A stretch of DNA of 32,000 nucleotides. Source: Candidatus Baldrarchaeota archaeon. Lineage in GTDB: Archaea > Asgardarchaeota > Baldrarchaeia > Baldrarchaeales > DXJG01. The position numbers and the translations under genes were made by a program. Below, piece after piece: positions 1-32,000 of the stretch (positions are counted from its first letter, which is position 1; every line of letters begins with the position of its first letter). The notes beneath the pieces were generated by a model that was not told the origin of the DNA, did no database searches, and saw nothing but the letters and a program-made list of their open reading frames with translations. The stretch covers positions 403,103-435,102 of the forward strand of contig DXJG01000002.1 in NCBI GenBank assembly GCA_019056805.1. The letters run 5' to 3'.

Positions 1-113
1 TTTTGCCAACAATTTTAAATAAGGATTTTTAACCTTAAAATTCGACCATAACAAAAAATACCCGACAACTTCATCGTAATAACTATTTCAAAGTTGAATG
101 AGGGTATTTAATA

Positions 114-647
114 ATGCCCCTAATACCCTGGAAATATGTTGCGACCTGGACTTGTTTTGCATGCGGTAAATGTTGTCGCAAATTTAAAGTCCAATTAAAC
201 CTCAGCGAAGCAGAAAAACTAGTAGAAAAATATGGTACAAACACCATAGAATTCGAGAGAGGTAAACCATATCTAAGAAGGAGAGGGGAAACATGCATTT
301 TCCAAGATGGAAATATCTGCGGTATACAAGAAGACAAACCAATCGCTTGCAAACTTTGGCCCTTCTACGTCAAAAATGCACCAATACACCCAAACGACTT
401 CTTTTCAGCACACTACAGATATAAAAATAAAACTTTTTACATCTATATTCACAGCTGGTGCACAGGAGTCAATAAAGGACACATCCCAGTATATAAAATT
501 TTACCAGAAGTCGTATCACTATATTTAGGAGAACAAAAAAACCAGTTGTTCACAACATCAACACTCCTACCAACGATACCTTACCAAGTAAATTTCCCAG
601 CAAGCATCCTAAGAATGAGCAAACTGAACCCACATAAAATCTTGTAG
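114..647 (+). CDS. YkgJ/UPF0153 family cysteine-cluster protein (putative Fe-S or Zn binding)
   Basis: CFACGKCC (CxxCxxCC) N-terminal motif, then CIF..GNICGIQEDKPIACKLWPF, the family's CxIy..RP..Cr.yPF pattern; GAGGGT SD-like site upstream. Confidence 0.85.
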   Translation: MPLIPWKYVATWTCFACGKCCRKFKVQLNLSEAEKLVEKYGTNTIEFERGKPYLRRRGETCIFQDGNICGIQEDKPIACKLWPFYVKNAPIHPNDFFSAHYRYKNKTFYIYIHSWCTGVNKGHIPVYKILPEVVSLYLGEQKNQLFTTSTLLPTIPYQVNFPASILRMSKLNPHKIL

Positions 648-1517
648 TTCCCGTAGAAAGTCTGAATACTCTAGTGAACCTAATGGCAAATAATCACAAA
701 TAATAATTCTCAAAATACTGTCTCTCACATGTAGAACAATTCTCTCACTATTGGATAGAGAGATATACTTTCTTAGAAGGGCAACAATTTCATGAGACCA
801 CTCCGGCGCTACCACATTATCCTTCTTAGACTCTTCCCGTTCTTCGTCTTCTGTAGCATCCACAGTGACAGAAAACGAGTTCTCAAACTTAAAGGGAATA
901 TTAAATTGAAAAATTAAGAACTTTCCATATTGATCGTTAAAAACCTCCGTATCCTTAATGAAAAATTTTAAACCATTTTCAACAAGGAATACTAATTCAC
1001 GCGGTCCGTAAGCCAACTTTTCTCCATCTTTTTCAAGAATCATATTTGCTAAGTCTTTCTCTTCCAATTTGTTTTGTAACTTCACCTTAGCATTCAAAAA
1101 TCGTCGAAGAAAATTTAATTCTTCCTCTATTATTGTCCTACCGATATCTAGAAGCGATTTATCGCTTTTTACTGCCTTAATTTCAGTTCGCTTTGCCCAA
1201 AAGGCCAAAACGACATTTATTGGAAGAACTATGAGCAACGAAGAACAAAGAAAGGACAAAAAAAGCAGATCTACAAAATTTGAAAGCAAGATAACTTTTG
1301 GTGAAAAAATTAGCAGAAACAAAGGAGTAAACAAAGCAAAAACAATAAGCGTTTCAAATAAAACAAACCTTAATTTGCCCGCGTAAGAAGCAAATCGAAC
1401 AATCCTGCTAGTGGAATACAATCTTGATTTAAAACCCTTAACTCTTTCTAAAAACTCTTTCCTTAGAAATTCCAGATCCTTTCTCATCGAATCACCTGAC
1501 TTCAATAATTCATACAT
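609..1517 (-). CDS. Hypothetical membrane protein (two N-terminal TM helices plus soluble C-terminal domain)
   Basis: 302-aa ORF; hydrophobic segments LRFVLFETLIVFALFTPLFLLIF and FVDLLFLSFLCSSLLIVLPINVVLAFW; start overlaps the archaemetzincin stop by 8 bp (the true start could be the second Met). Confidence 0.7.
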   Translation of the reverse strand: MYELLKSGDSMRKDLEFLRKEFLERVKGFKSRLYSTSRIVRFASYAGKLRFVLFETLIVFALFTPLFLLIFSPKVILLSNFVDLLFLSFLCSSLLIVLPINVVLAFWAKRTEIKAVKSDKSLLDIGRTIIEEELNFLRRFLNAKVKLQNKLEEKDLANMILEKDGEKLAYGPRELVFLVENGLKFFIKDTEVFNDQYGKFLIFQFNIPFKFENSFSVTVDATEDEEREESKKDNVVAPEWSHEIVALLRKYISLSNSERIVLHVRDSILRIIICDYLPLGSLEYSDFLRELQDFMWVQFAHS

Positions 1518-2058
1518 ACTGCTTTAATAGGTGTTCAATTTTCTTTCTGCAAGCTAAACAAAAATTTTTGGTTTTAAAATCTGTCTCTCCAACATGATTG
1601 CTAAACTTCATAACACACCTAGGATTACTACAATGACCAAGACCAAACGTGTGACCAATCTCATGAATAACGGTTTTTATAATTCTCTCTGATAAAAGTT
1701 CCATATTTGGAGGGTCACCGTAAACTTCGGGTCGAAGCATGAAAAAGGAAACAACAGCTCCACGGCCGTGCAAATTTGCTTGCCCAAAAACGAAATTTAA
1801 ACCTGGAACAAAGAGATTAACATCAGTAATAGCTATAACTCTTGTGAAATTAAGTTTTTTAGCATATTCCTCTGCTATTGACACAAAGTATGAAGCAAGA
1901 TATTGTTTTCTTTCTGGAACGTAAGCTTCCTCAGGAACGGGGAGACTTTCCGAATAGATTTCGCAAACTGCTGTATATACTTCTTTTAATGCGGTACAAA
2001 TATCTTCAAGTATTTTTCTTTGAATATTTCCTATCGGAAGAACCAGTATTTTAAACAA
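1510..2058 (-). CDS. amzA: Archaemetzincin family Zn-dependent metalloprotease
   Basis: HEIGHTFGLGHC (HExxHxxGxxH) followed by CxxxxCVM...CxxC Cys-Zn site; LNFVFGQA motif; TTG start with GGAGG 7 nt upstream. Confidence 0.93.
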   Translation of the reverse strand: MFKILVLPIGNIQRKILEDICTALKEVYTAVCEIYSESLPVPEEAYVPERKQYLASYFVSIAEEYAKKLNFTRVIAITDVNLFVPGLNFVFGQANLHGRGAVVSFFMLRPEVYGDPPNMELLSERIIKTVIHEIGHTFGLGHCSNPRCVMKFSNHVGETDFKTKNFCLACRKKIEHLLKQYV

Positions 2059-2082
2059 TATTTGGCCTCCGTTTCTCTTAGA

Positions 2083-3474
2083 TTACTCCTCTGAACTTTC
2101 AATGTTTTCTCCTCTTTCTTCCCCTTTCACCGTTTCCTTAGCTTGCTTCTGGATCAGTTTTTCTCTCCAAGCATTAATTTTCTCTTTCAGATTCTTATCT
2201 ATAAGTAATTGTTCTATTTCATTAAGAATAAAGCCTACGGTTTTAATATTGATTTTTGCTTCATCTATTTTTTTATCGCGCAAAAGCAAATCTGTTTTTT
2301 CTAAAAGTTCTTTTGCATCATTAATCATGCGAAGAAAAGCATATGTTAAAAATTCGGGGAATTTTCTCAGTTTCTCTTCTAATTGCGATGTTTTTTCCTT
2401 TAAGCTTTTGAGATTTTCCTTTACTTTTTCACTTTCCTGAATCAAATGTAATGTGATGTTCACTGGACCTACAATGGTTGAATAAGCAGTTCCAAGAGAA
2501 TCAAAGTATTCTAAATTTACACTAATACTATATTCTTTCTTTTCCACACCTTCATCTGGAACTCTCAACGTCAATTTTAAATCAACGTCCTTACCAGCAG
2601 GAAGAGTATCTATTTTAACTTTTGTCTCTCCCTTTAGAATTTCCACTTTTTCTGGCATACTAAATGAAATTTTTATATTCCTAGCTTCTCCCTCACCATT
2701 GTTTTTTAGTTTCAAATTTATAACAAATGGTTTTCCAAAAGTTATATCAAATGGAACGTGAAGCATAGGAACTATCTTTGGAAACTTAATTTCCTTTCTA
2801 ACTTTCTTACTGATAGTTTGAACCGCTTCATCGACCAATTTTGAAAATACATTACCCTTAATGAGTGGAAGCATCGGCTTAAGTCTAGAATTCACTAGGC
2901 CTTCAAGTTCAGAGTATTTTGAAATATCCGAACTAGTCACAACCTTTTGAATGAGAGATGCAACACTTAGTATCCTAGTAGCTTCAAAGTCCTCAGCAGA
3001 AATTTTCGTTTTGAAATTTTCAATAATGTTTTTGGCATCGTTAATCTTACCAGTAGCAAAGTAAATTAAACTTGAGAGAACAATACAAGTGGCAGCTCCT
3101 CTAACTTCTTGCCACATTAAGTATTCACTGGCAGCGTTTGCGAGATCAGAAGCTATATCTAAAATTAAAGAATCCTTTTTGTCCAAGATATTCAGTTTTT
3201 TATAAACCTCTAAGGCCATAAGAGAATTTTCAGCTGCTTTTCTAAAAGACTTAGTTCGTCTAGCTTCATTTGCAGCTACAATAAAATTGTCAACAGCAAG
3301 GCGAAGATAACGTTCCGCATCCTTTAACTTTCCTTCTTTCTCAAATAACCCGGCAATTTCAAGATATTTATATGCTGCTTTCGAATAATTTCTCTTTCCA
3401 AGGTATTCTTCAGCCTCTTCCATTAATTTACGTATAGAAGCTTCCAACCCATACTCCTCCATTATAACTAACAT
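2083..3474 (-). CDS. Cytoplasmic protein with TPR/SNAP-like helical N-terminus, Ig-like beta-sandwich (CARDB/COG1361-like) and C-terminal coiled coil
   Basis: Ala-rich helical repeats (AAYKYLEIA, AERYLRLAVDNF, AAENSLMALEVY); VINLKLKNNGEGEARNIKISF...TLPAG...LTLRV...YSISVNLEYFD Ig-like pattern; heptad K/E/L tail; no signal peptide. Confidence 0.7.
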   Translation of the reverse strand: MLVIMEEYGLEASIRKLMEEAEEYLGKRNYSKAAYKYLEIAGLFEKEGKLKDAERYLRLAVDNFIVAANEARRTKSFRKAAENSLMALEVYKKLNILDKKDSLILDIASDLANAASEYLMWQEVRGAATCIVLSSLIYFATGKINDAKNIIENFKTKISAEDFEATRILSVASLIQKVVTSSDISKYSELEGLVNSRLKPMLPLIKGNVFSKLVDEAVQTISKKVRKEIKFPKIVPMLHVPFDITFGKPFVINLKLKNNGEGEARNIKISFSMPEKVEILKGETKVKIDTLPAGKDVDLKLTLRVPDEGVEKKEYSISVNLEYFDSLGTAYSTIVGPVNITLHLIQESEKVKENLKSLKEKTSQLEEKLRKFPEFLTYAFLRMINDAKELLEKTDLLLRDKKIDEAKINIKTVGFILNEIEQLLIDKNLKEKINAWREKLIQKQAKETVKGEERGENIESSEE

Positions 3475-3571
3475 TTGTCAAGACAAATATTAAAACTCTT
3501 TCCACCTCTAATTCAACATCAACAATTTTGGCAATTGGTACATTAAACCTCATTAAAGAAGGTGATTTAAA

Positions 3572-4417
3572 ATGGAGGAAGGAAAAACAACCAATAAACA
3601 TCATAGACCGACAGTTCAAGAAATTTTAATTGAAAAACTCAAAGAGCACGTATCAAAAAGTGAAAAATGCAGAAAGGCTCTAGAAATTCTATTGAATGAT
3701 GGAGAGGTAAATGCTTTACTTGAAGCAGTAAACATAGCAGCAGTAGGAAGATTGAGATACAATGATCACGGCAAAACCCATAGCATAATCACAAGTCTAA
3801 ATGCTTTAAAAATCCTAGATCTCCTGTACGAGGCTGATATACAACCAAACACGGTAAAAGAGAAAAGCGGCGACATAGATGACGCAAGAGTAACAGTATT
3901 ATTAGCAGCCTATCTTCATGACTTGGGACATATAATACATAGAGAACGCCACTATCAGTTTTCTTTATGGATAGCAAAACCAATAATCGAAAGAATACTA
4001 AAAGAAATATACGGTGAAAACATTAGAAAACGAATCCAAATCTTAGCAAATACACTTCATGCAATTTATGCACATGATAAAGATGTAGTGGCATTAACAG
4101 TGGAAGCAGGAATAATTGGAGTTGCAGATGCAACAGACATGGCAAAAGGGAGAGCAAGAATACCTTTCGCACTCGGAGAAGTAAGCATACACAGCATATC
4201 AGCATTAGCAATAGATTACGTAGAAATAAAAAAGGGAAAGGAAAAACCAGTAAGAATAGAAGTACATATGAGCAACAGCAGCGGCATATTCCAAATACAA
4301 GAACTACTACAGAAAAAACTCAAAGCATCAAACCTAGATCCATACATCGAAGTAGTAGCAAAAATAAAACCAGAAGAACGAAGAATACTAAGAGAAACAG
4401 AAATAAGAATCGTATAG
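3572..4417 (+). CDS. HD-domain metal-dependent phosphohydrolase (COG3294-like)
   Basis: YNDHGKTHS, AYLHDLGH, HAIYAHD and VADATDMAKGRAR motifs; GGTGA SD upstream. Confidence 0.88.
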   Translation: MEEGKTTNKHHRPTVQEILIEKLKEHVSKSEKCRKALEILLNDGEVNALLEAVNIAAVGRLRYNDHGKTHSIITSLNALKILDLLYEADIQPNTVKEKSGDIDDARVTVLLAAYLHDLGHIIHRERHYQFSLWIAKPIIERILKEIYGENIRKRIQILANTLHAIYAHDKDVVALTVEAGIIGVADATDMAKGRARIPFALGEVSIHSISALAIDYVEIKKGKEKPVRIEVHMSNSSGIFQIQELLQKKLKASNLDPYIEVVAKIKPEERRILRETEIRIV

Positions 4418-4434
4418 TCACGAGAAATTAAAGG

Positions 4435-4491
4435 GGTCAGGAAAGCCAGGGCTCATCACATAGATCACAGTCGGTAGTCCTCTCATCATCC
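4435..4491 (-). ncRNA. Box C/D guide sRNA (2'-O-methylation guide), predicted dual target in 16S rRNA helix 24
   Basis: Minus strand reads GG-ATGATGA(C, 4489-4483)-GAGGACTACCGACT-GTGA(D'?)-TCTAT-GTGATGA(C', 4459-4453)-GCCCTGGCTTTC(12 nt)-CTGA(D, 4440-4437)-CC; intergenic; guides are complementary to the conserved archaeal 16S segments GAAAGCCAGGG and GGUAGUCCU. Confidence 0.85.
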
Positions 4492-4596
4492 AAACCAGAT
4501 ATATCTGTAATTCCTTTATCAACCTATCCTCATAGAGCTAAAAGCCTAAAAAATAAAATTTAACAAATTTCTCTTTCCAAAGGATGGTTACACAAT

Positions 4597-5295
4597 ATGA
4601 ACAAAGATTACACAAATGAAATACTAGAATTAGCTCTCTCACTTGGAGCTGCTCTCGCAGGCGTAGCAGACTTAAAATTATTGGAAAAACTCAAAACACA
4701 TCCACCAGACCTATTTAAAAACTTTAAATACGCCATATCAGTAGCAGTTTCATTACCTAGAAATGTCTTTGAACTAATAACCAGAGAAAGTCCAGGAGAG
4801 CTATATGCCCATGCTTATAAAACAGCAAATATACTCCTAGACCAATTAACCTTTCAAATTTCCGAAAAAATAACCGAATACGGATACAAAGCTCAACCCA
4901 TACCCGCTTCCATGATAGTAGACAGAAACAGCCTCATGGGACATGCTCCACATAAAGCATTTGCAAGAGCTGCAGGACTCGGCTGGATAGGAAAAAATCT
5001 ACTTCTAATCACACCCAAATATGGCCCCAGAATACGTCTTGCAACAATTCTAACAGATATACTTCTAAAACCTGGAAAACCGATCAAAAATCAATGTGGA
5101 AATTGCACTAAATGTATAGAAGCTTGTCCATCTGGAGCACTTAAACCCTCAAACTTCGAAGAATATCCAGCAAGAAGAGAAGATGCATTTGATGCTGAAA
5201 AATGCTATACTAGACTAAAAAAGATTAGCAGATTACCAAACATTGGAGCAGAAATTTGTGGTATGTGTATTAAAGTTTGCCCCATAGGTAAATAA
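4597..5295 (+). CDS. Epoxyqueuosine reductase (QueG)-like / reductive dehalogenase-type cobalamin Fe-S protein (COG1600)
   Basis: HKAFARAAGLGWIGKNLLLITPKYGPRIRLATILTD corrinoid-binding segment; CGNCTKCIEACP and CGMCIKVCP Fe-S motifs. Confidence 0.8.
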   Translation: MNKDYTNEILELALSLGAALAGVADLKLLEKLKTHPPDLFKNFKYAISVAVSLPRNVFELITRESPGELYAHAYKTANILLDQLTFQISEKITEYGYKAQPIPASMIVDRNSLMGHAPHKAFARAAGLGWIGKNLLLITPKYGPRIRLATILTDILLKPGKPIKNQCGNCTKCIEACPSGALKPSNFEEYPARREDAFDAEKCYTRLKKISRLPNIGAEICGMCIKVCPIGK

Positions 5296-5311
5296 AAATT
5301 AGAAATGGGTT

Positions 5312-6487
5312 CTACGTTTCTTCTATCTTCTTTTTCTGTGCTTCTGGAATTACCCATTCCAAAGCATATTCTCTGCTTCCTAAACCTAGCTTTTCTGCAA
5401 CTTCTAATTGTAGAACCGCGGAATTATGACCAAATATTTTAGAGAACTTATCAATTCCCGGGGTCATAGCATCTTTCTCTTCAACTAAGCTTCCAGGAAT
5501 ACCTGGAGCCTGGTTAACAAGATCATACGATGCTTTATCTATAGCAACGGGGTCGAAGGATGCTAAAATTCCTTGATCAGGTACTATAATTTGATCACTA
5601 AAAGGTGCACAGTCACAGGATGGTGTGACATCGATTACAAAGTTAATATAAGCAAAATTATCCTTACCAAGATAGTTTATAACCCCAAGAGCATTATCAA
5701 CAAATCTAATTGTACCTTCTTCGTTGCTAGTCCACTTAGGTCTAAGAACCCTAGGTTCGCATATAAGCCCAGAATAGCAAAAGCCACAGAAAATGCATTT
5801 CTCAAAATCTATAACAGGTTTATTATTAACTATTGTAATAGCTTTAACAGGACAAATCTCCATACATCGAGCACAACCAGTACACTTAGCATCCTCACGC
5901 TCTTCAAGCTTGATTTCTCCATCTATATGAATTAATCCCTTACTAGGTTTAGCAACAAGCCCAACACCCATATTTTTCAACGCGCCACCAAATCCTGCCA
6001 TATCATGACCCTTAAAATGACTGGCAACAATCATAAAATCTATACCCCTCAGACCATTAGGTAAATAGACTTTTGACAATCTATTACCTTTAATTTCAAA
6101 AGTAAAGAAATCAAGACCCCATTGACCATCCAAAATAAGAATATTGGCACCTAGAGACTGCGGAGTAAAACCATTCATCGCAGCAACATCTAAATATCCT
6201 GTAGCTGTAGATCTAGCACCCCAAATGCCACCACCATAACCATGTCCACAAGTCTCAACAACAACAGGCCTGCCGCCAAGTTCCTTAACTTTATCAACAA
6301 TCATTCTAATATACATCGGTCGAAGATGCCTAGTTGTTCCCAAGCTTCCGAAATGAGTTTTCACTCCAACAACATCGCCTTTGTCGATTTTATTTTCCAA
6401 ATTTAGCTTGTTCATTAAAAGCTCCAATTTATCAAGTAAACTATATCCAAAACCGCTTCTAATATCAGCAAAATATACCCTCGACAT
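5312..6487 (-). CDS. DUF362 domain protein with 2x[4Fe-4S] ferredoxin insert (COG2768-like)
   Basis: VGVKTHFG, SHFKGHDMAGFGGALKNMGVG, CTGCARCMEICP / CIFCGFC, CDCAPFSD and ASFDPVAIDKA motifs. Confidence 0.88.
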   Translation of the reverse strand: MSRVYFADIRSGFGYSLLDKLELLMNKLNLENKIDKGDVVGVKTHFGSLGTTRHLRPMYIRMIVDKVKELGGRPVVVETCGHGYGGGIWGARSTATGYLDVAAMNGFTPQSLGANILILDGQWGLDFFTFEIKGNRLSKVYLPNGLRGIDFMIVASHFKGHDMAGFGGALKNMGVGLVAKPSKGLIHIDGEIKLEEREDAKCTGCARCMEICPVKAITIVNNKPVIDFEKCIFCGFCYSGLICEPRVLRPKWTSNEEGTIRFVDNALGVINYLGKDNFAYINFVIDVTPSCDCAPFSDQIIVPDQGILASFDPVAIDKASYDLVNQAPGIPGSLVEEKDAMTPGIDKFSKIFGHNSAVLQLEVAEKLGLGSREYALEWVIPEAQKKKIEET

Positions 6488-6624
6488 TACAAACTCCCCA
6501 AAACATCAATACAAGTCGCATATATATTCTTTTATTTTTATTTACTTTGCATTATACAATAACTACTAGATAAAGTTTCTATAAGCTTTTTGATCAAAAA
6601 GTGTTGTAAAGGTTGTTTGCATAT

Positions 6625-8250
6625 CTAGATTAATCCAGCCTCTCTGGCAAATTCTCCATAACCCATTCTCATAAGCTCTTTTGTGCTTCTATGAAGAATT
6701 ACATCAATAAACTCTTCTTCTGTCGGCTCGTTGAAAAAGTTTCCAAAAGCCTCCGCATATTCACTTCTTTCTTCACATTTAACAAGTTTTTCAGCCGCTG
6801 GCTCAGAAATAATAATAGTTACATCCGGATTATCCGCAGCACCCATAGAAATCTTAATTTTAGGACGTTCTCCACTCTCAAGCACCATCACATAAAATTT
6901 CAATTTAGGTTCTTGAGTTTTCCAATCAACAATTTCATAATTAAACTTACAGCCCACCCTTAGCCCCTTAAATATTTCAACATGTCCATTTAAATAATCC
7001 ATAAGTCTTTTACCAGGACTTATCTCAACAACTTCCACAGTTTTAGGAGCGACTTCAACAACTTCATGAACTTGGGTTTCAACTAAGAATTCTGCAATAT
7101 CTAAAACCTTTAACCCATTATCTGCTGCCTGTTTCAAATTTAACTTGCAGAACGGACAAGCAGACAAAAGAATACTCGCATTAACTTCTAAAGCTTCATC
7201 GATTCTATTTCTAGCAACTTTCAACGCAAGATCTGGAAATGTGCTTTTAACACCGCCCCCAGCGCCACAACAATGAGCAAAATTCTTTATAGTTTCCATT
7301 TCAATAAGTTTAATATCTTTAATTCGCTTTATAATGTTTCTAGGAGCTTCATACACATCTAAATGCCTACCTAGATGACATGGATCGTGATAAGTAACTA
7401 TTTCATCATTTTTTGCTTCAAATACGATATTTTTATCCTTTAGATAAGTGTCCAAGAACTCAACTAAATGAAGGGTTTCAAATCCCAGGTCTCTACCGAG
7501 AATTTCAGGATAATCCTTCTTAAAGGTCCTATAACAACCGGGACAAGTGAAAATAACAGTTTTAACATTCATTTCATTGAGTTTCTTAACAAGTCTTTCT
7601 GCTTGTTCTTTAGCTTCATTAACATAACCATATCTTAATAGTATTGATCCACAACATGTCTCATCTCTCAATACTGCAAATTCTTTTTTAAATTGCTTTA
7701 AAAATTTAATCGCAGCCAAAGCTATTTCTTTAGTTCTATAAGATGATGTACAACCGATGAAATACACAATATCTGCTTTTTCTGGAATATTTGAAAGTTC
7801 TTCTCCAAGAAAACTTAGCCTTTCTTCTTTAGGTTCCCCATAAGGATTATCAAGGTTCTTAATGTTCTCCAAAATCGAAAGATGTTTCTCAAACCTAAAA
7901 CCTTGAGAAACTAAGTCACGTCTTAAAGCTTCCATTATAGAAGGTGTATCTATTCCACCTTCAACTGCTAGGCACGTTTCTCTACAAGCTCCACAAGTAG
8001 TACATGTATAAGCCCAATCCAAAACTTCTTCGTTTACCTCCAATTTGTCGCTCAAAAGATTTTTGAGAATAATCAACCTACCACGAGCATCATAAGCTTC
8101 ATAGCCGAGCACATTTTTAACTGCGCAGGGATGCGAAAGAGGCGACTTGGAAGTAGCAATTTTAACCGCTAAACTACAATCACCGCATTTTCCACAAAGA
8201 TACAAAAAATTCTCAAACTTTTTAACATTGGAAAACTCTACTTTCGCCAT
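6625..8250 (-). CDS. (Fe-S)-binding CCG-domain protein (HdrD/GlpC/GlcF-like) with C-terminal SCP2-like domain
   Basis: CGKCGDC, CTTCGAC..TC, two CCG domains (ETCCG..CPGC; YHDPCHLGR..CCGAGGG..CPFC); extra ~130 aa tail containing KISMGAADNPDVTIIIS. Confidence 0.85.
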   Translation of the reverse strand: MAKVEFSNVKKFENFLYLCGKCGDCSLAVKIATSKSPLSHPCAVKNVLGYEAYDARGRLIILKNLLSDKLEVNEEVLDWAYTCTTCGACRETCLAVEGGIDTPSIMEALRRDLVSQGFRFEKHLSILENIKNLDNPYGEPKEERLSFLGEELSNIPEKADIVYFIGCTSSYRTKEIALAAIKFLKQFKKEFAVLRDETCCGSILLRYGYVNEAKEQAERLVKKLNEMNVKTVIFTCPGCYRTFKKDYPEILGRDLGFETLHLVEFLDTYLKDKNIVFEAKNDEIVTYHDPCHLGRHLDVYEAPRNIIKRIKDIKLIEMETIKNFAHCCGAGGGVKSTFPDLALKVARNRIDEALEVNASILLSACPFCKLNLKQAADNGLKVLDIAEFLVETQVHEVVEVAPKTVEVVEISPGKRLMDYLNGHVEIFKGLRVGCKFNYEIVDWKTQEPKLKFYVMVLESGERPKIKISMGAADNPDVTIIISEPAAEKLVKCEERSEYAEAFGNFFNEPTEEEFIDVILHRSTKELMRMGYGEFAREAGLI

Positions 8251-8261
8251 TTTACCTCCCT

Positions 8262-9683
8262 CTATAACCCAAACACTAATGGGTGAAGAATATTATTTGG
8301 GTCCAATGTTCGCTTTATCTTTTTCAAAAGATCAAAGAAACCGTAGTGGACACGAGGCAAAACATATTCTTCCCAGAGAAGACCAGTCCAATACGGCACG
8401 CCACCAGTTTCAATGATCACTTTACGAAGATCAGACCAGACTTTTTCCAAAATATGTTTTTTCTCTGGGTTCTTTAGAAAGAGCGTTATCCAACCAGTAC
8501 AATGGCATCTATCAATACCAAGACCGCTTGCAACCCACGTTATCTCTGGGTTCTTATCAACTCCATGTTTTTTGAAAATTTCATGAGCTTTCCTAATTAG
8601 TTCAGGGAACATCGTAATAGGTCTTAAATGGCATGTATTGTACCAGTATCCCTCTTCAAATAATGGCTGAACAACGTTAAACATTTCGCTCCAATGAAGT
8701 CTAGAGAAGAAAGTTCCAATAAAGAATCCGCCATGTTCCCGAACAATTTTTTCCAAGAGTTTCTTCTTAGCTTCAGCAATTTCTTCACTAGCTTCCTCTA
8801 TAATAACAGCAAGAACAGATTCAACTTCCGGATATTTCTCTGCTAACTGAGGAGCATAACTTGAAACAGTATGTCTATCGGCCATTAAAACAAGTTCCTC
8901 AGCAAGTTTCTTTTTCTGTATTTCATACATAGCTTTCGAAGCTGCCTCAATACTATTAAAACCAAAATCACCGAACACTTTGCCTTCAGGAAGCGGATAA
9001 ATCTTAAGAGTAGCTTCGGTTTTTACACCTAAAATTCCATGATCACCTATAAAGAGACCTGTAAGATCATTGAACGTAGCATACCTAGCAAATTTTTTAG
9101 CTAAAGGATTCCATCCACTTCCAGTCCTTAAGATTTCTCCAGTTGGTAAGACAACTTCCAAACTAACCACACTGTCACCACTACTACCCCATTTAGCGCT
9201 ACCACAACCAACACTGTTAGAAGATAATGATCCACCAACTGTACCGGCATTACCACCAAAAGGCCCTCTAAATCCAACCTTATAACCCAATTTACTCAAT
9301 TTGTAGATGAGTTCAGCCCACCTTAAACCAGCCTGAACGGTAACAGTTTGAGAATCTTCGTCAATTTCAACAATGTTATCCATTCGTGTAAGATCTAAAA
9401 CAATGGCATTAGGTACACGAGGTAAACATGCCCCACAAATACCGCTTCGACCCCCAGCTGGAACCACTGGTACCAAGTATTCATTAGCTAATCTCAATAT
9501 TTGAGAAACCTCTAAAGTTTCCGTTGGACGAACAATTAAACCAGGTATCCTAGCATGGAAAGGCGAGGCATCTTCACTATAACTCAACCTTATTATTTTA
9601 CTTGAACTAACATTTTCAGATCCAACAATACTTTCTAATTCCTCAACAACAGGTCTCATTACGTCTTCATTCAATTCAAACAC
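8262..9683 (-). CDS. FAD-binding oxidoreductase, GlcD / D-lactate dehydrogenase (VAO/PCMH) family
   Basis: PVVPAGGRSGICG, VLDLTRMDNIVEID, TVGGSLSSN, LEVVLPTGEIL, LFIGDHGILGVKTEATLK, LDPNNILHP; GTG start. Confidence 0.88.
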   Translation of the reverse strand: MFELNEDVMRPVVEELESIVGSENVSSSKIIRLSYSEDASPFHARIPGLIVRPTETLEVSQILRLANEYLVPVVPAGGRSGICGACLPRVPNAIVLDLTRMDNIVEIDEDSQTVTVQAGLRWAELIYKLSKLGYKVGFRGPFGGNAGTVGGSLSSNSVGCGSAKWGSSGDSVVSLEVVLPTGEILRTGSGWNPLAKKFARYATFNDLTGLFIGDHGILGVKTEATLKIYPLPEGKVFGDFGFNSIEAASKAMYEIQKKKLAEELVLMADRHTVSSYAPQLAEKYPEVESVLAVIIEEASEEIAEAKKKLLEKIVREHGGFFIGTFFSRLHWSEMFNVVQPLFEEGYWYNTCHLRPITMFPELIRKAHEIFKKHGVDKNPEITWVASGLGIDRCHCTGWITLFLKNPEKKHILEKVWSDLRKVIIETGGVPYWTGLLWEEYVLPRVHYGFFDLLKKIKRTLDPNNILHPLVFGL

Positions 9684-9688
9684 CTAAT

Positions 9689-11131
9689 TTAAGCTATGTG
9701 AACATATTTTTTGTTTGTGAGATGTAAAACCATATATTCAGCTCCACCAATTCCCGAATCTTTAACTCCACCAAACATCATACTAACATCAAAATACTGC
9801 GGATCCTCATTAATTATCACTGAACTAACCTCTAATTGTCTGGCCATTTTCATAGCAACATCCATATCACCGGAATAAACACCTGCCCTCAACCCATATT
9901 TGCAATCATTTGCAAGTTTAATAGCTTCCTCCATAGTTGAAAATTCAACAATGCTTCTAACAGGTCCAAATGCTTCCTCACGCCACAAAAACGGCCTTTT
10001 CTCTTCACTTTTTCCTAAGATAAGACTTTTATCAAACTTTATAAGAGTAGGAGTAAAGAAAGGATCTTCTCTTTTCCCCTCAATTATTTTTTCTCCTCCA
10101 CGCTTTTCAGCATCCTTAACCATAAAATCAATTATATTAAGTGCAGTTTCAGAACCAATTGGACCAATATCAGTATTTTCATTAAGAGGATTACCAACCA
10201 CCAACTTGCTAACTTCATCTTTAAGTACTTCTATGAATTGGTCCGAAATATCCTCATGAACAATAATTCTTTTAAACGAGATACATTGCTGTCCAGCATT
10301 AGTAAATGCTCCTCTAACAATTTTCTTAGCAACGTCTTCAACGTCTACATCAGACATAACAATTCCAGCATCGTTTCCAGCCATTTCCAAAACAATTTTC
10401 TTTAACTTACCACTAATGAAAACCGCTCCATAAAAACTAGTTTTTGTAGAATCTAAATATTTACCAAACTGTATAAGTAGATCTTTACCAGTTGTCGTGC
10501 TACCGTACAAAACAATGGCATCAATAAGAGGATTTGAAACAAATTCCCTAGCAGCTTCTATTCCACTTAAAATACCAACTTCAATAGGTATCGAATCATC
10601 AACTTCTTTAACAAATTCTCTAAGCTTAAGAGCAACCAGCGGAGTTTTTGTTGAAGGCTTAAGAACAACACTATTTCCAGATATCAGAGATGTACCCATT
10701 ATATAACTTGGAAGGAAAAGAGGAGCGTTTCTAGGAGTTATGCCCCCAACGACACCCACGGGTTCATATATAATTTTACCTCTACCCTTAAAACTCTCAA
10801 CATCCTTCTCACGAATCATATCTGCATAATAATCTATAACTAGCATAGCTTGTGTAATTGTTCTTAACACGATTCTTCCATATTTTAATGGAATTCCTCC
10901 CTCTCTAGCTAAAATTTCCAAAACTTCTCTACTCTTCCTACGTATTAACTTTCCAAGAGTTCTGAAAAAATCTATACGCTCTTCAAAACTCTTATTCGAA
11001 ATATTTTCTTGTTCATCTCGAGCCTTCTTAATTTTTCTCCGAAAATCTTCTATAGAATCCATGTTGATTTCAGCGATAATTTCACCAGTATATTTATCGG
11101 TAACTTTCAACATTTTCCTTTCAATCGTCAA
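9689..11131 (-). CDS. NAD(P)-dependent aldehyde dehydrogenase (lactaldehyde dehydrogenase-like)
   Basis: EPVGVVGGITPRN, VLKPS, LEMAGND (general-base Glu), NAGQQCIS (catalytic Cys), EEAFGP, FGGVKDSG; TTG start with GAGGGA upstream. Confidence 0.9.
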   Translation of the reverse strand: MTIERKMLKVTDKYTGEIIAEINMDSIEDFRRKIKKARDEQENISNKSFEERIDFFRTLGKLIRRKSREVLEILAREGGIPLKYGRIVLRTITQAMLVIDYYADMIREKDVESFKGRGKIIYEPVGVVGGITPRNAPLFLPSYIMGTSLISGNSVVLKPSTKTPLVALKLREFVKEVDDSIPIEVGILSGIEAAREFVSNPLIDAIVLYGSTTTGKDLLIQFGKYLDSTKTSFYGAVFISGKLKKIVLEMAGNDAGIVMSDVDVEDVAKKIVRGAFTNAGQQCISFKRIIVHEDISDQFIEVLKDEVSKLVVGNPLNENTDIGPIGSETALNIIDFMVKDAEKRGGEKIIEGKREDPFFTPTLIKFDKSLILGKSEEKRPFLWREEAFGPVRSIVEFSTMEEAIKLANDCKYGLRAGVYSGDMDVAMKMARQLEVSSVIINEDPQYFDVSMMFGGVKDSGIGGAEYMVLHLTNKKYVHIA

Positions 11132-11589
11132 GTTTATCCCTCACACAGCCGCCGCAATACTTTTAGCTCTTCCAACTAGGATTTAAAAATCTAGCTTATA
11201 TATTTTAGCCTTCAAATTCTACAAACACTTGCAGCAAAAACAAGAAGTTATGTCGCTCCGATGAATATCATCTTTTAAACATCGTTCTTAATCTCATTAT
11301 TAACGTGTGTAACCAATTAATTATTTTAATTAAAGAAAGCAACCAGAAGATAGTATGAAATTAATCCCTATCCCTATGAACATTAAATTTTTTATCCTAT
11401 CCGAGATTTGTGAAATATTTTTGAATATTAACTTTTATTATGTGAAGTTTTATAAAAGACATAACATTCTTAGTATTAATTCAAAAATATTTTTGCTGGA
11501 AACTTTATTTTTCTAAAAAAATAATTTGCCTTGTTTTTCAATAAATTTAATTTATAGGAAGCCTACATGAAATATGGGAAGGATTAAAA

Positions 11590-12735
11590 GTGAATAATCA
11601 AAAAAGGAAAATCGATTTTCTTCAAGGAAATGATGCAATCGTGGAAGGCGCTATCTTAGCTGGATGTAGGTTTTTTGCCGGTTACCCGATAACTCCTTCA
11701 TCAGAAATAATGGAGAGCATGGCTAAAAAACTACCATTGATAGGCGGAGTATTCATACAAATGGAAGACGAATTAGGTAGCATAGCAGCAGCAATCGGAG
11801 CATCCCTAACAGGACTGAAAGCTATGACAGCAACTTCCGGGCCAGGTTTCAGTCTAATGCAAGAAAACATCGGACTAGCAATAATGTGCGAAGTACCAAT
11901 CGTGATAGTTAACGTGATGAGGGGAGGACCAAGCACAGGACTACCAACAAAAGCATCGCAAGCAGATATTATGCAAACAAGATGGGGACATCACGGAGAT
12001 GGAGAAGTAATAGCTTTGGCTCCATGGTCTGTCCAAGAATGCTTGGATTTAACAATAAAGGCGTTTAACCTCGCTGAGGAATATCGAACCCCAGTAATCG
12101 TACTAAGCGATGCCATACTTGCACACCTAAGAGAAGTAGTTACAATCCCTAATCCTGAAGAAATTGAGATAATTGAAAGAAAACGTCCAAAAACACCTCC
12201 TGAAGAATTTATTCCATTCAAAGCTGATGAAACTCTGGTTCCGCCAATGGCTGTTCTAGGTGAAGGATATAGAGTACACTATACAGGATTAAGTCATGAC
12301 GAGCATGGTTACCCAACGGATGATCCAGAGAATTATAGAAAACTAATTGAGCGAATAACAGCAAAAATCAGAAAAAATGCAGATAAGATTGTGTCATGGG
12401 ATACAAAATACATAGAGGATGCTGAGCTAGTGCTTATTTCTTATGGAAGTTCAGCAAGGGCGGCACTACAATCATGTATTGAAGCTCGGAAACAAGGATA
12501 TAATGTTGGTTTTCTAAAGTTAACTACTATTTGGCCATTTCCAGAAAAAACAGTCAAAAAAATAGCCGAAACTGTGAGTAAGATGCTTGTTTTAGAACAA
12601 AACATGGGACAAGTAGTACACTTGGTCAAAGAAGCAACTGAAGGCAAAGCAGAAGTAGAATTTTATTCAAAAGTAGGTGGAGAGCCATTTTTACCTCAAG
12701 AAATTCTTAAACAAATTAGGAGGATAATGAAATGA
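11590..12735 (+). CDS. korA: 2-oxoacid:ferredoxin oxidoreductase alpha subunit (KorA-like)
   Basis: GNDAIVEGA, FFAGYPITPSSE, QMEDE, TATSGPGFSLMQE, MRGGPSTGLPT motifs; GTG start. Confidence 0.92.
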   Translation: MNNQKRKIDFLQGNDAIVEGAILAGCRFFAGYPITPSSEIMESMAKKLPLIGGVFIQMEDELGSIAAAIGASLTGLKAMTATSGPGFSLMQENIGLAIMCEVPIVIVNVMRGGPSTGLPTKASQADIMQTRWGHHGDGEVIALAPWSVQECLDLTIKAFNLAEEYRTPVIVLSDAILAHLREVVTIPNPEEIEIIERKRPKTPPEEFIPFKADETLVPPMAVLGEGYRVHYTGLSHDEHGYPTDDPENYRKLIERITAKIRKNADKIVSWDTKYIEDAELVLISYGSSARAALQSCIEARKQGYNVGFLKLTTIWPFPEKTVKKIAETVSKMLVLEQNMGQVVHLVKEATEGKAEVEFYSKVGGEPFLPQEILKQIRRIMK

Positions 12736-13604
12736 AAATCAGCCCAGTAAGAAAATATCTCAGAGAAGACAGGTTACCGACGATTTTCTGTCCAGGATGT
12801 GGAGTAGGCATGATAATAAATGCCACAATAACTGCGCTCGACCAGCTAAAAATAGATTTTAAAAAAACAGTTATGGTTTCTGGTATTGGATGTGCAGGGC
12901 GTATACCAGGATACATAAAAGTAGATTCACTCCATGCAACACATGGACGTGCAATAGCTTATGCCACAGGAATAAAACTAGCCAACCCAGAACTTAATGT
13001 AATAGTATTTACAGGAGATGGAGATACTGGAGCAATAGGCATAAGTCACTTTGTTCATGCAGCTAGGAGAAACATAGACATAAAAGTAATTTGCGTAAAT
13101 AATCTAAATTACGCTCTAACAGGAGGACAATTCTCACCTACGACACCAAAAGGCGCATGGACATATACATCACCCTATGGAAACATAGAAGGCTTCTTTG
13201 ACCTATGCGAGCTTGCAGTAGCAGCAGGAGCATCCTACGTAGCCAGATGGACCGTTAGAGAAATATTTAGCCTAGTTCGCAGCATAAAGAAAGCCATGAA
13301 AAAGAAAGGATTCTGCTTCATAGAGGTAATATCGCCATGTCCAACCAATTTTGGACGAAGAAATAAAATGGAAACCTCACAAGAATTAATTAGATTTTTC
13401 AAAGAAAGAGAAATAAGTGTGAAAGATGCTCAAGGATTAAGTAGAGAAGAAATCAGAGGAAAACTAATAATAGGAGAGTTCATAGACCGAGAATTACCAG
13501 AATACACAGAAACCTACAAAGAACTAATACTTGTATCACAAAAAAGATTTAAAGAACCAGAAAAACCCGGACTGGCATGGATTGAACTAGAAATAAGATA
13601 TTAG
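12732..13604 (+). CDS. korB: 2-oxoacid:ferredoxin oxidoreductase beta subunit (TPP-binding)
   Basis: FCPGCG, SGIGC, LHATHGRA, GDGD...NN TPP motif, GGQFSPTTP, SPCPT; 4-bp overlap with the alpha stop. Confidence 0.93.
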   Translation: MKISPVRKYLREDRLPTIFCPGCGVGMIINATITALDQLKIDFKKTVMVSGIGCAGRIPGYIKVDSLHATHGRAIAYATGIKLANPELNVIVFTGDGDTGAIGISHFVHAARRNIDIKVICVNNLNYALTGGQFSPTTPKGAWTYTSPYGNIEGFFDLCELAVAAGASYVARWTVREIFSLVRSIKKAMKKKGFCFIEVISPCPTNFGRRNKMETSQELIRFFKEREISVKDAQGLSREEIRGKLIIGEFIDRELPEYTETYKELILVSQKRFKEPEKPGLAWIELEIRY

Positions 13605-13614
13605 GGTGTCAAAA

Positions 13615-14190
13615 ATGAGTCGTATAGAAATAATCTTAGCTGGATTAGGCGGTCAAGGAATGATTACTGCTGGAATAATTTTAGCCAGAGCAGTTGCAAT
13701 TCACGGCAAAAAATATGTCGCACAATCACAAAGCTATGGACCCGAAGCTAGAGGCGGATCAGCAAGAAGCGAAGTAGTAATTAGCGACGAAGAAATAATA
13801 TACCCTCACGTCACAAACCCTGACATATTAGTTGTAATGTCCAAACAATCACTAAAAAATTACATAAATAAATTAAAGCCGGGTGGCACATTAATATACG
13901 ATTCCAGTCTCCTAAAAGAGCCCAAAAAAGATGGAATCATTGTTTATGGTATTCCAGCAACAAAGTTAGCATCTGAAAATCTAAAAATAAAAGGGGTTGC
14001 AAACATAGTTATGTTAGGAGCCTTAATTCAAATAACCCAAATAATCAATAAAGAAGCAATAGAAAAAACAATCAAAGAGGTTTTTCCAGAGAAATTCTGG
14101 GAAGCAGACATAAAAGCCTTAAATATAGGAATAGAAGTTGCAAAAAAACTTGTCAAACTCTCTCAACAAGCTTCTCGGCAACAAAAGTAA
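13615..14190 (+). CDS. korC: 2-oxoacid:ferredoxin oxidoreductase gamma subunit
   Basis: AGLGGQG, QSYGPEARGGSARSEV, ANIVMLGA motifs; ATG at 13615 is 6 nt after GGGTG (the ORF track starts at GTG 13606). Confidence 0.9.
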   Translation: MSRIEIILAGLGGQGMITAGIILARAVAIHGKKYVAQSQSYGPEARGGSARSEVVISDEEIIYPHVTNPDILVVMSKQSLKNYINKLKPGGTLIYDSSLLKEPKKDGIIVYGIPATKLASENLKIKGVANIVMLGALIQITQIINKEAIEKTIKEVFPEKFWEADIKALNIGIEVAKKLVKLSQQASRQQK

Positions 14191-14662
14191 ATACATCAAA
14201 AACATTTTCTCCAGTTTTTGCACTAGTCTCGAAATAGGGTATGTTAAGCCATTTCGTAATCATTTCTCCTGCTTGAGCCGGAACTAATCTTTTCTCATTT
14301 AAGTCTACTTTATTACCTACAAGGACCAGAAATCCACCACCACTATGTTTATAGAAAGCTTTAATCCACCTATTAACTAAAAGGAAAGTCTCTGGACGAG
14401 TAACATCGAAAACCAATATTCCTGCAGAAGCTCCTTTAAAATAATATTTTCTCATAATTTCAAACCTTTCCTGACCAGAAAGATCCCATATCTGAAGAGT
14501 AACTTCGGTATCGTCTATTTTTACTTTTTTAACAGCAAAATCGGCACCTAAAGTTGGTTTATAGTCCTCAGTGAATTTATTTTGACAAAATCTTATAATT
14601 AAGCTTGTTTTTCCAACTCCACCTTCACCAGCCATGCAAACTTTAAATAAAAATCTCTTCAA
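14153..14662 (-). CDS. Rab-like small GTPase (Ras superfamily, Asgard-type)
   Basis: G1 GEGGVGKT, G2 PTLGADF, G3 QIWDLSGQERF, YYFKGA, LVFDVT, G4 GNKVD, G5 ETSAK; no C-terminal Cys prenylation motif; TTG start with GGAG SD. Confidence 0.93.
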   Translation of the reverse strand: MKRFLFKVCMAGEGGVGKTSLIIRFCQNKFTEDYKPTLGADFAVKKVKIDDTEVTLQIWDLSGQERFEIMRKYYFKGASAGILVFDVTRPETFLLVNRWIKAFYKHSGGGFLVLVGNKVDLNEKRLVPAQAGEMITKWLNIPYFETSAKTGENVFDVFTFVAEKLVERV

Positions 14663-14986
14663 AATAACCGCTCCTTATAGTTGCTTAGCATATAACTTGC
14701 ATTCTTGTTCCTTATAAAGATTTACAACTAACCAAAAGAGGAAACTCCGCCAATTCCCAAAATATTAACATCTAAAAACAAAAAAACAAATAAAAACGAA
14801 ATAATCTATTTGTCTTACTTTAATTCAAGCAGAATATCATTGCATAAAAAATAACCAGTACTGTCCTCATAACATTGAACTTTACAATGAAATTAATACA
14901 TTAAACATCAACAATAATAACATTAAACTTCAATAGAATTACGAGTTCCCAAATATTTGAAAATCGATCTTTAAGGAGGTTCTACG

Positions 14987-15922
14987 ATTAAAATAACCGT
15001 TTTGGGAGATGTAAATATAGATATAGTAGTGAAAATAGGTAATTTTCCAACAAAAAGTACGAAGATTATAGCCAAAAATATAGGATTGCACGGTGGAGGG
15101 TCGGCAGCAAATACAGCTATCGCTGCTGCAAGACTTGGAGCAAAAACACGGTTCATAGGAAAAATCGGAAATGATATGCTTGGCAATTTCTTAAAAAACG
15201 AATTTATTAAAAATAAAGTAAATATAGAATCCCTAGCTATAGATGAAAAAGAAAAAACAGGAATTATGATATTTTTTATTTCAAGTAGCGGAAAAAGGAC
15301 AGTTATAGGATACAGGGGTGCAAATAGAAATTTAAAACCAGATGATGTAAAAGAAGAAACAATAATCAGCAGTGATGTTCTACATATTTCAGCGTACACC
15401 CTGCTCGACGAATCCCCAAGGATGACTGCCGTAAAAGCTTTAAGTTTAGCACTTAAAAACAATATTTTAACAGCTTTCGATACAGGTTTTCACAGCGAAA
15501 CACCAACTAAAACAATTAAAAAGATTCTGGAAAAAGTAGATATATTTTTCTGCAACGAACAAGAAATTCAAGAAATTACAAACACAAAAAATATAGAACA
15601 TGCCCTTAAAGAAATTAAGAATCTAGGTCCAAAAATTATTGTTTTAAAACTTGGAGAAAAAGGGTGTTTAATCGAAAAAGGAGAAACAAGAGTTCATATT
15701 CCTGCCTTTAATGTTCAAGTTGTCGACGTTATTGGAGCAGGGGACGCTTTTAATGCCGGGTTCCTTGTAAAATATGTAGAAACAAAAGATATACTAAAGG
15801 CAGGTATCTTTGGGAACGCGGTAGCAGCCTTAACAATATCTAGAATAGGAGCAAGAAGTACTCCAACTAAAAAGGAAGTCGAAAATTTTCTAAAAACTAA
15901 AAAATTAGCTAAAATAAAATAG
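14987..15922 (+). CDS. PfkB/ribokinase family carbohydrate kinase
   Basis: (I)KITVLGDVNID, GGGSAANTAIAAARLG, IGKIGND..G, FCNEQE, VLKLGEKG, DVIGAGDAFNAGF; start extended to ATT 14987 on SD and homology grounds (the track starts at TTG 15002). Confidence 0.88.
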   Translation: MKITVLGDVNIDIVVKIGNFPTKSTKIIAKNIGLHGGGSAANTAIAAARLGAKTRFIGKIGNDMLGNFLKNEFIKNKVNIESLAIDEKEKTGIMIFFISSSGKRTVIGYRGANRNLKPDDVKEETIISSDVLHISAYTLLDESPRMTAVKALSLALKNNILTAFDTGFHSETPTKTIKKILEKVDIFFCNEQEIQEITNTKNIEHALKEIKNLGPKIIVLKLGEKGCLIEKGETRVHIPAFNVQVVDVIGAGDAFNAGFLVKYVETKDILKAGIFGNAVAALTISRIGARSTPTKKEVENFLKTKKLAKIK

Positions 15923-15959
15923 ATTTAAAGGGGAGTCTCCTCTCATTTCACATATTATA

Positions 15960-16331
15960 TTATTCACTTTCGTATGCAATCTCTGACATATCATTACTAA
16001 GGTTAATTTCTCCGATTTCATCAGGAATTATTTGATAACTGCCGTATTTCCCTATTTGAAGCTTCATATGTCCTTTAAAAATTACCGTATAAGCATTCGT
16101 AATCTTTACAATATCGCCAACATTAATGTCATCAACCTGTTCATTCCAAAGCGTTATTTTTATAATTCCGCTTTCATCACCAATGGTTGCATCACACACT
16201 CTTAAACGTTCCCTGGAACTTTGAGAATAGAATTCCCTAGCTTCACTTTTCTCCAGTACTTTAACTTTAAGATTTACGTTCTTGGATTTTGGTGTTAATT
16301 GCGAGATCTTCGTATCAATAGATTTTTGCAT
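15960..16331 (-). CDS. ssb: Single-OB-fold ssDNA-binding protein, crenarchaeal SSB / hSSB1-like, tail-less paralog
   Basis: VNLKVKVLE, DATIGDESGIIKITLWN, VKITNAYTVIFKGHMKLQIGKYG match the Sulfolobus-type SSB OB-fold. Confidence 0.88.
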   Translation of the reverse strand: MQKSIDTKISQLTPKSKNVNLKVKVLEKSEAREFYSQSSRERLRVCDATIGDESGIIKITLWNEQVDDINVGDIVKITNAYTVIFKGHMKLQIGKYGSYQIIPDEIGEINLSNDMSEIAYESE

Positions 16332-16365
16332 AATTTAAACCCGCTATAAACTCGCTTAAAAGAAG

Positions 16366-16836
16366 TTACCTTCTTCTTTTTCCTTCCTGTCTTTCTCTTT
16401 TCCAGCCGCCACCATAAGATTTACCGCCACCTCTACCTCTGTCGCCAAATGATCGCCTTCTTGGTTGAGAATATTCTCTCAAGCTTACATTGTTTTCTTC
16501 GTTCACTTCTAAATCTTCTTCCTCTTCAACTTTTTCGAAGGTACCATATCTACCAATGTTAAGACGCATTGTTCCTCTAAAAAGAGAAACATATCCGTTG
16601 CTTATTTTCAAAATGTCACCTACAGATATCTCGTCGATATGTTTATCCCATAGTGTCATAAGTACTGTCCCTGTTTCGTCGCCAACTGTTGCTTCTGCAA
16701 CTTTATGGCTGCTACCATCTCTGCTACTTGTAACTTCTCTAACGTCGCCTTTTCCGACGACTTTCACTTTTAGATTTACTCTACGGCTGCGCGGAGAAAG
16801 ATCTGAGACTTTCACAAATTCTGGACTAGTTTCCAA
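16366..16836 (-). CDS. ssb: Single-OB-fold ssDNA-binding protein with RGG-like basic tail
   Basis: VNLKVKVV, EATVGDETGTVLMTLWD, LFRGTMRLNIGRYG; tail QPRRRSFGDRGRGGGKSYGGGWKRERQEGKRRR; TTG start, GAGGT SD. Confidence 0.9.
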   Translation of the reverse strand: METSPEFVKVSDLSPRSRRVNLKVKVVGKGDVREVTSSRDGSSHKVAEATVGDETGTVLMTLWDKHIDEISVGDILKISNGYVSLFRGTMRLNIGRYGTFEKVEEEEDLEVNEENNVSLREYSQPRRRSFGDRGRGGGKSYGGGWKRERQEGKRRR

Positions 16837-16864
16837 ACTTTACTACCTCTTTTTTGTGTATTTA

Positions 16865-16908
16865 ACTCCACCCCTCCAAGCTAAAAACATAGCTGTAAAG
16901 GGCGAAGT
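16865..16908 (-). promoter_or_regulatory. Predicted 5'-leader RNA hairpin of the ssb operon
   Basis: ACUUCGCCCUUU pairs with GAGGGGUGGAGU (12 bp, 4 G-U), a 2x2 internal loop, AGCUA/UAGCU (5 bp) and a 6-nt loop; pairing works only on the minus strand. Confidence 0.6.
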
Positions 16909-16930
16909 GACACAACATACAAATTATTAC

Positions 16931-16945
16931 TTATAAAAGTTTTCA
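16931..16945 (-). promoter_or_regulatory. BRE-TATA promoter of the ssb pair
   Basis: Minus strand GAAAAC-TTTTATAA; the expected TSS about 24 nt downstream coincides with the hairpin 5' end (~16908). Confidence 0.55.
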
Positions 16946-17068
16946 TATGTTCAAACTAATCCAAAAAACCAAAAATAACGAAGGATAGCAAAATTTTAGG
17001 ATATAGCATTTTAGACTTATACCGCAAGATAGGAAAATATCATGATCATACGTTGTGAGTTTATCCTG

Positions 17069-17260
17069 TTATTTCCGAACTATAATTGTTTGGAGTTCAT
17101 CAAAAAGCTCAGCTATTTCTCTAAGCTTTTTCCAATCAAGATTAAATCGTGCATTAATTGTTGCAATATCCTCTAGATGCTCTGTCAAGTTTCTTACGTC
17201 TTCCTCGTCTGCATAAACATACATAATTACCAAGTGGAGGGTTCTAACCAATTTAATCAC
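17069..17260 (-). CDS. Small hypothetical protein or gene remnant (51-63 aa)
   Basis: Amphipathic acidic helical sequence (EEDVRNLTEHLEDI...LDWKKLREIAELF); no clear SD; upstream frames are closed. Confidence 0.3.
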   Translation of the reverse strand: MIKLVRTLHLVIMYVYADEEDVRNLTEHLEDIATINARFNLDWKKLREIAELFDELQTIIVRK

Positions 17261-17720
17261 ACAGGAGGGTTGAATTCGTTTATTATCGAACTTATAATGT
17301 AATGTTAAGTGATAGTCGATATAATATTGCCTCTAATCATTATTAAATTTTATGCTCATAAAACATTTATCGACATAAAAGTACAATAAATACACATAAA
17401 AAATATTTCAAAGAAACAACATCTCTAATGCGAGCAAGGCGAAAAATCAATTATAATTTTAAACATTTTTTCACATAAAAAGATCGCCGCCCACGATGGT
17501 GTTGTTTTGTCTTACTATGACTTCATGATGCTAAAGTTTTTGATAATTTTGGACCAACTATTTAAATTTGACACAAACGAAAAATAGGCATTATGCCCAT
17601 CGAATGGATTTCATTAATGTAGTAACTAGTGGAAATCACTCTATATTTTCCTTTAATATCTAAGATATTTTTTATAGGATTTTTGTCCGATATTTTATAG
17701 AGCACGTATGGTTGGTTTGA

Positions 17721-18764
17721 ATGACGACTGCAAACAAAATAATTGAATACTACATTTATTTTGAAAACCCTTCATACGTGTTCAAGGTTAGTACAGCCCG
17801 CAAATACCTTAGATACAGGGATTTCATGACCTACGGTAGTCAACTTGTACCTGAGAGAATCGGCTCCGAAACATGGGCATTAGCTTGGGCTTACATTAGA
17901 CAAGTTGACGATATCCTTGACAATCCAAAGATGACAATTGAAAAATGTAAGGAATTTCTGGAAAACGAGATACAAGTCGTAATGGACTCTTTCAACAATA
18001 CTTATGAATTTAAACCTGGTTCTCCTCTAAGACATCTCTGGGCAAACCAATTCATAGACAACGTATACAAATACTATGATGACCGAATTCGAAAAGTTGT
18101 ATGGGATCTTTATGAAAGCGCAGTACTAGACATTAAAAGAAAAAGCAAAATTCTTAACACAAAGGAAATGAGAAAGCTTCTTTACAAAAAAGCTGTTTGT
18201 TTTTTTAAACTCTACTTCCTACTAGGAAAATTCGACTTCGGAAAATACCTTAACGACTTAGCCGAAACTCTAGGTTTAGCCTTAGGAATGCTTGACGATG
18301 CTCTCGATATAATTTATGATCACAAATCCAAATATATCAATATCACAAAAGAAGAATTAATGAAACTCGGCATTGACGCAGATCCCAGCGATAAAGATTT
18401 CATAAAACAACTTATAAGAAAGGGCTATTATGATTACAAGAGCTATCAAATCATGAGGCTCCTGTTAAAAGCCCGTAAACTTGCTAGAAAAATTAGAAGT
18501 ATTTACTTAAGAAGTTTAATTCTCAGACTTACAGAAGTTTTCGCATCTCCAATACTAGAAGGAAGATTTTTACCCGGGCAACAATATCTGTTTAAAGGTG
18601 GAAAATATCTAAAGGCAATTTTACCTGAAAATGAGATGGTAGCCTACAAAATCGGACACCAAATAATGAAAGTTGCTCTACTTTTTCCCCAAACATTTCC
18701 AGGACTTTTTAATGCTTTTTTCAAAACTAAAATACCGAAAGCTAAAAATCAATCCAAAACCTAA
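17721..18764 (+). CDS. Class I isoprenoid synthase-fold protein (squalene/phytoene synthase-like)
   Basis: AYIRQVDDILD resembles the YAFCRxxDDxxD motif; LGLALGMLDDALDIIYD.KSKYINITKEEL resembles LGxAxQLTNxLRDxxED...GRxYLPxEEL. Confidence 0.7.
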   Translation: MTTANKIIEYYIYFENPSYVFKVSTARKYLRYRDFMTYGSQLVPERIGSETWALAWAYIRQVDDILDNPKMTIEKCKEFLENEIQVVMDSFNNTYEFKPGSPLRHLWANQFIDNVYKYYDDRIRKVVWDLYESAVLDIKRKSKILNTKEMRKLLYKKAVCFFKLYFLLGKFDFGKYLNDLAETLGLALGMLDDALDIIYDHKSKYINITKEELMKLGIDADPSDKDFIKQLIRKGYYDYKSYQIMRLLLKARKLARKIRSIYLRSLILRLTEVFASPILEGRFLPGQQYLFKGGKYLKAILPENEMVAYKIGHQIMKVALLFPQTFPGLFNAFFKTKIPKAKNQSKT

Positions 18765-18842
18765 TAAATATCCGTGTTCTATGGAAAATCAAAAAATTGA
18801 ACATGCAATTAGTGCTATTTCCTTATATCGGGGGATTAAAAT

Positions 18843-20009
18843 ATGGGAAAAATAGCTGAACTGGTTGAAAAACATTCAAATTATCGTAAAGAAACCTTGA
18901 ACCTAATACCAAGTGAAAACATAATGACTCCTTCTTCTAGACATCTATTATGCCCCGATTTAGTTCACAGGTATGTAAATCCACACAACGTTTATGGTGG
19001 AACCAAATATAGTGATGCAATAGTTGAAGAAACCCGCAAAATGGCTCAAAAAATATTTAAATCCGAATTTGCTTTTATAGAACCCTTAAGCGGAAATATA
19101 GCTGTCCTAGCCGCCATATATGCCTTTACAAACATAGGCGACAAAGTTATGATAGTATCACCCGACGACGGCGGATACCCTATAAACCTGGAAAAACTAG
19201 GAAGAAAACCAGTATACTTTCCATTTGATAAAGAAAAAATGAATATTGCTGTTGAAAAAGCTGAAAAACTCATTTTAAAAGAAAAACCAAAACTTATAAT
19301 ATTTGGGCAAAGCTTATTTTTGTTCCCACATCCAGTTAAAGAATTATCAGAAACTGCTAAAGAAGTTGGAGCAACTACAGTTTACGATGGAAGCCATGTT
19401 CTAGGATTAATCGCTGGAGGAGTATTTCAAGACCCCTTAAGGGAAGGCGCGCAAATACTTCTAGGTAGCACGCATAAAACTTTCCCAGGGCCTCAAGGAG
19501 GCATCATTGTAGGCATCGGCGAGAAAGAAGAACAAAAACTCTGGGAAGCTCTAGGTTTTCCCCTTGTACTTGTCGATAATCCTCATTTACATAGAATAGC
19601 TGCCTTAGGTGCAGCACTTGAAGAATACGAGAAATACGGGCCCAACTATGCTAAACAAGTAGTTAAAAATGCCAAAACTCTCGCTGAGGAATTATATAAT
19701 GGCGGGTTAAATGTAGCATGTGCTGAACTAGGCTTTACCGAAAGCCACCAAGTCTACCTGCCAACAGACTCCCTTGAAGAAGGAAGAAAAATATATAATG
19801 TACTTGAAGAAGCTGGAATCATAGTTGACGCCCTTGTTAGACTTGGAACTCAAGAAGTTACAATGATGGGAATGAAAGAAGAGGAAATGAGAAAAATAGC
19901 ATCATTCATTCTTGACGCCCTTTCTAGAAACAAACCCTTAAAATCAATTAAAACCGAAGTAAAAAATTTCCTAAAAGAATTTACATCAAAATACAGCAAC
20001 TATACATAA
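18843..20009 (+). CDS. glyA: Serine hydroxymethyltransferase (archaeal type)
   Basis: LNLIPSEN, YGGTKY, PLSGNIA, YDGSHVLGLIAGG, GSTHKTFPGPQGG (PLP Lys), ESHQV, RLGTQEVT. Confidence 0.93.
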   Translation: MGKIAELVEKHSNYRKETLNLIPSENIMTPSSRHLLCPDLVHRYVNPHNVYGGTKYSDAIVEETRKMAQKIFKSEFAFIEPLSGNIAVLAAIYAFTNIGDKVMIVSPDDGGYPINLEKLGRKPVYFPFDKEKMNIAVEKAEKLILKEKPKLIIFGQSLFLFPHPVKELSETAKEVGATTVYDGSHVLGLIAGGVFQDPLREGAQILLGSTHKTFPGPQGGIIVGIGEKEEQKLWEALGFPLVLVDNPHLHRIAALGAALEEYEKYGPNYAKQVVKNAKTLAEELYNGGLNVACAELGFTESHQVYLPTDSLEEGRKIYNVLEEAGIIVDALVRLGTQEVTMMGMKEEEMRKIASFILDALSRNKPLKSIKTEVKNFLKEFTSKYSNYT

Positions 20010-20156
20010 ATTTCCAGCAACAATTTCAAAGCAACTTCTGCTACCTGTCTCTATAAATGATTTCTTACTATTTTTGTAACAAGATAACCCTTCCAATAAT
20101 CATGTAAGAAAGAAAATAAAAGATAAATTGTACCTATATGTCATTGGTGATCACTT

Positions 20157-20222
20157 ATGCCTAGAAAATGTGGACGGAAATCAAAAGGAAAGAAAACTAC
20201 AAAGAGTAAAAAGTCGAAATAA
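20157..20222 (+). CDS. Unannotated 21-aa very basic peptide MPRKCGRKSKGKKTTKSKKSK
   Basis: ATG 20157 to TAA 20222; GGTGA SD at 20146-20150 with 6-nt spacing, as for serK; 11 of 21 residues are K/R; in-frame TGA immediately upstream. Confidence 0.55.
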   Translation: MPRKCGRKSKGKKTTKSKKSK

Positions 20223-20399
20223 AAACATATGTTAGCCTAAGTTTCCGTATTAAAAGCTCAAAAACTACCGTCAAGAGCCATAAGCCAGCTTGGACGTTTT
20301 ATTTAAATATACTAAAATCTCATTTTATTCGTGATCATATCAATTGACAACAAATGTTACCAATGCTATTTTCGCGTAACTTGATTTGGGTGATTGCCA

Positions 20400-21161
20400 A
20401 TGCCCGAGTTTGTTGAAATTCGAACCGAGCCCGAAGAGGAAAAACCCGAACTGGACGTTCCTTTTGAATTATTAAATTTAGATTTGTTAAAACCTCATGA
20501 GGAACTCGATCCAAATGAATTAGAGGCATTTATCGAAAGTGTAACCGGTTCTGGCATTTTTTGGAAAGCAGCCTTAATTTCTAAAGAGGGCTATGTCATT
20601 TTAGATGGTCATCATAGGTGGGCAGGCCTCAAAAAGTTAAATGCTAAGGTTATGCCCTGCATCCTTCTAGATTACATAAACAATCCTGAAGTAAAGGTAT
20701 ATACGTGGTATCCCTTTATTATTGGATCATTAAATCATCTGATAAAGGTTCTAGAAAACATCAAGGAAGTTGAGCTTATTTACGAGAACAACAAAAATGT
20801 TGTATTTGAGATGGTTAAAAATATGGAAGCTGCATTTGGACTAATTCACTCAAACAGCAACAAAGATTTCATCATTATTACAGGTAACGATGATCCTTAC
20901 GATCTCCAAAAAATTATTATTAAACATCTAATTAATGACCAAGAAATTCAGCTAGGTTATATTGATACAATTAAGGGTGCCGAAGATCTGATATCTCAAG
21001 GTAAGGCTGTAGCTTATTTTGTTAGGCGAGCTCCTACAAAACAGGAAATCGTAGAACGCGCATCTAGAGGCAAAGTCTATCCACCGAAAACAACTCGTCA
21101 TTCACTTCCTTTTGTTCCCAAAAAGATACACGTGCCTTTAGAAAAATTATTAAACCCCTAA
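20400..21161 (+). CDS. serK: ADP-dependent free serine kinase SerK (ParB/Srx fold)
   Basis: LKPHEEL..ELEAFIESVTGSGIFWK, LDGHHRWAGLKKL, VKVYTWYP, RRAPTKQE, PKTTRH.LPFVP..I.V.LE.L closely match Thermococcus SerK as recalled; ATG is 6 nt after GGTGA. Confidence 0.88.
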   Translation: MPEFVEIRTEPEEEKPELDVPFELLNLDLLKPHEELDPNELEAFIESVTGSGIFWKAALISKEGYVILDGHHRWAGLKKLNAKVMPCILLDYINNPEVKVYTWYPFIIGSLNHLIKVLENIKEVELIYENNKNVVFEMVKNMEAAFGLIHSNSNKDFIIITGNDDPYDLQKIIIKHLINDQEIQLGYIDTIKGAEDLISQGKAVAYFVRRAPTKQEIVERASRGKVYPPKTTRHSLPFVPKKIHVPLEKLLNP

Positions 21162-21274
21162 AGTTTTTTGCTACAATTTTTGTTCCATTTTGCTGTTCTT
21201 GACATCGCCATATTATACGTAAGATTTATAACTGTGTTATATATCATTGTTATATATTCAGGGAGGACGCCAAA

Positions 21275-22252
21275 GTGAAAGTAGCAGAAAGTGTTCTAGA
21301 CCTAGTTGGAGAAACTCCCCTCGTGAAAATCAGAAAACTAAACCCCAACAAAAATGTAACAATATACGCCAAACTTGAATGGTATAACCCGATGGGATCA
21401 GTAAAAGATCGTATAGCTCTAAAAATGATTGAAAATGCTGAAAAACGCAGAGAACTCACGAAAGACAAGATCATATTGGAACCAACTTCAGGTAACACCG
21501 GTATCGGCTTAGCAATGGTTGCTGCTGTAAAAGGATACAAATGTATATTCGTCATGCCCGCAAGTGTAAGCATCGAGAGAATGATACTTCTCAAAACTCT
21601 AGGAGCGGATATTATCTTAACACCTCCAGAGGAGGGTATGGATGGCGCGATAAAAAGAGCTCGTGAAATGGCTAAAGACCCTAAATACTTTATGCCCAAT
21701 CAATTTGATAACCTTGATAATGTACGAGCACACTACGAAACCACTGGTCCAGAGATATGGAAACAAACAAAAGGAAAAATTACTCACTTCATTGCCGGCA
21801 TGGGTACCAGTGGCACACTAATGGGTGCGGGTAAATACCTAAAAGAGAAAAATCCTAAAATTCAAATCATTGGTGTTGAACCAGAGCCTAATCACAAAAT
21901 TCAAGGTTTAAAAAACATGAGTGAAGCTATCGTACCTAAGATATATGATGAATCCCGACTTGACAGAAAAATAGTGGTTACTACCGAGCAAGCTTATAAA
22001 ACTGCCAGGGAACTGATGAGAAAAGAAGGATTATTTGTCGGCATGTCTGCAGGAGCAGCCATGTATGCAGCCATGCAAGTAGCAAAGGAAGTCGACACGG
22101 GTGTCTTTGTAGTAATATTTCCAGATCATGGATTCAAATACCTGAGTACTCCGCTTTGTATGAGCGATGAGATATTAAAAACACTCAGAGAGCTAAGTAA
22201 AGCCTTCAAAATCCCAGAAACGGGATTATTTAAACCTGTAGAAGTTGTTTAA
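21275..22252 (+). CDS. cysK: PLP-dependent cysteine synthase family (probably O-phosphoserine sulfhydrylase)
   Basis: KLEWYNPMGSVKDR, EPTSGNTGIG, NQFDN..N, GMGTSGT, GMSAGA, FPDHGFKYLS; GTG start, GGAGG SD. Confidence 0.9.
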   Translation: MKVAESVLDLVGETPLVKIRKLNPNKNVTIYAKLEWYNPMGSVKDRIALKMIENAEKRRELTKDKIILEPTSGNTGIGLAMVAAVKGYKCIFVMPASVSIERMILLKTLGADIILTPPEEGMDGAIKRAREMAKDPKYFMPNQFDNLDNVRAHYETTGPEIWKQTKGKITHFIAGMGTSGTLMGAGKYLKEKNPKIQIIGVEPEPNHKIQGLKNMSEAIVPKIYDESRLDRKIVVTTEQAYKTARELMRKEGLFVGMSAGAAMYAAMQVAKEVDTGVFVVIFPDHGFKYLSTPLCMSDEILKTLRELSKAFKIPETGLFKPVEVV

Positions 22253-22322
22253 ACTAATAAATTTTACATCATTTTAACATAATCTCATTTATAATTCTCG
22301 CTCTTCTAAGTCTACCAAACTA

Positions 22323-22745
22323 TTATTTTCCTTCTTTTTCCTCTTGAGACTCTTTTTCCATAGATTCAATGGTAATTTTCACTGGCAAAAGAGGAGGTTT
22401 TAACTCCATTTTCTTAGGAAACTGTAACATAAGAAGTTTTGAGAGTTTCTGTTGTAATTCGCTGGCAAGCTTCTTAACCAATTCTAGCGGAGGGACTGCC
22501 GAATAAATGTAAGGTCTTCTTCCAAGAAGGCCTATTCCTCCTTTTTTCTTCCTCTTTATAACCCCCATATTGTACATTTCAACTAAAGCTTCCCTTACAG
22601 CAGTTGGATAAATTTTTGTTCCCTCAGCTATTTGCTCCGCTGTAGCTTCCCCAGCTCTACAAAGGTAGACGTAAATTTTTGCTTGTGTCTCTGTCATTTT
22701 TAATTCCTTGAGAATTTGAACAACAGTCTCTTCTAGATTCTTCAT
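22323..22745 (-). CDS. TrmB-family wHTH transcriptional regulator (140 aa, no sugar-binding domain)
   Basis: LKELKMTETQAKIYVYL...TAEQIAEGTKIYPTAVREALVEM...G...RPYIYSAVPP; ATG 22745 with GGAGG at 22759-22755. The 100 upstream codons in the track are spurious. Confidence 0.85.
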   Translation of the reverse strand: MKNLEETVVQILKELKMTETQAKIYVYLCRAGEATAEQIAEGTKIYPTAVREALVEMYNMGVIKRKKKGGIGLLGRRPYIYSAVPPLELVKKLASELQQKLSKLLMLQFPKKMELKPPLLPVKITIESMEKESQEEKEGK

Positions 22746-22866
22746 AGTTCCATTCCTCCAGAAGTTATATAGAGGGGTAGGATATTTAAATCTTTTTGAC
22801 ATTAATACAATGACAAAATAGAAAAATTTAAAAATCTTACATATACCATTAATAGTGGTGATAAAA

Positions 22867-23013
22867 ATGTTCTGGAGAAGAAAAACAAAAGAAGAAAAAC
22901 TAAAAGAAAAAATAAAAAGGATATCCAAAGAATCAAGAGAAGCCATGGAATTAGCAGGACAAATAATACTTGAAAGAGTATCAAAACTCCAAAAAAGAAT
23001 ATTCCCCAACTGA
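22867..23013 (+). CDS. Unannotated 48-aa basic helical protein MFWRRKTKEEKLKEKIKRISKESREAMELAGQIILERVSKLQKRIFPN
   Basis: ATG 22867 with GGTGA SD at 22857-22861; TATA-like AAAAATTTAAAAA at ~22822-22834; A-ending codons typical of + strand genes; stop TGA 23011-23013. Confidence 0.7.
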   Translation: MFWRRKTKEEKLKEKIKRISKESREAMELAGQIILERVSKLQKRIFPN

Positions 23014-23164
23014 ACAAGCAACAATACACAATAGTCCAAAAACATTATTCTACCAAATTTATAAACTCGCTTAGATAAACATTCCTAAATATCATGAAAA
23101 AAACATTAAACATAATTTATTGATATTTTTAACCCCTATTTTTCATTATTATAAAAGTAATGTT

Positions 23165-24247
23165 TTAATGATCTGTTATTGAACTTCTAGAAAGTTCTGA
23201 TCTTACAAAATCCTCTCTAGTTTCATCACTATTCAAATTTAGCATAAATTTACGGACATTTAAAATGAAATCTACAATACTTTCAACATTTTGCCTATAC
23301 ACTACTGTCAAAGGTTCACCATTCGTATCCGCTTGTAAAACGGCACCAGAAGCAGCTATTCCAGTTTCAATAGCTAATCTGATTCCTTCCCCAGAAAAAG
23401 GATTACAAAATCCACCTGCATCCCCAACAAAAATAACATTATCTTTCCCTTCTACAATTGTACCCTGTGGTATAAAGCCGACTTCCTTCTTTATTAGTGA
23501 AATAGGTACAAAATTAAACTCGTCACTTAATACCTTCTTAAACCTTTCAAGATACTCTTGGAGCTTTCTTATTTTATCCCTTGGAACACCAATACCTATA
23601 ATGAAAAGATCGTTTTTTGGAATAACATAACCATAGATAGGTGTAATATCCTTACTAAGAAGAAACATGTAGAAATACTCACTAAAATCTCCTTTTGCTT
23701 CCCAATGCTCTTGCAAAATTCCCGCAATATCAAAATCAGAAAAAGAGAATATATGTCTTCTCACATTTGATAAAGCTCCATCAGCACCTATTAAGTAACG
23801 AGTTTTAAATTTTAGAATGTCATTACCAGCTTTAACTAAAACTTTGATATCTTTTTCTTCTTCCCTAAATTCGAGAAACGCCGTATTAAAAAGTATTGGA
23901 ATCTTTTTCTTTATGGCTACCGAACAAAGCCATGCATCAAACATTGATCTACTAATGTTTAAAAGTTTATAATTGCGTAAAACTCCACCGTTCTCCCTAC
24001 CACTTGGAGGAACATAAAATAATCCTAGGGATTGCGGGAAGCTTAACACATCTGAAGGTATTCTTAAACTAAATTCATAATCCAAGATGTCTTGACACAC
24101 TAATGGAAGGATACCACCACAAGGCTTCGATCTCCCATATTTTCCTCTTTCAATTACTAAAACGTTATAGCCTTGTTCAGCGCATTTTAATGCTGTAGAT
24201 AATCCTGAGGGTCCTGCACCGACTACTATAACGTCGAATGTTCGCAT
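23165..24247 (-). CDS. Geranylgeranyl reductase-family FAD oxidoreductase (LipT-like by context)
   Basis: VVGAGPSG, KPCGG, LIGADGALS.VR, YGYVIPK, VGDAGGFCNPFSGEGI. Confidence 0.85.
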   Translation of the reverse strand: MRTFDVIVVGAGPSGLSTALKCAEQGYNVLVIERGKYGRSKPCGGILPLVCQDILDYEFSLRIPSDVLSFPQSLGLFYVPPSGRENGGVLRNYKLLNISRSMFDAWLCSVAIKKKIPILFNTAFLEFREEEKDIKVLVKAGNDILKFKTRYLIGADGALSNVRRHIFSFSDFDIAGILQEHWEAKGDFSEYFYMFLLSKDITPIYGYVIPKNDLFIIGIGVPRDKIRKLQEYLERFKKVLSDEFNFVPISLIKKEVGFIPQGTIVEGKDNVIFVGDAGGFCNPFSGEGIRLAIETGIAASGAVLQADTNGEPLTVVYRQNVESIVDFILNVRKFMLNLNSDETREDFVRSELSRSSITDH

Positions 24248-25830
24248 CTATATGCCTCTTCCCTTTTTTTCTGAAGATAGGTAAGAAGTTTTGAGAGTAT
24301 ATTTATTTTGAGTCTTGTTTGCGTTTCAAAATCTCCTCTATAAGCTTCTTTTTGTTTACCAAGATCGTAACATGTTCGATCATCAATATCAATAATTAAT
24401 CCAGGCACCCCCATCTCTTCGAGCTCATCACGATGTTTTTGATAAAATGCTTCGCAACAGCATCCAATGAATCCTCCTGAACCATGTTCCTTCATCATTT
24501 TTAACGTGCTCATTAAATGTTCAAAATTCTGTATGGTTATTGGCTTCAATCCTGCTTTCTCAGCTAGTATGTAAGCTTCGCCAATGGAACACAAACCACA
24601 TTTCAAACATCCTTCCTTTTTCCTATATTCACATGTAACAAGCTTGGCACAATATGGAAGAAGGAGATATTCACATTTACCAAGCATAACCTCTTTTGCT
24701 CTTCTTGTAATAGGATATATGTGGTTTACCTCATCGCTCTTAAGACCAAATTGCTCATATGAAAGCTTGTCAACAGCTTCCAAAATGATCTCCACAAAAT
24801 CTTCCGGAGAAATACCTGGAACCTGAATATCATTCTCTCTAAAGAAATCATAAACAATTTTTTTAATCTCTTTTTCATCACACGGTGTAAATTTTAATCT
24901 TGCTTCAAGATCGTAAATAGCTCGTGGAGGGAAAACAAAAAAGTCACCTGTTATCAAAACACTCTTAATTAATCCTACTTCCCTATCCAAAGCGAGAGAA
25001 ACTCGAATAATTCCCCCCGGCTTCTTTGTTATAGCATGAACTAAAGCTGGTTCTCCTGGAACCCTTCTATCTAAGAAAATCCATTCATCCGACCTAAAAT
25101 ACTGCAATCTTTCACGTAAGAATTTTTCTTCATGAAACGTAAGGTTTCCATCTTCAAGCTCTATTTCAAATGCTTCTTCAAATCCAGCTTTTATTGCATT
25201 TTTAATCTCTTCATAAGTTACATCACGGTTTAATTCCCATTTAAGACACGTAACTCTTTCTTTTACAGAATTTAACTCTTTATCCTTGAGTTTCACGATT
25301 GGTATTCTTAGTGCTTTAATCATAGTTTCTACATCGAAGTCTACTAGTAGTGTACCTTGGAATAAAATGGCATTTTCACGTTCTGTTCCACCAGTACCTG
25401 ATATCTTTCTACCATTGACTTCTATGTCATTTTTTGGACGGAAAGAAGCATTAACACCAAGATTCCTAAGCGCCTTAACTACTCCTCGACACATTATCTC
25501 AAAAAGTTCTTCGATGGAATCGTATGGAGGAATGGAACTTTTTGAAGCTATTATTTCCCATCCAATAGACGTTTCATCAAAATATATAGCTCCTCCACCA
25601 GTAATTCTTCTGTTAACATCTATACCTTTTTCCTTTACATAATCCAATCTAATTTCATGTTCAACATTTTGATGATAACCTACCAGAACCGCGGGAGGCT
25701 TAAATCTAAGAAGACGTATCGTATCTGGAATCAAATTTCTTGCTTTACACTCCAGAATTACATCGTCTAGTGCCATGTTTTCTGCAGCGGTACGAGGACC
25801 TGTATCTAAAAACCTCCATTTAGACTTCAA
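24226..25830 (-). CDS. Lipoate:protein ligase (LplA catalytic + LplB accessory domain) fused to a DUF116-like Cys-rich domain
   Basis: NMALD, RRITGGGAIYFD, RPKNDIEVNGRKISG, FQGTLL; KKPGG..ITGDFF accessory domain; LLPYCAK..C...CLKCGLC..GCCCE tail; TTG start. Confidence 0.88.
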   Translation of the reverse strand: MKSKWRFLDTGPRTAAENMALDDVILECKARNLIPDTIRLLRFKPPAVLVGYHQNVEHEIRLDYVKEKGIDVNRRITGGGAIYFDETSIGWEIIASKSSIPPYDSIEELFEIMCRGVVKALRNLGVNASFRPKNDIEVNGRKISGTGGTERENAILFQGTLLVDFDVETMIKALRIPIVKLKDKELNSVKERVTCLKWELNRDVTYEEIKNAIKAGFEEAFEIELEDGNLTFHEEKFLRERLQYFRSDEWIFLDRRVPGEPALVHAITKKPGGIIRVSLALDREVGLIKSVLITGDFFVFPPRAIYDLEARLKFTPCDEKEIKKIVYDFFRENDIQVPGISPEDFVEIILEAVDKLSYEQFGLKSDEVNHIYPITRRAKEVMLGKCEYLLLPYCAKLVTCEYRKKEGCLKCGLCSIGEAYILAEKAGLKPITIQNFEHLMSTLKMMKEHGSGGFIGCCCEAFYQKHRDELEEMGVPGLIIDIDDRTCYDLGKQKEAYRGDFETQTRLKINILSKLLTYLQKKREEAYRCEHSTL

Positions 25831-25843
25831 GATATCCCCTCAC

Positions 25844-26863
25844 TTATTTTAAATTTGTAATTTCTTTCCACAGGAGTGAGCAACATTCATCATAAATTTT
25901 AACTTTTAAACCGAGTTTAGTGGCGAGATTATATGCTTCCTCGCTTGGATAAGCAATACCATTTACACCCGCTCTAATACTGAGTACATCTACACTAGCT
26001 TTATACGGGCCTCTTGGACACGCACAGCCAAGAAGCAATGGCGTATTAGGCATTAAAAATCTTGCGGCTAACATAACCTTTGAAACAACAATAGGTGAAG
26101 GAGGGTCTATGTTTTCCATCGGAGTACCTCTTAAGGGCATAAACACAACTATAACTAATGCCGCTATACGACGCCTCGCCACAATTTTTAATGCTTCTTT
26201 TTCTCCTTTCAACTTTCCAAAATGTAGTCCAACAACTATATGAGGAATAGTAGGTATTCCATTCTGCTCTAAAAGAATAAGAGAATATTCAAAATCTTCT
26301 ACACTGCGATCGAGATGATACACTTTCCTAATAGTTTCATTTGAACCAATAATATCAAGCATGACACCATCAACATCAACTGTCGCAAGAGCCTCTGCCA
26401 TTTTAGGGCTGATAAGACCTGTATGAATAACCACCCTCAAACCTAACTCTTCTTTCACACGTTTAATTGCGGGAATAAACTTCATTAAAGGTACACTTCC
26501 ATCTTTAATGCTTCCTCCACTAATAAGACAGCCTTTGCCCCCATGTTTCTTAATTTTAAGACATACTTTAAGCAAATCATCCGGATTCTTTATAGGAATC
26601 ATATTTTCCAAAAGTTTCCCTTTACAATGCTCACAATTAAGATGACACATTCTTCCAGTTATAGAAAGAGCCGGAAATCTAAACGGATTCACAGCCTTAT
26701 GAAAGTAAGTGTCAAAATGAACCATCCCAGGTGCATAAAAATAAATAATGTCCGGGAAATACTTTCTACGTAGATTATATGCCTCCTTAAATAGTAATCT
26801 CAACTCGAAAGACTCGCTTTGAAAACACCGTTCTATCACATCGTCATTACTGCTTCTAGACAC
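25844..26863 (-). CDS. Radical SAM protein, COG1856 / LipS2-like lipoyl synthase subunit
   Basis: FPALSITGRMCHLNCEHCKG (CxxxCxxC), GCLISGGS..DGSVP, IHTGL, DIIGS, PHIVVGLHFG, LGCACPRG; GTG start; adjacent to the lipoate ligase. Confidence 0.82.
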   Translation of the reverse strand: MSRSSNDDVIERCFQSESFELRLLFKEAYNLRRKYFPDIIYFYAPGMVHFDTYFHKAVNPFRFPALSITGRMCHLNCEHCKGKLLENMIPIKNPDDLLKVCLKIKKHGGKGCLISGGSIKDGSVPLMKFIPAIKRVKEELGLRVVIHTGLISPKMAEALATVDVDGVMLDIIGSNETIRKVYHLDRSVEDFEYSLILLEQNGIPTIPHIVVGLHFGKLKGEKEALKIVARRRIAALVIVVFMPLRGTPMENIDPPSPIVVSKVMLAARFLMPNTPLLLGCACPRGPYKASVDVLSIRAGVNGIAYPSEEAYNLATKLGLKVKIYDECCSLLWKEITNLK

Positions 26864-27204
26864 TCGAACACCAACCTAGCTTTATCCATCAGAGAAGATT
26901 CCAGACCAATAATCAGATTCATAATATTTTATTAAAGGCTTTCTACTTTTAGCAGCACTTTTAGAAGATTATATGGAAAAAACTTAAAAGTTCTCGTCTC
27001 CAAGCAAATTTCTTCTAAAGTAGTTTTCAAGAAATAAGAAGATATGTGAATGTACTCCGAATAACTGCTTCTAAGACTCAAATACTACAAATGTGAAATA
27101 AATTATTTTTCGAGAAAAACCGGAAGATGTTGACTCTGAAGTTTTTAATCATTTAGGGATGTAGATATTCTAATTCCTTAGCATGAACACCTTCTTCACA
27201 TAGC

Positions 27205-27271
27205 TAGTATTACTATTCGAAAAATTTTTATTACTGATTAGTATTACTTTTTTGCAAAAAAGTAATACTAA
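27205..27271 (+). promoter_or_regulatory. Promoter with operator array: three AGTAWTACT boxes, BRE-TATA and a 34-bp perfect palindrome
   Basis: TAGTATTACTA 27205-27215; CGAAAA..TTTTATTA 27218-27233; TTAGTATTACTTTTTTG|CAAAAAAGTAATACTAA 27238-27271 abutting SD GGAG at 27272. Confidence 0.75.
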
Positions 27272-27283
27272 GGAGAGGGTTAA

Positions 27284-28345
27284 ATGAGCAGTTTATCTGT
27301 AGATGAAATCCTAAAAAACGCAGTCAGGGATCCGATAACCCCTAATGAAGCAATTATTCTTCTCAAAAAGATAACAAGCTACGATAAAGCTTTAGAACTG
27401 TTTAAAGTTGCTACCAGTGTCAGAGGTGACGAAATAGACAACAAATTCAAGTTTGACGGATTCATAGGCACAATAACCCGATGCACAACAAATCCACCAT
27501 GTAGGTATTGTGGAAGATCCGCAAAGAATAGAAGTGATACCTTTACTGAACCATTGACTCTTGAAGAAATAGAGACAGGTGCTAAACTTATCGCAGAAAC
27601 TGGTGTCAAATGTGTTGAAATAGGGGGAGGCACAGTATGGGATGGTGCTGGAAATAAGGTTATAGAAGCTGTAAAGACCGTCAAATCTGTTGCTCCCGAG
27701 CTAAAAATATGGGTTAATGTTGGTCCAGCTCTTTCTAAAGACGATCTACTAAAGCTCAAAGAATTAGGAGTTATAGAGGTTTGTAGCTCATTAGAAACTT
27801 TTAATCCTAAAGTTTTCACTGAGACTAAACCTGGGGACAGCATGGAGGCGCGAAAGAAGCTTGCAAAAGAAATAGATGAAGTAGGCTTAGGACTTACAAG
27901 CGTAATGATGGTTGGCCTCGGCAGTAGCTATGAAGACTATGTTAACCACATTTTCTGGCTTAAAAAATTCAAAAATCTAAGCCACTTCCCAATAACTGGT
28001 TTTAGACCTATACCTGGCACGCCAATGGAAAACCATCCTATGGCATCACCTATTGAAGTTGCCAAAGTAGGTGCCGTAGCAAGACTTGTACTGAGAAAAG
28101 TGGATTTATCCTTTGGAGGCATGATGAATGATCCTAGACTCTTACCACTGTGGATCATGGCAGGAGCAAATAGAGCTATACATTTGGGACCTCATGTACA
28201 CAGACTTAGACAAGGAAGCTGGTTTGAAATCAGATATTCACAAGAGGTAGTTGTGAAAAATATAGGAAAACTACAATTTCAAAATATGCTCCCTCTTACG
28301 ACGAGGATAGTTAAAGACATGGGCATGGAGGTTGATGTAAGCTAG
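27284..28345 (+). CDS. Radical SAM enzyme, BioB-like clade, HcgA/HmdB-like with CX5CX2C motif
   Basis: CTTNPPCRYC; LTLEEI, WVNVG, CSSLETFN..VF...KPGDS.E.R, MVGLGSSYED..NH, GFRPIPGTPMENHP resemble HmdB/BioB BATS-region motifs. Confidence 0.8.
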   Translation: MSSLSVDEILKNAVRDPITPNEAIILLKKITSYDKALELFKVATSVRGDEIDNKFKFDGFIGTITRCTTNPPCRYCGRSAKNRSDTFTEPLTLEEIETGAKLIAETGVKCVEIGGGTVWDGAGNKVIEAVKTVKSVAPELKIWVNVGPALSKDDLLKLKELGVIEVCSSLETFNPKVFTETKPGDSMEARKKLAKEIDEVGLGLTSVMMVGLGSSYEDYVNHIFWLKKFKNLSHFPITGFRPIPGTPMENHPMASPIEVAKVGAVARLVLRKVDLSFGGMMNDPRLLPLWIMAGANRAIHLGPHVHRLRQGSWFEIRYSQEVVVKNIGKLQFQNMLPLTTRIVKDMGMEVDVS

Positions 28346-28384
28346 ATAATCATATGTATTTTAGTTTAAAAGGGGAGAAATGTG

Positions 28385-29449
28385 ATGGCTGCTAGAAAAG
28401 TTTGGATTATTGCAATCTTATCTATAATAATTGTTACCGTAGCAATTGGAGGGCTCTACTACTACAACATATTATTATCTCAATCAGGACAAGTTAAAAT
28501 AGTGGATCAAGCCGACAGAGAAGTATATGTTCCACGAAAAATAAGCAAGGTTGTTAGCCTCTGGCCAGAGGCTACCAGAATCATAATTGCCCTTGACGCT
28601 GGAGATATGCTAGTAGGTGTATGTAGTGCTGATAAAAGAGACCCCATAATGACTAGGATTTATCCACAACTACAAGAACTACCAGACTTAGGAGATATTC
28701 GAGCTGGAGTAAATACTGAAGAGTTGGTTTCATTAGAGCCAGATGTAATCTTTTCAGATGCTAGAAGTCCGGAAGCAGCAGATGACTTGCAAAAGACAAC
28801 AGACATACCCGTAGTATGTGTAAGAATTAGTCTTCCGCCCGATGGTCATTTCTCTTTTGAACCAATAACGCTAATTGGCAAAGTTCTGAATAAAGAGGAT
28901 AAAGCAGAGTATCTGCGAAACTTCTTGGAAAGCGAACTTTCTAAGGTAACTGATGTTACCTCTGATATACCAGAAGATGAAAGAAAAACCGGCTACATAG
29001 CGTTTGCCAGAGATCCTTTAATTACCCTAGGTCACGTTGATCCTTTGGAATCTGCAGGCGTCATTAATGTAGCTACAAAGGGATTCCAAACAGTTTGGTA
29101 TCCAGTGAACATAGAGCAATTAATCATGTGGAACCCGGACATCATCATAATTCATTGCCTTCACAAGATAATAGGCAATTATACCATAGAGGATATCTTA
29201 AATGACCCACAGTGGCAGAATTTAGATGCCGTAAAGGAAGGACGAGTATACAATGTAATTGTTGGCTATTATGGCTGGTATCCAGCAACTGCCATTATTA
29301 ATGTTATGCAAATCGCTAAAATCGCTTATCCAGAACTTTTCAGTGATCTTGATGTCGAGAAAGAAGGCAATGAAATATACAAGGTTATGTACGGCGTTGA
29401 CAACTTTTTCACAGACTTAGTTGATATCTACAACCTCTACGTACCCTAA
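28385..29449 (+). CDS. ABC transporter substrate-binding protein, Fe-siderophore/cobalamin (FecB/BtuF) class
   Basis: N-terminal TM anchor (VWIIAILSIIIVTVAIGGLYYY), no lipobox; VDQADREV.VP..ISKVVSL, NTEELVSLEPDVI, NIEQLIMWNPDIII, W.NLDAVKEGRVY; alternative GTG start at 28382. Confidence 0.9.
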   Translation: MAARKVWIIAILSIIIVTVAIGGLYYYNILLSQSGQVKIVDQADREVYVPRKISKVVSLWPEATRIIIALDAGDMLVGVCSADKRDPIMTRIYPQLQELPDLGDIRAGVNTEELVSLEPDVIFSDARSPEAADDLQKTTDIPVVCVRISLPPDGHFSFEPITLIGKVLNKEDKAEYLRNFLESELSKVTDVTSDIPEDERKTGYIAFARDPLITLGHVDPLESAGVINVATKGFQTVWYPVNIEQLIMWNPDIIIIHCLHKIIGNYTIEDILNDPQWQNLDAVKEGRVYNVIVGYYGWYPATAIINVMQIAKIAYPELFSDLDVEKEGNEIYKVMYGVDNFFTDLVDIYNLYVP

Positions 29450-29479
29450 TACAACCTAAAACCAAGGTAGTGATAACTA

Positions 29480-30451
29480 ATGTTATCAAAGAGAAATTAT
29501 TATCTCATACTTTTTTCTCCTATTCCAGTCATTCTTGTCTCACTAGGTGTTGGCAGATATCCTTTGCATCTTATGTTTAAGTCGTTCTCTCTTGGTGAAA
29601 CGGCATCATTCATTCTATTTAATATAAGATTGCCTCGAATTCTTCTGTGTGCGCTGGCTGGCGCTACCTTATCGGTGGCTGGTGCTTCTCTTCAATCCAC
29701 TTTACGTAATCCCTTAGTTTCACCATACATTTTAGGATTGTCACAAGGTGCAGCTTTCGGAGCTGCGCTTGCCATGCTTTTATTGCCTTATTCTTCGTAT
29801 ATGATTCCTATATTAGCTTTTATTTTCGGTTTTTCGGCAGTAATTCTCGCATGTTCACTTGCTCGAATACGTGGTGGATTTTCAACTGTGACCGTTATTT
29901 TAGCTGGTGTTATAGTTGCAGCTATATTTACTGCATTGCTTTCAATAGTAAAGTTTATTTCTGATCCTTATCGTCTTTCTGGAATAGTATTTTGGACCAT
30001 GGGAGGGTTTTATAAAGCTTCATGGGACTATTTGCTTTTAGCTGCTCCAGGATCGGTAACGGGTCTTACAATACTTTTCTTTCTCCGTTGGAGATTGAAT
30101 GTATTATCTATGGGCGACGAGGAAGCTAAACTGATGGGAGTTAATGTTTATCGTGAAAGATTGCTTGTATTAATTTCAGCCACACTCGCCTGTGCATCGG
30201 TTATCTCTGTTTCTGGTATAGTTGCATGGGTTGGTTTAATAGTTCCTCATATAGTGAGATCTCTAGTGGGTTCGGATAACAAATACTTAATACCAGCATC
30301 CGCGGCTTTTGGCGCAAGTATTCTCGTGCTTACTGATGATTTATGTAGATCGCTTTTCTCTTTTGAAATACCGATAAGTATCGTTACAACGTTAGTTGCA
30401 GCACCGTACTTCATATATTTGCTTAGAAAAGTAGGGGGTGAATGGCGCTGA
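29480..30451 (+). CDS. ABC transporter permease, FecCD/BtuC family
   Basis: IRLPRILL...GA.LSVAGASLQ...RNPLVSPYILG.SQGA, LNVLSMGDEEAK.MGV, VGLIVPHIVR. Confidence 0.93.
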   Translation: MLSKRNYYLILFSPIPVILVSLGVGRYPLHLMFKSFSLGETASFILFNIRLPRILLCALAGATLSVAGASLQSTLRNPLVSPYILGLSQGAAFGAALAMLLLPYSSYMIPILAFIFGFSAVILACSLARIRGGFSTVTVILAGVIVAAIFTALLSIVKFISDPYRLSGIVFWTMGGFYKASWDYLLLAAPGSVTGLTILFFLRWRLNVLSMGDEEAKLMGVNVYRERLLVLISATLACASVISVSGIVAWVGLIVPHIVRSLVGSDNKYLIPASAAFGASILVLTDDLCRSLFSFEIPISIVTTLVAAPYFIYLLRKVGGEWR

Positions 30452-31224
30452 TAGTTGTTAAAGATGTACATTTCGCCTATGATGATAGTAAATTTGTATT
30501 GCGAGGTGTGAATTTAGAGGTTAAGTTGGGAGAGGTAGTCACGCTGTTAGGTCCAAATGGCTCAGGTAAAACTACATTGCTTAGATGTATATATAAGGTG
30601 CTTAAACCTAGAATTGGCTGTATTTACATTGATGGAAAAAATATTCTTGATCTAACATCTCGCGAAATAGCTAAGGTTATAAGCGGAGTTCCTCAAGAAC
30701 ATGAGACTACATTTCCCTATAGGGTTATAGATGTTGTTGTTATGGGTAAAACGCCCTTTTTAGACTTGTTTTCAGCCCCCTCAATAAAGGATTATAAAGT
30801 TGCTAAGAACATACTTGAAAAACTTGGGAAGGCAGAGCTGGCTGAAAGGCCTTACACTCAAATAAGTGGTGGTGAAAGGCAACTAGTCCTTATAGCTCGT
30901 GCTCTCATGCAGAATCCAAGAGTAATGCTACTTGATGAACCAACTAAACATTTAGATATTGTAAATAAGATGAAAGTATTGAGTATTATAAAGAAACTTG
31001 CCGTTGAAAAAAGATTAGCTGTACTTATGACCCTTCACGACCCAAATGAGGCAATAATGTTCTCAGATAAAATAGTGTTAGTAAAAGAAGGAAAAGTAAT
31101 ATGTTCCATTTCTTCTGAAGAATTAACTGCGGAGAGTCTTGAAAAAGTATATGGTATGCCTTTTAGGCTCGTGAAAGATGGAAATGTCAAAACAATTCTA
31201 CCAGTATTGGAATACACGGTATAG
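30442..31224 (+). CDS. ABC transporter ATP-binding protein, FecE/BtuD family
   Basis: Walker A GPNGSGKT, signature ISGGERQ, Walker B LLDEPT, H-loop LHD. Confidence 0.93.
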   Translation: MALIVVKDVHFAYDDSKFVLRGVNLEVKLGEVVTLLGPNGSGKTTLLRCIYKVLKPRIGCIYIDGKNILDLTSREIAKVISGVPQEHETTFPYRVIDVVVMGKTPFLDLFSAPSIKDYKVAKNILEKLGKAELAERPYTQISGGERQLVLIARALMQNPRVMLLDEPTKHLDIVNKMKVLSIIKKLAVEKRLAVLMTLHDPNEAIMFSDKIVLVKEGKVICSISSEELTAESLEKVYGMPFRLVKDGNVKTILPVLEYTV

Positions 31225-31315
31225 AAACCGTTTTAACTCCCCTTTTACATGTTTATCTGTAAAATTTGTTAATATTGCAATTATTTTGTTAAAATTCTAG
31301 CTACTTGAAGCACAG

Positions 31316-32000
31316 CTATGTTATTGGTGTGAAATAAAGTGTCGGATGAGGCCCTGAAAAATCAATGTTGGCATTATAAATTACTGTCGGTGGAGAAACA
31401 CCATAGATGAATGCTCTTCCTTTTTTACTGAAAATTTTAAAAAAGTAGTCAGCTGTTTCTCTTAATTTAACGTTTATTTTTGTACTTGGAAAAGTCGCTC
31501 CAATACAAAGATCTTTTTCAAACTTTACTCTAGAAATAATTTTCATAGCTATTTTTTCAGCATTTTGATGGCCGAAATCTGATTCTATTTTATCAAAAGA
31601 TAAGAATAGCAAGATATTATCCTTTTTTTCTTTTTTAAATTCATTTATCACCTTATTTACGGTATCTACAAAGTGGTCTCCATGATAACTTGTATAAACA
31701 AGCCATGGAAACTGTTTTTCATCTTCTTTTTCCTCACTGGGGATAATGATTTTACAGTTTTTCTGAACTTTCTCCCTGCCTACCAAAGCAGCATAAAACT
31801 CGAAGAAATAGAGCGGGCTGAGACCCTTGCAAGGTACGACAACCACGCCTCTATCCTGCATCAAAAAGTTCTCTACGGGAACCCCAGCAACATTTTCAAC
31901 AATGAATTCGGGAGGAACTTCACCAGTAGCTTCAAGAAGAACAAAACTTCCTCTCTTGTACCCACCTACAATTTTATCTATTATTTTAGAACCCGTGCTA
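31316..32000 (-). CDS. 5'-truncated KaiC/RAD55/GvpD-like P-loop protein; C-terminal, probably inactive, RecA-fold domain
   Basis: Frame stays open from 31864 to the window edge: STGSKIIDKIVGGYKRGSFVLLEATGEVPPEF..., i.e. the STG..LD..LGG..GS..L pattern without Walker A GKT. Confidence 0.65.
   Translation of the reverse strand, partial: STGSKIIDKIVGGYKRGSFVLLEATGEVPPEFIVENVAGVPVENFLMQDRGVVVVPCKGLSPLYFFEFYAALVGREKVQKNCKIIIPSEEKEDEKQFPWLVYTSYHGDHFVDTVNKVINEFKKEKKDNILLFLSFDKIESDFGHQNAEKIAMKIISRVKFEKDLCIGATFPSTKINVKLRETADYFFKIFSKKGRAFIYGVSPPTVIYNANIDFSGPHPTLYFTPIT

Follow-up and report, generated by a model that had tools for sequence, protein, structure and literature searches.

The window, by which is meant the whole 32,000-nt stretch of a Candidatus Baldrarchaeota genome that was analyzed, contains a 179-nt spacer between two protein-coding genes of the plus strand, one for an HD-domain protein and one for a 4Fe-4S dicluster protein. 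A predicted box C/D sRNA lies within this spacer, in antisense orientation relative to both genes, with its 3′ end 18 nt from the stop codon of the HD gene. The original prediction had placed it between an HD gene and a QueG-like gene, a location that the Pfam assignments (HD and Fer4_16) confirm. Local G+C content peaks at 0.50 at the sRNA, as compared with 0.23-0.37 in the flanks. Standard annotation misses C/D sRNA genes, and this locus is unannotated. The features of the locus, by position in the window, are as follows:

3572-4417, plus strand: HD-domain protein gene, the convergent neighbor (Pfam HD, E 3e-6)
4435-4491, minus strand: whole predicted box C/D sRNA, 57 nt, 51% G+C against 35% G+C for the genome
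4435-4436, minus strand: 3′ CC, partner of the 5′ GG
4437-4440, minus strand: D box CUGA, read from the sequence
4441-4452, minus strand: D guide GCCCUGGCUUUC, 12 nt; +5 base C4445, predicted partner G769 of 16S rRNA
4453-4459, minus strand: C′ box GUGAUGA, with a perfect UGAUGA at 4453-4458
4460-4466, minus strand: D′-C′ loop GAUCUAU, 7 nt, the most poorly conserved of all parts
4467-4470, minus strand: degenerate D′ box CUGU, exactly 12 nt past the C box
4471-4482, minus strand: D′ guide GAGGACUACCGA, 12 nt; +5 base A4475, predicted partner U801 of 16S rRNA
4483-4489, minus strand: C box AUGAUGA, which fits RUGAUGA
4490-4491, minus strand: 5′ GG, forming a 2-bp terminal stem with the 3′ CC (4435-4436)
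4515-4522, minus strand: candidate TATA-like element TTGATAAA, centered ~27 nt upstream of G4491; a putative promoter
4597-5295, plus strand: 4Fe-4S dicluster (Fer4_16/Fer4_7) protein gene, the divergent neighbor (Pfam Fer4_16, E 3e-10)

All of the parts that had been claimed for the element, namely the C box AUGAUGA, the C′ box GUGAUGA, the D box CUGA, the 12-nt D guide, and the GG/CC pair, were read at 4491-4435 of the minus strand. With 57 nt in all and two spacers of 12 nt, the element has the dimensions usual for archaeal box C/D sRNAs (~50-60 nt, with guides of ~12 nt). The fold of the sRNA itself is not stable (z 0.54), as would be expected of an RNA whose guides need to remain open. 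In two congeneric genomes (G001 and G003), TTAATAAG stands upstream of the sRNA at a distance similar to that of the TATA-like TTGATAAA; this offers only a hint that the sRNA may have a promoter of its own. A second A/T-rich element, at window positions 4545-4565 (minus strand TTTTATTTTTTAGG), is also conserved with G001 and G003. Located 55-65 nt upstream of the sRNA and ~45 nt before the Fer4 ATG at 4597, it more probably represents the TATA box of that divergent gene.

The strict layout pattern (RTGATGA-N24-40-TGATGA-N11-13-CTGA) was searched across the whole 1.92-Mb genome and found to match once, at the sRNA site, with ~0.047 matches expected from the genome's own motif frequencies. A mismatch-tolerant scan for all four boxes returned three elements with two or fewer mismatches in the genome and none in a reversed-genome decoy. 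Among the 18 TGATGA-N11-13-CTGA modules present genome-wide, the D guide described here has the best rRNA complementarity, with 11 contiguous Watson-Crick pairs, and the best rRNA match of the six decoy modules from the reversed genome comprises 8 pairs. Searches with Rfam at gathering thresholds gave no match in the window or in four metagenome loci. At relaxed thresholds, more than 12 archaeal C/D families (snoPyro_CD RF00095, sR5 RF01304, and others) aligned end to end on 4434-4493, their boxes and spacing matching over the full length; the best scores were 18.9 bits for snoPyro_CD (threshold 45) and E 0.027 for sR5. These families are defined by their guides, and the sRNA, scoring 8-19 bits against gathering values of 36-55, is a member of none. 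Scores of this kind are expected because archaeal C/D models are specific to their guides. The covariance-model check put forward in the original prediction thus gave end-to-end alignment at scores below gathering.

A metagenome scan and comparison with related genomes revealed homologs of the sRNA in the congeners G001 and G003 and on four metagenome contigs. In these, the sRNA is convergent with the same HD gene, the product of which shares 84% identity with that of the host in G001, G003, and metagenome contig L105. The latter represents a further distinct lineage, with an HD neighbor of 281 aa. The closest relatives of the HD protein, at 84% identity, come from MAGs labeled Candidatus Baldrarchaeota (Yap30.bin4.67) and "Odinarchaeota" AUK032, which their coordinates identify as the same-genus genomes G001 and G003; the host accordingly belongs to the Baldrarchaeia among the Asgard archaea. 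No copy of the sRNA was found in G002 (82% complete).

Conservation was counted over five genus-level sequences, including the host genome. The C, D′, C′, and D boxes are unvarying across all five, save for the first base of C′ (G or A); the C box AUGAUGA is also unvarying in five sRNAs from two other Asgard families (described below), and the D box CUGA is so in every homolog, those families included. Eleven of the 12 D′ guide positions are unvarying; the D guide differs between members of the genus only at its two ends and by a single C-to-U substitution, which retains a G-U pair. In the D′-C′ loop, by comparison, two of seven positions are unvarying (five of the seven differ between the host and G001), and the flanks of the sRNA are mostly unalignable. 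The retention of boxes and guides while loop and flanks diverged indicates that selection acts on the former, and the loop appears typical of a non-functional linker. At the termini, the GG is unvarying in all relatives, as is the first 3′ C, while the second C varies. The terminal pairing of the host sRNA consists of GG/CC only; G001 and G003 have weak or wobble pairs, and L105 has an additional distal 4-bp GGUA/UACC pairing. Judged by its sequence features taken together, the element is very probably a real C/D sRNA.

L7Ae, Nop5, and fibrillarin assemble on the box motifs of such RNAs, and the nucleotide paired with the guide receives a 2′-O-methyl group. Genes for all three proteins were identified in the host: the Nop5 and fibrillarin genes are adjacent (G000:C9:90344-91832) and located on the same contig as the window, and two L7Ae-family genes are present (C10:38007-38285 and C9:24771-25043). 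The corresponding profile scores in the host are 335.6 bits for PF01269, 259.2 bits for PF01798, and 109 bits for PF01248 (L7Ae). No SSU or LSU rRNA was found in the host assembly, and no 16S gene was found in three congeners. Contigs from four DNA runs containing the host genome, when compared with the partial 16S gene of G004, yielded short mixed unitigs from many organisms, none of which could be assigned. A search for RNA sequencing runs that contain the locus returned none. Guide-target pairing was scored against the 16S rRNAs of Asgard relatives.

In the 16S rRNAs of four Asgard genomes (G010, G020, G024, and G028), GAAAGCCAGGG pairs with the D guide over 11 contiguous Watson-Crick positions, with C-G at +5; the 11-bp duplex predicted at G769 was thus recovered in relatives of the host. 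The +5 base, C4445, stands opposite the final G of GAAAG, which is E. coli G769 when counted from the standard 785F/805R primer positions; the numbers 799-807 also hold by this count. G004 alone among same-order genomes has a partial 16S sequence; there, the targets read GAAAGCCGGGG and GGUAGUCCC, so that one D-guide pair is replaced by G-U (10 Watson-Crick pairs plus one G-U), and the D′ duplex, meeting C807, is reduced to 8 pairs. Both helix 24 (h24) strings quoted originally, GAAAGCCAGGGG and GGGUAGUCCUGGC, occur in the 16S rRNAs of G010, G020, G024, and G028 as well as in that of M. maripaludis (alignment in PMC4644070). It is very likely that the D guide is directed at the G769 equivalent, where 2′-O-methylation is predicted.

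For the D′ guide, the match in the 16S rRNAs of G010, G020, G024, and others is AGGACUACC with GGUAGUCCU (799-807), a run of nine Watson-Crick pairs with A-U at +5. The 9-bp match foreseen at 799-807 therefore exists in Asgard relatives. By our own arithmetic, a 9-bp match would arise by chance in ~9 kb of rRNA with a probability of roughly 0.1 and is thus not rare, as compared with ~0.003 for a 9-mer match within 100 nt on either side of the D target. The D′ and D targets lie 32 nt apart, on opposite strands of the h24 hairpin. The two D′ guide bases adjoining the D′ box are unpaired with the relatives' 16S rRNAs.

The D′ box had been described as ambiguous between GUGA, CUGU, and CCGA. The choice could be narrowed in favor of CUGU, and with it of U801, by the register kept within the genus and in other families. 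GUGA, read two bases later than CUGU, was rejected, since it exists in the host genome only and the congeners read CUGUAC. CUGU, which matches CUGA at three of four positions, is favored because it stands at an exact 12-nt register and is unvarying in the genus; at that register, related sRNAs of two further Asgard families show GNGA. To our knowledge, the spacers of archaeal sRNAs are near-universally 12 ± 1 nt. A CUGU box at the 12-nt register brings U801 to +5. The final A, absent in all five genus-level sequences, is the A of the sheared G-A pair, and because the box lacks it, the prediction that the D′ guide targets the U801 equivalent is made with only moderate confidence.

Related sRNAs were also detected outside the genus. 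A pattern search for a C box followed by GGACUAC in 400 Asgard genomes returned many chance matches; of the 44 matches to TGATGA-N1-4-GGACTAC inspected outside the genus, only five (G300 and G303-G306) show the arrangement of a C/D sRNA. The match in G004 resembles coding sequence, and no boxes accompany the BLAST matches that the D-guide end gave elsewhere among Asgard genomes (L020, L022, L023, and L027); these candidates were discarded. The five sRNAs (L087-L091, on G300:C115, G303:C14, G304:C36, G305:C151, and G306:C6, respectively) belong to two other Asgard families and have in common with the host sRNA the C-box/D′ half, AUGAUGA-N-AGGACUAC. Their D′ boxes read GCGA, GUGA, or GAGA, stand exactly 12 nt past the C box, and place U801 at +5. 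The guide reads ...ACG in these sRNAs, as opposed to ...ACC in the host sRNA, which faces G799 of most Asgard 16S rRNAs. The 16S rRNA of G301, a congener of G303-G306 (four of the five carriers), reads CCCCCGUAGUCC with C799. Guide and target thus change together at position 799, in a compensatory manner.

Although their 5′ half is the same as that of the host sRNA, the D guide of these five sRNAs aims at ~816-826 (U820) rather than at G769. This guide, GCGGGCAUCGU, matches ACGAUGCCCGC of the G301 16S rRNA at 11 of 11 positions (~816-826, with U820 at +5), a sequence that is absent from nine other Asgard 16S genes inspected. The C-box/D′ half may conceivably be an old Asgard module, present in at least three families and joined by recombination to a G769 D guide in Baldrarchaeia and to a U820 D guide elsewhere, although we consider this rather doubtful. 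If true, 2′-O-methylation of the 3′ strand of h24, beside the E-site/790 loop, would be a conserved Asgard trait, and the sRNAs would exemplify the shuffling of guide modules in the archaea most closely related to eukaryotes, whose snoRNPs also modify h24.

The nearest known counterpart comes from Methanopyrus kandleri, in which sR60, a box C/D sRNA verified by RNA-seq, carries GCCCUGGCUUUA as its D guide (PMC4644070, Additional file 1); the label K60 appears twice in the h24-containing block of the published 16S methylation map (PMC4644070). The D guide of sR60 is the same as that of the host sRNA at 11 of 12 positions and has the same predicted G769-equivalent site. When we paired its D′ guide, GCAGCCGGAACA, with h24, the match fell on the 3′ strand (~806-813, with C806 at +5), which would make sR60 a both-strand double guide as well. 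Hence, the arrangement in which one sRNA pairs with both strands of h24 already has a published counterpart. The two sRNAs differ in their boxes, those of sR60 being GAUGACGA, with the CCGA typical of M. kandleri, and in the D′ guide, which in sR60 lies ~5 nt further 3′ (C806 versus U801 for the host sRNA). Moreover, M. kandleri is a euryarchaeal hyperthermophile, whereas the host is an Asgard archaeon. The host sRNA is very probably genuine, but it is a guide RNA of an ordinary archaeal C/D type, and M. kandleri has a near-twin of it.

Several other readings of the locus were weighed. Were the element not an RNA gene but a chance cluster of motifs in an intergenic spacer, Rfam scores under threshold would be unsurprising; such a cluster is, however, expected only ~0.05 times per genome, before the 11-bp rRNA match is counted, and it would not account for box- and guide-specific conservation across diverged relatives, so that we regard this reading as exceedingly improbable. 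That the element is a real C/D sRNA directed at other RNAs (tRNA, 23S rRNA, or mRNA), matching 16S rRNA by coincidence, would be compatible with the absence of the host 16S gene from the assembly and with two further perfect genomic complements of the 10-nt D core. These two complements nevertheless fall within the ~3.7 expected by chance. For the D and D′ guides, respectively, the best pairing with tRNAs amounts to 8 and 6 Watson-Crick pairs, and that with same-genus 23S rRNA does not exceed 9 and 7. In addition, both guides land within 32 nt of each other in 16S rRNA, and the same targets are seen for M. kandleri and two other Asgard families. Targets other than 16S rRNA are thus quite improbable.

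The other two readings concern the C′/D′ half. The sRNA could methylate through its D guide only (at G769), with the C′/D′ half binding the 3′ strand of h24 with weak or no activity and the D′ guide adding just binding energy or a chaperone effect. This reading is unlikely overall. In its favor, none of the five genus-level sequences has a terminal A in the D′ box, the duplex has 9 bp only, and two guide bases by D′ are unpaired; double guides of which one side pairs but is predicted to be non-methylating have also been described by Dennis et al. (PMC4644070). Against it, many active archaeal sRNAs have a degenerate D′ box, and the sRNAs of the other Asgard families hold U801 at +5 with proper GNGA boxes. 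The 11 unvarying D′ guide positions and the unvarying CUGU, beside a diverged loop, likewise speak for selection on this half, without indicating its purpose. If CCGA (4474-4471) served as the D′ box instead, the second site would become the C805 equivalent; CCGA retains the GA dinucleotide, is unvarying in the genus, and is the usual D/D′ variant of M. kandleri sRNAs. It would, however, leave just 7 pairs, and the equivalent bases in other Asgard sRNAs are not NNGA (ACGG in G303) even though the 12-nt register is kept. An 8-nt spacer also falls outside the general 12 ± 1 nt, and both spacers here are 12 nt; a CCGA box is accordingly very improbable. Overall, the element is probably an independently transcribed ~57-nt archaeal box C/D sRNA, with its D guide predicted to act on G769 and its D′ guide, through CUGU, on U801.

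For this dual-guide sRNA, the following course may be proposed. L7Ae would bind the C/D K-turn and the C′/D′ K-loop, after which Nop5 and fibrillarin would join. Each 12-nt spacer would then pair with nascent 16S rRNA, the D guide on the 5′ strand of h24 (E. coli 765-775) and the D′ guide on the 3′ strand (799-807), and fibrillarin would 2′-O-methylate the nucleotide opposite the fifth guide base upstream of box D or D′, i.e., the equivalents of G769 and U801, respectively. Transcription, RNP assembly, and methylation are steps that we infer, as is the sequence of the host's own 16S rRNA. The original claim of a dual guide to both strands of h24 agrees with the layout, the conservation, the protein genes, and the pairing. 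The further claim that the two targets pair with each other in mature rRNA holds for 772-775 with 804-807, but they are mutual partners over only ~4 bp. Because the targets are partly partners in mature h24, the sRNP would have to act before h24 closes; since the bound sRNP would hold the two strands of h24 apart, it may also order the folding of this helix, which is speculative.

With predicted target sites 32 nt apart, the host sRNA falls under the "double guide" definition of Dennis et al. (2015), who counted 262 of 489 archaeal sRNAs as double guides with both sites within 100 nt (PMC4644070). Other sRNAs with guides to opposite strands of one helix are known from Nanoarchaeum equitans, in which sR17 and sR15 target h28 and h30 (PMC4644070; PMC7994747). 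A role as RNA chaperones for opposite-strand guides was proposed on the basis of these two sRNAs, and the chaperone idea is thus already published (PMC4644070; PMC7994747). The targets of sR17 and sR15 (A915/U1371 and G930/G1218) are hundreds of nucleotides apart, as opposed to 32 nt across a hairpin for the host sRNA, which, unlike them, falls into the commoner class with sites within 100 nt. In yeast, guide-directed modification of h24 is carried out with snR79 (18S Cm1007) and snR31 (Psi999) (PMC2794176). These act on the same helix as the host sRNA, beside the E-site/790 loop. Yeast Cm1007 was set aside as the counterpart of either host site because, by our count along the h24 sequence, it probably corresponds to about E. 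coli C796 and not to 801 or 769.

The locus does not change the understanding of how C/D sRNAs work. It does provide two testable sites in a functionally important helix. The preferred reading expects GAAAGCC(A/G)GGG at 765-775 and GGUAGUCC at 799-806 in the 16S rRNA of the genus, for which an A772-U807 pair is also predicted. In the literature searched, no paper describing C/D sRNAs in Asgard archaea was found.

Two additional C/D sRNA candidates were noted in the same genome. One (G000:C9:293925-293990, minus strand) lies ~109 kb before the window; its four boxes are perfect and its spacers measure 12 nt. The D′ guide of this sRNA, UACUGACCUGAA, forms 10 Watson-Crick pairs with CAGGUCAGUA in the G004 16S rRNA, and its D guide, UAUGCACCUCUA, forms 9 Watson-Crick and 2 G-U pairs with GGAGGUGCAU in the same molecule. 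By our own numbering, these targets are near E. coli 1197 and 1050, on the two strands of helix 34, so that this would be another sRNA with guides to both strands of one helix. The other candidate (G000:C17:103750-103810, minus strand) has the boxes AUGAUGA, CUGA, UGAUUG, and CUGA and is preceded, at a distance of ~30 nt, by a TTTATATA element. The D′ guide of this candidate, CUGGCGACGACU, forms 9 Watson-Crick pairs and 1 G-U pair with same-genus 23S rRNA and 9 contiguous Watson-Crick pairs with the G004 16S rRNA. Together with the locus described here, these sRNAs lead to the prediction, made from sequence, that Baldrarchaeia use ordinary RNA-guided rRNA methylation.

Some rRNA genes encountered during the comparison are unusually long. 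The same-genus 23S gene L056 (G003:C116:68-3699) spans 3.63 kb for 2,987 model positions, as compared with ~3.06-3.4 kb in other Asgard relatives, which suggests that it carries expansion segments or an insertion; no 16S gene was found within the 347 nt upstream of it on this 4-kb contig. Among 16S genes, the matches at G015:C1:448464-450889 and G027:C1:440-2273 span 2.4 kb and 1.8 kb, respectively, for a model of 1,478 positions, suggesting introns or insertions in both SSU genes.

Follow-up and report, generated by a model that had tools for sequence, protein, structure and literature searches.

Does the interval between glyA and serK in a Candidatus Baldrarchaeota genome encode a very small protein, and if so, what could such a protein do? 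In the 32,000-nt stretch of DNA analysed here (the window, whose numbering is used unless a contig or locus is named), a 21-codon ORF lies downstream of glyA and upstream of serK, with a cysteine synthase gene beyond serK (Table 1). The original prediction had placed an SD-led micropeptide at 20146-20222; the ORF and its end stood, while 20146 proved to be the first base of the GGTGA, the real ATG being at 20157. The predicted composition of 9 Lys, 2 Arg and no acidic residue matched the translation, in which the remainder is Met, Pro, Cys, Gly, Ser and Thr, and a pI of about 11.4 and a net charge of about +10 were calculated. The GGTGA spacing was likewise found equal to that of serK, which carries GGTGA at 20389-20393, 6 nt ahead of its ATG at 20400. 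Genome-wide, GGTGA occurrences peak at 4-6 nt before start codons (104 of 157), and the 16S 3′ end was not found in the assembly searched. GGTG is retained upstream of the micro-ORF in five of six alleles, that of genome G001 being the exception, so that of the conservation which the original prediction staked itself on, the ORF held in all six alleles and the SD in five. The AT-rich element further upstream is a candidate BRE/TATA promoter of the micro-gene; it would put the transcription start near the ATG, and initiation would be SD-led or near-leaderless.

Table 1. Features of the micro-gene region and related genes (window positions, or contig/locus:positions)
Feature	Position	Strand	Remark
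glyA (SHMT), upstream neighbour	18843-20009	+	frameshifted or deleted in most relatives
AT-rich element, candidate BRE/TATA promoter	20118-20134	+	about 30-38 nt upstream of the ORF; sole upstream block alignable between clades
Shine-Dalgarno-like GGTGA	20146-20150	+	6 nt before the micro-ORF ATG
21-codon ORF, polybasic micro-protein	20157-20222	+	intact in 6 alleles, pN far below pS
Conserved head, codons 1-10	20157-20186	+	R3, C5, G6, R7, S9, K10 invariant in 6 alleles
Lys-rich tail	20187-20219	+	composition kept, sequence looser; between-clade pN 0.19-0.30
TTTAAATA box, TG 23 nt downstream; probable serK promoter	20302-20309	+	in 5/6 alleles
serK (ADP-dependent free-serine kinase family), downstream neighbour	20400-21161	+	
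Cysteine synthase (PALP), cysK	21275-22252	+	broken or deleted in several relatives keeping the micro-gene
Histone, the one detected in the genome, untailed	C9:249660-249848		
Genome's own eL41	C9:394208-394276		
Short basic N-terminal-tailed histone and 19-aa Lys-rich micro-gene of genome G100	L217:243-467 and L217:1042-1101	+ and -	

A-rich DNA favours Lys codons, as the original prediction had itself cautioned, and the ORF was missed by every gene caller, its exact sequence being missing from a collection of 15 billion proteins; a chance ORF or a non-coding element could look the same. In the 190 kb of intergenic DNA of the genome, three ORFs that are led by GGTGA, reach at least 15 aa and have K+R of at least 50% were counted, namely the micro-ORF and two on contig C11, whereas none was obtained in any of 60 dinucleotide shuffles (100-nt blocks). 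Six intact alleles, all from one genus, were then compared (the window's own in G000, G001 (L002 = L085 = L118), L083, L076, L288 and L304/L305, the last two recovered through SerK homologues). Between the two deep clades, pS of the micro-ORF was 0.55-0.86, comparable to that of serK (0.71-0.89), while pN was 0.17-0.19, as against 0.07-0.09 for serK; Fisher tests of pS vs. pN on three non-independent allele pairs gave p = 2.6e-5, 2e-4 and 1.4e-3. The sole indel within the ORF is of 6 nt, whereas the flanks cannot be aligned without many out-of-frame gaps, the Cys codon differs synonymously among alleles, and the remaining five frames are stop-interrupted or start-less in alleles. The synonymous excess, the frame-preserving indel and the conserved residues indicated that the micro-gene is real and selected as a peptide; that it is a coding gene under purifying selection is held with high confidence, and a chance or non-coding origin is hardly credible. 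A non-coding RNA was rejected, as Rfam gave no match and RNA structure did not exceed that of shuffles. An origin as a glyA remnant or as the serK 5′ end was rejected too, the frames being separate and the ORF having its own stop.

The alleles consist of a conserved head and a drifting tail. The head motif R-[KR]-C-G-R-x-S-K is conserved, between-clade pN over codons 2-10 being 0.05-0.15, and the third codon position varies in seven of nine codons, compared with two of nine each for the first and second positions. In the tail, substitutions between alleles preserve the Lys richness, a 2-codon insertion is tolerated in G001, and K12, K13, T14, K18 and S20 are further invariant. Each allele encodes 2-4 Arg, 8-9 Lys and one Cys, carries a net charge of +9.5 to +11.5 without a hydrophobic core, and ends at a stop codon after 21-23 codons.

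The closest relative with the same ORF is Candidatus Baldrarchaeota archaeon Yap30.bin4.67, and Baldrarchaeia is also the name given to members of the close SerK clusters. When 400 Asgard genomes, all GTDB genomes, JGI metagenomes and IMG/VR were scanned by pattern, no orthologue outside the genus was returned; what matched came either from the same genus or, by chance, from shadow frames in GC-rich bacteria. Nor was the micro-gene found in a sister-family genome that is 96% complete. Longer or fused forms were searched by DNA patterns alone; profile searches with the short peptides gave no match even in a genome known to hold one and were thus uninformative. As to serK itself, it was not found in G002 (82% complete), and G003 (84% complete) carries the SerK of a lineage that deleted the micro-gene, with the region upstream unassembled.

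Within the genus, several natural experiments separate the micro-gene from its neighbours. It is intact in L076 and L304/L305, although glyA is frameshifted and cysK broken or deleted there, and in L288 it is still intact with the entire upstream region rearranged. In one lineage (L297, L299-L303, L306), a deletion took the micro-gene and most of glyA but spared serK and its upstream box; in L287, a 1.39-kb insertion with repeated CCT on both sides parts ATG-CCT from the remaining ORF. Being intact beside broken glyA and cysK, and deleted or split elsewhere, the micro-gene is independent of glyA and cysK and dispensable, and its loss in two lineages means that its benefit is modest. The L287 insertion (L287:1376-2761) carries an AbrB/MazE-like ORF (weak Pfam match) and a decayed TnpB-like fragment, judged by eye and without Pfam match, and its sequence was not found in G000. 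The glyA-serK-cysK cluster as a whole (window 17721-22252; L076, L118, L287, L297-L306) is in decay throughout the genus: most relatives have a broken glyA and many a broken cysK, but all have an intact serK, suggesting that SerK has a use beyond cysteine synthesis.

The position of the ORF directly upstream of serK-cysK in all intact alleles raises the reading of a cis-acting leader peptide, in which translation of Cys, Gly and Ser codons and then of a poly-basic run would regulate serK-cysK. This was worth testing because the invariant non-basic head residues Cys, Gly and Ser, which are the amino acids interconverted by the cluster, precede Gly-Ser-Cys genes. However, the would-be regulatory codons are single (one Cys codon) rather than in runs, and no RNA fold, including the alternative hairpins of an amino-acid-sensing leader, rose above shuffles (z -0.17 to 1.12). 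No such ORF occurs near cysK homologues of the other Asgards searched or before 54%-identical serK homologues, and among the alleles compared, retention of the micro-gene was not tied to the downstream biosynthetic genes. Further, serK is preceded by its own TATA-like box, a variant of which lies at the same distance from serK in the sixth allele. From these sequence features, serK probably has its own promoter, in which case the micro-gene would be a separate unit. With an independent gene, a separate serK box, no RNA structure and no Rfam match, the micro-gene is probably not a cysteine leader, and a leader acting in cis is very unlikely. The micro-protein is also unlikely to be a substrate of SerK, since the T. 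kodakarensis enzyme phosphorylates free serine and not serine within a peptide (PMC5120207).

The reading we prefer (probability about 0.45) is that the micro-gene stands alone, is non-essential and encodes a disordered polycation with a specific head, which would bind nucleic acid on the nucleoid or general RNA. Binding to nucleic acid in general, as originally predicted, is likely and the most likely role, a judgement drawn from charge only. The Met1 would be lost, given Pro or Ser at position 2, and the remaining roughly 20-residue disordered chain may bind nucleic acid mainly through charge, in the manner of the C-terminal tail of histone H1 or of a large polyamine, and thereby neutralise and compact the DNA or RNA of a thermophile; a specific contact could come from the invariant R-x-C-G-R-x-S-K head, and the single Cys could cross-link copies through a disulfide or a shared metal. 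The charge, the lack of a hydrophobic core and the maintained Lys-rich tail are consistent with such a polycation. On the other side, the sequence-conserved head would better fit a defined site, e.g., on rRNA, than pure charge neutralisation, no acidic partner gene was detected nearby or in a genome scan, and the gene, all of whose alleles belong to a single genus, has been lost from two lineages. What we infer is that the gene has its own promoter and is expressed, that the peptide acts on the nucleoid or general RNA rather than at a single ribosomal site, and how the Cys contributes.

The preferred reading of a nucleic-acid-binding polycation was also compared with what other Asgard archaea encode. 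Pattern searches found stand-alone Lys-rich ORFs of 17-35 aa in at least eight other Asgard families, and in size and composition the micro-protein equals 25 of these from eight families, some with H1-like PAKK repeats. Like the members of this class, it is short, has about 50% K+R, is SD-led and intergenic, and is absent from protein databases (none of ten Asgard micro-peptides looked up was in the 15-billion-protein collection). In contrast, the class starts M-[APG]-K-K-K, whereas the micro-protein starts with its Arg/Cys head, and the class adjoins an acidic micro-gene and/or a ChrB/PaaX-like gene rather than glyA and serK. The likeness to this pan-Asgard class is without demonstrable homology: the sequence-order similarity of the alleles to it gave p 0.08-0.89 against their own shuffles, while the class members, being pattern-picked, passed the same comparison among themselves in a partly circular way. 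As start, neighbours and demonstrable sequence order are not shared, the micro-protein is treated as a separate genus-level family of this kind.

Next to the Asgard Lys-rich micro-ORFs there is often a D/E/W-rich micro-ORF together with a basic gene of 280 aa, a homologue of one on contig C11, an arrangement that makes protein partners plausible for such peptides. The micro-protein could then be a polycation that binds or inhibits the acidic surface of a protein, such as an enzyme, a regulator or an acidic micro-protein, with the conserved head as a recognition or modification motif. Since no acidic micro-ORF adjoins it or was detected in G000, and the ChrB-like gene of G000 already has two basic micro-genes of its own on C11, this is unlikely. 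Those two, at C11:60794-60853 (+) (L153:2646-2705) and C11:59318-59365 (-) (L153:1170-1217), are SD-led, K/R-rich and of 19 and 15 aa, and flank a 275-aa basic gene (ChrB/PaaX-like) without Pfam match. Elsewhere (L267-L279, L282, L220, L155, L158-L163), a Lys-rich micro-gene is paired with a D/E/W-rich micro-gene of 25-43 aa, and in most cases the C11 basic gene has a homologue next to the pair. The most H1-CTD-like ORFs are those of family f9 (L223, L226-L228), which are stand-alone, 32-35 aa long and built of PAKK-type repeats, and no acidic partner was seen within the flanks read. In G100, a tailed histone gene and a Lys-rich micro-gene are convergent, with about 0.6 kb between them (Table 1).

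The likeness to a free histone tail, which the original prediction had put forward, did not hold up. The H3 motif was matched at 5/7 positions in the window allele (shuffle p 0.046) and fell to 3/7 in two orthologues (p 0.93), and homology to the H3 tail was rejected on this ground; the sole histone detected is untailed and distant, and no allele fuses the micro-protein to a histone fold, each ending at its stop. Nor was a protamine-like nature borne out: protamines are Arg-dominated and often contain several Cys, whereas the micro-protein is Lys-rich with one Cys and few Arg. The C-terminal domain of histone H1 and the H1-like proteins of bacteria and protists are Lys-rich with S/T/G/P spacers and no fold. 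The micro-protein resembles these in composition and in its predicted lack of a fold, and by analogy charge-driven DNA binding would be expected of both, although it is far shorter and without PAKK-type repeats. According to one report (PMC6136690), no H1 homologues were found in archaea; a 2026 preprint (10.64898/2026.10.28.762692) lists a structural H1-like cluster in Asgards, which is a match of folded structure and cannot be the micro-protein.

[quoted passage not shown] The micro-protein is similar to them in size, Lys content and pI, and by this analogy its Lys methylation is plausible. Those tails, in contrast, extend a histone fold, while the micro-ORF ends after 21 codons with no adjoining histone, and its H3-like motif is not conserved. 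It is distinctly unlikely that the micro-protein represents, in Baldrarchaeia, a free H1-tail-like chromatin polycation of Asgards, a "tail in trans" offering untailed histones a modifiable Lys-rich element whose copies the Cys would cross-link. If it were true, separate basic micro-peptides would be a precursor pool for linker-histone and tail functions in the lineage closest to eukaryotes.

Tiny ribosomal proteins (eL41/eS32, Thx, bS22) are strongly basic, 20-30 aa long, missed by annotation and encoded by stand-alone genes, and they can be dispensable. The micro-protein has all of this in common with them, and it may be an accessory, lineage-restricted peptide of the ribosome whose head, resembling the first zinc knuckle of eL37, would sit in an rRNA pocket. 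PDB matches were solely to eL37 chains (best E 0.22), and within the proteome of this genome eL37 again scored best (shuffle p of 0.22, 0.04 and 0.01 with three alleles); the sequence conservation of the head agrees with this. The eL37 knuckle C-R-R-C-G-R-R-S shows 7/7 identities in two alleles and 5/7 in the window's allele. However, the eL37 match is non-significant in PDB and weak for the window's allele, and only one of the four zinc cysteines is present: eL37 has a four-Cys zinc finger and an N-terminal rRNA-binding arm, whereas the micro-protein lacks the rest of eL37, an intact copy of which is encoded on C10. The micro-gene also lies outside any ribosomal-protein cluster, and its two losses, and the fact that it was not found in the 96%-complete sister-family genome, count against a ribosomal role. 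The eL37 likeness is no more than suggestive, as a basic C-G-R motif is as likely to have arisen by convergence as by descent or mimicry, and a ribosomal site for the micro-protein is doubtful. Unannotated and lineage-restricted archaeal ribosomal proteins do exist, as aS35 is missing from the UniProt proteome and aL48/aL49 occur in Thermoproteales (bioRxiv 10.1101/2024.11.12.623245).

Searches of Pfam and NCBIfam gave no match, and those of PDB no match to tiny ribosomal proteins. The original prediction that the peptide is not eL41 proved correct: no Ribosomal_L41 profile match was obtained, and the true eL41 is encoded separately (Table 1), as are eS30 and eL37 elsewhere in the genome. In eL41, the sequence forms an Arg-rich helix with Trp/Leu, whereas the micro-protein is Lys/Ser/Thr-rich with one invariant Cys.

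These results describe an undescribed, genus-restricted and dispensable family of polybasic micro-proteins in Baldrarchaeia, for which a nucleic-acid-binding function is predicted. In a literature search whose coverage left out most subscription papers, no description of the micro-gene or of similar Asgard micro-genes was found. Asgard genomes hold a hidden layer of genes of <35 codons that gene callers do not record, and tryptic proteomics would destroy such Lys-rich micro-peptides. Six alleles and the natural knock-outs pin down the conserved head and weigh against the leader-peptide reading. Should such polycations turn out to package DNA or to be part of the ribosome, they would bear on the origins, near the eukaryote root, of chromatin tails, linker histones and extra ribosomal proteins.

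Three further observations were made along the way. G000 carries at C9:242082-242132 (-) a Pro/Gly-rich intergenic ORF of 16 aa, which is SD-led and preceded by a TATA-like box, and a selenocysteine tRNA was called by ARAGORN at C9:448264-448366. In G001 (contig C110), an SD-led 20-aa ORF at L170:1501-1575 (+) lies between two minus-strand genes and combines a basic N-terminus with a Trp-Gly-Ser-Gly-Trp tail.

Follow-up and report, generated by a model that had tools for sequence, protein, structure and literature searches.

An operon of four genes, in which a radical SAM enzyme (rSAM) resembling HcgA precedes the three components of a metal-complex-type ABC importer, was found behind NikR-type operators in a 32,000-nucleotide stretch of DNA (the window) from an uncultured anaerobic archaeon. 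We consider it somewhat more probable than an even chance that this is a nickel-starvation uptake operon, which would be switched by NikR and import a nickel complex, with rSAM acting on the organic ligand, most probably by synthesis. Nickel is required by hydrogenases, CODH/ACS and methyl-coenzyme M reductase, sulfide locks it away, and the route by which anaerobes obtain it is poorly known. An importer paired with an uncharacterised radical enzyme and linked to NikR would point to an undescribed chemical step in nickel acquisition, either the making or the breaking of a ligand.

Operon structure and importer components

Gene content and operon structure were observed directly (Table 1). A preliminary description of the window had listed co-oriented genes for a radical SAM enzyme, a FecB-type substrate-binding protein (SBP), a permease and an ATPase, and the open reading frames were located where it had placed them. 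The genes are separated by 36 nt (rSAM-SBP) and 30 nt (SBP-permease), followed by the 10-nt overlap, and each is preceded by its own SD sequence, that of rSAM at 27272-27279. Within the operon sequence inspected, T-rich sequence was confined to the region after the ATPase gene, which is probably the end of the operon.

Table 1. Features of the operon and its flanks, numbered from the first nucleotide of the window.
Feature	Position	Strand	Details	Evidence
Imperfect NikR-type operator	27206..27235	.	AGTATTACT-N12-TTTATTACT; overlaps A/T-rich TATA-like stretch	sequence
Perfect NikR-type operator	27240..27269	.	AGTATTACT-N12-AGTAATACT	sequence
HcgA/HmdB-like radical SAM enzyme (rSAM)	27284..28345	+	353 aa	Pfam, NCBIfam, alignment, AlphaFold, tree
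Substrate-binding protein (SBP)	28382..29449	+	Peripla_BP_2, FecB/TroA-like class, membrane-anchored	Pfam, homologues
Permease	29480..30451	+	FecCD/BtuC-family type II ABC importer	Pfam FecCD, 292.3 bits
ABC ATPase	30442..31224	+	10-nt overlap with permease gene	Pfam ABC_tran
T-rich region	31225..31315	.	between convergent genes; probable operon end	sequence

Pfam assigned Radical_SAM and BATS domains to rSAM, Peripla_BP_2 (84.1 bits) to the SBP, FecCD (292.3 bits) to the permease and ABC_tran (110.9 bits) to the ATPase, and all importer scores exceeded the cut-off. With three component genes joined by short gaps or an overlap in a single operon, the set corresponds to a type II ABC importer of the FecBCDE/BtuFCD class. 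The SBP has an N-terminal transmembrane helix, and inspection of the alignment by eye revealed a Cys-containing lipobox-like N-terminus in its Archaeoglobi orthologues. Its nearest solved relatives are TM0189, MolA, YiuA (with iron) and Helicobacter pylori CeuE with Ni-His (22% identity), and the ligands of the relatives with solved structures are metal ions or small metal complexes. The CeuE structures are 4INP and 4LS3.

Identity as a BtuFCD corrinoid importer was considered and is not supported. All NCBIfam equivalogs fell under the cut-off for the permease, the best being BtuC (211 bits against 461), and neither NCBIfam nor the structural neighbours gave a BtuF-level match for the SBP, whose closest relatives are not BtuF. 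A cobalamin riboswitch was absent from the window and from eight of the nine other loci scanned, three bacterial cassettes included. The one locus of the ten with a riboswitch nearby, L013, has it at the head of a neighbouring operon.

The radical SAM enzyme and its relation to HcgA

The motif CTTNPPCRYC (27482-27511), already noted in the preliminary description, corresponds to rSAM residues 67-76, and its cysteines C67, C73 and C76 (CX5CX2C) were invariant across 26 homologues. Nearly every full-length relative that scored more than about 80 bits carried CX5CX2C, so the motif is a clade character and not a chance occurrence; judged by this distribution, it marks a clade wider than HcgA. The Radical_SAM core (PF04055, 59.5 bits), the three-cysteine motif near the N-terminus and the BATS domain (PF06968, 24.3 bits; both domains exceed their cut-offs) place rSAM in the BioB/HydE/PylB/HmdB branch. 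The AlphaFold model (pLDDT 93.9) was closest in fold to BioB, HydE and PylB (TM 0.77-0.82). The enzyme is cytoplasmic, and auxiliary-cluster cysteines are not conserved.

The likeness to HcgA (HmdB; TIGR03957; PMC10100467) comprises the BioB/HydE/PylB-like barrel, the BATS domain, the rare CX5CX2C motif and 30 of the 52 family-conserved positions, the remaining 22 being different. HmdB was the best NCBIfam match of rSAM, but its 185.3 bits lie below the curated cut-off of this equivalog (320.9 bits), whereas the true HmdB representative P0149 scored 559.6 bits. The phylogenetic tree separated the HmdB clade (support 99/94) from a 51-row clade (100/98) containing rSAM, which is therefore outside HmdB, as a sister and not nested. 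The resemblance claimed in the preliminary description was thus confirmed as HcgA-like, while score and tree exclude HcgA itself.

Profile searches found hmd and hcg genes neither in the window, as had been described, nor in the whole 1.92-Mb assembly (91% complete). PF03201, TIGR03958, PF10113 and PF11576 gave zero matches, leaving Hmd, HcgB, HcgC-type and HcgG unmatched in the genome, and each search recovered the positive control, M. jannaschii. That rSAM is a genuine HcgA of the [Fe]-hydrogenase (FeGP) pathway, its partner genes having been missed through incomplete assembly, would agree with its best NCBIfam match and with the common motif. This reading is already contradicted by the score, the separate clades, the missing partners and the carriers of the rSAM clade, which include bacteria and non-methanogens; we give it practically no chance. 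The clade also differs from HcgA in being always tied to importers and NikR. HcgA/HmdB was accordingly rejected as the identity of rSAM, which, from its sequence relationships, is HcgA-like and belongs to an uncharacterised HcgA-related clade. This orphan clade is Megacluster-4-10 of RadicalSAM.org (CX5CX2C).

NikR-type operators and recurrence of the cassette

The promoter had been described as operator-rich, and its repeated boxes proved to be one perfect and one imperfect pair. The half-sites of the perfect operator, GTATTAC (27241-27247) and GTAATAC (27262-27268), are separated by N14 and lie across the expected transcription start, downstream of the TATA-like stretch and upstream of the SD sequence; the imperfect pair was recovered at C9:430308 among the paired boxes with 2 mismatches. 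The arrangement, in which two inverted half-sites over the promoter are spaced by about two turns of the helix, has the architecture of the published delta-proteobacterial NikR signal GTGTTAC-[N13/14]-GTAACAC, itself a computational prediction in bacteria, and differs from it at one position per half-site (PMC545781). The 1.92 Mb contained three perfect paired boxes, where about 0.001 would be expected: at the rSAM operon, at the sole other FecCD operon of the genome, which also has a 1-mismatch box, and upstream of a rubrerythrin-VIT1 gene. A 2-mismatch palindromic box was found immediately 5' of CbiM-PDGLE-CbiQ-CbiO, a CbiMNQO-type Ni/Co transporter. NikR is encoded elsewhere in the genome (RHH_1 and NikR_C; NF002815, 89 bits against a cut-off of 83). 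With the same operator type at recognised nickel transport genes, the operator apparently defines a small nickel regulon and is presumably bound by NikR. The genome also encodes nickel-demanding proteins, namely [NiFe]-hydrogenase large subunits and CdhC.

The pairing of enzyme and importer, proposed earlier from a single locus, was observed across phyla and in both domains. The 15 loci concerned represent at least nine lineages of archaea and bacteria. Neither of the two outcomes by which the preliminary description would have been refuted was thus obtained. The order rSAM-SBP-permease-ATPase recurred in L006-L018 and L025, carried by Archaeoglobi, Thermoprotei, Thermoplasmata, Methanothrix, Jordarchaeum and Bathyarchaeia and by Aerophobetes, Mnemosynella, Desulfobacula, a Deltaproteobacteria MAG and Omnitrophota. 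Transport genes were the only recurring neighbours of rSAM in these cassette loci. SBP orthologues (39-63% identical) directly follow rSAM in 13 loci, Methanothrix loci carry several SBPs each, and a TonB-dependent receptor lies directly upstream of rSAM in Desulfobacula and Omnitrophota, giving the bacterial order TonB receptor, rSAM, SBP. Relatives of rSAM were also found in a Nik/Opp-type importer (L020) and in ECF importers, and next to CobW and CobN, with a CobN-type chelatase beside the cassette in Methanothrix and Methanosarcinales. Methyltransferases accompany rSAM in five separate lineages, and O-methyltransferase, cupin and PNPOx-type genes, which we take to encode tailoring-type enzymes, occur in Archaeoglobi, Methanothrix and ANME clusters (PNPOx-fold genes in three loci). 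No exporter recurred across about 30 rSAM loci. The back-to-back lipoate operon, noted in the preliminary description, recurred in 0 of 25 related loci, and its adjacency is a local coincidence.

Within 150 nt upstream of the 15 cassette operons, 13 NikR half-sites were counted, where the loci themselves predict 0.24 and shuffles 0.70, and none of 2000 shuffles reached 13; seven of the 15 loci had no exact half-site in this region. Full boxes lie 24-52 nt upstream of rSAM in L009, L010, L012 and L018. The gene order in L019 is ECF S component-rSAM-CbiQ-ATPase-NikR, two boxes lie between S component-rSAM and a divergently oriented nikR in L033, and L025 has a NikR_C remnant upstream. On this sequence evidence, the regulatory context that recurs around the cassette and its relatives consists of NikR boxes and nikR genes.

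Proposed role in nickel uptake and competing explanations

When nickel is plentiful, NikR would bind the two tandem operators over the promoter and start site and turn the operon off; when it is scarce, the four proteins would be co-produced. The extracellular SBP and the type II permease and ATPase may then import a small organic complex, presumably of nickel, on whose organic ligand the cytoplasmic rSAM would act. By analogy with HcgA, the most likely role of rSAM is synthesis of a small heteroaromatic chelator ("nickelophore"), which, once set free in surroundings rich in sulfide and poor in nickel, would bind Ni(II) and then be taken back by the SBP. Starting from a small metabolite, HcgA builds a pyridinol carboxylate, a carboxymethyl-hydroxypyridinol able to bind metal; its defining reaction is the formation of 6-carboxymethyl-5-methyl-4-hydroxy-2-pyridinol, for which there is an in vitro assay (PMC10100467). 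This chemistry, together with methyltransferase partners that parallel the sequence HcgA then HcgC and with the tailoring-type genes, favours synthesis over breakdown. The compound made may be something other than a pyridinol, since 22 of the 52 family-conserved positions are unlike HmdB, and the step of chelator secretion is weakened because no exporter recurs. The pairing of rSAM relatives with Nik/Opp-type and ECF importers, classes with known nickel members, supports nickel as cargo; ECF importers usually carry vitamins, which counts against it. The nickel reading is also weakened by the seven cassette loci that lack an exact half-site and by the perfect box before the iron-type VIT1 gene, which suggests that nickel may not be the sole signal of the regulator.

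A possible, if on balance unlikely, alternative is that the same nickel-regulated importer is followed by an rSAM that destroys or rearranges a tight organic ligand in the cytoplasm to free Ni(II), a step that would be needed because Ni(II), unlike ferric iron, cannot be released by reduction. Single enzyme genes inside transport operons are also typical of enzymes using the imported compound (ChuW, Fes), and the rSAM gene heads or is embedded in such operons, in bacteria with the TonB receptor gene before it and the SBP gene after it. The lack of a recurring exporter fits as well, the association of one enzyme clade with importers of three classes (FecCD, Nik/Opp, ECF) is expected of an enzyme that handles incoming cargo, and the several SBPs per Methanothrix locus suggest scavenging of foreign ligands. 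rSAM would then be an anaerobic counterpart to ChuW/HutW, the anaerobic haem-degrading radical SAM enzymes within the TBDR-SBP-FecCD operons (chu/hut) for haem uptake. These operons likewise combine a radical SAM gene with genes for a TonB receptor, a Peripla_BP_2 protein, FecCD and an ATPase, and are controlled by a metal regulator; ChuW, however, is a HemN-like methyltransferase with CX3CX2C, Fur/iron regulation and haem as cargo, whereas rSAM resembles BioB/HcgA and stands in a NikR context. Against this reading, HcgA, the closest characterised relative, builds rings, the methyltransferase and O-methyltransferase partners look biosynthetic, and we know of no degradation needed for bacterially imported nickel complexes (Ni-His2, staphylopine).

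The preliminary description had instead proposed salvage of a corrinoid-, biotin- or lipoate-type compound. In its wider form, with rSAM remodelling an organic compound taken up as cofactor or precursor (a corrinoid, a pyridinol or something vitamin-like) under an operator of another regulator, this draws on L013, where a 200-nt gap separates rSAM-SBP from a preceding operon that has an AdoCbl riboswitch, a TonB receptor, cobU, cobS and cobT, an arrangement that counts against nickel. The adjoining CobN-type chelatase, the BtuC match of the permease and the vitamins typical of ECF importers point the same way. The proposal is nevertheless improbable and is not supported, given the NikR-type regulatory context, the far too low BtuC score, an SBP nearest to metal-complex binders, a riboswitch near only one of ten sources and a lipoate operon that is not conserved. 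An iron module, taking up a ferric or ferrous chelate or haem under a general metal regulator, with rSAM as an anaerobic iron-release or siderophore-biosynthesis enzyme, is very improbable. In its favour, Fec-type parts and TonB receptors belong to the classic machinery of iron uptake, the structural neighbours of the SBP include YiuA with iron, the PNPOx fold of genes in three loci also includes HutZ-type haem proteins, and one perfect box lies before the rubrerythrin-VIT1 gene. Against this stand the operator layout of two half-sites and N14, as in NikR, the box preceding CbiMNQO, the nikR genes flanking rSAM relatives, and a separate DtxR-FeoA regulator beside feoB, which lies at a distance of 10 kb and lacks boxes of this kind.

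Among known systems, the cassette resembles that of H. pylori, in which TonB-dependent nickel uptake via the FecA3/FrpB4 receptors, CeuE and FecDE is NikR-controlled. Both have an SBP of the same Peripla_BP_2 subgroup, a FecCD-type permease, an ATPase and, presumably in the case of the cassette, NikR control, Gram-negative versions of the cassette add the TonB receptor, and the H. pylori cargo is a small nickel complex; that system, however, uses histidine as ligand and has no dedicated enzyme, whereas the cassette is headed by a radical SAM gene. The opine metallophore systems cntKLM-cntABCDF-cntE, which make staphylopine and pseudopaline, share the logic of making and retaking a chelator (Ni, Co, Zn), with biosynthesis and importer in a metal-repressed operon. 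They differ in their nicotianamine-synthase-like and opine dehydrogenase enzymes, a NikA-type SBP, a dedicated exporter, such as was not seen with the cassette, and the lack of a radical SAM enzyme. The archaeal nickel transporter families listed previously are only Nik/CbiMNQO, NikABCDE and NiCoT (PMC2667541). These are predicted NikR regulon members, and the host CbiMNQO shares the operator; a type II (FecCD) importer with SBP and enzyme is a combination unlisted for archaea.

Methanogens induce [Fe]-hydrogenase under nickel limitation, so that HcgA and the rSAM cassette are both linked to nickel scarcity. A tentative and rather unlikely extension is that transporter-linked CX5CX2C enzymes make a family of small pyridinol-type or related heteroaromatic nickel chelators. 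If so, they would provide the first radical-SAM-made metallophore and the first archaeal nickelophore pathway, and the FeGP pathway, itself a nickel-scarcity response, would have evolved by recruiting such a synthase (HcgA) with its methyltransferase partner. The finding offers a testable function for the whole of Megacluster-4-10 and may help to identify the substrate of HcgA. One carrier of the cassette, Archaeoglobus neptunius, is in culture, which makes the question directly testable.

The cassette and its proteins

The four genes at 27284-31224 share one orientation; 36 nt and 30 nt separate the first three, and the last two overlap by 10 nt. A Shine-Dalgarno sequence precedes each of them, and T-rich sequence occurs in the cassette only after the ATPase gene. 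By its structure, the cassette is a predicted single operon. In a record search, the locus was found solely in DNA metagenome contigs.

Features of the cassette, the divergent operon beside it and the perfect paired boxes of the genome (bare coordinates, window; C, contigs and L, loci of the same genome)
Feature	Location	Strand	Details
Radical SAM protein	27284-28345	+	first gene; 353 aa; Pfam Radical_SAM and BATS
Binding protein (SBP)	28382-29449	+	second gene; 355 aa; Pfam Peripla_BP_2; membrane anchor at N-terminus
Permease	29480-30451	+	third gene; Pfam FecCD
ABC ATPase	30442-31224	+	fourth gene; Pfam match
Divergent lipoate operon	23165-26863	-	three genes
Perfect paired box 1	27240-27269		upstream of the cassette
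Perfect paired box 2	C2:31015-36420 (L031:1015-6420)		at the genome's only other FecCD operon (operon coordinates)
Perfect paired box 3	C3:13812-13841 (L032:4812-4841)		~165 nt upstream of an unknown 174-aa gene, then a rubrerythrin-VIT1 fusion

The preliminary description had reported an HcgA/HmdB-like radical SAM protein with a CTTNPPCRYC motif at 27482-27511. The motif was present there, as residues 67-76, and all three cysteines of its CX5CX2C pattern (3/3) were invariant in an alignment of 26 homologues. No further cysteine was invariant among these homologues, which makes an auxiliary cluster unlikely. The likeness to HcgA also held, as the top NCBIfam match was HmdB (TIGR03957, 185 bits). 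Identity as a true HcgA/HmdB was rejected, given the cut-off of 320.9 bits and the position of the protein in a separate clade. BioB (84 bits) and PylB (72 bits), both far under their NCBIfam cut-offs, and LipS2 (34.7 bits, cut-off 270) were likewise rejected. The AlphaFold model was confident (pLDDT 93.9), and among solved folds those of biotin synthase, HydE and PylB were closest to it.

Only 44 clusters of relatives at E<=1e-30 came out of an exhaustive HMMER search, which covered 1.8 billion representatives. CX5CX2C was found in nearly all full-length relatives scoring above about 80 bits. The motif thereby marks out a small superfamily, probably 'Megacluster-4-10' of RadicalSAM.org (CX5CX2C; PMC9477430). 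When representatives from the homologue search were scanned against the HmdB model, one (P0149) proved to be a true HmdB at 559.6 bits, and the others scored 111-286 bits or gave no match at E<=1e-30; the neighbourhoods of two of the representatives (P0144 and P0133) provided no useful context. Maximum-likelihood phylogeny placed the HmdB clade (support 99/94) apart from a 51-row clade (100/98) that contained the cassette's protein, whose subfamily had a support of 99/96. This clade is without a characterised member, and we found no description of it in the literature. The absence of hmd and hcg genes, noted earlier for the window, extended to the 1.92-Mb, 91% complete assembly, where Hmd, HcgG, the HcgC-type family and HcgB had no match; the Methanocaldococcus jannaschii control was found in every search. 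The cassette's radical SAM gene was the only HmdB-like gene of the genome.

The binding protein is highly conserved among orthologues (57% mean column identity), and the motifs SLWPEATR and PVVCVR, like a number of Trp, Arg and Glu residues, are invariant. By sequence and fold (model pLDDT 89.9), the closest solved proteins were TM0189, Eubacterium eligens 4HN9, MolA (HI1472), YiuA and H. pylori CeuE with Ni-His. Haem and siderophore binders ranked below these, and there was no BtuF entry among the 50 best matches listed. Such neighbours fit a small metal complex as the ligand and do not pin down the metal itself.

Radical SAM-importer pairing in other lineages

Species-representative genomes were scanned with the closer alignment A2, as A1 (26 sequences) was too diverse, and 25 related loci were returned. 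Gene order was compared by tblastn and all-against-all clustering of the ORFs from these loci. The linkage of the radical SAM gene to an ABC importer, proposed from the window, proved conserved: the order radical SAM-SBP-permease-ATPase was seen in all closer-subfamily loci with enough sequence (L006-L018), from Archaeoglobi, Thermoprotei, Aerophobetes, Mnemosynella, Desulfobacula, a Deltaproteobacteria MAG, Thermoplasmata, Methanothrix, Jordarchaeum and Bathyarchaeia. It was also seen in an Omnitrophota locus (L025), where the radical SAM protein is of a distant subclade and only 39% identical to that of the window; the identities of the transporter parts were 69% (permease), 58% (ATPase) and 51% (SBP). 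This comparison suggests that radical SAM subclades are interchangeable partners of one transporter type. ORF clustering revealed no other broadly recurring gene family beside the cassette in the related loci.

A TonB-dependent receptor gene immediately precedes the radical SAM gene in Desulfobacula and Omnitrophota. Genes for an O-methyltransferase, a cupin and a PNPOx-fold protein are inserted in the Archaeoglobi and Methanothrix clusters, and Methanothrix and Methanosarcinales have additional binding proteins together with a CobN-type chelatase. Further lineages of the CX5CX2C clade are likewise tied to importers (L019, L020, L035, L038 and L040). The radical SAM gene accompanies ECF components in L019 and L040, occurs as a tandem pair within a Nik/Opp-type operon in ANME-1 (L020), and in a Firmicute (L035) clusters with genes for two SBPs, a methyltransferase, CobW and MoeA. 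The theme is expanded to an extreme at L038:2765-13053, where five tandem CX5CX2C paralogues (347-363 aa) are surrounded by one Peripla_BP_2 gene, a methyltransferase gene, two FecCD genes and an ATPase gene. Comparison of the loci establishes that the pairing moves between phyla, even between importer classes.

NikR-type operator and predicted nickel regulon

The perfect pair in the cassette promoter reads AGTATTACT-N12-AGTAATACT, which equals GTATTAC-N14-GTAATAC, and an imperfect pair (27206-27235) lies over an A/T-rich TATA-like stretch of the same promoter. The NikR signal published for delta-proteobacteria is GTGTTAC-[N13/14]-GTAACAC (PMC545781); the layout of the cassette operator is identical, with one transition per half-site. 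Genome-wide, single AGTAWTACT boxes were not enriched (26 seen, 44 expected), whereas three perfect paired boxes were found against about 0.001 expected. The informative form of the box is the pair at 21-bp spacing, and singles carry no signal. Paired boxes with three mismatches were near the shuffle level (25 seen versus 7-16) and were excluded from the evidence.

A 2-mismatch palindromic box is located immediately upstream of CbiM-PDGLE-CbiQ-CbiO. The genome encodes one NikR (RHH_1 and NikR_C; NF002815, 89 bits, cut-off 83), divergent from a P-type ATPase gene, and its nickel enzymes include CdhC and, at three loci, [NiFe]-hydrogenase large subunits. A separate DtxR-FeoA regulator adjoins feoB and has no paired boxes. 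The cassette operator is NikR-like and defines a predicted nickel regulon with putative NikR binding. The third perfect box could mark activation or broader metal specificity; VIT1 is an iron-transporter family.

The other FecCD operon encodes a BtuF/IsdE-like SBP, a FecCD permease, an ATPase, a small radical SAM protein (245 aa, CX3CX2C, MoaA/NrdG-activase-like) and a gamma-glutamyltranspeptidase, with an additional 1-mismatch pair in the SBP/permease interval. It represents a second pairing of importer and radical SAM protein within the same NikR-box regulon. About 7-10 kb past the window (C9:441837-445500; locus L045), an FmdE-domain gene, preceded by a paired box with three mismatches (a class near the shuffle level), is followed by genes for a DtxR-FeoA fusion regulator and FeoB. 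The chromosome stretch around the window and this locus is a metal-homeostasis neighbourhood.

Within 150 nt upstream of 15 cassette operon starts, we found 13 exact NikR half-sites, in eight loci, versus expectations of 0.24 (background of the loci themselves) and 0.70 (the same windows shuffled); 0/2000 shuffles reached 13. Full boxes over whole loci numbered 15 against about 8.6 in shuffles, only about 2-fold, and weight rests on the position-restricted test rather than on these counts. Full boxes with no more than two mismatches are located 24-52 nt ahead of the radical SAM start in Aerophobetes (L009), Mnemosynella (L010 and L012) and Bathyarchaeia (L018), and two GTGTTAC boxes are present in locus L008 at offsets -64 and -41 (23 bp apart). 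A nikR gene adjoins radical SAM relatives in two loci. One, in a complete Methanosarcinales genome (L019; radical SAM protein 51% identical), has the order putative ECF S component-radical SAM-CbiQ-ATPase-NikR with boxes upstream; in the other (L033), nikR is divergent from S component-radical SAM, with two boxes in between. An NikR_C-like remnant stands at the contig end in the Omnitrophota locus, ahead of the TonB receptor gene. The predicted nickel link thus holds in other phyla.

Proposed role and flanking genes

At the level of sequence, the analysis establishes an importer under metal regulation to which a cytoplasmic radical SAM protein is dedicated, and a putative NikR-type operator that covers its promoter. 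Each part belongs to a known kind (type II ABC importer, NikR control, BioB-like radical SAM protein), and the archaeal nickel systems listed in PMC2667541 do not include this combination. We class the cassette as a probable operon for metal-chelate uptake that carries a new accessory enzyme. We infer that its cargo would be nickel complexed with an organic ligand, on which the radical SAM protein may act. Cultivated carriers exist, Archaeoglobus neptunius among them, in which this gap in anaerobic nickel acquisition can be tested directly.

The direction we favour, tentatively and at somewhat less than an even chance, is synthesis of the nickel ligand by the radical SAM protein. HcgA, its nearest characterised relative, builds the metal-binding carboxymethyl-hydroxypyridinol out of a small metabolite (PMC10100467). 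Methyltransferases beside the radical SAM protein in five lineages echo the succession of HcgA and HcgC, and the O-methyltransferase, cupin and PNPOx genes resemble tailoring enzymes. Degradation of the ligand to release nickel seems rather unlikely to us; in its favour are the placement of the radical SAM gene within transport operons, like ChuW, the lack of a recurring exporter in any locus, and the inability of reduction to free Ni(II) from a chelate. Our literature search on radical-SAM-made metallophores and recent HcgA substrate work found nothing usable.

We give little probability to salvage of corrinoids by the module. In the Deltaproteobacteria MAG (L013:2558-7793), the radical SAM-SBP pair lies directly downstream of an operon that is headed by an AdoCbl riboswitch and contains a TonB receptor gene, a xylose-isomerase-like TIM-barrel gene, cobU, cobS and cobT. 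Scans of the window and of eight other loci found no cobalamin riboswitch. The NikR-like operator layout, the additional box in front of CbiMNQO and a distinct DtxR system in the genome weaken the case for iron as the cargo.

The genes of the adjacent lipoate operon were found in none of the 25 related loci, and a functional tie to the cassette was rejected because the pairing is not conserved. The lipoate radical SAM protein (25844-26863), called LipS2-like in a separate note, passes the NCBIfam model for LipS1 instead (244.7 bits, cut-off 230). Next in the operon come a 534-aa fusion of a lipoate-protein ligase with a DUF116 domain and a flavoprotein of the geranylgeranyl-reductase family. 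A candidate for the LipS2 partner is a paralogue of the radical SAM protein with 36% identity on contig C1 (641-1570). At 31316-31999 (-), cut at the window end, lies a GvpD 'basic region 2'-like gene, with paralogues 49-53% identical on contig C11 and weaker ones elsewhere.
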